In this document: one piece after another, positions 1 to 49,819 of the stretch | How the letters are laid out: each line of letters opens with the position of its first letter | Position numbering within the stretch: the first letter of the stretch is position 1 | Translations under genes and position numbers: made by a program | The notes under the pieces: model-generated | The model's input: only the letters and a program-made list of their open reading frames with translations | Databases searched by the model: none | Told to the model about the DNA's origin: nothing | NCBI GenBank assembly: GCA_937889395.1 | Contig: CALAOW010000107.1 | Location: 1 to 49,819 of the forward strand | Origin: an uncultured Pseudomonadota bacterium | GTDB taxonomy: Bacteria > Desulfobacterota > Binatia > Binatales > Binataceae | DNA: 49,819 nucleotides | Direction: 5' to 3'

Positions 1-74
1 TGGGCGGATTCGACTGGTCGCGACCCGACGTCAAGGACGCCTTGCAGCAACTGCTCGACTCAAAGCAAGGATAA
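1..74 (+). CDS. 3' end of a gene running in from the left edge (GGFDWSRPDVKDALQQLLDSKQG*), possibly TlpA/ResA-like thioredoxin
   Basis: Open frame from position 3 to TAA at 72-74; the G-x-x-D-W-S motif followed by a helix resembles TlpA C-termini; too short to be sure. Confidence 0.35.
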   Translation, partial: GGFDWSRPDVKDALQQLLDSKQG

Positions 75-383
75 CAAGGGGTGACCCCTTGACCCAGTAT
101 TAAGGCCGCCCGCCGTTGGCGGGCGCGGCCCGTGCCAGCGACTTAATACTGCGCTGCCGTCGCCACGGCCAGGGGCTGCGGCCCCTGCACCCGCAGTGAG
201 AAGACGCGAAAATCTGCGCAGCGCATCTTTTCGCGACTACGCGATGGCAGGGGTGGCCCCTGCACCCAATGTTAAGGCCGCCCGCCGTTGGCGGGCGCGG
301 CCCGTGCCAGTGACTTAATACTGGCCAGCCGTGCCAACGGCCAGGGGTGACCCGTGCACCCGGTATTAAGAAGAAGATGCGGG
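75..383. repeat. Cluster of REP-like palindromic repeats
   Basis: 52-nt direct repeat 100-151 vs 272-323 (1 mismatch), each with an internal GCCCGCC/GGCGGGC hairpin; CAGGGG-N2-4-CCCCTGCACCC-like motif at ~76, 170, 248 and 342. Confidence 0.8.
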
Positions 384-545
384 ACTTCGTCCCTGTTGGG
401 GAGTTTGTGAGGGAAGAGACCGGAGTGTCCGTGGGGAATCTGGCGGCGGGACGCATGCACACGAGTTGAACGAATGTCCAAGCGCTCAGCTCTTAAGTAT
501 TTCGCGCGAACTTGCTACGATCACGGCAGCCTGATGCATTTCAGA

Positions 546-621
546 GGGCCCATAGCTCAGCCAGGTTCAGAGCTGCCGGCTCATAACCGGCTGGTCCCAG
601 GTTCAAATCCTGGTGGGCCCA
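546..621 (+). tRNA. tRNA with CAT anticodon, most likely tRNA-Ile2 (lysidine)
   Basis: GGGCCCA/TGGGCCC acceptor stem, anticodon arm CCGG-CT-CAT-AA-CCGG, GGTTCAAATCC T-loop; paired G1-C72 argues against the initiator tRNA; CCA does not directly follow the discriminator. Confidence 0.88.
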
Positions 622-714
622 TACCATTCGTGCCCGCGGCGCCAGCCGACGGGCTTTATCATGATGAGGAACAAAAACTTTGCGCGACGCGCACAACTTT
701 AGCGGAGGGAAGAA

Positions 715-1431
715 TTGCGTGAAGAGATAAACCGGCTGATGGACCTCCAGATCATCGACCGGCAACTGCAAGAGTTGGAGCAATCGCTGACGTCGATTGC
801 CGGGCGAGTTGACCAACTTCGCGATGAGAACCAGAAGAACCAGGCCGAATTCGATCGCCTTAGCGAACAAGACAAGGAAATAACCGCGGCCCGCAAAAAG
901 GCCGAGCGTGAACTGGCCGAGGGCGAAGTCAGAATCCGCAACAAGCGGATGCGATTGACGCTGGTCCGCAACGATAAGGAATTGCAGGCGCTGACGCACG
1001 AAATCGAGTCGTTGAAGGAGACCAATCAGCGGCTCGAGAGCGAGGCGCTCACGTCGATGGAAGGCGCGGACGCGAGGACCGCGCGAATCAAAGAGCTCAC
1101 CGAAGCGATCGCCAAGGGGCGCATCGATCTGGCGGCGGCGGAAAAGGAAATCGCGGCGGAAGTCGAAGAGCTCAAGGGCAACATCGGCAAGCATCGCGAG
1201 TCCCGCGAGAAGGTTGCCGAGAATGTCGATGCGAATCTGCTCTCGCGCTACCAGATGATTTTCAGCCGGCGCGCCGGCGTCGCCGTTGCATTGGCGAAGG
1301 GCGGGACCTGTCAGGGATGCAGGATGCGGCTGCCGCCACAGCTATACAACGAGATCCAGAAGCATCGGCAGATACATTTCTGCCCGAACTGCCAGCGCGT
1401 CCTGTACTACGCGGAGCCTGCACCCGAGTAA
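715..1431 (+). CDS. Coiled-coil protein with C-terminal C4 zinc ribbon (CT398/DUF164-like)
   Basis: Long heptad coiled coil, then CQGC...CPNC; usual location near rnpB. Confidence 0.9.
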   Translation: MREEINRLMDLQIIDRQLQELEQSLTSIAGRVDQLRDENQKNQAEFDRLSEQDKEITAARKKAERELAEGEVRIRNKRMRLTLVRNDKELQALTHEIESLKETNQRLESEALTSMEGADARTARIKELTEAIAKGRIDLAAAEKEIAAEVEELKGNIGKHRESREKVAENVDANLLSRYQMIFSRRAGVAVALAKGGTCQGCRMRLPPQLYNEIQKHRQIHFCPNCQRVLYYAEPAPE

Positions 1432-1516
1432 AATGCGGGCGGAGTTTGCCCTGCGCGACCTCCTGGACAAGGAGAGGTCAGGATCTGATTCCATCGCCCA
1501 CGCGTTCTCTTTTTTT

Positions 1517-1543
1517 GTCATCCTGAGCGCAGCGAAGGATCTC
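1517..1543. repeat. REP-like GTCATCCTGAGCGCAGCGAAGGATCTC element
   Basis: ATCCT...AGGAT hairpin; widespread intergenic repeat type. Confidence 0.65.
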
Positions 1544-1593
1544 GCGCGATCGCGCGTGGGAGACCGAATCAAAAAGATGCTAGTCTGATGGGG

Positions 1594-1935
1594 CCGGAGT
1601 GAGTCGGGCGATCGCTTCCTGAACAGGGAAGAGGAAAGTCCGGGCTCCGTAGGGCAGGATGGCCGTTAACGGCGGCGCGGAGCGATTCGCGGAAAGTGGC
1701 ACAGAAAATACACCGCCCGAAAGGGTAAGGGTGAAATGGTGGGGTAAGAGCCCACCGGCGCGCGAGTGATCGTGCGCGCATGCCAAACCCCATCCGGAGC
1801 AAGACCAAATAGGAGGCTGAGCGGCCCGCTCTTAAGGCCTCGGGTATGGTCGCATGAGCCGGCGAGCAATCGACGGCCTAGAGGAATGATCGCCGCCCGC
1901 AAGGGCACAGAACCCGGCTTACAGACTCACTCCGG
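1594..1935 (+). ncRNA. rnpB: RNase P RNA (class A)
   Basis: GAGGAAAGTCCGGGC, AGTGGCACAGAAA, GGGTGAAATGGTGGGGTAAGAGCCCACCG and ACAGAACCCGGCTTA; 5' CCGGAGTGAGTC pairs with 3' GACTCACTCCGG. Confidence 0.97.
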
Positions 1936-1954
1936 TTCTTTTCAGTGAACGTGC

Positions 1955-2165
1955 TTTTTTCAGTGAACGTGCAATGTGCCGGCGTCATGGATGCTGTGGG
2001 CGTCGGCAACACAGCAAGCCTTATCGGTTCGATTGCATCCTCTTGTGGTCAAGCAATTGTGCGGGCGGGCGTCATGGATGCTGTGGGCATCGGCAACACA
2101 GCAAGCCTAATCGGTTCGATTGCCTCCTCTTGCGGCCAAGGCACATTGCACGTTCACTGAAAAAA
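1955..2165. mobile_element. MITE-like element: perfect 26-bp terminal inverted repeats enclosing an 87-bp-period tandem duplication
   Basis: TTTTTTCAGTGAACGTGCAATGTGCC (1955-1980) is the reverse complement of 2140-2165; GTGC on both outer flanks; internal copies at 1981-2053 and 2068-2140. Confidence 0.55.
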
Positions 2166-3443
2166 GTGCGCGCTACCCTTACCCTGAAAAACGCGCAGTC
2201 GCGATGCGGCCGCCTCGAGCGGTTTCAGAATCGCGGTGCCTGAGGTCACGTAACGGGAGACTCGCGAGAGGGCGGCCAGGTCGCGCACGCCGGCTTCGAT
2301 TTCCGGCGCGATCGCGAGCTTGACGCCGGGCGGAAGTTCGCGCGCGAAGGCCGCGACGCGCTCGATCTCGTCGAGGGTCCGGTCGCGATACTCCTCGAAG
2401 TGATGGACCAGCCGGCCGAATCCGCCGGCATCCCCGTCATCTCTGGCGAGCGACGATCTCAATTCCCAAATTTCCGCGAGATGACTCAACGGACGCTCGG
2501 CAAAATCCGCGACGGCCGACCAAGTGCGCTCGTCGAGGAACCGATTGATCACTATCGCGGCGAGCTTGAGTCCTTCGGAGTCCATCTGGGCGAGCAGCTC
2601 GCGCGCCTGGCGGATGCGATCGGGTTCCGCCGTCGTCACCATCACGAACCGGACGGCGGGCGAATGCAGCAGCGCTTCAGTCTTGTGCAGACGATCGACA
2701 ATTGCGTCCATGCTGTCGGCGGCGGCCGCGAAGAAATCCGTGATGGTCGAAAGCACGTTGCCGCCGGCAAAGCGCTCGAGCTCGCGCACGACAAATTGCG
2801 CCGCCTTGCTGGCGACCTTCATCGCAATCCGCCCGGCAGAAAGCGACGGCGTAAAGAGCCATCGCGCAGTCCGCGAATCGAGCAGGCGAATGAGCCGCGC
2901 GGGCGTCTGCAGGAACTCGAAGGAGTGCGCCGCGGGAGGAGTGTCCACGACTTCGAGCTCGAACGCGCCGGTCTGATGAAGATCGTAAAGTTGCTGGAGC
3001 GCGGCGAAGGCTTCGGAGCCGGCGAACTCGGTAGTCAGGCTTTTGTAGAATGGATTGTCGAAAATCCTGCGGCGCGTCGCCGGGTCGGCGATAAAGCGCT
3101 CGACGATGGCGTCCCAGGCGCCCGTCACGTCGAGCATCATCGCGGAGAGCCGAAGTCGGCGGTCAAGCCCGGCCGCGGCAAGCTGCCGGCCGCCGATTCG
3201 GGTTGGCTGACCGCCCAGGCGGGCCAGGCCGAGCGCGTCACGCAGGCGCTCGGAAGGATCGACGGTTATGACCGCGGTGTTGAGATTGGCAGATGCGCCG
3301 GCGAGTCCGAGCGCGGCGGCGATAGTCGTCTTACCGACGCCGCCGGTGCCGAGCAGAATCGGAATCGAGCCTTTGGTGAGCAGGTCTTTCAAGCAGCAGC
3401 TCCGTTTCAGGGTCACGATAGCAGGCGCGGGGAATGGGCGCAT
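2154..3443 (-). CDS. ArsA/Get3-like ATPase (Rv3680-like subunit); start may be TTG at 3392
   Basis: GTGGVGKTT P-loop, TVDPSERLRDALG, VVDTPPA. Confidence 0.88.
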   Translation of the reverse strand: MRPFPAPAIVTLKRSCCLKDLLTKGSIPILLGTGGVGKTTIAAALGLAGASANLNTAVITVDPSERLRDALGLARLGGQPTRIGGRQLAAAGLDRRLRLSAMMLDVTGAWDAIVERFIADPATRRRIFDNPFYKSLTTEFAGSEAFAALQQLYDLHQTGAFELEVVDTPPAAHSFEFLQTPARLIRLLDSRTARWLFTPSLSAGRIAMKVASKAAQFVVRELERFAGGNVLSTITDFFAAAADSMDAIVDRLHKTEALLHSPAVRFVMVTTAEPDRIRQARELLAQMDSEGLKLAAIVINRFLDERTWSAVADFAERPLSHLAEIWELRSSLARDDGDAGGFGRLVHHFEEYRDRTLDEIERVAAFARELPPGVKLAIAPEIEAGVRDLAALSRVSRYVTSGTAILKPLEAAASRLRVFQGKGSAHFFQ

Positions 3444-3547
3444 CGCAGGACAATTGTTGTCATCGTGAGATGCAAAATGTCGACAGTCGATTAGACGGCT
3501 TCACGCCTGGGGAATAGAATCCTCGCGGGGGAATCAGGGGGCGCCAG

Positions 3548-4804
3548 ATGGCAATAGAATTCGTGGCAGCAGTTGTGGTCGGTGCTTTCCTCGGGATTGC
3601 AATTGGATGGTTGCTGGCGCAGCGGAACGCAACGCGTCTCAAGGTACGGCTCGAAGAAACCGAAAAGCGCCTTGGAGAGGAGAAAAGTCTACTCGACAAA
3701 GCCAAGGAGCAGCTCTCTGACACCTTCCGAGCACTCGCCGCCGACGCCCTTCACCAGAACAACGACGGATTTCTGGCGCTTGCGACCGAAAGACTCAACA
3801 CCGTCAGAAGCGAGGCGGCAGGCGAGCTTGAAGCGCGCAAGCAGGAAATCGAAACGCTCGTGAAACCGCTCGGCGATTCGCTCGCCGAAATGACGAAGCA
3901 AATCCGGTCGCTGGAACAGGCTCGGAGCACGGCTTACGGAACGCTGACTGAGCAAGTGAGGTCGCTAATATCTACGCAGGATTTGCTCCGAACGGAGACG
4001 GGAAACCTCGTAAAGGCGCTGCGTGCCCCAATCGTGCGCGGACGATGGGGCGAAGTTCAGCTCAAGCGCGTCGTGGAATTGGCCGGGATGATCGAGCGAT
4101 GCGATTTCTTTCAGCAGGAGAGCGTGGATACCGAGAGCGGAAGACTCAGGCCAGATATGCGCGTCCAACTTCCTGGCGGCAAGAATATCGTGGTCGATGC
4201 AAAAGCGCCGCTGCAGGCGTATCTCGACGCCGTGGAAGCACCGACCGATGAGCTGCGAATGACGAAACTGAAGGAACACGCGCGGCAGGTGCGCGATCAT
4301 ATGGTCAAGCTGGGTGCGAAGAACTATTGGGACCATCTGCAGCCGACGCCCGAATTCGTCGTGATGTTCCTCCCGGGCGAGGCCTTCTTCAGCGCCGCGC
4401 TCGAACAGGATCCGTCCTTGATTGAACAGGGGGTGAACCAGCGCGTGATTCTTGCCACGCCGACTACGCTGATCGCAGTGCTTCGTGCGGTGGCCTACGG
4501 ATGGCGTCAGGAGCAGCTCGCGGAGAACGCGCAGCGCATCGCCGACCTTGGTAAAGATTTGTACGAGCGCATGGGCACCATGGCAGAACACATCGAAGAT
4601 ATTGGTGGCGATCTCAACAAAGCCGTCGGCTCGTACAACAAGGTCGTCGGTTCATTGGAACGGATGGTTCTTCCCGCGGCGCGCCGGTTCAAGGAACTCG
4701 GCGTCGGCGGCAACAAACACATACCTGAACTGAATCCGGTCGATAACGTCCCGCGCCCGTTGACCTCGACAGCGATCCCGGAAACCGAGCGCGACGACGA
4801 CTAG
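3548..4804 (+). CDS. rmuC: DNA recombination protein RmuC
   Basis: N-terminal TM helix, [42 protein letters not shown]. Confidence 0.95.
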
Positions 4805-4825
4805 CCGCGCGCTCGCGTTTTTCAC

Positions 4826-6016
4826 TTACTCGATCTCCTGGTCGGAGGGGGGCGGGGGCTTCAGTTGGCTGCGCTCCTTGCCGGCGACGATCCATCGCTC
4901 GACTTCGTGACGCTCGCGCTTGAGGAATCCCGCAATTGCCCGCTTGAGATCCGGGTTGGAGACGTAGTGGATGCTGCGGGTGAGGGCGGGATCGAAGCCG
5001 CGCAGCCATTTGTATTCGCCGCCGGCGCCGGGCTCGTAACGCTGAATGCCGCTCAGAATCGAGTGCTCGATGCCCGCGTAGTAGCAGACGTTGAAGTGCA
5101 GGAAGCGGACCTCGCGGAAGCATCCCCAATAGCGGCCGTACATCACGTTCGCCTTGGCCAGGTTGACGGCGCCCGCGATCAGTTCGCGTCCCGCGTATGC
5201 GCCGATGAAAATCATGTTGCGTTTGAAGGATTTGCGGATGAGATCGAAAAAGTCCTCGGTGAGATATCGACGGCCCCAGTAAAGCTTTTCGATCGTCGAG
5301 CAATAGATTCGGTACATCTCGGGGAACATCCGGTCGGGGATTTCCTCGCCCGCCATCACGCGGATGTGGACGCCTTGTTCGTCCATCGCGGCGCGTTCGT
5401 GGCGGACGGCGGTGCGCCGCTTGTGCTTGAGCCGGTTCAGATAATCGTCGAAGGTCGCGAAGCCCGCGTTATGCCAATGGTACTGATAGCCGAGCCGCTC
5501 CATGAATCCGATCGGCGCGAGCGCGGCAGCTTCGTCGGGCTGGCAAAAATTGACGTGCACACTCGACAGCTTGTTATCCTCGCAGATGGATGTGAGCGCG
5601 AGGCCGAGCAGATTGATGAGGCCGGCTCGATCGACGCCCGGCGCGGTTAGAAATCGGCGTCCCGTATGCGGCGTGAACGGCACCCCGACCAGAATCTTGG
5701 GGAAGTAGCCGATGCCGGCGCGCTCGGCCGCGTCGGCCCATCCATGGTCGAAGACGAACTCGCCCATGCTGTGGGTCTTGAGGTAGAGCGGGGCTGCGGC
5801 GACGATTCGTTTGCGGGGCGCCTCTCGAACCACGAGATGATACGGGGCCCATCCGGTGTCGCGCGCAGCCGATCCGGAGTGCTCCATCGCATACAGCCAA
5901 TCCCATTCGACGAACGGAGAATCGTCGGGGGCGAGCAGGGCGTCCCACGCCGCGCGGGGAATCTTGTCGATTCCCTCGATGATCGCGACTTCGAGTCTGG
6001 GTGCGGAATCATTCAT
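4826..6016 (-). CDS. FemAB-like GNAT-fold protein (COG3146/DUF482)
   Basis: [50 protein letters not shown]. Confidence 0.92.
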
Positions 6017-6188
6017 GGCAAAGTTTCAATTTATCACTCCCTTCGGTCGAGCAAATCACAACAGTGAAAAGTCAAAATATCAGACTTATCGCATCCGAAC
6101 CGATTTTTGCCGGATGCTCACTAGGAATGCTCGAATTTGTTATTATATTGGTAAGGCCGAGGGAGGCGCTCCGAGCGACAGAGGTGCG

Positions 6189-6569
6189 ATGGTGGATTTC
6201 GTGCGCAAGCGGATGGTTTTGGCGCGAATCACCGGCGGTGACGGTGACGGCAATGGCCGCTCCGGCGGTGGCGATATCGCTACCGAGCGCAAGACCCGCA
6301 CCAAGTCGCAGACCGCCAAACCGCCTCTGTACAAGGTTATTTTGCTCAACGACGATTACACGCCGATGGAGTTCGTCGTCGAAGTGTTGGAAGCGGTATT
6401 TCACAAGCAGCACGCCGAAGCGACCCGAATCATGCTCCACGTGCATCAGAACGGGATGGGCGTGGCGGGCGTGTATCCATTCGAAGTCGCGGAGACCAAG
6501 ACGCATACCGTCGAGGAACTCGCGCGTGAGGCCGAGTATCCGCTCAAGTGCGTGATGGAAAAGGAATGA
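6189..6569 (+). CDS. clpS: Clp protease adaptor ClpS
   Basis: [34 protein letters not shown]; ATG 6189 follows GAGGTG. Confidence 0.95.
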
Positions 6570-6609
6570 CCAGGCCGTAGCATCGATGCCTCCGTCGAAT
6601 AACAACATC

Positions 6610-8928
<2,319 letters not shown>

Positions 8929-8929
8929 T

Positions 8930-9523
8930 TCAGTTAACGGCCAGGCCTGCCTCGGTGAGGCGATGCTCGAGAATCGGGATGCGGTCGTGACCCCAGAACG
9001 GTTCGCCGTCGAAGAAGAACAGCGGTACGCCGAAGACGTGGTCGGCGGCGGCTTCCTCCTGGGCGCGCTGATAGGCGGCGGCGCCTTCACCTGACAGATA
9101 TTTGCGATAGTCGTCGGCGGACATGCCGAGGCTTGCGATTACGCTCGCGACCGCGTCGGGCTGATCGGCCTCGAGCTCGCGGCGAAAGAACATCTCGAAA
9201 ACTCGACGGCTGTAATCGAGCAGGCGGCCGTGCTCATCCGCGAACAGGCCGCCGATCAGCGCCGGCGTCGTGTCGTAAACCTTCAGCGGCCCGCGAATAA
9301 CCAGGCCGCGCGGTTTGGCCCATCGGCGCGCGTCGAGATACGAGTAGCGCGCCTTGTGTTCGGAGTAGAGACTGCGCTCGCCCTTGCCCTTGATTCGAAG
9401 CTGGAACGGAATCCATCGGATGCGAATTCGAAATCGCTGTTCGAGCGCGAAGGCGGGATCGAATGCGAGGTAGGCGAACGGACTCTTGTAGTCCGAGTAC
9501 ATCTTCACTTCCTTCGCTTGCAT
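8930..9523 (-). CDS. DsbA-family/2-hydroxychromene-2-carboxylate isomerase-like protein
   Basis: YSDYKSPFAYL and VFGVPLFFFDGEPFWGHDRI; the longer ORF extension overlaps nadB. Confidence 0.88.
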   Translation of the reverse strand: MQAKEVKMYSDYKSPFAYLAFDPAFALEQRFRIRIRWIPFQLRIKGKGERSLYSEHKARYSYLDARRWAKPRGLVIRGPLKVYDTTPALIGGLFADEHGRLLDYSRRVFEMFFRRELEADQPDAVASVIASLGMSADDYRKYLSGEGAAAYQRAQEEAAADHVFGVPLFFFDGEPFWGHDRIPILEHRLTEAGLAVN

Positions 9524-9549
9524 GAGATCGATTTCGCGGCGCGGGATTT

Positions 9550-11184
9550 TCAGATCCGAAGGTCGGGCTTTTGCAGTATCGTCGGATGCACCCATTCGGG
9601 GCCGCCCGTTTCGGGATGATCGATGTTGTAATGCAAGCCGCGCGATTCGCGCCGGCTCATCGCGGATCGCACGACCAGCTCCGCGACCATCGCCAGGTTG
9701 CGCAACTCGATCGTGTCGGCGTCGAGCAGGTGGTCCCAGTAGTAGCGGTGGATTTCGTCCTTGAGCATCTCGATGCGGCGAAGCGCGCGCTCGAGGCGCT
9801 GGTCGCTGCGCACGATGCCGACGTAGTTCCACATCAGGCGGCGAATCTCGTCCCAGCTCTGCGTGATCATCACGCGCTCCTCGCTGCGGATCGCACGCCC
9901 GGGATCCCACTGGGGAAATTCGGGCGGCGCGCCGCCTCCCGACGCGACGATTTCGCGCGCCGCGGCAAAGCCGCGCCGGCCCATCACGGCGGCCTCGAGC
10001 AGCGAGTTCGACGCGAGCCGGTTGGCGCCGTGCAAACCGGTCATCGCGACCTCGCCGGCGGCGTACAGGTGCGGAATCGAGGTGCGTCCGTCGAGATCGG
10101 TCTGCACGCCGCCGCACATATAGTGGGCCGCGGGCACCACCGGAATTGGTCCTTTGGTCAGGTCATATCCGAAGCTCAAGCATCGCTTGAAGATATTGGG
10201 GAACCGCAGCCGGATGAAATCGGCGTCGCGATGGCTCAAATCGAGATACACGAAGTCCAGGCCGTGACGTTTCATCTCGGAATCGATCGCTCGCGCGACC
10301 ACGTCGCGCGGCGCCAGCTCGGCGTCCGGATGGTAGCGCTTCATGAACGGGGTGCCGTCGGGCAATTTCAGAATCGCGCCCTCGCCGCGCAGCGCCTCGG
10401 AAATGAGAAACGACTTGGCGGCGGGATGGTACAGGCAGGTGGGATGGAACTGGTAGAACTCGAGGTTGGCGACGGACGCGCCCGCCCGATACGCCATCGC
10501 GACGCCGTCGCCCGACGCGATATCGGGATTGGTGGTGTAGAGATAGACCTTGCCGGCGCCGCCCGTCGCCAGCATCGTGGCGCGCGAAATCACTTTGCGG
10601 ATTTCGTGAGTCTCGCGATCGAGCGCATAAACGCCCCAGCATGCGCCCGGCTTTCCCGCGGTGGCAGTCTCGACCAGCAGATTGATCGCGACGTGATTTT
10701 CCAAAGTGCGGATGTTCGGCCGCGCGGCGGCGGCCTCGGTCAGCGCACGCATTATTTCGCGGCCGGTCAGGTCCTGGGCGTGAAGCACGCGGCGATGGCT
10801 ATGGCCGCCCTCCTGGCCGAGGTCGTATTCCTGTTCGGAGTCGACTTCGGCGCCTTCGGTCCCGACGCGGGTGAAGCGAGTGCCGAGCCGGATCAATTCG
10901 CGAATCGCTTCGGGACCCTCGCGAACGATAGTCTCGACCGCGGCGCGATCGCACAGCCCGGCGCCCGCGCGGATCGTGTCCTCGATGTGCGATTCGAACG
11001 TGTCCTCAACGCTCCACACACTGGCGATACCGCCCTGCGCATAGGCGGTGTTGGCCTCGGAGCTGCCGGCCTTGGTGAGAACGGTGACAGTGCCGGCTTC
11101 GGCCGCCTTGATCGCGAACGTCAGGCCCGCGATGCCGCCGCCGATAACCAGGAAGTCGCTGGACAGTTGCGCATTATGCCTCAT
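9550..11184 (-). CDS. nadB: L-aspartate oxidase
   Basis: GGGIAG, AQGGIA, EGGHSHRRVLH, QFHPT, LISEALRGEG, HYMCGG, HGANRLASNSLLE. Confidence 0.96.
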   Translation of the reverse strand: MRHNAQLSSDFLVIGGGIAGLTFAIKAAEAGTVTVLTKAGSSEANTAYAQGGIASVWSVEDTFESHIEDTIRAGAGLCDRAAVETIVREGPEAIRELIRLGTRFTRVGTEGAEVDSEQEYDLGQEGGHSHRRVLHAQDLTGREIMRALTEAAAARPNIRTLENHVAINLLVETATAGKPGACWGVYALDRETHEIRKVISRATMLATGGAGKVYLYTTNPDIASGDGVAMAYRAGASVANLEFYQFHPTCLYHPAAKSFLISEALRGEGAILKLPDGTPFMKRYHPDAELAPRDVVARAIDSEMKRHGLDFVYLDLSHRDADFIRLRFPNIFKRCLSFGYDLTKGPIPVVPAAHYMCGGVQTDLDGRTSIPHLYAAGEVAMTGLHGANRLASNSLLEAAVMGRRGFAAAREIVASGGGAPPEFPQWDPGRAIRSEERVMITQSWDEIRRLMWNYVGIVRSDQRLERALRRIEMLKDEIHRYYWDHLLDADTIELRNLAMVAELVVRSAMSRRESRGLHYNIDHPETGGPEWVHPTILQKPDLRI

Positions 11185-11410
11185 CAGGTGGCCTCGGGCG
11201 CGCCCGCGGGGTGAATCGCGGAGCGTGCGTTGTGTCAAAATGACGCTACTCGGTCTGCGCTCGGCCAGTCAAGGCGATCGCGCGGCTGCGATTTGCCACT
11301 GTGATTCGATTCAAATATTCTGGAAGGTGGGGATCGCAGCGAAAGAACGAAAAAGCGAAAGACGAAACCTTCGCTGCGCAGTTTCGTAGAACCTACGACA
11401 GGCCAAGCCC

Positions 11411-11998
11411 GTGCCGATGACGCCGCCAAATATTGTCACGCTGTTCCGGATCGCCACCGCGCCGATCCTGATCTTGATCCTGATGCACAGCGGGCCGGGT
11501 GCGGCGTGGCTTGCAGCCGGGGTGTTCTTCATCGCGACGGTCAGCGATTATTTCGACGGCTACCTCGCGCGCAGTTACGACTCGGTCAGCACGCTCGGCA
11601 AGTTTCTCGATCCGATGGCCGACAAGCTGGTCGTTGCGACGGTGCTGATCATGCTAGCCGGGATGACGCGAACGCCGCACGTGCCGGCGTGGATGGTGGT
11701 CGTGCTGGTGACGCGCGAAATAATGGTGACGGGACTGCGCGCGGTGGCGGCGGCCGAGGGGTTAATCGTGGCCTCCGAGGAGCTCGGCAAGTACAAGATG
11801 GCGTTGCAGTCGATCGCGATTCAGGGTCTGCTGATTCATTACACGTATTGGCACGTCGATTTCTTCGCCGCCGGGATGTTCGTGCTGTGGATCGCGATGG
11901 CGGTGAGCGTGTGGTCGTGCGTCGATTATTACGTGCGCGTGGTGGTGGCGCTGCGGCCAAAACCAATTACTGCGGCGGGCAAGCGGGCGGTGATTTGA
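11411..11998 (+). CDS. pgsA: CDP-diacylglycerol--glycerol-3-phosphate 3-phosphatidyltransferase
   Basis: PNIVTLFRI and the CDP-alcohol motif DYFDGYLAR...GKFLDPMADK; followed by tRNA-Gly. Confidence 0.94.
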   Translation: MPMTPPNIVTLFRIATAPILILILMHSGPGAAWLAAGVFFIATVSDYFDGYLARSYDSVSTLGKFLDPMADKLVVATVLIMLAGMTRTPHVPAWMVVVLVTREIMVTGLRAVAAAEGLIVASEELGKYKMALQSIAIQGLLIHYTYWHVDFFAAGMFVLWIAMAVSVWSCVDYYVRVVVALRPKPITAAGKRAVI

Positions 11999-12023
11999 CA
12001 GACGCTCCCGCGCCGGATAATCA
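11995..12023 (+). promoter_or_regulatory. Putative sigma70 promoter for tRNA-Gly
   Basis: TTGACA at 11995-12000 (overlaps the pgsA stop) and GATAATCA at 12016-12023. Confidence 0.5.
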
Positions 12024-12050
12024 AATGGGTTCGTCGCGCCGGTTTGGAGA

Positions 12051-12126
12051 GCGGGTGTAGCTCAGTTGGTAGAGCGCGTGCTTGCCAAGCACGAGGTCGT
12101 CGGTTCGAAACCGATCACCCGCTCCA
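12051..12126 (+). tRNA. tRNA-Gly(GCC)
   Basis: 76-nt cloverleaf, loop TT-GCC-AA, encoded CCA. Confidence 0.97.
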
Positions 12127-12211
12127 GGTAAATCGCGACAGACGGCCTCTCCAGGCTGTGCATCAGCGGCAATCGATCGCATATCACACCGGGAGATGAG
12201 GTCTCTTCTCC

Positions 12212-14581
12212 ATGTCGGAACCGCTCTCAGACCAGCAGCTTTCCCTCATCGACGCCTACTGGCGAGCGTCCAACTACCTGACCGTCGGCCAAATCTACCT
12301 GATGGCGAATCCTCTGCTGCGCGAGCCGCTCCGGCCCGAGCACATCAAGCCGCGCCTGCTCGGCCATTGGGGGACCTCACCGGGGCAGAACTTTATCTAC
12401 GCGCATCTCAACCGGCTGATTCGCGAGCACGACGCCAACGTCATTTATATTTCCGGTCCCGGGCACGGTGGTCCGTCGGTCATGTCGCATACCTATCTCG
12501 AGGGCACGTACTCCGAGATTTATCCGCGAATCTCCGAGGACAGCGAGGGGATGCGCCTGCTGTTTCGCCAATTCTCGACTCCGGGCGGCGTGCCGAGTCA
12601 TGCTGGTCCTCACGTCCCGGGTTCGATCAATGAAGGTGGCGAACTCGGCTACTCACTCGTGCACGCATTCGGTGCGGCGTTCGACAATCCCGACCTGATA
12701 GTTGCGTGCGTGATCGGCGATGGCGAGGCGGAAACCGCGCCGCTCGAAGGAGGATGGAAAGGCGTAAAGTTTCTCAACCCGGTGCGCGACGGTGCGGTGC
12801 TGCCGATCCTCCATCTGAACGGTTACAAAATTTCCGGCCCCACCGTATTTGGCCGCGACACCGACGAAGAGCTGCGCCGCCTGCTCGAAGGCCACGGCTA
12901 CGAGGTCTACTTTGTCGAGGGCGACGAACCGCCGCGGATGCATCGCGAGTTCGCTGCGACGCTCGAACAGTGTTACGCGAGGATTCGCGCAATCCAGACC
13001 GACGCGCGCGCAAACGGGCTCCGGAAGCGGCCGACGTGGCCTGCGATCGTACTGCGAACGCTCAAAGGATGGACCGGGCCGAAAGTTGTTGACGGCGTGC
13101 AGATTGAAGGGACCTTCCGGGCGCATCAGGTGCCGCTTGCGGGCGTGAAGGAAAATCCCGAGCATTTGAAATTGCTCGAGGCGTGGATGCGCAGTTACCA
13201 GCCTGACGAGTTGTTCGACGAACACGGCCGCCTGAAGCCCGAACTCAAAGCGATTGCGCCAAAAGGAAATCGCCGGATGGGCGCGAATCCGCACGCCAAC
13301 GGCGGAATTCTGACCATCGCGCTCGATATCCCGTCCTTTACCGACTACGCGGTGCCGATTGAACAACCTGGGAGCGTCAAGGTCGAATCCACCCGCCCCT
13401 TCGGCAAGCTGATGCGCGATATCTTCACGCGCAATTCCAAACAGCAGAACTTCCGCCTGTTCTGTCCCGACGAAACCAACTCCAATCGCCTTGGCGACGT
13501 TTTCGACGTCGAGAACCGATGCCTGGTGAGCCGCGTCGAGAGCTACGATGATCACGTCTCGCACGACGGCCGCGTGATGGAGGTGCTAAGCGAGCATTGC
13601 CTCCAGGGATGGCTCGAAGGCTACACGCTTACCGGACGCCACGGAATTTTCGCGTCGTACGAGGCGTTCGCCATGATCGTGGATTCTATGACGACGCAGC
13701 ACGCGAAATGGCTGGAGACATGCAAGACCGGGTTACCATGGCGCCGTCCGATCCCGTCGCTGAACTACCTGCTCACCTCGACCTGCTGGCGCAACGATCA
13801 CAACGGCTTCAGCCATCAGGGCCCGGGCTTCATCGACACCTTGCTGACCAAGCGGGGCATCGTGTCGCGGATATACCTGCCGCCCGACGCGAACTGCCTG
13901 CTGTCGGTGGCCGATCATTGCCTGCGCAGCCGCGACTACATCAATCTGATCGTGATCGACAAGCAGGAACATCCGGTGTGGCTCGATATCGATGCGGCCC
14001 GCGAGCATTGTTCTCGCGGCGCGTCGGTGTGGCGATGGGCCGGCAACGACGGCGGGATGGAACAACCGGACCTCGTGCTCGCATGCGCCGGCGACGTCAT
14101 GACGGAAGAGGCGATCGCGGCGGCTTGGCTGTTTCGCAAGTATCTTCCTGAAATGAAAATTCGAGTCGTGAACGTCGTCGATCTCATGACGCTGTTTCCG
14201 CCCGACCGCCATCCTCACGGCATGAGCGACGACGCTTTTCTCGAACTCTTCACCCCCGACAAGGACGTGATCTTCGCCTTTCATGGTTACCCGCGCGAGG
14301 TTCATCAGCTCCTGCACGGACGGCCCAATCCGAATCGTTTCCACGTGCACGGTTACGTCGAGGAGGGAACCACGACCACGCCTTTCGACATGCTGGTGCT
14401 GAACGAGGCGAGCCGCTATCACCTCTGCATCGACGGGCTGCGTCACGCGCCGCGGTACCAGGAGCGCGCCCGCGAACTCATCACGATGACTGAAGCCGCG
14501 CTCGACGCCCATCGCAAATACATAGTCGAGACTTTCGAAGACATGCCTGCGATTCGTAACTGGAAATGGACTCCGGATTAA
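12212..14581 (+). CDS. xfp: Xylulose-5-P/fructose-6-P phosphoketolase
   Basis: [57 protein letters not shown]. Confidence 0.97.
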
Positions 14582-14585
14582 TTTG

Positions 14586-16265
14586 ATGAAAGCAAGCCCG
14601 CTTGCCGGAAAACCTGTCGATCAATCGCAACTCGTCGATATCCCCCGTTTGATCACCGCTTACTTCGCCTGCAAGCCCGACGCCGACAATCCCGCGCAAC
14701 GAGTCGCGTTCGGCACCTCGGGGCATCGCGGCTCCTCGTTCGACAGCGCGTTCAACGAAGCGCACATCCTCGCGATCAGCCAGGCGATTTGCCTCTATCG
14801 CAAAAGTCAAAATATCAACGGTCCTCTCTACCTCGGGATGGACACGCATGCGCTCTCGGTCCCGGCGTTCGCCAGTGCGCTCGAAGTGCTGGCTGCCAAC
14901 GGGGTCGAGACGATGGTGGATAGCGAGGGCGGATACACGCCGACGCCGGCGATATCGCACGCGATCCTGACCTACAATCGCGGCCGCAAGGACGGGCTGG
15001 CGGACGGGATCGTGATCACGCCGTCGCACAATCCGCCGTGTGATGGCGGCTTCAAGTACAATCCGTCCAACGGCGGCCCGGCTGATTCCACCGTCACCGA
15101 TTGGATTCAGAATACAGCCAACGAATTTCTCAAGGCCGGCCTCGCCGGGGTGCTGCGCGTTCCGTACGAGCGGGCGCGCACGGCCGCGACGGTTCATCAG
15201 CACGATTACATCGGCGCTTACGTCAGCGACCTCGACAACGTCGTCGACATGGAGTCGATTCGCGGCGCGGGCGTGCAGGTCGGGATCGATCCGCTCGGCG
15301 GCGCGGCGGTGCGCTACTGGCCGGCGGTGATCGAAAAGTACGGAATCAAGGCGACGGTGGTCAGCGACGTGGTCGATCCGACATTTCGCTTCATGACCGC
15401 CGACTGGGATGGGAAAATCAGAATGGATTGCTCGTCGCCGTACGCGATGGTGCGACTGCTCGCGATGCGCGATCGTTTCGACGTTGCGTTTGCCAACGAC
15501 ACCGACGCGGACCGGCACGGAATAGTCACTCGCTCGAGCGGCCTGATGAATCCGAATCACTATCTCGCGGTTGCGATCTCGTACCTGTTTCGCAATCGCA
15601 CCCGATGGCGCAGAGATGCGGCGGTCGGCAAGACTGTGGTGAGCAGCGCCATGATCGATCGCGTCGCGGCGAGCCTCGAGCGCAAGCTCATCGAGACTCC
15701 GGTCGGCTTCAAGTGGTTCGTGGACGGGCTGATCGATGGTTCGGTCGGATTTTGCGGCGAGGAAAGTGCCGGCGCGTCATTTCTGCGCACCGATGGAACC
15801 GTGTGGACCACCGACAAGGACGGACTCATCCTCGGCTTGCTGGCCGCCGAGATGACCGCGCGCGTGGGGCGCGACCCCGGAGCGACGTACGATGACCTGA
15901 CGCGCGAGTTCGGTGCGCCGGCGTACGAGAGAATCGATGCGCCCGCCACGCTCGCGCAGAAGGAAATTCTAAGGAAGCTGAGTCCCGGGCAACTGAATGA
16001 GCGCGAACTTGCGGGTGAGAAAATTCTCAAAACATTGACCATTGCGCCCGGCAACGGGGCGGCAATCGGCGGAATCAAGGTGATCGCGGAGAGCGGATGG
16101 TTCGCGGCGCGTCCGTCGGGCACGGAAGAGGTTTACAAGATATACGCGGAGAGTTTTCGCGGCGTCGATCATCTGCATCGGATTCAGGCTGAGGCGCAGG
16201 AACTTATCGCGCGCGTCTTCAAGCAGGCTGAATCGCCGCCGGCGGCGCGGCCCCGCGGCGACTGA
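14586..16265 (+). CDS. pgm: Phosphoglucomutase (alpha-D-glucose phosphate-specific)
   Basis: [35 protein letters not shown]. Confidence 0.96.
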
Positions 16266-16275
16266 GGAATCAGGC

Positions 16276-17454
16276 TTGCCGGCTCGTCACATCATACTCT
16301 GCATCAACGTTGGTTCGTCATCGTGCAAGTTCTCGCTGTACTCGGTTTCCAGCGGCGCCGAATCCATTGTGGCCGAGGGCGCGGCGGATCGGATCGGCTC
16401 GAGCGGCGGCACAATCACGATCCGCGACGCCAACGGCCGCTCGATCGCCGAATCGGATCGCGATCTCGCACGCCCGCAAGTTGCCGTCGATGCGCTGTTC
16501 GACGAGTTCGAGCGCTTGAAGCTGCCGCGCCTCGACGTGGTCGGACATCGAATCGTTCACGGCGGCGCGCATCATGTGGCCCCGGAGATTGTCACGCCCG
16601 CGCTGATCGCCGATTTGAAACGGCTGATCGCATTCGCACCGCTGCACATGCCGGGCGGAATCGGGGGCGTCGAGGCGGTTGCCGCGCGGCATCCGAAACT
16701 TCCGCAGGTCGCGTGCTTCGACACCGCGTTTCATCGTGGAATGCCGGAGCGCGCCGAGCGCTTCCCGTTGCCGCGCGAACTATGGGACGCGGGAGTGCGG
16801 CGCTACGGCTTTCACGGGATCTCTTATGAGTACATCATGCAGGCTCTAAGAGCCGACGTTCCGACGCGCCTGATAATCGCGCACTTGGGCAACGGGGCCA
16901 GCATGGCCGCAGTCGAAAACGGCCGTCCGCTCGACACCACGATGGGATTCACGCCGGCGGGCGGCTTCATGATGGGGACGCGGCCGGGCGATCTCGATCC
17001 AGGCGTGATTCTTTATCTGCTCGAACAGAAGGGTTACGACGCCGCGCAACTAAGTCGGCTCGTCAATCTGAAGTCCGGGTTGCTCGGAGTCTCAGGACTC
17101 AGTTCCGACGTGAAGACGTTGCTGGACGCGCGGGGATCGAACGCGGATGCGGCGGAGGCGATCGAGATGTTTTGCTATCAGATTAGAAAAGCGATTGGCG
17201 CACTGGCAGCGGCGCTCGGCGGATTGGACATGCTCATCTTCACCGGCGGGATTGGCGAGCATGCCGCCGCGGTACGCGCGGAAGCCTGCCAGGGGCTGGC
17301 GCATCTCGGGCTCGCGATCGATCCGCGACGTAACGACTCCAACCAGGACACGATCAGCGCCGCTGATAGCCGATGCCGCGTGCGGGTCATCCCCACCAAT
17401 GAAAATTTAATGGTCGCGCGGCACGCGGCTCGGCTGGTATTTCCCGCCGGCTGA
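16276..17454 (+). CDS. ackA: Acetate kinase
   Basis: NVGSSSCK, GHRIVHGG, FDTAFH, RRYGFHGISY, HLGNGAS, FTGGIGE. Confidence 0.94.
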   Translation: MPARHIILCINVGSSSCKFSLYSVSSGAESIVAEGAADRIGSSGGTITIRDANGRSIAESDRDLARPQVAVDALFDEFERLKLPRLDVVGHRIVHGGAHHVAPEIVTPALIADLKRLIAFAPLHMPGGIGGVEAVAARHPKLPQVACFDTAFHRGMPERAERFPLPRELWDAGVRRYGFHGISYEYIMQALRADVPTRLIIAHLGNGASMAAVENGRPLDTTMGFTPAGGFMMGTRPGDLDPGVILYLLEQKGYDAAQLSRLVNLKSGLLGVSGLSSDVKTLLDARGSNADAAEAIEMFCYQIRKAIGALAAALGGLDMLIFTGGIGEHAAAVRAEACQGLAHLGLAIDPRRNDSNQDTISAADSRCRVRVIPTNENLMVARHAARLVFPAG

Positions 17455-17546
17455 TTCGACGATTTGCTGGCCGCAAGCCCGTTCGCGGCGGTATAAATCA
17501 GTTGGGCAAGTTTTTCAGCGAAAACGCGCGACAGTAAATTCCGGAA

Positions 17547-18221
17547 GTGTGCGGACGATTCACAATCACGCGCCGCGACGGCAACTCGATCGCAGCGGAA
17601 CTCGGCGTCCCGGCGGACTCGTTCGCCGATTATCGGCCGCGCTACAACGTCGCGCCGATGCAGAAGCATTTCATCGTCAGGATCAAATACGAAAATCGCG
17701 AAGCGATTCCCGCCAGGTGGGGCCTGGTCAGGAGCGGCGCGAAAGACGCCAGCATGGCGGCCAAGTGTATCAACGCGCGGTCGGAGACGGTCGAGGCGCG
17801 GCCCGCATTTCGCGACGCGTTCCGTAAGCGGCGATGCGTGGTGCCGGCGGATGGATTCTTCGAATGGACCGGGCCGAAGACCGCGCGGCAGCCGACCTGG
17901 TTCCATCGCGAGGACAGCCGTCTGATCCTGTTCGCCGGACTTTACGAGGCATGGCAGAAAGAGGCGAGCGTGTGGGAGACGACGTTTACGATTATCACGA
18001 CGGCGGCCAACGCCGTGGTCGCGTCGTATCACGATCGGATGCCGGTGATACTTGCAGATCGCGACGCCGACGACTGGATGGATCCGCGCGCGCCGGATCC
18101 GCTCGCGCTCAAGTGCCTGCTGGTTCCCGCGCCCGCTGACCTGCTGATCGCGACTCCGGTTTCGCCCAAGATCAACAATGTGCATAACGATTCGCCGGAT
18201 CTGCTGGAGCCCGCCGGATAG
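17547..18221 (+). CDS. SOS response-associated peptidase (SRAP/YedK/HMCES)
   Basis: N-terminal MCGRF, RYNVAP, INARSET, DGFFEW, HDRMPVIL. Confidence 0.95.
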   Translation: MCGRFTITRRDGNSIAAELGVPADSFADYRPRYNVAPMQKHFIVRIKYENREAIPARWGLVRSGAKDASMAAKCINARSETVEARPAFRDAFRKRRCVVPADGFFEWTGPKTARQPTWFHREDSRLILFAGLYEAWQKEASVWETTFTIITTAANAVVASYHDRMPVILADRDADDWMDPRAPDPLALKCLLVPAPADLLIATPVSPKINNVHNDSPDLLEPAG

Positions 18222-18304
18222 ATTTTCGACTGAGCCACTGAGTCTGTCGATCCGAAGTGGTCAGGCGGCGCGGGGTACTGGCTCAGTTTGCCAAGCTGAA
18301 GGCT

Positions 18305-18543
18305 GCGAGGGGCGCGATTTTGGCTGATCGAAAAGAGCTGGAAAGAGCAAATTCTACCATCCGTAGTGGTTTTGGGACGGCTGCGCTCTATGGCTAGTTT
18401 CGTTCCGTCATAAATTATTTCAGCCGAGAGCGGAGGTCGCCCGATTTCGGGCGAGCCGGGCGAGTACAAGGCATCCTGGCGGTTGACCATAGCGTATGCG
18501 TAGCACGCGAAATCGGCGCGGGGCAGGCTGAATTAGTTCATCC
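18305..18543. repeat. Diverged non-coding repeat, copy A (paralogous to 22538-22775)
   Basis: Ungapped alignment at offset 4233; shared blocks GTAGTGGTTTTGGGA, GGCTAGTTTCGTTCCGTCA, TCGCCCGATTTCG, CGTAGCACGC, CAGGCTGAAT. Confidence 0.85.
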
Positions 18544-18696
18544 TCAAAATCCGGCCCGAAACCCGGATTCAGGAGTCACAGGGATTTGGTCCATATCATC
18601 GAAGCTGAACCAGTGCCCGGAGTGGATGCTCAATTGATGGACTTTCCCGCGCGTGATAGTTGATCGGGTCCGGTCGCGACGAAAATAGAGCGCGGG

Positions 18697-18772
18697 GGCG
18701 GCGTACCCAAGTGGTTAAGGGAGAGGTCTGCAAAACCTCCATGCATCGGTTCGAATCCGATCGCCGCCTCCA
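18697..18772 (+). tRNA. tRNA-Cys(GCA)
   Basis: GGCGGCG/CGCCGCC acceptor stem, CT-GCA-AA loop, U73 discriminator, encoded CCA. Confidence 0.97.
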
Positions 18773-18804
18773 ACAAATCCCAAAAGAATGAATAGGGGAG
18801 AGAG

Positions 18805-19857
18805 ATGATCATCCCGATTACCGTTACGCCTGAGGGGCTAATCCAGCCGCAGAAGGAACCGGAAGCGACCAAATTTGTGTCGCTTGGCGTCAAGGAGGCT
18901 AATATAGAGGAGTTCCTTCGGAAGGACATTGGCCGCATCTTCGACGACGAGGACGAGACACTGCTGGTCGTCAGACAACAGGTAGTGAACGCGAGCAACG
19001 GCCGGAACGACCTTGTTGCGCTCGACGGGTGGGGGAACCTCGTCCTCATCGAAATTAAACGCGACTCCCGGGATATGGTCACTCGGCCCGAAGCGCTCGA
19101 ATTTCAGGCTGTCCGTTACGCCGCGAGCCTCGCCACAATCCGTAGCGTGGATGAATTAGTCGAACGCATTTTCGCCCGATATATCAACAAGTGGCCAGCC
19201 GAGTTCGAAAAGGGTGACTTGACGCCCGAAGAACTTGGAAAACGCACCGTGAAGAAGTTCCTCCTGGAGAATAATGCCGAAAAATCCTTTAACAAACACC
19301 AGCGGATCATTCTCGTGGCTTCAGCCTTCGATGAACAGACGCTGTCCGCCGCCGCTTGGATGAACGATAACGGCATCGACATCGCCTGTATCTCGCTTAA
19401 TCCTATGAAAGCGGGCGAATCGTTGTACCTCGTTGTCGAAAAGCTCATTCCGACGCTTTGCATGGAAGATTTTCTTGTCCCGTTCCCGGAGGCTGTCCCC
19501 GACCGAGGGCAGGCCCGAATCACGGGAACGGATAAGACGCGCACCCGTACAACGCTCCCTAAGATGCGGGAACTCATGGAATGGGGAGTCGTGAAGCGGG
19601 GAGAGAGCTTGAGGGTGAAGAACTATCCAGATTCGGAAGCACTGGTGGAGGATTCCAAGACGGTCCGCTTCAAGGACCGCCTTCTCTCCTATAACGACTG
19701 GGGCCGCGAGGTGACAGGTTGGTCTTCGATCAACATCTACGACTGGGCGGTCGCGCCCGACGATAGAACTCTAACCGACTTGCGGGCGGAGCACATGGAT
19801 AGGGAGGAGAACGCCGCCGCGCAGGCCAACACTGGTTCAGCGGAGGTCGCGCATTGA
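18805..19857 (+). CDS. NucS/EndoMS-like PD-(D/E)XK endonuclease with probable C-terminal RAMA-like domain
   Basis: E...RNDLVALD...LIEIKR...QAVRYAA; C-terminal GVVKRGESL...SYNDW...VTGWSSINIYDW. Confidence 0.7.
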   Translation: MIIPITVTPEGLIQPQKEPEATKFVSLGVKEANIEEFLRKDIGRIFDDEDETLLVVRQQVVNASNGRNDLVALDGWGNLVLIEIKRDSRDMVTRPEALEFQAVRYAASLATIRSVDELVERIFARYINKWPAEFEKGDLTPEELGKRTVKKFLLENNAEKSFNKHQRIILVASAFDEQTLSAAAWMNDNGIDIACISLNPMKAGESLYLVVEKLIPTLCMEDFLVPFPEAVPDRGQARITGTDKTRTRTTLPKMRELMEWGVVKRGESLRVKNYPDSEALVEDSKTVRFKDRLLSYNDWGREVTGWSSINIYDWAVAPDDRTLTDLRAEHMDREENAAAQANTGSAEVAH

Positions 19858-19938
19858 ACCGCCCTCGTTGCCCGACTCACCGGATGACTTCAGGTCTCCA
19901 GAAGAGTTCAGGCGAACCTTCGCATGAGGCGGGCGGTT

Positions 19939-20415
19939 CTAGCGGGCGGGCGGCGTAGTTAAATGGTGGTCCGGTTTCACCTGTAGCTTGACCAGGCAGG
20001 GCGGGCCGTCCTGGCCGTAGCAGAGGTTGCTCAGTTCGCCTAGTTTTGAATCGCGGTCGTCGTGCGTGTAATCGGGACATATCCAATGGCCGCCCGATCC
20101 GCGGTAAAGAGCGACCGCGAAATATCTGCCCGCCGCAAGATTCCCGGCCACTGGATCGCCGCGCGTCGCGATATCGCGCGAGTTGACGATATCGAATCCG
20201 TCATGCGCCGCGTCCGGCGAGTACTGCATGAAGAAAATTCGCCATTGCCGTCCGGGCCGCGCAGTGACCTGGTATTCCATCGAGCGATCGGACGAGAACA
20301 CCGGCTTGTCGCGGCATAGCCACGGCCGCCCCTGTTCCGCGAAGGCAGGGCGTGAGATCAGCATCGCAAGCGTCGCGGCGATCGAAATATATCGTCCAAT
20401 TCTCAAAGGTTTCAT
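19939..20415 (-). CDS. Secreted hypothetical protein
   Basis: Signal peptide ending AFA-E; four Cys; 6 bp after the mutase stop. Confidence 0.75.
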   Translation of the reverse strand: MKPLRIGRYISIAATLAMLISRPAFAEQGRPWLCRDKPVFSSDRSMEYQVTARPGRQWRIFFMQYSPDAAHDGFDIVNSRDIATRGDPVAGNLAAGRYFAVALYRGSGGHWICPDYTHDDRDSKLGELSNLCYGQDGPPCLVKLQVKPDHHLTTPPAR

Positions 20416-20421
20416 GTCCTT

Positions 20422-22365
20422 TTACTTTTCCCGGCCCGCGATCGTGATGATGCGGCCGACGATCTCGCCGAGATTGGAGTCCTTGGGCGTGAAAACCGCC
20501 TTGACGCCAAGCCCGAGCAGCGCTTTACGGTCGGCATCCGGGATTATTCCGCCCATCACGAGTGACACGTCGCTTGCGCCACGACTTTTCAGCAGATCGA
20601 TTGTCTCCCGCGCGATGGACATGTGGGCGCCGGCGAGGCTCGAGATCGCGAGCACGTCGACGTCTTCCTCGAGGGCAGTCGCAACCATCTGCTCCGGCGT
20701 CTGCTTGAATCCTGCGAGGACTACTTCCATCCCGGCCTGCATGCACGCGTGGGCGAGCAGCTTGATCGCGTTGATATGTCCGTCGAGGCCCGCCTTGCCA
20801 AGCGCGATGCGAATTTTCCGTGTCGATCCCGCGACCGGCACCTTGAGCGCGCCGACGCTCACGCTGGTTTCGAGAATCGGCGGTGTGTAGCGGCCGCGGC
20901 TGACGCGCACGAGCGAATCCGTCCATTCGCCGACGGTGCCGCCCGCGCGGGCGAGCTCGATAGTCGCCTCGACGAGTCCGCGGTCGTTGTTGTTATTTGC
21001 GGCGGCGCGTTCGAGCGCCTCGCGGGCTTTCGACACGGCGGTCTGGTCGCGCGCCGCGCGCCATTTTTTTATCGACTCGATGCGTTCCTTTTCCTTGAGC
21101 GCATCCGCCGCGTGATCCGTGTTCTCTTTGGGCGGGGGCGTGAGTCCGACTTCGCCGGTAAACGCGTTGACGCCGATTTGCACGATCTCGCCCGACTCGA
21201 CTTTCCTGTAACGCTCCGCAAGCTGGCGCGTCAGGTCGCCGCTGACTATAGAAATGGCGCGCGAGTAGCCGGCCTCGCGCAGCCGGATCGCGATTTCGCG
21301 CGCGCGCGCGGCGGTCTCGGCGGTGAGCTTCTCGATAATTTTGCTGCCCTCGAAAATATCGCCATAGCCTGCGAGTCCCGTCTCGTGCATCAGAACCTGC
21401 TGCGTGCGCAAGCTGAGCGTCTGCTCGGACTGGTCGGGGAGGGCGAGCGCCTCGCGAAAGCCCGGCAACTGGAGTGCGTTGACGCGCGCGTCGGCCGAGA
21501 TGACGACCGGGAGCGCCTCGTACGCAATGCGGATGATATTAACTTCGGGCTGCGGCTCGGTGAGCGTGAGCGAGCGCACCTGGCATCCGGCGCGAAACGC
21601 CACGTTATCGACGCCGTACTCGGAAGAGCAAAGCTCCCGCCAGAGTTTGAAGTACGCGCGAATCTTGCAGATCTCGGGGACCAGCTCGATGCCGCTGTTG
21701 ATGAAAAATGAAATGCGGCGGACGGTCTGCTCGAACGCGGCCGCGTCGAGCTTGGGGCGGATCGCGTCGAGAATCAGCAGCGCGTTGCCGAATGCGTAGC
21801 CGATTTCCTCGGCCGGACCGGCGCCGCTCTCCATGTAGTGGTAGCCGCAACAGTTAATCGGATTCCAGTTGGGCACGCGCTCGACCGTGAATCGAATCAA
21901 CTCGGTGGAAAGGCGAAACGACAACTCAGGGTGAAAAATCGACGTGCCGCGCGCGACGAATTCCTTGAGCAGATCGTTCTGCGTCGTGCCGCGCAGCTCA
22001 GTCCATGGTACGCCGTGCTTTTCCGCGACGACCAGGTAAAGCGCCAGGATGAACGGCGCGGTCGCGTTGATCGTCATCGAGGTATTGATCGACTGAAGCG
22101 GGATTCCCTCGAACAGCCGCTCCATGTCGTTCCAGTGGCAAATCGAGACGCCCGCTTCGCCGACTTCGCCGCGCGCGACCGGGGCGTCGGGGTCGTAGCC
22201 GTTTTGGGTGGGCAGATCGAACGCGATCGAAAGCCCGCGCTGGCCCTGCTTCAAGTTTGCCAGGAAGCGTTCGTTGGCCTGGCGTGCGTCGCCGAAGCCC
22301 GCGTAGGTGCGGATAATCCATGGTTCACGGGCCTTGGGGCGAACTGTTTTTCCGCGGTCGGGCAT
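20422..22365 (-). CDS. B12-dependent acyl-CoA mutase, MeaA/ethylmalonyl-CoA mutase-like, with fused cobalamin-binding domain
   Basis: PWIIRTYAG, GLSIAFDLPTQNGYD, GTTQNDLLKE, GKAGLDGH, SSLAGAH, MGGIIP. Confidence 0.88.
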   Translation of the reverse strand: MPDRGKTVRPKAREPWIIRTYAGFGDARQANERFLANLKQGQRGLSIAFDLPTQNGYDPDAPVARGEVGEAGVSICHWNDMERLFEGIPLQSINTSMTINATAPFILALYLVVAEKHGVPWTELRGTTQNDLLKEFVARGTSIFHPELSFRLSTELIRFTVERVPNWNPINCCGYHYMESGAGPAEEIGYAFGNALLILDAIRPKLDAAAFEQTVRRISFFINSGIELVPEICKIRAYFKLWRELCSSEYGVDNVAFRAGCQVRSLTLTEPQPEVNIIRIAYEALPVVISADARVNALQLPGFREALALPDQSEQTLSLRTQQVLMHETGLAGYGDIFEGSKIIEKLTAETAARAREIAIRLREAGYSRAISIVSGDLTRQLAERYRKVESGEIVQIGVNAFTGEVGLTPPPKENTDHAADALKEKERIESIKKWRAARDQTAVSKAREALERAAANNNNDRGLVEATIELARAGGTVGEWTDSLVRVSRGRYTPPILETSVSVGALKVPVAGSTRKIRIALGKAGLDGHINAIKLLAHACMQAGMEVVLAGFKQTPEQMVATALEEDVDVLAISSLAGAHMSIARETIDLLKSRGASDVSLVMGGIIPDADRKALLGLGVKAVFTPKDSNLGEIVGRIITIAGREK

Positions 22366-22537
22366 CGACTAAAGGTTAGTTGTCGAGGCATTGGGATTCC
22401 AGCCGGTGCGCGATGACGGTGCTGGTTTAGTTTGCGAAGCTGACAAGCTGAGCTAGTGCCTTATATTGCGCCGCTGGTTTGCGCTCGCTGATGCGGTCGG
22501 CGAAGGTGAAAATAATGCGCGCCCGCCGCGAAGGACC

Positions 22538-22775
22538 GCGATGGGCGGGATTCTGAATGATCGAATCGGGCGGGGAACCGCAATTCATACCATATGTAGT
22601 GGTTTTGGGAAGGCTCGGGTATAGGGCTAGTTTCGTTCCGTCAAAATTAATATTCGCCGGAAGCGGGCTTCGCCCGATTTCGAGCGAGGCCGGCGAGTAT
22701 GCGGCAGGTTGACAGTTGTCCATACCGTATACGTAGCACGCCGAATCCGCCGGGGTCAGGCTGAATAGTTCATCC
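22538..22775. repeat. Diverged non-coding repeat, copy B
   Basis: See copy A; contains ATACCATATGTAGTGG (22587-22602), which resembles an NrdR box. Confidence 0.85.
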
Positions 22776-22826
22776 CCTAACCCGGCATGAAATCCGACAC
22801 TGAACCAATGGTGCAATGACACGCGA

Positions 22827-23792
22827 TCAGCGCCGATGCATCGCGCGGGCCGCGGGTTCATTTTCACGATCCCGGGCAAGCGCAAGCTCGGCGGCGATGC
22901 GATCGATGAGTTCGATTCCCGACAGACCGCCATGCTCGGCGATCTCGAGCACCGGACCCGCTGTCTCGGCCCGGATTTTTGCGATCGCCTTGCGCGCGTC
23001 CGACACGCGATTCAAATCCGACTTGGCCAGCTCGGCGAGATGCTCGAGGTCTTTCTTTCGCAAATGGGGTCCACGGCGGTTCGTCAGCGCCGATATGTCA
23101 TCGGCGTCGAACCCGGATCGCGGCGTTCGATTGAAAAGCACGGCCGCCGGGGCGAGATGAATGCGGCTCAAACTGGCGTGAGTCTCGATAGTCTCCGATA
23201 TAGAAAGACTGTCCGCGGTCGTGACCTGGATGATTGCGCTACTGCGCCGCTCACGCATCATCCGCGAAATGTTGCCGGCTTCCTTGCCGACCACGCTGTC
23301 GCCGAATGTCGAGCGCGCGGCAGTCGGCATCTTGAGCAGGCTCATCGCCTGGCCGCTGGCGGGCGCATCGACGATTATAATGCGGCGGCCGGGCAGCTTG
23401 GCGTCGGTCCGCGCGGCTTCGTAGTAAACCTTTCCGAGCATCATCAGTTCGCGCAGCCCCGGCGCCGCTTGAACGAAAAATTGATAGAGGCGGCTCGCGA
23501 ACACCGCTTTCAGCAGCATCCGGCCCGGCACCACCAGTCGCAGATATTCCTCGAGCGCGGCGCGTCCGTCGAGCGTCATCAGCGCGAGATTCGGCGCGAC
23601 CTCCGCGGGTACGAACGACGGCGCGACGCCGAAGGTCGCGGCCAGCGGCGCCCGCGCGTCGCATTCCATAATCAGTGCGCGCGCGCCCGACATCGCCGCG
23701 AGCTTTGCAAGCGCGGCGCTCACGGTAGTTTTGCCGACTCCGCCCTTGCCGAGCACGATCAGCACGCGTCGTGCGAGGATTTCGTTTAGCAT
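22827..23792 (-). CDS. ArsA/Get3-like ATPase (Rv3679-like subunit)
   Basis: GKGGVGKTT, AALEEYL, AAPGLRELMMLGK, IVDAPASG. Confidence 0.88.
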   Translation of the reverse strand: MLNEILARRVLIVLGKGGVGKTTVSAALAKLAAMSGARALIMECDARAPLAATFGVAPSFVPAEVAPNLALMTLDGRAALEEYLRLVVPGRMLLKAVFASRLYQFFVQAAPGLRELMMLGKVYYEAARTDAKLPGRRIIIVDAPASGQAMSLLKMPTAARSTFGDSVVGKEAGNISRMMRERRSSAIIQVTTADSLSISETIETHASLSRIHLAPAAVLFNRTPRSGFDADDISALTNRRGPHLRKKDLEHLAELAKSDLNRVSDARKAIAKIRAETAGPVLEIAEHGGLSGIELIDRIAAELALARDRENEPAARAMHRR

Positions 23793-23818
23793 TTGAGGAA
23801 AGCGGAACCAGCCAGAAG

Positions 23819-24796
23819 TTACCAGCGGATCAGATTCGCTCCCCAGGTGAGGCCGCCGCCGCATGCGTTCAGCATCACGATATTGCCGTCGTGAATTCGG
23901 CCCTGCTCGAGAGCCTCGTCGAGCGCGATTGGCACGGACGCCGCGGAGGTGTTGCCGTAACGATCGATGTTGGTGAAAACTTTTTCCGGCGGCAGCCCGA
24001 GCCGCTCGGCGACTACGGAAATAATTCGCAGGTTCGCCTGATGCGGCACGAACAGGTCGATTTCTTCGAGCTTGACGCCCGCGCGCTCGGCCACCAGCCG
24101 GCTGATTTCTTCCATGCGCTTGACGGCTATTTTGAAAAGCTCGGGGCCTTTCATCTGAATCGCGTCATCGGCGCATCGCCGCACTTCAGAATCAATCGTG
24201 CTGCGGGTTCCGGTCGCGCGGACCGAGAGCAAATTCCAATACTCGCCCGCGGAGCGCAGCAGGCTCGACAGCACTCCGCGATTTCCCGGCTCGGTGACCA
24301 TCACGCACGCGCCCGCGCCGTCGCCAAACAGCACCGCGGTCCGGCGATCGCTCCAATCCACCATCGTCGAGAGCGCGTCGGCCCCGACCACCAGTACGCG
24401 CTTGAAGTCGCCGGCGCGCATCTGTGCGTCTGCGACTTGCAGCGCATACACGAAGCCCGAGCAGGCGGCGGCGACGTCGAAGGCCGGCATCGACGAGATG
24501 CTTAAGCCCTTCTGAATCTGGCACGCCAGCGACGGAAACGCGTACTCCGAGGAAACCGTGCCGACTATGATCGCGTCGAGCGCGCCCGGCTTGATTCCCG
24601 CCCGCTCGAGCGCCGTGCGGCTGGCGGCGGTCGCGATATCCGCTATCGACTCGCCCTGGCGCATCGCGTAGCGGCTGCCGATTCCGGTGCGCGACCGTAT
24701 CCATTGGTCGGACGTGTCCATGTACCGCTCGAGATCCTTGTTGGTCAGCGCGGTGCGCGGGACGGCCCGTCCGGTGGCGATAATTCTTGAACCCAT
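23819..24796 (-). CDS. fabH: 3-oxoacyl-ACP synthase III
   Basis: DVAAACSGF, LFGDGAGA, VPHQANLRI, GNTSAASVP. Confidence 0.95.
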   Translation of the reverse strand: MGSRIIATGRAVPRTALTNKDLERYMDTSDQWIRSRTGIGSRYAMRQGESIADIATAASRTALERAGIKPGALDAIIVGTVSSEYAFPSLACQIQKGLSISSMPAFDVAAACSGFVYALQVADAQMRAGDFKRVLVVGADALSTMVDWSDRRTAVLFGDGAGACVMVTEPGNRGVLSSLLRSAGEYWNLLSVRATGTRSTIDSEVRRCADDAIQMKGPELFKIAVKRMEEISRLVAERAGVKLEEIDLFVPHQANLRIISVVAERLGLPPEKVFTNIDRYGNTSAASVPIALDEALEQGRIHDGNIVMLNACGGGLTWGANLIRW

Positions 24797-24806
24797 GATG
24801 AACCGG

Positions 24807-26063
24807 TCAGCTCTCGCTGGCGGGCCTGAACGCCAGCGTCGTGTTGGTGCCGCCGAAGCCGAATGAATTGTTGAGCGCGATCCGAATTTTGGCGGGGCGC
24901 GCCTTGTTGGGCACGTAATCGAGGTCGCATTCGGGGTCGGGAAATTCCTGGTTGATGGTCGGCGGCATCATCCCGCGCTCGATCGCGAGGACCGTGTACA
25001 CCGACTCGATTGCGCCGGCCGCGCCCAGCGTGTGCCCGGTCATCGACTTGGTCGAGCTAATCGCAACTTTCGCGGCTCGCTCGCCGAAGACGCACTTTAC
25101 CGCTTGAGTCTCGGCGATATCGCCTTGCTCGGTCGAGGTGCCATGCGCGTTGATATAATCGACCTGGTTGGGATCGAGGTCGCTGTCTTCGAGGCACATC
25201 CGCATGCACTTGGCCGCGCCGCGTCCCTCGGGCGCCGGAGAGGTGATATGGTAGGCGTCGCTGTTGGCGGCGTAACCGCAGACTTCAGCTATGATCCTGG
25301 CGCCGCGCGCGATGGCGGCCTCGCGTTCCTCGAGGATCAGCGCCGCCGATCCCTCCGCCATCACGAATCCGTCGCGCTCCTTGTCGAATGGACGGCTGGC
25401 CTTCTCCGGCTCTTCGTTGTGGGTCGAAAGCGCGCGCATCGCGGCGAATCCGCCCACCCCCAGCGAGGTGACTGCCGCCTCCGAGCCGCCCGTGATCGCG
25501 GCGTCCAGGTAGCCGAGCTTGATCATCCGGTACGCCTCGCCGATCGCATGGCTGCCCGACGCGCACGCGCTGGTAGTCGTAAAGTTGACGCCGCGCGCTC
25601 CGTAGCGAATTGAGATTTGGCCCGGCGCAAGGTTGCCGATCAGCTTGGGGATGAAGAACGGAGTGATGTGACGCAGGCCGGTCTCCATGAAGACCCTGTG
25701 GTACTCCTCGATCGTGCACAGGCCGCCGATGCCGACGCCGATCAACACGCCGACCTGGTCGGCGTTGTCTTCGGTGATCTTGAACCCGGACTGGCGCATC
25801 GCCTGCTCGGTCGACGCGACTGCATACTGGATGAAGGGGTCCATTTTTTTGACGTCGCGCTTTTCGATCCAGTCTTCCGGATTAAAATCCTTCACCTCGC
25901 CTGCTATCCGGACGGGAAATCCCGAGGTGTCAAAGCGCGTAATCAGGCCAATACCGGACCGCCCCGCCATCAGGGCTTCCCAGTTCTTGTCCACTCCAAC
26001 TCCGAGCGGAGTCACCAGTCCTACTCCGGTGACCACCACGCGGCGCTCAAGCATTGGTCTCAT
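24807..26063 (-). CDS. fabF: 3-oxoacyl-ACP synthase II (start 26054-26075)
   Basis: RRVVVTG, SACASG, INAHGTST, KSMTGHTLGAAG, NSFGFGGTN. Confidence 0.96.
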   Translation of the reverse strand: MRPMLERRVVVTGVGLVTPLGVGVDKNWEALMAGRSGIGLITRFDTSGFPVRIAGEVKDFNPEDWIEKRDVKKMDPFIQYAVASTEQAMRQSGFKITEDNADQVGVLIGVGIGGLCTIEEYHRVFMETGLRHITPFFIPKLIGNLAPGQISIRYGARGVNFTTTSACASGSHAIGEAYRMIKLGYLDAAITGGSEAAVTSLGVGGFAAMRALSTHNEEPEKASRPFDKERDGFVMAEGSAALILEEREAAIARGARIIAEVCGYAANSDAYHITSPAPEGRGAAKCMRMCLEDSDLDPNQVDYINAHGTSTEQGDIAETQAVKCVFGERAAKVAISSTKSMTGHTLGAAGAIESVYTVLAIERGMMPPTINQEFPDPECDLDYVPNKARPAKIRIALNNSFGFGGTNTTLAFRPASES

Positions 26064-26222
26064 CAGGCCCCTCATCCTCCATCGAGTTCGCGGCCTAATA
26101 ATCTACCAGAAGACAGCGCGGGTCGAGAATCCGGGGTCGCGGGCAGTGTATCAGTGTGAAGTTCCGGCCAGATGAAACGCGCCAGCCGTTCGGGCGCGAC
26201 AGCGGCAGGATTGCGCTCCATG

Positions 26223-26360
26223 TTATGGTCCAAAGGTCAATTCATAAGCGAAATATCCCTGGAGTTGATTCGACCCTTCGATAGCGGGACCAGCGGAGAG
26301 AACGATGTGTTGAGTGTCGCTAAGGTCCCAGATCAATCCGAGATTGATACCCGTTTCACG
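26223..26360 (-). pseudogene. Orphan C-terminal fragment of a probable outer-membrane beta-barrel protein
   Basis: GINLGLIWDLSDTQHIVLSAGPAIEGSNQLQGYFAYELTFGP*: amphipathic strands ending in a Y-x-x-x-F-type terminus; no usable start because the upstream frame runs into PadR. Confidence 0.4.
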
Positions 26361-26403
26361 TGAACCGCCGGCGGCAGGCTCTTGTGGCGGCAGCAGAGAG
26401 TCC

Positions 26404-26712
26404 TCACTCATCTTCGAACAGTTCGGCGAACAACTCGCGGACTCTGCGCTTCGCCTCCCGCAACGCTTGGCGGCCCTTTGAAGTTGCTTTGTAGAGACGG
26501 CGGGCATGCCGACCGTTCCTTTTCTCGAAGGAGCGCAGATAGCCTTCGCGTTCCAATCCATGCAGCAGGGGATATAGGGTCCCAGCGCTCAGCCGGTAAC
26601 CATGGCATCCCAGCTCCTCGATAATCCCCAACCCGAAGATCGGCTCTTTCGACGCATGGTGAAGGATGTGCAACCGGATCAGACCCGAATAGATTGCCTT
26701 GGATGCCGCCAT
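26404..26712 (-). CDS. PadR-family transcriptional regulator
   Basis: LHILHHA...GLGIIEEL...SAGTLYPLLHGLEREGYL...RRLYKATSKG. Confidence 0.93.
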   Translation of the reverse strand: MAASKAIYSGLIRLHILHHASKEPIFGLGIIEELGCHGYRLSAGTLYPLLHGLEREGYLRSFEKRNGRHARRLYKATSKGRQALREAKRRVRELFAELFEDE

Positions 26713-26870
26713 GTATTATCGTCTTTCGATATCGAGTTAGGATAACAATGTCAAGCCGAGAGCGCAAGTCCGACGCGCCGGCCTTTCCAAACTGTTGGTG
26801 CTCTCCGCCGCCGCACAGGGGTTTGTCGCACGAATAGCTGAAGTAGGTGTAACCGGTATCTGGAGTAACC

Positions 26871-27317
26871 ATGAACAAGTTTTTGGTTTCCACCTGGAAT
26901 GTCGGGAGTGTGATTTTCATTCGACTGGCTGTGGGGCTAATCTTCTTGACGCAGGGCATCCTCAAATACATCGACCCTCACATGGGTGTTCTTCGGTTTA
27001 CCAAAGTCGGATTTCCGTACCCCGGATACACGGCGCATTTTGTAGGAACCTTCGAGATTGCTTGCGGCCTGCTTGTCTTGTTCGGTCTGTTCACGAGCGT
27101 CGCCAGCATTCCACTCCTCATCGTAATCCTGACGGCGATCGCGACGACCAAGATCCCGGAACTGTGCCAGCCCGGCCAGGGCTTTTGGTTCATGGTAAGC
27201 GACGCACGGACGGACTTTGCGATGACGATGAGCTTGCTTTTCCTCATCAGCGTCGGCGCCGGGTCATGGTCTCTCGACGCGTGGCTGCGGAAAGAAACCC
27301 CGCACGAAGCAGGTTAA
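26871..27317 (+). CDS. DoxX-family membrane protein
   Basis: IRLAVGLIFLTQGILK, GTFEIACGLLVLFG, GAGSWSLD; GGAG before the ATG. Confidence 0.9.
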   Translation: MNKFLVSTWNVGSVIFIRLAVGLIFLTQGILKYIDPHMGVLRFTKVGFPYPGYTAHFVGTFEIACGLLVLFGLFTSVASIPLLIVILTAIATTKIPELCQPGQGFWFMVSDARTDFAMTMSLLFLISVGAGSWSLDAWLRKETPHEAG

Positions 27318-27591
27318 CTAACAAATTACGGTCGAGCAGACCTGTAAAACAGGAGCTCCCAAGACGCAGTTTCGCTCGAGCTCCTTGAGCGGCCTTTGCT
27401 GACGAACCAGCCGACTATGCGGCGGCCTCACTGCCCCAAGCACTCCAGCCTTGACGTCGCCCGCGGGCGAATAGTTCAAGCTCGGGCGGCGGCCGTGGTC
27501 GAGAATCCGCGATCGCGCTAGCCGCACGCGATTGCGTTCGTCGGACACGCCGGCCTTGCATCCAAACTTGAACCGATGAAACAATCCAGCG

Positions 27592-27960
27592 GTGCCGCTC
27601 AGCAATCCCGCAGACGATCCGTTCGTAAAACTCGCACAAAATCTCGGCGAACTCGAGATTGTGATCGGCGAGCGCGCCCGGCCTGCGATTGCCGGCGTGC
27701 GCGAGGGCCTGCGCGACGCGCTCGCATGCCGCGCGCGTGGCGATATGCCCGGGTCGATTGCCGCGATTCGTATCGCGATGGAACGGCTGGCTAATCTCGG
27801 CAGCACGCTCGATCCGGAAGAGGGCGCGATGATGCGGGTTATCGCGGAACGATTCACCGCCGCGCTCGGCGCCGGCCACAAGGGTGACGCGAAAGCCGTC
27901 GTGGACGTGATGCGCCGCAAAGCTGGCGACACCAAGGACGACGACAAAAAAGATTGGTGA
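27592..27960 (+). CDS. Hypothetical all-helical protein
   Basis: Host-like codon usage and protein-like composition; no family recognised. Confidence 0.65.
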   Translation: MPLSNPADDPFVKLAQNLGELEIVIGERARPAIAGVREGLRDALACRARGDMPGSIAAIRIAMERLANLGSTLDPEEGAMMRVIAERFTAALGAGHKGDAKAVVDVMRRKAGDTKDDDKKDW

Positions 27961-28107
27961 CTGCGGCCTCGGAATTGGCGTCCGCATGCGTTCCGCAGGC
28001 GGATTTGACAACATCCTCCACTAAAGTGAAAAAGTAAAAAAGTGAAAAAGGGAAAAACAAAGCCGGCGGATTCGATCACCGCCCCAAAACCACGCGGCGG
28101 TGACATC

Positions 28108-30138
28108 TTGGCGACTGCAGCGGATATCAAAGTGAACCGGTCCGGCCTGGACCAAACCTGCATCAACGCGATTCGCGTGCTGACGATCGACGCGGTCCAG
28201 AAGGCCAACTCGGGGCACTGCGGATTGCCGATGGCAATGGCGCCGGTCGCCTATCTGCTCTACACGCGGTTCATGCGCCACAACCCGAAAAATCCAGAGT
28301 GGTTCGGGCGCGATCGTTTTGTGCTGTCGGCCGGCCACGGCTCGATGCTCCTCTACAGCCTGCTCTATCTCACCGGCTACGACCTTTCGCTCGACGACAT
28401 CAAGCAATTTCGCCAGCTCGGAAGCAAAACACCCGGACATCCCGAGTACGGCGTGATCGAAGGCATCGAGACGACCACCGGCCCGCTCGGCCAGGGCTTC
28501 GGCAACGCGGTCGGGATGGCGATGGCGGCGAAGCATCTCGAAGCACGCTTCGAGCGCGACAAATCGGGGCTGTTCGATCATCGCATCTTCGGCATTTGCA
28601 GCGATGGCGACTTGATGGAAGGTGTCGCCAGCGAGGCGGCGTCGATCGCGGGTCATCTCGGGCTGGGCAACATCGTCTATATCTACGACGACAACCACGT
28701 GACCATCGACGGCCACACCGAGCTCACCTTTGACGAGGACGTGTGCAAACGATTCGACGCTTACAAATGGCATACGCAGGTCGTCGAGGATGCGAACGAT
28801 CTCGCGGCGCTGTCCAAAGCGATCGAAAATGCAATCAAGGAGACGAGCCGGCCGTCGCTGATTCGAGTCCGCTCGATCATCGGCTACGGCAGCCCGCACA
28901 AGCAGGGGACCTCGGCCGCCCACAGCAATCCGCTCGGCGTCGAAGAGGTGAAGCTGACCAAGGAATTCTACGGATATCCGACCGAGCCGCCATTCTTCGT
29001 TGCCGACGATGCGCTGGCGCATTTCCGCGAATGCGTCGAGCGCGGCGAGGACCTCGAGAGGGCGTGGAACGCGAAGTTCGAGGCCTACTCCAAAAAAGAT
29101 CCCGCCGCTGAGGCCGAATTCCAGGCGGCGCTGGCCAACGATCTGCCGATAGGATGGGACGCCGAGCTGCCGGTCTTCACGCCCAAGGACAGCCTCGCAA
29201 CCCGAGTGTCAGCCTCGCAGGCCGCGGCGGCGATCGGGAAAAAAGTCTGGAACCTGTTCGGCGGCTCCGCTGACTTGAGCGAGTCCACCTTCACGGACGT
29301 CAAGGACGGCGGCGATTTCGAGCGCGGGCATTTCGAAGGACGCAATCCGCATTTCGGAATCCGCGAGCACGGCATGTGCGCCATCCTCAACGGCCTCGCG
29401 CTGCACGGCGGTTTCATCCCCTACGGCTCGAGCTTCCTGTGCTTTACCGACTACGCACGGCCGTCGATTCGGCTGGCGGCGATGATGGAACTCCAGGTGG
29501 TGTTCGTCTTCACCCATGATTCAATCGGCGTGGGCGAGGACGGCCCGACTCACGAACCAATCGAGCATCTGTCGTCGCTGCGCGCGATTCCGCATCTGAC
29601 CGTGATTCGCCCCGGCGATGCGAACGAGGCGGTCGAGGCCTGGCGCACCGCCATGACTCACACGCATGGCCCGGTTCTGCTCGCGCTCTCGCGCCAGAAG
29701 GTTCCGACGCTCGATCGCACCAAGATGGCGCCCGCCAGCGGCGCCCGGCGCGGCGCCTACGTGCTAACCGAAAGCGCCGGACGGCCCCCGGAGATCATTC
29801 TGATTGGGTCGGGATCGGAACTGTCGCTGGTCGTCGATGCGAAAGCGAAACTCGAAGAGAAGGGCAAGTCGGTCCGGGTCGTAAGCATGCCCAGCGAGAA
29901 TATTTTCGAGAAGCAGGACCAGGCCTATCGCGACTCGGTCCTGCCGCCGAGCATTCGACGCCGGCTCGCGGTCGAAGCGGGCGCGCCGATGTCATGGTAC
30001 CGATGGGTCGGGCTCGACGGCGACATTATCGGGATGACGACTTACGGCGCGTCGGGCAAGTACGAAGAAGTGATGAAGCATTTCGGCTTCACCGTGGACA
30101 ACGTCGTCGCGCGCGCGCTGAAATTGCTCGCGCGCTAG
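28108..30138 (+). CDS. tkt: Transketolase (start 28042-28132)
   Basis: [54 protein letters not shown]. Confidence 0.97.
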
Positions 30139-30220
30139 CGGGCAAAACAGAACGATCTGGCGCGGACCGGGCGTCATCGGCTAACTTTGCGATCTCGACT
30201 CCATTGCCGGACGGACTGGT

Positions 30221-30964
30221 ATGCCTCAACCGAAATTGATCATTCTGAACGACGCGCAGGAACTCTACGTCCGTGCCGCCGAAGAAACGGCGCATATCAC
30301 TGGCGAGGCGATCTGCACTCACGGCGAGTTCACGCTCTGTCTCTCGGGCGGTTCGACGCCCGCCGCCACCTACGATTTGCTTGCGACGCGGTTTCGTCTG
30401 AGCGTCGATTGGAAGGAAGTGCAATTTTTCTGGGGCGACGAACGATGCGTCCCGCCCGATCACGCCGAGAGCAATTACGCGATGGCGAATCGCATGATGC
30501 TGAGCAAGCTCGCGCTCCGGCCGGATCAGGTGCATCGGATGCGCGGCGAAGACCCGCCAGCGTCGGCGGCTGCCGCTTACGAAGATGAATTGCGAAAACG
30601 GTTCGGCCTTGGCGACGGTGAATTCCCGCGCTTCGACCTCGTGATGCTGGGGCTTGGCGACAATCGCCATACTGCATCGCTGTTTCCGGGCGATCCTGCG
30701 ATTCACGAAACGCAGCGCCTGGTGGTCGCCGTGGAGGTTGACGCCGAGCCGCGGCGTCGCCTCACGATCACGCCGCCGGTAATCAACAATGCGCAGCGCG
30801 TGATGTTCCTGGCGGCGGGGCAGAGTAAGGCGGCGGCGGTGAAAGATGTCCTGGAAGGATCGCGCGACCCGGACAAGTTCCCCGCGCAGATCGTTGCGCC
30901 GCATGACGGCGAGGTCATTTGGCTTCTCGACAAAGCCGCCGCCAGTCTGCTTTCGCCGCGCTGA
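30221..30964 (+). CDS. pgl: 6-phosphogluconolactonase
   Basis: LSGGSTP, FWGDERCVPPDHAESNY, FDLVMLGLG..HTASLFP. Confidence 0.95.
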   Translation: MPQPKLIILNDAQELYVRAAEETAHITGEAICTHGEFTLCLSGGSTPAATYDLLATRFRLSVDWKEVQFFWGDERCVPPDHAESNYAMANRMMLSKLALRPDQVHRMRGEDPPASAAAAYEDELRKRFGLGDGEFPRFDLVMLGLGDNRHTASLFPGDPAIHETQRLVVAVEVDAEPRRRLTITPPVINNAQRVMFLAAGQSKAAAVKDVLEGSRDPDKFPAQIVAPHDGEVIWLLDKAAASLLSPR

Positions 30965-31007
30965 ATCAGGCAGGCCGCGTGCCGGGCGGTGTCAAAGGAT
31001 ACTAGCG

Positions 31008-31556
31008 ATGTTTCGATTCGTATTGCGCCACTTCACCGCGGTTCTCATCGTTGCCGCAGTCGCCGGCTGGGCGCTGTTTTACCTGCCGCGGACTCCGAGC
31101 TGGGCCGTGCTCCGGATGAAGCAGGCCATAGACGCGCGCGACGGCGACGGCGCTTCCCGATACGTCGATTTTGAAAGTGTCGTGAAGCACGCGGGCTACG
31201 AGATGGTGCGCAAGCAGGGCGGAAGCGACCCGCTCAGCGCGATGGTCGGCAACGCAGCGATCGATCTTCTTGCCAAGCCGATGGCGCAGATAACGCGGGC
31301 GTGGGCGGTCAAGAAAGTCGATGACGGTGCGCGCGAGGTGCAGATGCCCGGCGCGGCCGTGGCGGCCTCGATCGTGCTCTTGCATCGAAACGGCGACACC
31401 GCGTTCACGGACTTCAAGGACAACAAGGGGCAGGAGTGGGAAATCCACCTGACGCGCGGTGAGGACGGCGATTGGCGCGTTACCGAAATCAAAAACATCG
31501 AGCAACTGCTCCAAAAGCTCCAGCGCGACCAACCAAAGCATCTCGACGCGCCTTAG
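31008..31556 (+). CDS. DUF2939-like membrane-anchored protein
   Basis: N-terminal TM, then P.W...MKQAIDARD...YVDFESV and a WRVTEI terminus. Confidence 0.7.
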   Translation: MFRFVLRHFTAVLIVAAVAGWALFYLPRTPSWAVLRMKQAIDARDGDGASRYVDFESVVKHAGYEMVRKQGGSDPLSAMVGNAAIDLLAKPMAQITRAWAVKKVDDGAREVQMPGAAVAASIVLLHRNGDTAFTDFKDNKGQEWEIHLTRGEDGDWRVTEIKNIEQLLQKLQRDQPKHLDAP

Positions 31557-31688
31557 CGCGCGCGTTACGGGAATGTTTCGCCGGTCCTCCGCGCGCCTGC
31601 GTTTACTCTGCTCTCAGCGACAGGTACAATAGAGCTCACGCGCGGGCGAACCTATGAGGCTCGGCCGCGCTTTAGCATCCGGCGCAAA

Positions 31689-33536
31689 ATGAGACGTCCA
31701 GACATAAGAAATTTAGCAATCGTCGCCCATGTCGATCACGGTAAAACCACTTTGGTCGATGCGATGCTGCGGCAGTCGGGCGTTTTCCGCGCCAACGAGC
31801 AGGTGATCGATCGCGTGATGGATTCCAACGCGCTCGAGCGCGAACGCGGCATCACGATCATGGCCAAGAACACCTCGATCCTGTGGGGTGGAACGCGCAT
31901 CAACATCGTCGATACTCCGGGCCACTCGGATTTCGGCGGCGAGGTCGAGCGCACTCTGTCGATGGTGGACGGCGTGTTGCTGCTGGTCGATGCGTGCGAG
32001 GGGCCGCTGCCGCAGACGCGGTTCGTGCTCAAGAAGGCGCTCGAGTCGAACCTGCCCGCGATAGTCTGCATCAATAAGATCGATCGCGCCGACGCGCGCG
32101 CACCCGAGGTTCTCGACGAGGTTTACGATCTGTTCATCGACCTCGGCGCGAACGAAAGCCAGCTCGATTTCCCGGTGCTCTATACGCAGGCGCGCGCCGG
32201 CACCGCATCGCTCAGGCTCGACGTTCCCAGCGAAAACCTGGTCCCGCTGTTCGACGCGATCGTCGCGCACCTGCCCGGCCCCGAAGTCGATCCCGAAGCG
32301 ACGCTGCAATTCCAGGTCAATAATATCGACTACGACGATTACGTCGGCCGCCTCGCGGTCGGCAGAATCATCGCCGGCTCGATGACGGCGTCGCAGAACT
32401 ATTCGCTGTGCCGGCGCGACGGCAAGACTGTGGTCTGCAAGGTCGCCCATATCTACGGATGGCAGGGACTCACGCGCGTCGAGCGCGAAACCGCCCGCGC
32501 GGGCGAGATAGTGATCGTGGCGGGCATCGAGGACATCGCGATCGGTGAAACGATCGCCGACCTCGAGAACCCGCGTCCGCTGCCGCCGATTCGCATCGAC
32601 GAGCCGACCGTGGCGATGACTTTCTCGGTGAACAATTCGCCATGGGCGGGCCGCGAAGGAGATTTTGTCACCTCGCGGAAGCTGGGCGAACGAATCGAAT
32701 TCGAAGCGCGGCGCAATGTGAGCACTCGCGTCGAGCAACTGACGCCGGAGGCCTGGCGCGTGATGGGCCGCGGCGAATTGCAGCTCGCGGTGATTGTCGA
32801 GACCATGCGCCGCGAAGGCTACGAGATGCAGGTCTCGAAGCCCACCGTCATCACCAAGCAGGCCGGCGGCGAGATACTCGAGCCGATGGAGATGCTCGTG
32901 ATCGACATCCCGTCGGAATACATCGGCGTGGTCACGCAGACGCTCTCGGGGCGCAAGGGCAAGATGCGCACGATGGTCACCCATGCGAGCAACCGGGTGC
33001 GCCTGGAATACGACATCCCCGCGCGTGGCCTGATTGGGTTTCGCGGCCGATTTCTCGAAAGCACCCGCGGCAACGGCCTGATGAATACGTTGTTCAACGG
33101 CTACGCGCCGTGGTCGGGAACGATTCGTTCGCGCGCCAACGGGGCGATGATTTCCGATCGCGAGGGCGCTACCACGGCTTACGCGATCTTCCATTTGCAG
33201 GAGCGCGGGATATTCTTCGTCGGAGCCGGTGAGCCGGTTTACGAAGGGATGATCGTCGGCGAGTATGCCCGTGAGATAAACTTGCCCGTCAACGCATGCC
33301 GTGAAAAAAAACTCAGCAACATGCGCGCGTCGGGCCACGATGAAGCGATTCGGCTTTCGCCGCCACGCATTCCGACGCTGGACACGGCGCTGGAATGGAT
33401 CGACGAGGAAGAGCTGGTCGAGGTCACGCCGAAGTCGGTGCGGCTGCGCAACCGCGTGCTCAAGACGGCGCTCAGGAACAAGCATCGTGCGGGATACATC
33501 GACGCGCCGCCGGCGGAGATGGCCGAAACCAACTGA
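31689..33536 (+). CDS. typA: Translational GTPase TypA/BipA
   Basis: [48 protein letters not shown]. Confidence 0.97.
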
Positions 33537-33596
33537 CCGCTTCGTGAGCCAGGCGGACGGCGCCACCGCGGACGTGCGGATCGCGTCACGGCAATC

Positions 33597-36500
33597 ATGA
33601 GACTGGTCCGAATCGCCGCGCTTTGCGCGCTCATCGTGGCAGTCGTACTCGGCGCTTCGGCGGCGCTGATTGCAGCCAACCAGTCGCGCATCGTCGTTTA
33701 CGTTCTGGCCTCGATCCGCAACCGCACCGGCGTCGATATCATCCCGCGCGCCATCTCCGTTCATCTGGGTACTCACCTGATAGTCGTTCTCGACCAGCCG
33801 CAGGTCATCGCCAACGGGCATGAAATCGTCAAGCTGAAGTCGCTCCGCGCGCTGGTCTCGTACCATTCGATTTTGGTCAGCAGCGGGCTTCCGCTCTATC
33901 GGCTGACCGCGACCAGTCCCGAAATCACGCTGCCTGTAGCCTCCTCCGACGCGGCCGCGGTCCCCATACCGCGTCCAGGGGCGCAAACCATAAACGCGCT
34001 GCAAGACGTGCTGCACGCGCTGGCGCGGATCGCGTGGCGCGTCGACACGATCGACGCCACGGTGCGCTACGCCGACGGCGCCGAGCTTGCCAACCATGTT
34101 GGAATCGTCGCGTACCGCAGGCACCGGGACCCTTCGCTGTGGCTGCTCGGGTTCCGCGGCTCGGTACTCGGATCGCCCGTTTCCGGAGCGCAGATAAGCG
34201 GAAAGATCAGTCTTGGCGTGGGGAAACATTCCCGGCCCGGCGAATTTGCGCATGGGCAGTTGTGGGCCTGGGACGTACCGCTGGAAGGAATCGAGGCGGA
34301 GGGTTTCGCATTGGCCGGCGCGATACAGGGCAGCCTCAAGTTCTCACTTCATGACGATGGTTCGATGATCGGCGAGGCCGCTGCGGGTGCGCAGAAGTTG
34401 CTGCTCAAGAGCCAGCGGCTCGCCGCGCCAGTCGATCTGGGCGACTACTCGCTCCATGCCGGCTTCGACATCACTGGCGGCAAGTATGCCGTCACGCAGA
34501 TCGTTTTGCGCAAGGTCAACACGGCGGTGTTTTCCGCCGATACCGAGCTTCTGGGTCCTCAAAACGAGAAACCGGAGTTGGGAATCCACGTTGGCGGGTT
34601 TCATTTCGACGCCGCTGCGGCCAAACAGACACTGCTGTCGGTCCGCCATCTGCCTGCCGACCTCGTGGATATGCTCAACCGGCTCAGACCCGGCAAGGTC
34701 ACCATCGGCGCCGCGACGCTAAGCGCCGCCTTCGACGAGATTAAGACGGCGCCGCTCGATACGATTCGCAAGAATCTGGTGGTCACCGGGACCATCGAGG
34801 ACGTCGGTTTCACAATTCCAACGGATACGAAGCTGCCGCCGGTCGAAAATCTGAGTGCCCAGCTTGGTTACTCGAAAGGCTTGCTCACGATCTCGCAAGG
34901 CACCGCGAAGTTTGGAAACTCTGCGATCCACGACCTCGTCGCCAACGCCGACCTCGGCAACGGAATCGAGGGCGCGGACTATAAGACCAGCGTGAGCGTC
35001 GATGCAGACCTCGCCGAGCTCTATCCGGCCATCGCCAAGTCGCTTGATTTATATCAACTGAAGGAACGCGATCGTCTCGAACGTCTGAGCGGCCGCGTCG
35101 AAATGGTTGCTACCGCGTCTGGAAAGCTGAGCGTGAAGACCCCGGTTGCGCCCAAAGACTATCAGGTGCGCGCCGACGCCATCGGCGCCGTCCTCACCAT
35201 CAAGGGTTCGCCCGGACCGCTCAAGGTTTCACGCGGCACCGTCGCCATCAACCCGGGTTCAATCAAGTTCGACCAGCTGATGCTGGCGGCGACCGGCGGC
35301 GATGCGACGCTGGACGGCGCCGTAAATTTCGCAAGGCAGGGCATCGCCGTGCATGATCTGACGCTGGAACTTCATGATTTCCCGTCGGAAACGTGGTTGG
35401 CGCTGCTGGTCGATCCGTCCGACTTCGCGGTGAGCGGGCCGATTGGCGGCAAAGTCGTTGTCAACAGCGATCCCGGCAATCCCGGCGCCATGATCCCCGA
35501 GGGCAAGCTGACGCTCGCAAAGGGCGACGTGAAATTCAACTTCCTGCGTTCGCCAATCGTGGTTCAAGGTGCGACGCTTACGATGCGTCACAAGCAGCTC
35601 GTCTTGTCGATGCCGGGCTCGAAGCTCGAGGACCAGGCGATCAATTTCCGCATCACCGTACCCGACTACACGCATCCGTCGATTCGTATCGACGCTACCG
35701 TGCAGAAACTCGATCTCGAGGTGATGAACTTTGTGCGGATGCCGTGGTCGCCGGCCACGCCGTCGATCCATTTTCAGGTTCCTTGCAGCGGGCATATCGA
35801 AGCGCGGGCGGGAAATTTCGCCGCCTTCCAGATGACCGATCTCAAGACCGATTTTACGCGCGACCCGGCCGGCGATTGGCACGTTTATAACCTGAGCACG
35901 ACCGCTTATAGCGGAAAGATGAAGCTCGATCTTACCGGCCGTGCTCCGGACAACTGGATACACATGACGGGCAGCGCCACCGACATGGACCCTGCGCCGC
36001 TCTTCATGCTGGGTGGCAAGAACGAGCAGTCGCCATTGCTGGGCCATCTTTTTCTCGCCATCGATCTGTGGGCCAACACCGACACAAACTTCTTCGAAAC
36101 TCTTGCCGGCGACATGTCGGTGACCGTCAGAGACGGAACCCTCAACAAGTTTACGCTGCTTTCGCGCCTGCTCAGTTTTATCGACATCAAGAATTGGCTG
36201 AGCGCGAAGATTCCTGACCCGCGTGTCAATGGGGTCCCGTTCAAAACGATCATCACCGATTTCAAGGGCGAGAGCGGGCTCTTCTACACGGATAATTTCG
36301 TGCTGGAGGGGCCCGTGATGGATATCACGGCGAACGGCAGCATTCAGTTCGGCGCGGGCGCGCTCGATATGCAGGTCGGCATGTTTCCGTTCGACACGGT
36401 GGATTGGGTGGTGAACCATATTCCACTGATCGGAGAACGCATCAGTGCGGGCACGAGTAAACTGGTCGCGGCGTACTTCCACGTTAGCGGCCCGGTGAGC

Positions 36501-36602
36501 GACCCGTCGATCACGCCGAAGCCAATCACATCGGTGGCGGAGTTCGTTAAGAAAACCCTCGGGATGCCGATAAATATCATTCGTCCGAACACGATCAAGT
36601 GA
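33597..36602 (+). CDS. AsmA-like/YhdP-type bridge-like lipid transport protein
   Basis: N-terminal TM, ~1000 aa beta-rich, AsmA-type C-terminus (IPLIG...FHVSGPVSDPSITP). Confidence 0.8.
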   Translation: MRLVRIAALCALIVAVVLGASAALIAANQSRIVVYVLASIRNRTGVDIIPRAISVHLGTHLIVVLDQPQVIANGHEIVKLKSLRALVSYHSILVSSGLPLYRLTATSPEITLPVASSDAAAVPIPRPGAQTINALQDVLHALARIAWRVDTIDATVRYADGAELANHVGIVAYRRHRDPSLWLLGFRGSVLGSPVSGAQISGKISLGVGKHSRPGEFAHGQLWAWDVPLEGIEAEGFALAGAIQGSLKFSLHDDGSMIGEAAAGAQKLLLKSQRLAAPVDLGDYSLHAGFDITGGKYAVTQIVLRKVNTAVFSADTELLGPQNEKPELGIHVGGFHFDAAAAKQTLLSVRHLPADLVDMLNRLRPGKVTIGAATLSAAFDEIKTAPLDTIRKNLVVTGTIEDVGFTIPTDTKLPPVENLSAQLGYSKGLLTISQGTAKFGNSAIHDLVANADLGNGIEGADYKTSVSVDADLAELYPAIAKSLDLYQLKERDRLERLSGRVEMVATASGKLSVKTPVAPKDYQVRADAIGAVLTIKGSPGPLKVSRGTVAINPGSIKFDQLMLAATGGDATLDGAVNFARQGIAVHDLTLELHDFPSETWLALLVDPSDFAVSGPIGGKVVVNSDPGNPGAMIPEGKLTLAKGDVKFNFLRSPIVVQGATLTMRHKQLVLSMPGSKLEDQAINFRITVPDYTHPSIRIDATVQKLDLEVMNFVRMPWSPATPSIHFQVPCSGHIEARAGNFAAFQMTDLKTDFTRDPAGDWHVYNLSTTAYSGKMKLDLTGRAPDNWIHMTGSATDMDPAPLFMLGGKNEQSPLLGHLFLAIDLWANTDTNFFETLAGDMSVTVRDGTLNKFTLLSRLLSFIDIKNWLSAKIPDPRVNGVPFKTIITDFKGESGLFYTDNFVLEGPVMDITANGSIQFGAGALDMQVGMFPFDTVDWVVNHIPLIGERISAGTSKLVAAYFHVSGPVSDPSITPKPITSVAEFVKKTLGMPINIIRPNTIK

Positions 36603-37309
36603 GCCCGTCGCGGCCAGCGCTGATCGTATTTTGCCGCGAGCCCGTCGCGCATCGGAACAAGACCCGATTGATCGGAGCAATGACGGCCACAGCCGCGGCA
36701 GCATTGTCCGACGCGTTCATTCGCGACGCGCTCGCCAAGGCAGTCTCGATCGGCCCCTCCCGGATCATTATCGCGGCGAGTGCAGCGGGTGGCGCCGAGC
36801 GCAGCAAATACTTCCGGCGGCTCGCGCGGCGATTCGGCGCCGAACTGATCGATCAAGGAGATGGGTCGTTGGGCAAGCGGATGGCGCGGGTGCTCGAACC
36901 CTTTTCATCTTCCGGCGCGCTGCTGATCGGCACCGATACGCCTTCTCTTCCAATTCCGCCGCTCGCAGCCAGCCTCGAAGCACTGCGCCGCAATCGCGTC
37001 GTGCTCGCGCCGAGTCTCGACGGCGGCTACTACGCGGTCGGCGTGCGCGGCGCGATGCCCCCGATCTTCACCGGGATCCGATGGGGCAGCGGCAGCGTGT
37101 TCGATTCAACCGTAAAGCGTCTCGAACGCGCCGGCATTCGGTACGCGCTGGGTCCGGCGTGGTATGACATCGATCGATGGGCCGACGTGATGCTGTTGGC
37201 GGCGCATCTGCGACTGTTGGCGCGAGCGCGCCGTCGCGGGGGCGCGTCGCCGTGCCCCGCGACCGAGTTTGTCCTAAATCGGCTTGGAGTCCTGCGCGAC
37301 GATCGCTAG
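36599..37309 (+). CDS. DUF2064/TIGR04282-family glycosyltransferase-like (CofC-like) protein
   Basis: F.REP....KTRL, QGDGSLGKRM, IGTDTP, LAPSLDGGYY, WYDID. Confidence 0.88.
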   Translation: MSPSRPALIVFCREPVAHRNKTRLIGAMTATAAAALSDAFIRDALAKAVSIGPSRIIIAASAAGGAERSKYFRRLARRFGAELIDQGDGSLGKRMARVLEPFSSSGALLIGTDTPSLPIPPLAASLEALRRNRVVLAPSLDGGYYAVGVRGAMPPIFTGIRWGSGSVFDSTVKRLERAGIRYALGPAWYDIDRWADVMLLAAHLRLLARARRRGGASPCPATEFVLNRLGVLRDDR

Positions 37310-37344
37310 AGTACCCCGATGCGCGGCAAGACGACCGCCGATTC

Positions 37345-37593
37345 ATGATCGAGCTGATTCTCTACACACGAAACGACTGCGGGCTGTGCCGCGAGATGGA
37401 AGAGATGATTGCGGCCGAACTTCCGAAATTCGACGCGCGTCTCCAGCGGATCGAGATCGACGGCGACGCCGGCCTCGAGGCCCGCTTCGGAGTCGAAGTG
37501 CCGGTTCTGTTCGTGAACGATCGCAAGGCGTTCAAGTATCGATGCACTCCCGGCGAGTTGCGCAAACGCCTGGCGCGCGAGGCACGGAGCTGA
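37345..37593 (+). CDS. Glutaredoxin-like protein (DUF836)
   Basis: LYTRNDCGLC, VPVLFVN. Confidence 0.85.
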   Translation: MIELILYTRNDCGLCREMEEMIAAELPKFDARLQRIEIDGDAGLEARFGVEVPVLFVNDRKAFKYRCTPGELRKRLAREARS

Positions 37594-37594
37594 G

Positions 37595-38674
37595 ATGCCG
37601 CCGCGAACGCCGCATCGTCTGAAGGCGGTCCGGATTGCGATTGCGGGCGCCGGCGCGATTACCGAACGCGCGCATATTCCGGCGCTGCGGAGCGTCGCCG
37701 ACGCTCAAATCGTCGCGATACAGAGTCGCACCGCTGACAAGGCCGAGCGCGTTGCACGGGCGATTTGGCCGGGCGACGCAGGGCGGCCGAAGGTCTATTC
37801 CGATTTCGACGAGATGTTGGCGCGCGAGCGTCCCGACGCGGTCGGAATCTTCACGCCGAACCATTTGCATTGCGAATTTACCGTAAAGGCGCTCAGCGCG
37901 GGCGCGCACGTGCTGGTGGAAAAGCCGATGGCGCCGACGGCGGCCGCCGCGCGCGAGATGGTCGATGCGGCGGCGAAGGCTCGGCGGGTGCTGATGGTCG
38001 CGATGCAGCAGCGCTTCGGCGGAGTCGAGCGCGCCATCAAGGATGCGGTCACGAGCGGAGCGATTGGCAGGCCCCATTTCATTCGCGCGCGCCTTTCGCA
38101 TGGCGGACCCGAGTCCTGGGCGCCGGGACAGAAGTGGTTCACGACGGCTTCGCAAGCAGGTGGCGGCGCGATGCTCGATCTTGGCGTTCATGTCGCCGAT
38201 CTTGCAATCTGGATCATGGGCGAGGCCGATTCCGTGTCTGGACAGGTTGGCATCCTGGCCAAACAGATCGAAGTCGAGGACACGGGCGCGATGATCATCC
38301 ACTTCAAGTCGGGTGCGATCGGCGTCGTCGAGGCGAGTTGGAGCAGCATGCCGCCGCTGTCGGCGATCGAGATTTACGGGGATGAGGGCAGGGTGATGGC
38401 GGGTTATCCACGGCAGGACATTTCGATTCTGAAAGCCGACGGCAGTCCGGCGCCGGGGTTCTCGCGCGACGAGGTGATGAGTCGTTTCGATCCACGCGAT
38501 CGGCTCGCTCCGTTTCGCGAACTCGCGGCAAACTTCGTGGGTGCGATTCAAGGCCGGGTGAAACCATCGCCCGACGGGAACGACGGACTGCGTGCGGTCG
38601 AGGCGATCGAGGCTTGCTATCGTTCGTCGCGGAGCGGTACTCGAATCAGGCTGCCGCTCGATCGGGCACAATAG
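37595..38674 (+). CDS. Gfo/Idh/MocA-family oxidoreductase
   Basis: GAGAI, TPNHLH, HVLVEKPM, GGGAMLDLGVH. Confidence 0.93.
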   Translation: MPPRTPHRLKAVRIAIAGAGAITERAHIPALRSVADAQIVAIQSRTADKAERVARAIWPGDAGRPKVYSDFDEMLARERPDAVGIFTPNHLHCEFTVKALSAGAHVLVEKPMAPTAAAAREMVDAAAKARRVLMVAMQQRFGGVERAIKDAVTSGAIGRPHFIRARLSHGGPESWAPGQKWFTTASQAGGGAMLDLGVHVADLAIWIMGEADSVSGQVGILAKQIEVEDTGAMIIHFKSGAIGVVEASWSSMPPLSAIEIYGDEGRVMAGYPRQDISILKADGSPAPGFSRDEVMSRFDPRDRLAPFRELAANFVGAIQGRVKPSPDGNDGLRAVEAIEACYRSSRSGTRIRLPLDRAQ

Positions 38675-38946
38675 CGGTTCTGCGCATCCGCGGGAGGAAG
38701 GAAAATGGCGCTAGAGCCGGATGAAAAACAACGGGGGTAACAAACAACTGGTCCCGCTAAGGGCGATTTCATCGCTCCTCCGGAGGTAGCAGACAGCGAC
38801 GAGCGGGCGGAGGCGCTGCCGCAAGAGGAGGAGTTCTGGCGACCGCCTACACGCTTCGGCAGCGTGCCGGACTTTATTTCAAGTTGCTGTTCGACGATCT
38901 TGGTAGTCAAAGTGCCCCTCCTTAGCGGAGAGCTGCGGGTGCCAGC

Positions 38947-40191
38947 CTAAAGCGCCATCGGTTCTCCGTCATTTAGGCGCGCTATCGAGCCGAACCCTTC
39001 CGTATCTTCATCCCACGCGACTCCATGAATGGGCACGAGACGCTTGGGATTCATTGCTCGCGCGAATGCCCGCAAATCGGCGGGAGACGCGTGGCCACTC
39101 GTGTGAAGGTGCACGGCGCGGCTGCCTGCGTCGGTAAACCACTTATAAACGAAAGCGCCATTTTCGTTCTTAAAATAGCCACGCCACATCGACCAGCACC
39201 AAGCGTCCTCGGCCGTTGGCACGATCCCCTTGCGTGCGTAGTCACGAATGAGAGAGGGCCGGACCATCACTACCCACTTCGACCGCGTTTCCGCGAGTTT
39301 GCTCGCGGAAATGCCATACGGCACCATGCGTTCGACAAACGATTCCCGTCCGGTCCGTCGATACATCCGGGCGAAGGCGCTGGTGACGACAACCTTCAGA
39401 TTTTTCCAGCCGGGCCTCGGCAGCTTTCCGAAATCGGCAAGCGCCTCCATCACCTCAGCGGTGTAGAGATCGACGACCAACGTTCTGCCGGTCTTCAGAC
39501 ATGCCCGGTAAAGAGTGACCGTGCGATCGATATTCTGAGCGGACCACGCGACGAAAACCCGACCCACCGTCGATCGGAACAATTCGGCGAATTCGCCTTC
39601 AAGATCGTCTTCCGTGATGCATGGTTTGTCGCTGCCCAGGTTGGTTCCCTCCATAAGCAATACGTCCAATTGCTTTGGCGGCTTGGCCATCAATCGATGC
39701 ACCAGAACGAATTTCCGGCCATGCATTCTGAAATCGCCGGAGTACATGATCCGCCTGCCGCAAACCTCTATCAGGAGCATATGCGCGTCGAAGGCAGAAT
39801 GGTCGATCAGAAATGGCGTCACGACGAATGGACCGATTTGAAAGGCGGCGCCACTCTTCCAAGAGGCGAATGCATTCGTCAGCGTTTTTCCGAACATCGC
39901 GGAACTCAGCTGGATAAGCCGTTGAGTCGCCGCACCGGAGAATACCGGCCAGTTCGAGGGCGCCTCCTCCAGCAGGCCATAGTGATCCATGTGCGGATGT
40001 GAGATCAGAACCCCGTCGACCGGAGCCGTAAGGTCCAACGATTTTGGCAAAAGCTCGCGAGCGTCTTCCGGCGCATCGAGCGGACGCCCCACGTCGAGAA
40101 TGACCCTGTGTCCATCGGCTGCGCTAATTTCGATGCAGTTGCCACCGATCTCGTGCGTGGAACGATGAACGGTCAAACGAACGCCGGTCAA
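38947..40191 (-). CDS. Metallo-beta-lactamase/beta-CASP (RNase J-like) nuclease
   Basis: EIGGNC, ISHPHMDHYG, DHSAFDA, YSGDFRMHG, LMEGT, HTSGHA, PIHG. Confidence 0.92.
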   Translation of the reverse strand: MTGVRLTVHRSTHEIGGNCIEISAADGHRVILDVGRPLDAPEDARELLPKSLDLTAPVDGVLISHPHMDHYGLLEEAPSNWPVFSGAATQRLIQLSSAMFGKTLTNAFASWKSGAAFQIGPFVVTPFLIDHSAFDAHMLLIEVCGRRIMYSGDFRMHGRKFVLVHRLMAKPPKQLDVLLMEGTNLGSDKPCITEDDLEGEFAELFRSTVGRVFVAWSAQNIDRTVTLYRACLKTGRTLVVDLYTAEVMEALADFGKLPRPGWKNLKVVVTSAFARMYRRTGRESFVERMVPYGISASKLAETRSKWVVMVRPSLIRDYARKGIVPTAEDAWCWSMWRGYFKNENGAFVYKWFTDAGSRAVHLHTSGHASPADLRAFARAMNPKRLVPIHGVAWDEDTEGFGSIARLNDGEPMAL

Positions 40192-41132
40192 GCTGCCCCC
40201 GGAGGTGACAAGGTATAAGGACGGTTACTCAGGAGAACCCAAGGAATTTTCTCTTCTTCTAACCGCGTCCGCAATTGCTTCAGATGAAAACTCGAGTTTC
40301 CCTTTGTTTGATACTGCTCTGCACCAAATATGACGAGGCGCGGAATAGGATCCACGCTCAGTCTGGAATTCTCCTTAGCTGCCTCAAAGACTAGCGGATG
40401 TAGAGCCGTGCGATCTTCGAAGGTTGACACCATTGTGCGCATTCTGATCAACAGTTGGCACGCGGATCTATAACCTTTCACGACTTCTTCAGCTCGATCT
40501 TGATGCTTGAAATACTCTCCATACTTTTTAAGCGTTTCTATAACTTCTGGATCCGATCGGGAGCGCAGACGCGGATCATCGATCATCTTCGCCTCCCAAA
40601 AGACGATCTTGAGGTCGGAGTCCTGCCGTTCCAGAGCGACGCAATCGATTCTGCTGTGGTACGAAGGCAGCCCCATCTCCAGGTCAATTATTGAGGGATC
40701 GGCGGCAACCAGGTCATCAATGCACGGTTTCTCTGTTTTGGTATGAAGGTTGGCCTGCTTAATCCATTTTCCGAGGGTTTTCGCACCATGGTAATGCACG
40801 GTCGCTTTCGAATTAGAGCGCGAGACCTCCGTCCCCATGAGACGGGCGTAGTCGTCGCCTTTCTCATCCGAACCGAAAACATACTTTGCGTGGATTCTGA
40901 AATAGGGCAGACCCGCTCGCGTAAAGCGGACCCGAGCGACCGATTGGCCTCGTGAGTACAGGTTAAAGTAGTTGCGTCTTATCGCAAGCCGAAGTCCCAT
41001 CCGGTCTGCCGGGGTACCGCTCAGGCGCCAAAGCGATAGCAAGTCTTTCCACCAGTTCTGGCCAGCCGCTTCGGCGAGGAACTGCAACGATTCCAGACTC
41101 TTTTCGCGCAACACTCGCGCAAATTTATTCAT
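40188..41132 (-). CDS. Hypothetical protein with PD-(D/E)XK-like nuclease motif
   Basis: DLE...RIDCVAL...VFWEAK...EVIETLKKY; GGAAGGAG RBS; TTGA stop/start overlap with the MBL gene. Confidence 0.75.
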   Translation of the reverse strand: MNKFARVLREKSLESLQFLAEAAGQNWWKDLLSLWRLSGTPADRMGLRLAIRRNYFNLYSRGQSVARVRFTRAGLPYFRIHAKYVFGSDEKGDDYARLMGTEVSRSNSKATVHYHGAKTLGKWIKQANLHTKTEKPCIDDLVAADPSIIDLEMGLPSYHSRIDCVALERQDSDLKIVFWEAKMIDDPRLRSRSDPEVIETLKKYGEYFKHQDRAEEVVKGYRSACQLLIRMRTMVSTFEDRTALHPLVFEAAKENSRLSVDPIPRLVIFGAEQYQTKGNSSFHLKQLRTRLEEEKIPWVLLSNRPYTLSPPGAA

Positions 41133-41225
41133 GCGCTCCTTCCGCGTGCTTTAATCCGTTCAGAAGACGGTTGGTGACCGCGTCGCAAGGGCGCGGGTTT
41201 CGAATGCGAATGGCGTCTTGCATTC

Positions 41226-41762
41226 CTACTCAGGGCGGTTTGTAAAGGCTTCGTCGAACGCGTTCTCCAGCGCAACATTGATGCCGCGGATATTATCGAC
41301 TACGCTCTTTGCCCAATCAAAGTATTGTTGTTTTCGCACCAGGGGCCACCCGGCTGGAGGATCCTGGACGATATCTCTCAGATTACAGACCTTGTCGGCT
41401 AGCTTGACGATTCTCGCGCGGGGAGAAAGCGATGAAGCGTGTTCCAGCTGTCGGCGCTTCCGCTCTTCCTTGGACAATCTCTTGTCATCGGTGAGTTCGG
41501 CCACCAACTGCGAAATTACCGGTCCGAATTCCGCTTTGAGTTCCTCCGCCGTAGTGCAGGTGTCTTCAACCGTATCGTGGAGGAGCGCCGCTGCGATTAT
41601 CTCCGGGTCGCTGACATTCGCCGTGCGGACCAGCAAATCTGCCAACGCGATCGGGTGGTTGATGTACGGAATCGGCTCAGAGCCCTTTCGGACCTGATGA
41701 CGATGTTTGTATGCCGCGAACGACAAAGCTTTCAACAATAGATTTGTATCAAATTCCGCCAC
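41226..41762 (-). CDS. Mesh1-like HD-domain small alarmone hydrolase
   Basis: FAAYKHRHQVRK, PYINHP, ALLHDTVEDT, LTDDK, VKLADKVCNLRD, YFDWAK. Confidence 0.92.
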   Translation of the reverse strand: MAEFDTNLLLKALSFAAYKHRHQVRKGSEPIPYINHPIALADLLVRTANVSDPEIIAAALLHDTVEDTCTTAEELKAEFGPVISQLVAELTDDKRLSKEERKRRQLEHASSLSPRARIVKLADKVCNLRDIVQDPPAGWPLVRKQQYFDWAKSVVDNIRGINVALENAFDEAFTNRPE

Positions 41763-42161
41763 TAATTCATTTTACTCTAGCTAACCTGGGACTCCCAGTG
41801 CGCAGCGCCGTTGATTAAGCTGAATCTGTCTTATCGCAGCATAGGTCCAGAGAAAATCTGACCGAGATGCTTTCGAGAACTAAGAGTCAGTAATCAACCA
41901 GTTCCTGAAGCGGTGAGGACGTCGGTGCCAGGTTCTTGCAGGCGGACGACACAATAACCGTCGCGGCCATGAAAATCGCGACGGCGATGCATTGGACGGA
42001 TCGCGGCATCAACGCACTCCGAGGCGATGTCATTGAGGCGTGATCATTGCTCTCCAACGGGAACATGGATCAATGCTAAAGTCGTACTACGATTCAAAAG
42101 GGGTGAAGATTGCGTGCCCGAGGTACTCGAATCAGGCTGCCGCTCGATTCATAATTCACCC

Positions 42162-43265
42162 ATGTTTCGCAAATCGATCAAAAAGATGGCGGCGTATCGG
42201 CCCGGCGAGCAGCCTCGCCCGGGCCAGCGCTTAATCAAGCTCAACACCAATGAAAATCCGTATCCGCCGTCGCCGCGGGTACGCCGCGCGGTCGCGAAAG
42301 CGATGGCAGGATCGACGATCCGCCTGTATCCGGCGCCGCGTGCCGATGAATTCGTGGCGAGCGCCTCGCGGGTCTACTCGATACCGCAAAGCATGATCAT
42401 CGCGGGCAACGGATCGGACGAACTGCTGGCGATGGTGTTTCGTGCGACGCTCGGAAGCGGCGACACTGTGGCATATCCGATCCCGACGTATTCGCTGTAC
42501 GACACGCTGGCGCTGGTGCAGGAGGCGCGAATCCTTCAATTTCCGGTCGGCGCCGACTTCGAGCTGCCGCTCGACGGGCTTGCTCAGGCGCGCGCCAATC
42601 TGACGATCGTGTGCAGTCCCAATTCGCCGTCGGGCACCTCAACTCCCACCCGCAGCCTGGGCGCGCTGGCGAAACGCCTGGAGGGCAGATTGCTGGTGAT
42701 CGACGAAGCGTACGCGGACTTTGCCGACGAGAATGCGCTCGGCCTGATGCGGCGCTATCGCAACGTGGTAGTTCTGCGCACCCTGTCGAAGTCCTATTCG
42801 CTGGCCGGGATGCGGCTGGGCCTGTGTTTTGCGCATCCGGCGGTGATCGACGCGCTGCTGAAGGTCAAGGATTCGTACAACTTGAGCCGGGTTGCGCTGG
42901 CCGCGGGGGCCGAAGCGATCCGCGACTCCGGTTGGATGCGCCGCAATGTCGCGAAAGTAATTCGGACGCGCGCTCTGAGCGAGGCGCGGCTGCGCAAGCT
43001 CGGCTTCCTGGTGCCGCCGTCGCAGGCCAATTTCGTGCTCGCGCGGATGCCGGGCCGCGACCTGGCGCCCGTCACGCGAGGGCTGCGGCGGGCCGGAATC
43101 CTGGTCCGGCATTTCGCGACACCGTTGCTTCAGGACGCGATCCGAATCTCGATTGGAACTCCGGCCGAGATGGCGGCGCTGTTCAAGGCGCTCAAGCCGT
43201 TGGTCCGCGCAAGTCAATCCAAATCCAAATCCAAATCGAAATCGAAGCGCCGCATCGATACGTGA
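42162..43265 (+). CDS. hisC: Histidinol-phosphate aminotransferase
   Basis: KLNTNENPYPP, GNGSDE, SPNSPSG, IDEAYADF, RTLSKSYSLAGMRLG. Confidence 0.93.
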   Translation: MFRKSIKKMAAYRPGEQPRPGQRLIKLNTNENPYPPSPRVRRAVAKAMAGSTIRLYPAPRADEFVASASRVYSIPQSMIIAGNGSDELLAMVFRATLGSGDTVAYPIPTYSLYDTLALVQEARILQFPVGADFELPLDGLAQARANLTIVCSPNSPSGTSTPTRSLGALAKRLEGRLLVIDEAYADFADENALGLMRRYRNVVVLRTLSKSYSLAGMRLGLCFAHPAVIDALLKVKDSYNLSRVALAAGAEAIRDSGWMRRNVAKVIRTRALSEARLRKLGFLVPPSQANFVLARMPGRDLAPVTRGLRRAGILVRHFATPLLQDAIRISIGTPAEMAALFKALKPLVRASQSKSKSKSKSKRRIDT

Positions 43266-43969
43266 GCCGGTTGAATTTGATGGCGGCGATCAAGCGTCTG
43301 TTCGGGAATTTCCGTTTGTCCCGCCAATCCGGGAAGAAGTCCGAAGCCGAATCGCGCTCATCGATTCAATGGGTGGTGGCCGGACTGGGAAATCCCGGCG
43401 AGCAATACTCGCGCGCGCGTCACAACGCCGGATTCATGACAATCGATCGAATCGCGAGAGCGAAAAGCGTCGAACTGAGCCGGCGCAGATTCAAAGGCGT
43501 CACCGCTGAAGTCCGGCTTGCCGCGAAGCCGGCGATACTGGTCAAGCCGCAGACTTTTTACAATCTAAGCGGTGAATGCGTTTCGGACCTGCTCGGATAT
43601 TTCAAAATTGCTCCCGAGCACTTGATCGTAGTGCATGACGAACTCGATCTGGAAGCGGGCCGGCTCAGAATCAAACAGGGGGGCGGCGATGCGGGCAACC
43701 GCGGCGTTCGTTCAATCGCGGAGTCGCTTGGAACAACGGATTTCATTCGGGTCAGAATAGGAATCGGCCGGCCGGCCGGTTTCACTGTCGAAATGGAACC
43801 GGGCCGGCAGCCAAAGACCGAAGAAAACAAAGACTATCTGCTCCGTCCGATGACCGCGGCCGAAAGACAGGCACTGACGCCGATTCTCGAGCGTGCAGCG
43901 AGCGCGGTCGAGGCGATCGCGGAGCACGGACTCGAAGCCGCAATGAATCGCTACAATCAGCGCGGCTAG
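43262..43969 (+). CDS. pth: Peptidyl-tRNA hydrolase (start GTG 43262 or ATG 43280)
   Basis: GLGNPG..Y..ARHNAGF, KPQTFYNLSG, VHDELDL, RVRIGIGRP. Confidence 0.93.
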   Translation: MSRLNLMAAIKRLFGNFRLSRQSGKKSEAESRSSIQWVVAGLGNPGEQYSRARHNAGFMTIDRIARAKSVELSRRRFKGVTAEVRLAAKPAILVKPQTFYNLSGECVSDLLGYFKIAPEHLIVVHDELDLEAGRLRIKQGGGDAGNRGVRSIAESLGTTDFIRVRIGIGRPAGFTVEMEPGRQPKTEENKDYLLRPMTAAERQALTPILERAASAVEAIAEHGLEAAMNRYNQRG

Positions 43970-43972
43970 AAC

Positions 43973-44000
43973 GTTATCCGCGACCGCGCGGATAACAAAA
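43973..44000. terminator. Hairpin after pth
   Basis: 10-bp stem GTTATCCGCG/CGCGGATAAC followed by AAAA. Confidence 0.5.
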
Positions 44001-44215
44001 TGTCGTATAGCGTAATCATTCTGTTGACTTGGAGACAGGGACCGCGCTAGAGCATCAGGACATTGGAACCCTTGTCGCGTTGGGCGGGTAAATTTCGCGT
44101 CCCGTTCGGATGGCTGCGCTATTCGTGCAGATGCGAGAGGGGCCTGGGTTAGCCCCGGTCGGCCACATGCTTCGTGCGGTCTCATAATTTTACATCCAGG
44201 GTTAGGGGGCTGCCC

Positions 44216-44731
44216 ATGTTCGATGAAGACAAGACCCGCTTCAGAAGAGCGGAGGAAGCTCTGCGCTTTTATTTTCGCTTGCGCGAGCTGCTTCACAGCG
44301 GACGGACGAGTCGTTTGGTGGCGGAGGAATTGCCGGCAGATGCGTGCACGATGGCTGCCAACGCAATCGACGACTACCAATGTATCGGATGGTGCATGCA
44401 AGGCCTCGACGAGATCGCTCTGTGGCTGCTGAGCGAACTCTACGGGCCGAGCGGCTTCGGCGTGCGTCGGCGCACATTTTCGCAGGCCTGCAAGGCGGGC
44501 AAGTTGGAGTTCCCGGAGCGGAACTTCCGGCTGCGCGAGATCGGCATGATCCACGGGCATGCACTCGGCGTGGTGAAACGAGGGTTGGGGAGGCTGGGCA
44601 TGATCCCGGTCCGCCATCTGCAAAGCGTGCATGACCGTCGCCGCCGCATTCGGACCGCGGGCAAGCGAGGCCATTATCACGGCAGGCGGGGCGGCCAGGC
44701 AGGGATAATCCGCGCGCGGCGAGTCCGATAG
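44216..44731 (+). CDS. Hypothetical protein with sigma70 region-4-like C-terminal pattern
   Basis: ATG after AGGGGG; L.E..LWLLSELYG...RTF...LREIGMIHGHALGVVKRGL. Confidence 0.65.
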   Translation: MFDEDKTRFRRAEEALRFYFRLRELLHSGRTSRLVAEELPADACTMAANAIDDYQCIGWCMQGLDEIALWLLSELYGPSGFGVRRRTFSQACKAGKLEFPERNFRLREIGMIHGHALGVVKRGLGRLGMIPVRHLQSVHDRRRRIRTAGKRGHYHGRRGGQAGIIRARRVR

Positions 44732-44821
44732 CAGGGGAGGGCGGGCTATTCCGCTCCGTCAATATTCCTGTACGCTTGAGAGCCATTGAAACTCCGGCGA
44801 ACGGAATTGACGAAGCGGGAC

Positions 44822-46006
44822 GTGAACGAAAATCAGGCAAACGAACAGGCCGGCGCGCTCGCCAGCGGCGCCAGCGAGGTTATTTCTCCGGCGGAGCTGG
44901 CGGCCAAGATTGGTCTGGGCCGGCCGCTCAGGATCAAGCTCGGGATGGATCCGACCGCGCCCGATCTGCATCTGGGTCACAGCCTGACGCTGAAGAAGCT
45001 GCGCGACTTTCAGGATGCGGGCCACACCGTAATTTTCCTGGTCGGCGACTTCACGGCGATGATCGGCGATCCCACCGGACGCTCCGAGACGCGAAAGCCA
45101 CTGTCGCGCGAGCAGATCGAGCGCAACGCGGAAACCTATCGCGCGCAGGCGTTCAAGATTCTCGATCGCGAACGCACCGAGGTCCGCTTCAACAGCGAGT
45201 GGATGAATGAATTGGGCGTGCGCCGCCTGATCGAGATTGCGGCGAAGGTGAGCGTCGCCCGGCTGCTGGAGCGGGACGATTTCGAGAAGCGGCTCGAAGC
45301 CGAGGAGCCGCTGTTCCTGCACGAACTGCTTTATCCGGTGATTCAGGGTTACGATTCGGTCGCGCTGGAAGCGGATCTCGAGATTGGCGGCACCGATCAG
45401 AAGTTCAACATGCTGGTCGGCCGCGAGCTGCAAAGGCATTTCGGACAGGCGCCGCAAGCGGTGATGACGATGCCGCTGCTCGAAGGTCTCGACGGCGTGC
45501 GCAAAATGTCCAAGTCATACGGAAACTACGTCGGGCTGACCGACAAGCCCGAGGACATGTACGGCAAGCTGATGTCGGTGCCCGATCAACTGATGGTTCG
45601 ATACTACGAGCTGCTGACGACGGCCACGCCGGAAGAGATCGCGGCGGTGAAGTCGGGCGGATTACATCCGATGGAAGCGAAAAAGCGCCTGGCCCGCACG
45701 ATCGTCGCCGAATACCACGACGCGCGCGCGGCAAATCGCGCCGAGCAATACTTCGAGAGCAAGTTCCAGCGCCGGGAAATTCCAGCCAGCGCGCAGGTGT
45801 ATCGAATCGCCGAGGATCTGTGGATTTGCGAACTGATGAAGCAACTGCAGTTCACGCCTTCGACCAGCGAGGCGCGGCGCCTGGTGAGCCAGGGCGCGGT
45901 GCGGGTGGACGGGCGCACGATAACCGACGTGAATTTTCGCTTCGTGCGGGGCGAGCACAAGGTGCTCGAAGTGGGCAAGCGTCGAGTGGCGCGGATCGAG
46001 CCCTGA
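44822..46006 (+). CDS. tyrS: Tyrosine--tRNA ligase
   Basis: GMDPTAPDLHLGH, GGTDQKFN, KMSKS, C-terminal S4 domain. Confidence 0.97.
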   Translation: MNENQANEQAGALASGASEVISPAELAAKIGLGRPLRIKLGMDPTAPDLHLGHSLTLKKLRDFQDAGHTVIFLVGDFTAMIGDPTGRSETRKPLSREQIERNAETYRAQAFKILDRERTEVRFNSEWMNELGVRRLIEIAAKVSVARLLERDDFEKRLEAEEPLFLHELLYPVIQGYDSVALEADLEIGGTDQKFNMLVGRELQRHFGQAPQAVMTMPLLEGLDGVRKMSKSYGNYVGLTDKPEDMYGKLMSVPDQLMVRYYELLTTATPEEIAAVKSGGLHPMEAKKRLARTIVAEYHDARAANRAEQYFESKFQRREIPASAQVYRIAEDLWICELMKQLQFTPSTSEARRLVSQGAVRVDGRTITDVNFRFVRGEHKVLEVGKRRVARIEP

Positions 46007-46022
46007 CGCATCGCCAGAGCGC

Positions 46023-46286
46023 TCAGTCCGTTTTGCTCTTCTCGGCCAGAGCCACTGCTTCGCGGAGCTTTTCCATGGTGCGGCCGAGCGCCTTGGTGTA
46101 GCGCTGCTTGGTCCAGGTCTCCTTGGTCCGCATCTTGAGCCATCCAAGCTTGACCGCGTCGGGCTTGACCCCCATCTCGCCGGTGGAAACCTCGATGATC
46201 GCGCGTTCTTCGGTGTTGAGCGAATCGAGCACTTCGCGCTTGAGGTTCTGCAGAAATCCGGACTTGAGATCGATATCGATCTTCAT
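46023..46286 (-). CDS. Small hypothetical protein
   Basis: 87 aa, host-like codon usage, charged helical sequence. Confidence 0.7.
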   Translation of the reverse strand: MKIDIDLKSGFLQNLKREVLDSLNTEERAIIEVSTGEMGVKPDAVKLGWLKMRTKETWTKQRYTKALGRTMEKLREAVALAEKSKTD

Positions 46287-46350
46287 CGAAAAGGCACTTC
46301 CATCAGCTAAGCCTAAACCATCGCATGCGTCTCCTCAACGGCTTGACATT

Positions 46351-46421
46351 GGCAGGCGTCACCCCTGCACCCAATGTTAAGATAAAGATGCGGGCGGAGT
46401 TTACCCTGAGTCCTCGAAGGG
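46351..46421. repeat. Dispersed copy of the REP-like family seen at 245-383 and 1433-1455
   Basis: CCCCTGCACCCAATGTTAAG identical to 257-276; ATGCGGGCGGAGTTT-CCCTG shared with 1433-1453. Confidence 0.75.
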
Positions 46422-46473
46422 CCCGGTTAGAGAAGATGAGCGCCGACAACAACGCGGTTGCGTGCGAGTTCGG

Positions 46474-46908
46474 CTATTCTTCTTCGACCGCCTGGCGAAT
46501 CGCGTTCAAGATGAACAGGAACTGATTGGGCGACGAGATGCGGCCGAGCATGCTCACCTTCTGGAGGACCTTGAGCTCCCGAGCCGTCACCTTGTGACGC
46601 GTCAGCGTCCCGCGATCGCCGGCAAACTTGCGCCATGCGTTTTCCTGCCGTTTGGCGGGCGCAGACTCGCGATGATTACCGACCACCCATTGCGCCTCGG
46701 GATGCGCGAGCAGGAACAACCGCTGCTTGTCGAGATCGAGCGTGTTCGCCAGCCGCGACAGCAGCGACAGGGAAGGGCGGCGCCGTCCGTTTTCGAGATA
46801 TGCGACGTGGCTGGCCTTGACGCCGAGCTTGCGCGCAAGTTCACGCTGGGTGAAGGCATAATCAGCGCGACGCTGTTTGAGGACCTGACCGAGAGTTTCT
46901 TTTTTCAT
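46474..46908 (-). CDS. XRE-family HTH regulator with extra C-terminal domain
   Basis: TQRELARKLGVKASHVAYLENGRRRPS; ATGA overlap with the upstream gene. Confidence 0.92.
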   Translation of the reverse strand: MKKETLGQVLKQRRADYAFTQRELARKLGVKASHVAYLENGRRRPSLSLLSRLANTLDLDKQRLFLLAHPEAQWVVGNHRESAPAKRQENAWRKFAGDRGTLTRHKVTARELKVLQKVSMLGRISSPNQFLFILNAIRQAVEEE

Positions 46909-47741
46909 AGGTCGTATTCCGCCAATAGTGCCCATCGGAGTTTTGCATAGTGGATCATCCCGGTCAGATAATTGAAGCTCTGGCCGGGCGGTAGTGAAGC
47001 GCCAAAATCAATTCCCACGGATTTCCGCACGTACTTGCGAATCTGCGCGAACGCCCGGTCGGGAAGCCCGTCAGCGCGCGCGACCAACCCGCAAGCCCAC
47101 GGCGTGGCGAACACTTTGCGCGCGAGCGGTTCGGGATACGCCGCAAGGCTGACGAGCACGTCGGCGGCGAGTTCCGTTGGTCGGACAAGGTGACTGTGAT
47201 GGGCGGCGTTGAAGAAATAGTGAGCTCCGTCGCCGGCGCTGCCGGTAACCTTGGTCGTCACGTAATGGCCTATCTCATGCATGAAGGTTGCTGAGACCGC
47301 GCCCAAATGATGCGCGGTGTTGAGATAAATGAGCGGATGCTTCAGCACTTTGGGGGTTTTGTGGACGTAAAAGCCTCGTAGCGCCATGCCTTCGGGGCCC
47401 CGGTAAGGGGCGGCCTGCAGATGGATCCGCAAGTCCGACGAAATCGCGGCGAGCTGGTCGAGCGTCCCAATTGGAAACGGTTCGCGATTCAACTGCGGCC
47501 ATATCTTCCGCGCCTCGTGGATAATTCCGCGCAACGTGTGGTAATCGAGCGTTCGGCGCATGACGCGCACGTAGTCGAGGCGCGCCAATTGCCGCAGTTC
47601 GCGCTGCGGCTTTCTCCATGCTTTAAGTTCGTTGCGGCCGACTTTGGGTGCCCCTCTCAGGATCTCTTCGACCAGCGCATCTAGCGCGGGACTTCGCTCA
47701 GATTTCAGTTCCACAGCCAACAGTTCCCCAGTTCTGAACAT
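46905..47741 (-). CDS. ImmA/IrrE-like HExxH metallopeptidase
   Basis: LRGFY...LIYLN...ATFMHEIGH...ELAAD pattern; coupled to the XRE gene. Confidence 0.75.
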   Translation of the reverse strand: MFRTGELLAVELKSERSPALDALVEEILRGAPKVGRNELKAWRKPQRELRQLARLDYVRVMRRTLDYHTLRGIIHEARKIWPQLNREPFPIGTLDQLAAISSDLRIHLQAAPYRGPEGMALRGFYVHKTPKVLKHPLIYLNTAHHLGAVSATFMHEIGHYVTTKVTGSAGDGAHYFFNAAHHSHLVRPTELAADVLVSLAAYPEPLARKVFATPWACGLVARADGLPDRAFAQIRKYVRKSVGIDFGASLPPGQSFNYLTGMIHYAKLRWALLAEYDL

Positions 47742-48153
47742 CGAGTGTACGGGGATGGGGGCCCGCGTTGCAAGTGTCTAAAAAGACCTCAGAGAGTTGT
47801 ACTTGCGCTAACACGGTGACTTTGTTAACGACACTTGTAGTTAGCGAATGGCCAGAGCTTGCGCCGTTTGCGTCACTCAATGACCATTCGCACCGATCAC
47901 GACCTGCGAACGCTGTCAGGACGGGGACTCTCTGGGACGCAGCCCGGTCCGGTTCTAATCTAAGGCGGCCCCGAAAGCGAGCGTAAGAGAGGGAGACTCC
48001 GCTCTTTACCAGGCCACGACCGATTTTCATACGGCTTTTTCAAGCTTCCGGCGAGGGGCAGACCTCCTCGCTTCCGGGTCGTCGTCCTACCTCTCAGTTC
48101 CATTGGAAGACGCCGGGGAGAATTAACTCCCCGCGACAGGAGGGACGAGAGCA

Positions 48154-48873
48154 ATGGAACTACGGCAACTCACGACCGAGAGCGAACGACGAATTTTTGG
48201 CGAACGGATGGAGGAGGCGCGCGCGAAGCGGGGCGCACGCTACCGGGACACGCGGCGGTCCAACGTCGGGAGGATTCATCTCGAATACGGGCTGCTCTAC
48301 GGGCTGTTCGAGCACGACGACGACCTCCCTGAGCAAATGATGTCGGGATTCGTGATGCACGATCTCGCCAGCTTCCCGCAAAGTTTTCCGCGGCCCGACT
48401 TGAGCCATCTGTCGGCACGGTCGGTGATCGAGGGCGGAGAGCTGTGGTCGTTCGCCAAGGGAGCCGGTCTGCTGGCGCAGCGCGGCGCGACGATTCTGGC
48501 GGGCCTGATGCAGGCCCAGGCATTCCTGGTTTACCCGACCGTCAAGCCATCTGACCAGTCGGTACCATATGTGCTGGCCAACTTCATTAAGGCCGGCGAT
48601 CCAATAGTGTGTCCGTACTGCGAGACGACCGACGGCGGCAAGCTATGGGTGCAGCCGATGGTGCTCGAGGGTGAGGCGCTGGCGAAGCTGGTGGATGATG
48701 TGTTCGGGATTGGCTTCGAGACCAGCGATTCGATGCGGCGGATTCGGTTCGACAATCCATTCGCGATCGAACCGACGTTGTCCCGTCCAGCAATTCCAGT
48801 CGAGCAGCGTCTGGCGGCAGTTGAATCGGCGGCTGCGCACGGTCACGAGGTAAACGGCGACGCGCAAGCGTAA
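48154..48873 (+). CDS. Hypothetical protein, possible LuxI/FeeM-like N-acyltransferase (GNAT fold)
   Basis: AGGAGG at 48138-48143; motif order LRQLTTESER / LYGLF / VIEGGELW / Y...F.KAGDP / PMVL parallels the acyl-synthase layout; fold is inferred. Confidence 0.6.
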   Translation: MELRQLTTESERRIFGERMEEARAKRGARYRDTRRSNVGRIHLEYGLLYGLFEHDDDLPEQMMSGFVMHDLASFPQSFPRPDLSHLSARSVIEGGELWSFAKGAGLLAQRGATILAGLMQAQAFLVYPTVKPSDQSVPYVLANFIKAGDPIVCPYCETTDGGKLWVQPMVLEGEALAKLVDDVFGIGFETSDSMRRIRFDNPFAIEPTLSRPAIPVEQRLAAVESAAAHGHEVNGDAQA

Positions 48874-48894
48874 ATCAGCGATGCGCCAAAAGAA

Positions 48895-48924
48895 GCGGCG
48901 GCCGATCCGACGATCGGCCGCCGC
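48895..48924. terminator. Rho-independent terminator between convergent genes
   Basis: 13-bp perfect stem GCGGCGGCCGATC/GATCGGCCGCCGC; preceded by AAAAGAA (U-tract on the minus strand). Confidence 0.75.
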
Positions 48925-48950
48925 GTCATCTCAGTTCCAGGAATCCCGGA

Positions 48951-49421
48951 CTAGCTGGCGGAACCCGGCGACGGAAGCTCCGGCTTGCGGCAGCCGCCGC
49001 CGCCGACGCAATTGACGCCGGCGCCGAAATAAATCGTGGCGGCCTTGACCGGAAAGAACAGATAATTGAGCGGCGTCTCGATCAGATCGAACTGCTGCGG
49101 CGGCGCCGCCTCGGCATGAGCTTGCTGCTCGATGCGCTGCTTGGTGTTGGTCTCGACATCCTGGATGCTTGCGAGGCGATCGTCGGGGCCGAAGATCGCC
49201 GCCTTGCCCGGCTCGAGCCAGACGTAGCGCAACACGCTGGCGCCGCTGTGGTTGGGATCGGCGATGTTATCCTTCAGATCAGGCTGGCCCATCGCATCCA
49301 CCGCCTGATCGGGCGTCATGCCGGTGCTTAGCGCCCTGCTCTTCATTGCAAAGCATCCAACGGCGAATAGGGCGAGCAGCCCAACGGCCGCGCGCGCGAA
49401 AAATCTCGGCTGCGTCATCAT
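48951..49421 (-). CDS. Putative lipoprotein with SmpA/OmlA-like domain
   Basis: Lipobox-like AVGC; GMTPDQAVDAMGQPD. Confidence 0.7.
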   Translation of the reverse strand: MMTQPRFFARAAVGLLALFAVGCFAMKSRALSTGMTPDQAVDAMGQPDLKDNIADPNHSGASVLRYVWLEPGKAAIFGPDDRLASIQDVETNTKQRIEQQAHAEAAPPQQFDLIETPLNYLFFPVKAATIYFGAGVNCVGGGGCRKPELPSPGSAS

Positions 49422-49499
49422 CGATATTTCAAGCCTCGTATGGAGCTAACATAACGAAGACATCTGCGGCAACCTGACTGTGTTTCATCGGGGTCCTGG

Positions 49500-49763
49500 T
49501 CACTTTGATGAAGATGAATTCACGACGCTCGGCGCCGGCGCAATTATGGCGGGGATCGCCGCTGACACTGTGGCCGGCGCCGGCTGCGCGCTGCACGCGC
49601 CCGCTTGCGACGCCGTCAGCATCACCGGCTGCGCGCCAGCACTTGGCGACGGGCTCGCGAACGGATGGGTCAAATCGTAGAAGCCGTTGATGAACCGAAG
49701 CCCCCATCCACCGCCGTTATCCATAAAGCCGGTCAGTTGGTTGTACAGCGTGGGGTCGTTGAT
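49500..49763 (-). CDS. 3' part of an MlaD/MCE-family protein
   Basis: INDPTLYNQL motif typical of the MlaD helical C-terminus; 5' part is disrupted at the window edge. Confidence 0.6.
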   Translation of the reverse strand: MNDPTLYNQLTGFMDNGGGWGLRFINGFYDLTHPFASPSPSAGAQPVMLTASQAGACSAQPAPATVSAAIPAIIAPAPSVVNSSSSK

Positions 49764-49819
49764 GACATCCGCCAGTCGTCGCATGACTTGAAAGACATCC
49801 TGCAGAAGATCAACTCGAG

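Follow-up and report, generated by a model that had tools for sequence, protein, structure and literature searches.

The window analyzed here is a 49,819-nt stretch of DNA, positions 1 to 49,819 of the forward strand of contig CALAOW010000107.1 (assembly GCA_937889395.1); its host is a soil bacterium. Within the window, a perfect 27-bp direct repeat (38636–38662 and 42122–42148, spacing 3,486 bp) bounds an insert whose unique part (38663..42121) measures 3,459 bp, or 3,486 bp counting one repeat copy. The left copy sits in the 3′-terminal part of the gene at 37595..38674, which encodes a Gfo/Idh/MocA-type oxidoreductase, and marks an insertion or att-like site, where relatives have a single repeat copy and no insert; the right copy lies 15 nt upstream of the likely hisC start (ATG at 42164). 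All nine same-genus loci compared (L004–L012) lack the insert: Homology runs up to position 38662 and resumes directly at 42122 or 42127, with one repeat copy at each locus. GC content is 0.52–0.59 in the insert vs. about 0.61–0.67 in the flanks. The insert is horizontally acquired DNA, and it is as precisely bounded as the initial annotation of this stretch had described it, with three co-oriented minus-strand genes whose coordinates were all given correctly. The neighbors within the window are housekeeping genes—the oxidoreductase, hisC, pth, and tyrS—and the locus is not a defense island.

Three independent DNA runs yielded contigs containing the insert, with 0–2 differences in long pieces. 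The empty site is seen too, as a joint that leaves out precisely 3,486 bp, in one DNA run and in one run of an RNA library. Contigs of the sequencing runs break at the repeat edges, and each insert end is unique sequence in the genome. With both filled and empty sites in the sequencing runs, an insertion polymorphism exists in nature. An integrative element with a site-specific recombinase would have direct att repeats and an integrase gene. The direct repeats are present, at a gene 3′ end, and among the insert ORFs scanned none matched a recombinase family; the sequencing-run contigs gave no report of a circular junction.

The last of the three genes (40191..38947, minus strand, TTG start) encodes a predicted 414-aa beta-CASP metallo-beta-lactamase (MBL)-fold nuclease. 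The beta-CASP signature consists of MBL motifs 1–4 (D, HxHxDH, H, D) and motifs A (D/E), B (H), and C (H or V). We take the corresponding residues of the 414-aa protein to be H65-x-H67-x-D69-H70, H131, D153, E181 (motif A), H363/H367 (motif B), and H389 (motif C); these residues, H65 through H389, are invariant in 21 sequences. The Pfam families Lactamase_B_2 and RMMBL exceed their cutoffs, with RMMBL at 27.1 bits (cutoff 21.6) and DRMBL at 12.1 bits (cutoff 22). By motifs and profiles, then, the protein is a beta-CASP MBL-fold nuclease, as had been proposed. RNase J enzymes are its nearest solved relatives by sequence (E 2.5e-12). An assignment to RNase J itself was rejected: TIGR00649 scores 69.4 bits (cutoff 400) and NF047419 52.9 bits (cutoff 820), the matches span only about residues 3–240, and the protein has 414 aa vs. 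~550 aa with a C-terminal domain. A His at motif C, combined with RMMBL scoring above DRMBL, would favor RNA over DNA as the substrate of the MBL enzyme.

The middle gene (41132..40188, minus strand) starts at an ATG preceded by GGAAGGAG and encodes a 314-aa protein. Its stop and the MBL start share a 4-nt TTGA overlap (40188..40191, minus strand), an arrangement of translational coupling that the initial annotation had already pointed out. Assignment of this protein relies on motif and predicted fold because no Pfam, NCBIfam, PADLOC, or PDB profile matches it by sequence. Residues ~1–130 form an N-terminal domain and residues ~131–314 a predicted PD-(D/E)XK (RecB/NucS-like) nuclease domain with a D...ExK catalytic pattern (D163, E180-x-K182). 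Across 43 sequences of the family, E134, D150, E152, D163, E180, and Y204 are invariant, and K182 is kept in 42. The top fold match to the structural model is NucS (2vld_B, Z 8.2, rmsd 2.6, 102 aligned positions within residues ~130–314), followed by XisH and Upx (Z 7.6) and then by Can2, Cdn1, SduA, HamA, and many restriction enzymes; PD-(D/E)XK nucleases make up most of the best 50 matches, and Z scores of 5–8 lie in the middling range of the search tool's own scale. Motifs and predicted fold together identify the C-terminal half as a PD-(D/E)XK nuclease, in agreement with the earlier suggestion of a nuclease fold. The N-terminal domain found no recognized fold in the fold search (best Z 4.9); since it has none, the sensing step discussed below is one that we purely infer. 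Judged by their conserved motifs, both nucleases look catalytically competent, and the window's own 314-aa copy may be weakened by T200, which replaces a Q found in 42 of 43 relatives at a site within a QxxxY-like motif. The 314-aa family comprises 1,484 clusters at 50% identity (E ≤ 0.001), and its members are unnamed, or called only "hypothetical protein" wherever a name is listed.

The first gene (41762..41226, minus strand, GTG start) ends 93 nt upstream of the 314-aa start, as previously noted, and encodes a 178-aa protein with a single HD_4 domain (72.4 bits, cutoff 27.2). Drosophila Mesh1 matches over the full length (E 5e-49) and human Mesh1 at about 1e-48; the PDB entries 3nqw, 3nr1, and 5vxa align with residues 2–176 (E about 1e-48), and TIGR00691 matches through its N-terminal hydrolase part only. 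By similarity, this HD protein is a Mesh1-type small alarmone hydrolase (SAH) with no synthetase domain, which bears out the Mesh1-like identity first given to it. Its single HD_4 domain and full-length alignment are those of the Mesh1/SAH enzymes, and its place beside a nuclease pair is unusual.

Neighborhoods of 314-aa homologues were compared across 39 genome loci and 80 metagenome loci. An MBL gene adjoins the homologue in 32 of the 39 genome loci (25 downstream, 6 upstream, 1 divergent) and in 62 of the 80 metagenome loci, and the same 4-nt overlap recurs in 15 of the 25 genome loci with the window's gene order, by our ORF calls. Among 453 ORFs from the genome loci, these two families alone are widely recurrent (35 and 30 loci); the next cluster reaches 5 loci. 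Shewanella fidelis and S. pneumatophori carry a natural 742-aa fusion of the two proteins (4 cluster members), whose MBL part is 31% identical to the window MBL over its full length (E 4e-56). The association has exceptions: The 314-aa homologue occurs alone in some loci, and in metagenome loci L124, L164, and L171 the MBL gene is missing despite room on both sides.

The two partners evolve at different rates. Where the 314-aa proteins are 30–52% identical, the MBL proteins are 48–79% identical to the window's. The HD and MBL DNA on either side is 81–90% identical to that of the window in L108 and L122, and the middle protein 38–43%; in genome G021, HD and MBL DNA at the same 81–90% identity encloses a middle gene unrelated to the 314-aa gene. 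With both flanks this similar around a changed middle gene, the HD–MBL linkage survived middle-gene exchange. Other MBL partners exist as well: Of 19 MBL loci in genomes of the same class, 7 have the 314-aa family next to the MBL gene and others carry different partners, one of them a Pfam PDDEXK_4 protein (E 1e-10). Directly after the MBL gene, a calcineurin-like phosphoesterase is found in 5 further loci as well as on a plasmid of Cereibacter. At the sequence level, the divergence of the 314-aa protein resembles that of a recognition subunit, fast-evolving beside a slowly evolving MBL.

Whether the HD gene belongs to the same unit bears on a three-gene reading, in which the Mesh1-like hydrolase would gate or buffer the nucleases via (p)ppGpp, (p)ppApp, or NADPH. 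The three genes are co-oriented with a gap of only 93 nt between HD and middle gene, their order recurs in L108, L122, and—with the different middle gene—G021, the linkage outlived the exchange described above, and the calcineurin-like phosphoesterase elsewhere after the MBL gene could be a counterpart. Against this, none of the 39 genome loci has the HD gene, and the metagenome set has it in just 3 of 80 loci (counting one copy of the window cassette); one same-genus genome carries it as well. Loci L098–L100, whose MBL DNA is 74–77% identical, have no HD gene within ~1 kb upstream, and a small unrelated gene takes its place in L098, L100, and also L018. Six further genomes of the genus, the unpublished G024 among them, have an HD orthologue (65–81% identity) next to thiolase or glyA and lack the nucleases. 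Toxic alarmone synthetases are the partners of SAH antitoxins, and none was seen in the insert. We consider the three-gene reading improbable. The initial annotation had treated HD, 314-aa, and MBL genes as one candidate module; comparison of neighborhoods upheld the pair and not the trio, and its division of labor between a DNase and an RNase, like the gating by an alarmone hydrolase, is a putative one. The conserved unit is the 314-aa/MBL pair, and the HD gene is an accessory acquired only in the window's narrow lineage.

The pair is patchily distributed and mobile. A search of 41 genomes, with the window's own (G000) among them, detected the 314-aa family in two, G000 itself and, as one weak match, G017; the MBL subfamily is in 19 of 401 genomes of the class. 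Loci span Acidobacteriota, Pseudomonadota, Thermodesulfobacteriota, and others; the 314-aa family is on 7 plasmid records, including Cereibacter pORIO1, where it lies inside a Tn3/Tni context beside CcdAB. GenBank phages and IMG/VR yielded no relatives. Defense context was assessed by PADLOC matches among 123 neighbor ORFs at most three genes from the pair, as raw counts without a matched control. Strong matches include HmaC (8e-101), PDC-M26A/B (down to 2e-304), type I REase, specificity, and methyltransferase subunits, MkoA-like, UzuA, mad2, PD-T4-6, DzbA, and RT_UG29, and WYL regulators occur four times. Strong defense genes are tied to specific loci only for L014, L031, and L047, and more weakly for L022; L031 and L047 carry a 314-aa homologue without an MBL gene. 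Coupled genes that recur across phyla, on plasmids, and in several defense islands favor the defense-linked nuclease pair originally suggested.

Each protein has known relatives. The C-terminal domain of the 314-aa protein shares its predicted fold class with NucS/EndoMS and RecB-like nucleases, including HamA (Hachiman), SduA (Shedu), Upx, and Can2/Card1 (Z 8.2 for 2vld_B, 7.6 for 9wuf_A, 6.7 for 7bdv_A, 5.8 for 8vxy_A, and 5.5 for 8ps4_A). The N-terminal domain, however, looks unrelated to NucS, CARF, or helicase-partner domains in the fold search, and its partner is a beta-CASP nuclease rather than a helicase or cyclic-nucleotide sensor. The 414-aa protein shares the MBL fold, the beta-CASP insert, and all seven motifs with RNase J, CPSF-73, Artemis, and Cas14. 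It differs from RNase J in being shorter, lacking the C-terminal domain, and pairing with variable PD-(D/E)XK proteins, and from Cas14 in scoring 24 bits (family cutoff 800) and having no CRISPR context. Cas14, the type VII CRISPR effector, is described as a beta-CASP RNase (PMC13069675), and it was the only beta-CASP nuclease in defense found in the literature searched. Elsewhere in the literature, MBL-fold nuclease genes appear as exchangeable parts of defense loci—Trypsin-MBL/HamM of Hachiman, Avs, Lamassu, and DRT, and 6A-MBL of Pseudomonas (PMC12799240, PMC13069673, PMC9226505, PMC13276650)—and this exchangeability is what the window MBL has in common with them. The MBL proteins of Trypsin-MBL are ComEC-like DNA-cleaving enzymes that a fused trypsin-like protease activates (PMC12799240), whereas the window MBL is of beta-CASP type, with no protease or ubiquitin-like gene and no PADLOC match. 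Membership in Trypsin-MBL (HamM-type) as defined there (PMC12799240) was rejected, with no protease domain in the insert or conserved neighbors.

No described system resembling the pair was found in the literature searched, and none of the three proteins matched a PADLOC-DB v2.0.0 family at E ≤ 1, so the view that this is not a named system stands; the missing PADLOC match fits novelty and, equally, a nondefense function. Since linked nuclease genes recur in many bacteria, often near anti-phage genes, the pair is probably an undescribed immune module. We put the probability that it is an unnamed two-nuclease defense module at about 0.5. Its core would be a fast-evolving PD-(D/E)XK (RecB/NucS-like) endonuclease, equipped with the conserved N-terminal domain, and a slowly evolving beta-CASP nuclease that cooperate, probably as a complex. 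The 314-aa protein would recognize invading nucleic acid and introduce a cut or nick; from the ends so created, the beta-CASP partner would go on to degrade it, in the manner of RNase J or Artemis-type enzymes, the pair thereby providing innate defense against phages or plasmids. More tentatively, and with the odds against it, the pair could represent a widespread, undescribed modular two-nuclease immune family, with a constant beta-CASP enzyme and exchangeable, diversifying PD-(D/E)XK "recognition" partners swapped between conserved flanks. Phosphoesterases (2′/3′) would have been added repeatedly by lineages (Mesh1-like HD here, calcineurin-like elsewhere), hinting at a step whose substrates are alarmones or the phosphorylated ends of nucleotides or nucleic acids.

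Other readings of the pair have to be weighed against this one. A defense module aimed at RNA, in which an RNase J/CPSF-like beta-CASP enzyme destroys transcripts (abortive infection) and the PD-(D/E)XK protein is a sensor or second RNase, is suggested by RMMBL above and DRMBL below cutoff, by RNase J as nearest solved relative (E 2.5e-12), by the invariant H389 at motif C, presumably an RNA-type residue, and by the precedent of the beta-CASP RNase Cas14, whose NCBIfam match here is weak. Yet TIGR00649 RNase J reaches only 69 bits vs. 400, the protein (414 aa) lacks the C-terminal extension seen in solved RNase J chains (about 555 aa), the fold relatives of the 314-aa partner are overwhelmingly DNases, and sequence cannot reveal substrate preference; we rate this reading as unlikely. 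Beta-CASP enzymes also include the DNA-repair nucleases SNM1/Artemis, and NucS/EndoMS, which heads the fold matches (Z 8.2), is an endonuclease of repair. A repair, recombination, or end-processing module for mobile-element upkeep, such as a NucS-like structure-specific endonuclease with an Artemis-like 5′ exonuclease, would suit the plasmid and transposon carriage and a window locus outside any defense island. The very patchy occurrence (2/41 genomes for the 314-aa family, 19/401 for the MBL subfamily), a partner gene that diverges fast and is sometimes replaced outright, and defense genes among the neighbors speak against upkeep; moreover, the 314-aa protein has no Pfam NucS_C match, and its N-terminal domain, which alone retrieves nothing at Z ≥ 5, is unmatched to the NucS N-terminal domain. 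We think such a role unlikely. The tight 4-nt coupling, the plasmid/transposon carriage with CcdAB as a neighbor on pORIO1, and the natural insertion polymorphism would also be expected of a selfish addiction or toxin–antitoxin-like module, one toxic nuclease being restrained by its partner and carrier DNA stabilized. Both proteins, however, are large enzymes with intact active-site motifs, which sets them apart from the usual small antitoxins; they can be joined stably in one chain, as in the fusion, and the 314-aa protein stands alone in some loci, all of which makes addiction highly improbable.

If the two-nuclease pair does protect against phages or plasmids, a sizeable unannotated protein family would join the bacterial immune repertoire. 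Conserved flanks around a divergent middle gene offer a natural system for studying recognition-subunit exchange, and the N-terminal domain of the 314-aa protein, well predicted yet matching no known fold, makes a candidate for a new type of sensor. The Mesh1 neighbor provides a testable, at present weak, link between nucleotide signaling and nuclease defense.

Two small minus-strand ORFs were also noted. A 59-aa ORF (41887..42066) near the right end of the insert has a hydrophobic stretch and no PHROG match, and may be no gene at all. The 97-aa ORF downstream of the MBL gene (38617..38910) matches nothing in Pfam or PHROG and is probably what is left of a truncated gene. Homology to genome G021, in which an ORF of 102 aa begins in a similar way, covers just its first ~17 codons; the alignment of the window with L060 reaches as far down as position 38859.

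The three minus-strand genes of the insert lie where the initial annotation had placed them: an HD gene of 178 aa (41762..41226), a 314-aa gene (41132..40188), and a 414-aa MBL gene (40191..38947), all as ORF calls. A 93-nt spacer separates the HD gene from the 314-aa gene, which has a Shine–Dalgarno-like GGAAGGAG 5′ of its ATG (read by eye) and shares a 4-nt TTGA overlap at 40188–40191 with the MBL gene. The HD protein consists of one RelA/SpoT-type hydrolase domain (Pfam HD_4, 72.4 bits), with a TIGR00691 match limited to the N-terminal hydrolase part. Alignments to Drosophila Mesh1 (3nqw; E 5e-49) and human MESH1 (3nr1, 5vxa; E about 1e-48) run from one end of the protein to the other, so its Mesh1-like label is correct.

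The 314-aa protein had no above-threshold match in Pfam, NCBIfam, PADLOC, or PHROGs, and neither a PDB profile search with the family alignment (0 matches at E ≤ 10) nor Foldseek against the PDB with the full model (nothing at E ≤ 0.001) returned a hit. A word-indexed search gave 252 relatives, none with a Pfam domain and all those with names shown called "hypothetical" or "uncharacterized"; a full profile search extended the family to 1,484 clusters (E ≤ 0.001), 929 of them at ≤ 1e-10 and 436 at ≤ 1e-30. In an AlphaFold2 model from 43 sequences (pLDDT 92.8, pTM 0.91), residues ~130–314 match the restriction-endonuclease-like fold, with Z values that the tool itself rates as middling: NucS ranks highest (2vld_B; Z 8.2, rmsd 2.6, 102 residues aligned), followed by XisH (2okf_B, Z 7.6) and the Upx nuclease domain (Z 7.6), with Can2, Cdn1, CdiA-CT, Hef/XPF, SduA, HamA, and many type II enzymes lower down. 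Across the 43 family sequences E134, D150, E152, D163, E180, and Y204 are invariant, and K182 is present in 42. Because one superfamily dominates the fold list and these residues are invariant, we accept the protein as a predicted PD-(D/E)XK nuclease. In the ESM Atlas the whole protein met unnamed clusters only, the nearest named leads being REase-ARP/PDDEXK_13 (0.88), NucS_C (0.81), and SduA_C (0.76). The window copy carries T200 in place of the Q found in 42 of 43 relatives; since this position falls in what we take to be a RecB-type QxxxY motif, the window copy might be weakened. The N-terminal residues 1–130 include strongly conserved W27, W28, W35, R48, R52, Y59, G62, S64, H81, K83, and Y84 and, modeled alone, give a confident fold (pLDDT 92.4), for which Foldseek gave no PDB hit at E ≤ 0.001, VIA-align no Z ≥ 5 (best YjbR 2fki, Z 4.9, and frataxin-like proteins), and the ESM Atlas no match.

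The 414-aa protein is an MBL-fold nuclease with a β-CASP insert, scoring above cut-offs for Lactamase_B_2, Lactamase_B, and RMMBL. H65, H67, D69, H70, H131, D153, E181, H363, H367, and H389 are invariant across 21 aligned homologs. The closest solved sequences are RNase J enzymes (E 2.5e-12), matched over residues ~3–240 only, and the RNase J family model gives 69 bits where its cut-off is 400; this low score and partial coverage exclude RNase J itself and make the protein a separate β-CASP subfamily. Both nuclease calls, first made by inspection of the window, agree with these fold matches, domain scores, and motif residues. The pair's target may be DNA or RNA: the fold relatives of the 314-aa protein are overwhelmingly DNases, and the MBL protein carries an RMMBL signature and a His at motif C, which would mark an RNA-type enzyme.

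Coupling of the two nuclease genes extends far beyond the window. With each species represented by one genome, a scan yielded 39 loci with the 314-aa family in many phyla. At 32 loci an MBL homolog adjoins the 314-aa gene, 25 times downstream in the same orientation, six times upstream, and once divergently; of the seven others, two stop at a contig edge and two have only fragments of the 314-aa gene. When the 453 ORFs of the 39 loci were clustered, the two nuclease families occurred in 35 and 30 loci and the next cluster in 5. The 4-nt overlap recurs, by ORF calls, in 15 of the 25 genome loci sharing the window's gene order. Metagenomes added 80 loci, some of them duplicates, with MBL adjoining in 62; among the remaining 18, 12 have <500 bp downstream, and three (L124, L164, L171) have enough flanking sequence on either side to hold the gene.

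The strongest evidence for joint action of the two proteins is a 742-aa fusion that holds both families in one chain, with the 314-aa family at residues 16–295 and an MBL part 31% identical to the window MBL across its whole length (E 4e-56). Several records from Shewanella fidelis contain it, as does S. pneumatophori, so it is no sequencing artefact. This fusion surfaced in a representative search; a search for longer, fused forms with the window protein as query gave none. Complex prediction for the MBL and 314-aa proteins scored 0.00 in two runs, which speaks neither for nor against association.

Within this pairing the MBL protein is the more constant member. At loci compared with the window, MBL identity is 48–79% and 314-aa protein identity 30–52%. 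The MBL subfamily occurs in 19 of 401 sampled genomes of the same class; the 314-aa family adjoins it in seven, and the remainder have other partners. One such partner (L080) is Pfam PDDEXK_4 (E 1e-10), the sole one with a Pfam match, and those in L073, L074, L075, L077, L083, L086, L088, and the same-genus genome G021 show D...E-x-K strings by eye only. In a profile–profile comparison, the 314-aa family alignment and the L075/L077/L083 partner family showed no significant match (probability 0.11%), so for these partners, that of L080 aside, the PD-(D/E)XK-like label comes from by-eye strings.

On two metagenome contigs, L108 and L122, the HD 3′ end is 90% and 84% identical in DNA to the window and the MBL 5′ end 81% and 86%, comparisons that span only 79–146 nt because the contigs are short; the middle 314-aa-family proteins are 43% and 38% identical to that of the window and 58% identical to each other. 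In G021, HD and MBL genes (86% DNA identity each) flank ~1.1 kb in which no similarity to the 314-aa family was detectable. Both G021 genes hold stop codons and frameshifts; marker genes put that assembly at only 64% completeness, so these interruptions could stem from faulty assembly, and we do not call pseudogenization. Conserved flanks around a divergent or replaced middle are the pattern expected when a recognition subunit undergoes diversifying selection or cassette exchange.

The initial annotation had treated HD, nuclease, and MBL as one candidate novel three-gene defense module. HD is linked to the pair in the window (and an identical copy, L092), in L108, in L122, and in G021, but was found in 0 of 39 genome loci and is absent from ~1 kb upstream in L098–L100, whose MBL genes are 74–77% identical to that of the window in DNA. 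HD orthologs (65–81% identity) also stand beside a thiolase gene in three genomes (G016, G003, G007) and beside glyA in two (G004, G024, the latter an unpublished genome), in each case with the nucleases absent. A full trio acting as one system is accordingly improbable. As no linkage to the pair was found beyond those four cases, the HD gene is, judging by gene neighborhoods, one of several lineage-specific accessories.

Other accessories take several forms. At 13 of 137 loci (L015:8256–8672, L018, L029, L044, L050, L098, L100, L121, L126, L127, L139, L141, and L149), a small gene of another family (~140 aa, no Pfam match) adjoins the pair. This gene, possibly a third component, occupies the HD position in L018, L098, and L100, and in L050 its product forms a fusion at the C-terminal end of the 314-aa family member. 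A calcineurin-like phosphoesterase lies 3′ of the MBL gene in five loci and on the Cereibacter plasmid pORIO1. In a same-genus locus (L069, G017:C91, 5209–8438), a 343-aa protein without a family stands between a 317-aa relative of the 314-aa protein and a 411-aa MBL protein, and an 81% identical copy separates the pair in L086. That two accessories, HD and calcineurin-like, are phosphoesterases is a hint at most. A 462-aa protein (P0205) fuses a 314-aa family member to Pfam DUF6508 (E 6e-29), a domain that comparison showed to be unrelated to the ~140-aa gene.

Seven plasmid records carry the 314-aa family. One of them, pORIO1, has the pair, labeled "hypothetical protein" and "MBL fold metallo-hydrolase," with a Tn3-family transposase on one side and TniB/TniQ genes on the other. 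Searches of 50,697 GenBank phage records and of IMG/VR gave no relatives. Among neighbors up to three genes away from the pair at genome loci, 123 ORFs of at least 150 aa (of 169 of at least 90 aa) gave Pfam matches to WYL/WCX (4), AAA_5 (4), phage integrase (2), and MobA (1), and PADLOC matches to MkoA-like proteins (3), HmaC, type I R-M subunits, PDC-M26A/B, UzuA, mad2, PD-T4-6, DzbA, and RT_UG29, a raw, uncontrolled tally rather than a measure of enrichment. For the 10 largest neighbor ORFs, the ones whose PADLOC matches were assigned to loci, these include HmaC at L014 (8e-101), a type I REase and specificity subunit at L031, PDC-M26A/B and an MkoA-like protein at L047, and a partial IetA-like match at L022. 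The 314-aa homologs of L031 and L047 have no MBL gene; that of L031 lies directly 3′ of the type I R-M operon, and that of L047 between the PDC-M26 and Mokosh-like genes.

Three kinds of MBL nuclease were found in defense in the published passages retrieved, and the architecture of each differs from that of the window pair: trypsin-MBL/HamM has a ComEC-like, protease-activated MBL (PMC12799240), 6A-MBL has ubiquitin-related parts, and Cas14 of type VII CRISPR is an MBL nuclease (PMC13069675). Passages on exchangeable MBL genes in defense loci, trypsin-MBL and 6A-MBL among them, come from PMC12799240, PMC13069673, PMC9226505, and PMC13276650. The published passages retrieved hold no description of a β-CASP plus PD-(D/E)XK pair; supplementary lists of candidates (PMC13069673, 10.1101/2025.09.30.679545) may include it. 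PADLOC v2 has no model for the HD, 314-aa, or MBL protein. Of the earlier defense interpretation, the two coupled nucleases unmatched in PADLOC v2 stand, and the trio as the unit is not supported. Both proteins of the pair are of nuclease type and keep their catalytic residues intact; their genes are coupled and horizontally mobile, some are fused, and the partner varies. We put the probability that it is a defense module at roughly 0.5; it would fall within a known kind, nuclease-based innate defense, with good comparative support. What is probably new is a two-gene module of a β-CASP nuclease and an exchangeable PD-(D/E)XK partner, to which the Mesh1-like gene would be a local add-on. In such a module, the N-terminal domain of the 314-aa protein would recognize a feature of invading nucleic acid, the protein would cut it, and the β-CASP enzyme would then degrade from the ends so created; HD could trim alarmones or phosphorylated ends, or else be a passenger.

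The 3,486 bp carrying these genes are precisely bounded, as first described; a 27-bp perfect direct repeat has copies at 38636–38662 and 42122–42148. With the upstream oxidoreductase gene as query, matches were found in 11 of 12 same-genus genomes, and 10 of the 11 alignments end at the base equivalent to 38662; all nine same-genus loci aligned to the window run on directly at 42122 or 42127 with the repeat in single copy. These continuous joints identify the 3,486 bp as an insertion. Its GC content (0.52–0.59) is lower than that of its surroundings, and its left and right ends are each unique within their own genome. The left repeat lies within the final oxidoreductase codons, so the new stop codon comes from the insert; the right repeat lies immediately 5′ of hisC. 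No scanned insert ORF matched an integrase, transposase, or other recombinase family. A promoter and terminator scan found sites no more numerous than in shuffled sequence. By eye and post hoc, the inner insert ends beside the repeats (38663–38669 and 42114–42120) form a 7-bp inverted match, CGGGCAC/GTGCCCG.

Contigs from three independent soil or peat DNA runs were aligned to this region (contigs only, depth and uncovered stretches being left out), and long pieces from all three carry the cassette with 0–2 differences. Contig breaks coincide with repeat edges (e.g., 38633–39147 and 41417–42120), and no circular junction of the insert was reported among the aligned contigs. A joint omitting exactly 3,486 bp appeared in one DNA run and one RNA-library run, so filled and empty sites both occur in nature; the empty form may come from related strains. 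RNA-library contigs also cover parts of the cassette (e.g., 40009–40259 and 40971–41221), which is not a sign of transcription. One peat-metagenome contig (run X5) holds a second joint, from 38809 to 42001, that omits 3,191 bp with end points unlike those of the empty site and may be another locus variant or a relative. Outside the insert, same-genus relatives have ~368 bp extra at 37629–37633, between the glutaredoxin-like and oxidoreductase genes, which the window lacks and which in G005 reads by eye as a CutA-like protein. At 43216–43243, an AATCCA hexanucleotide repeated 4.7 times at the 3′ end of the hisC-like ORF encodes a SKSKSKSK tail.
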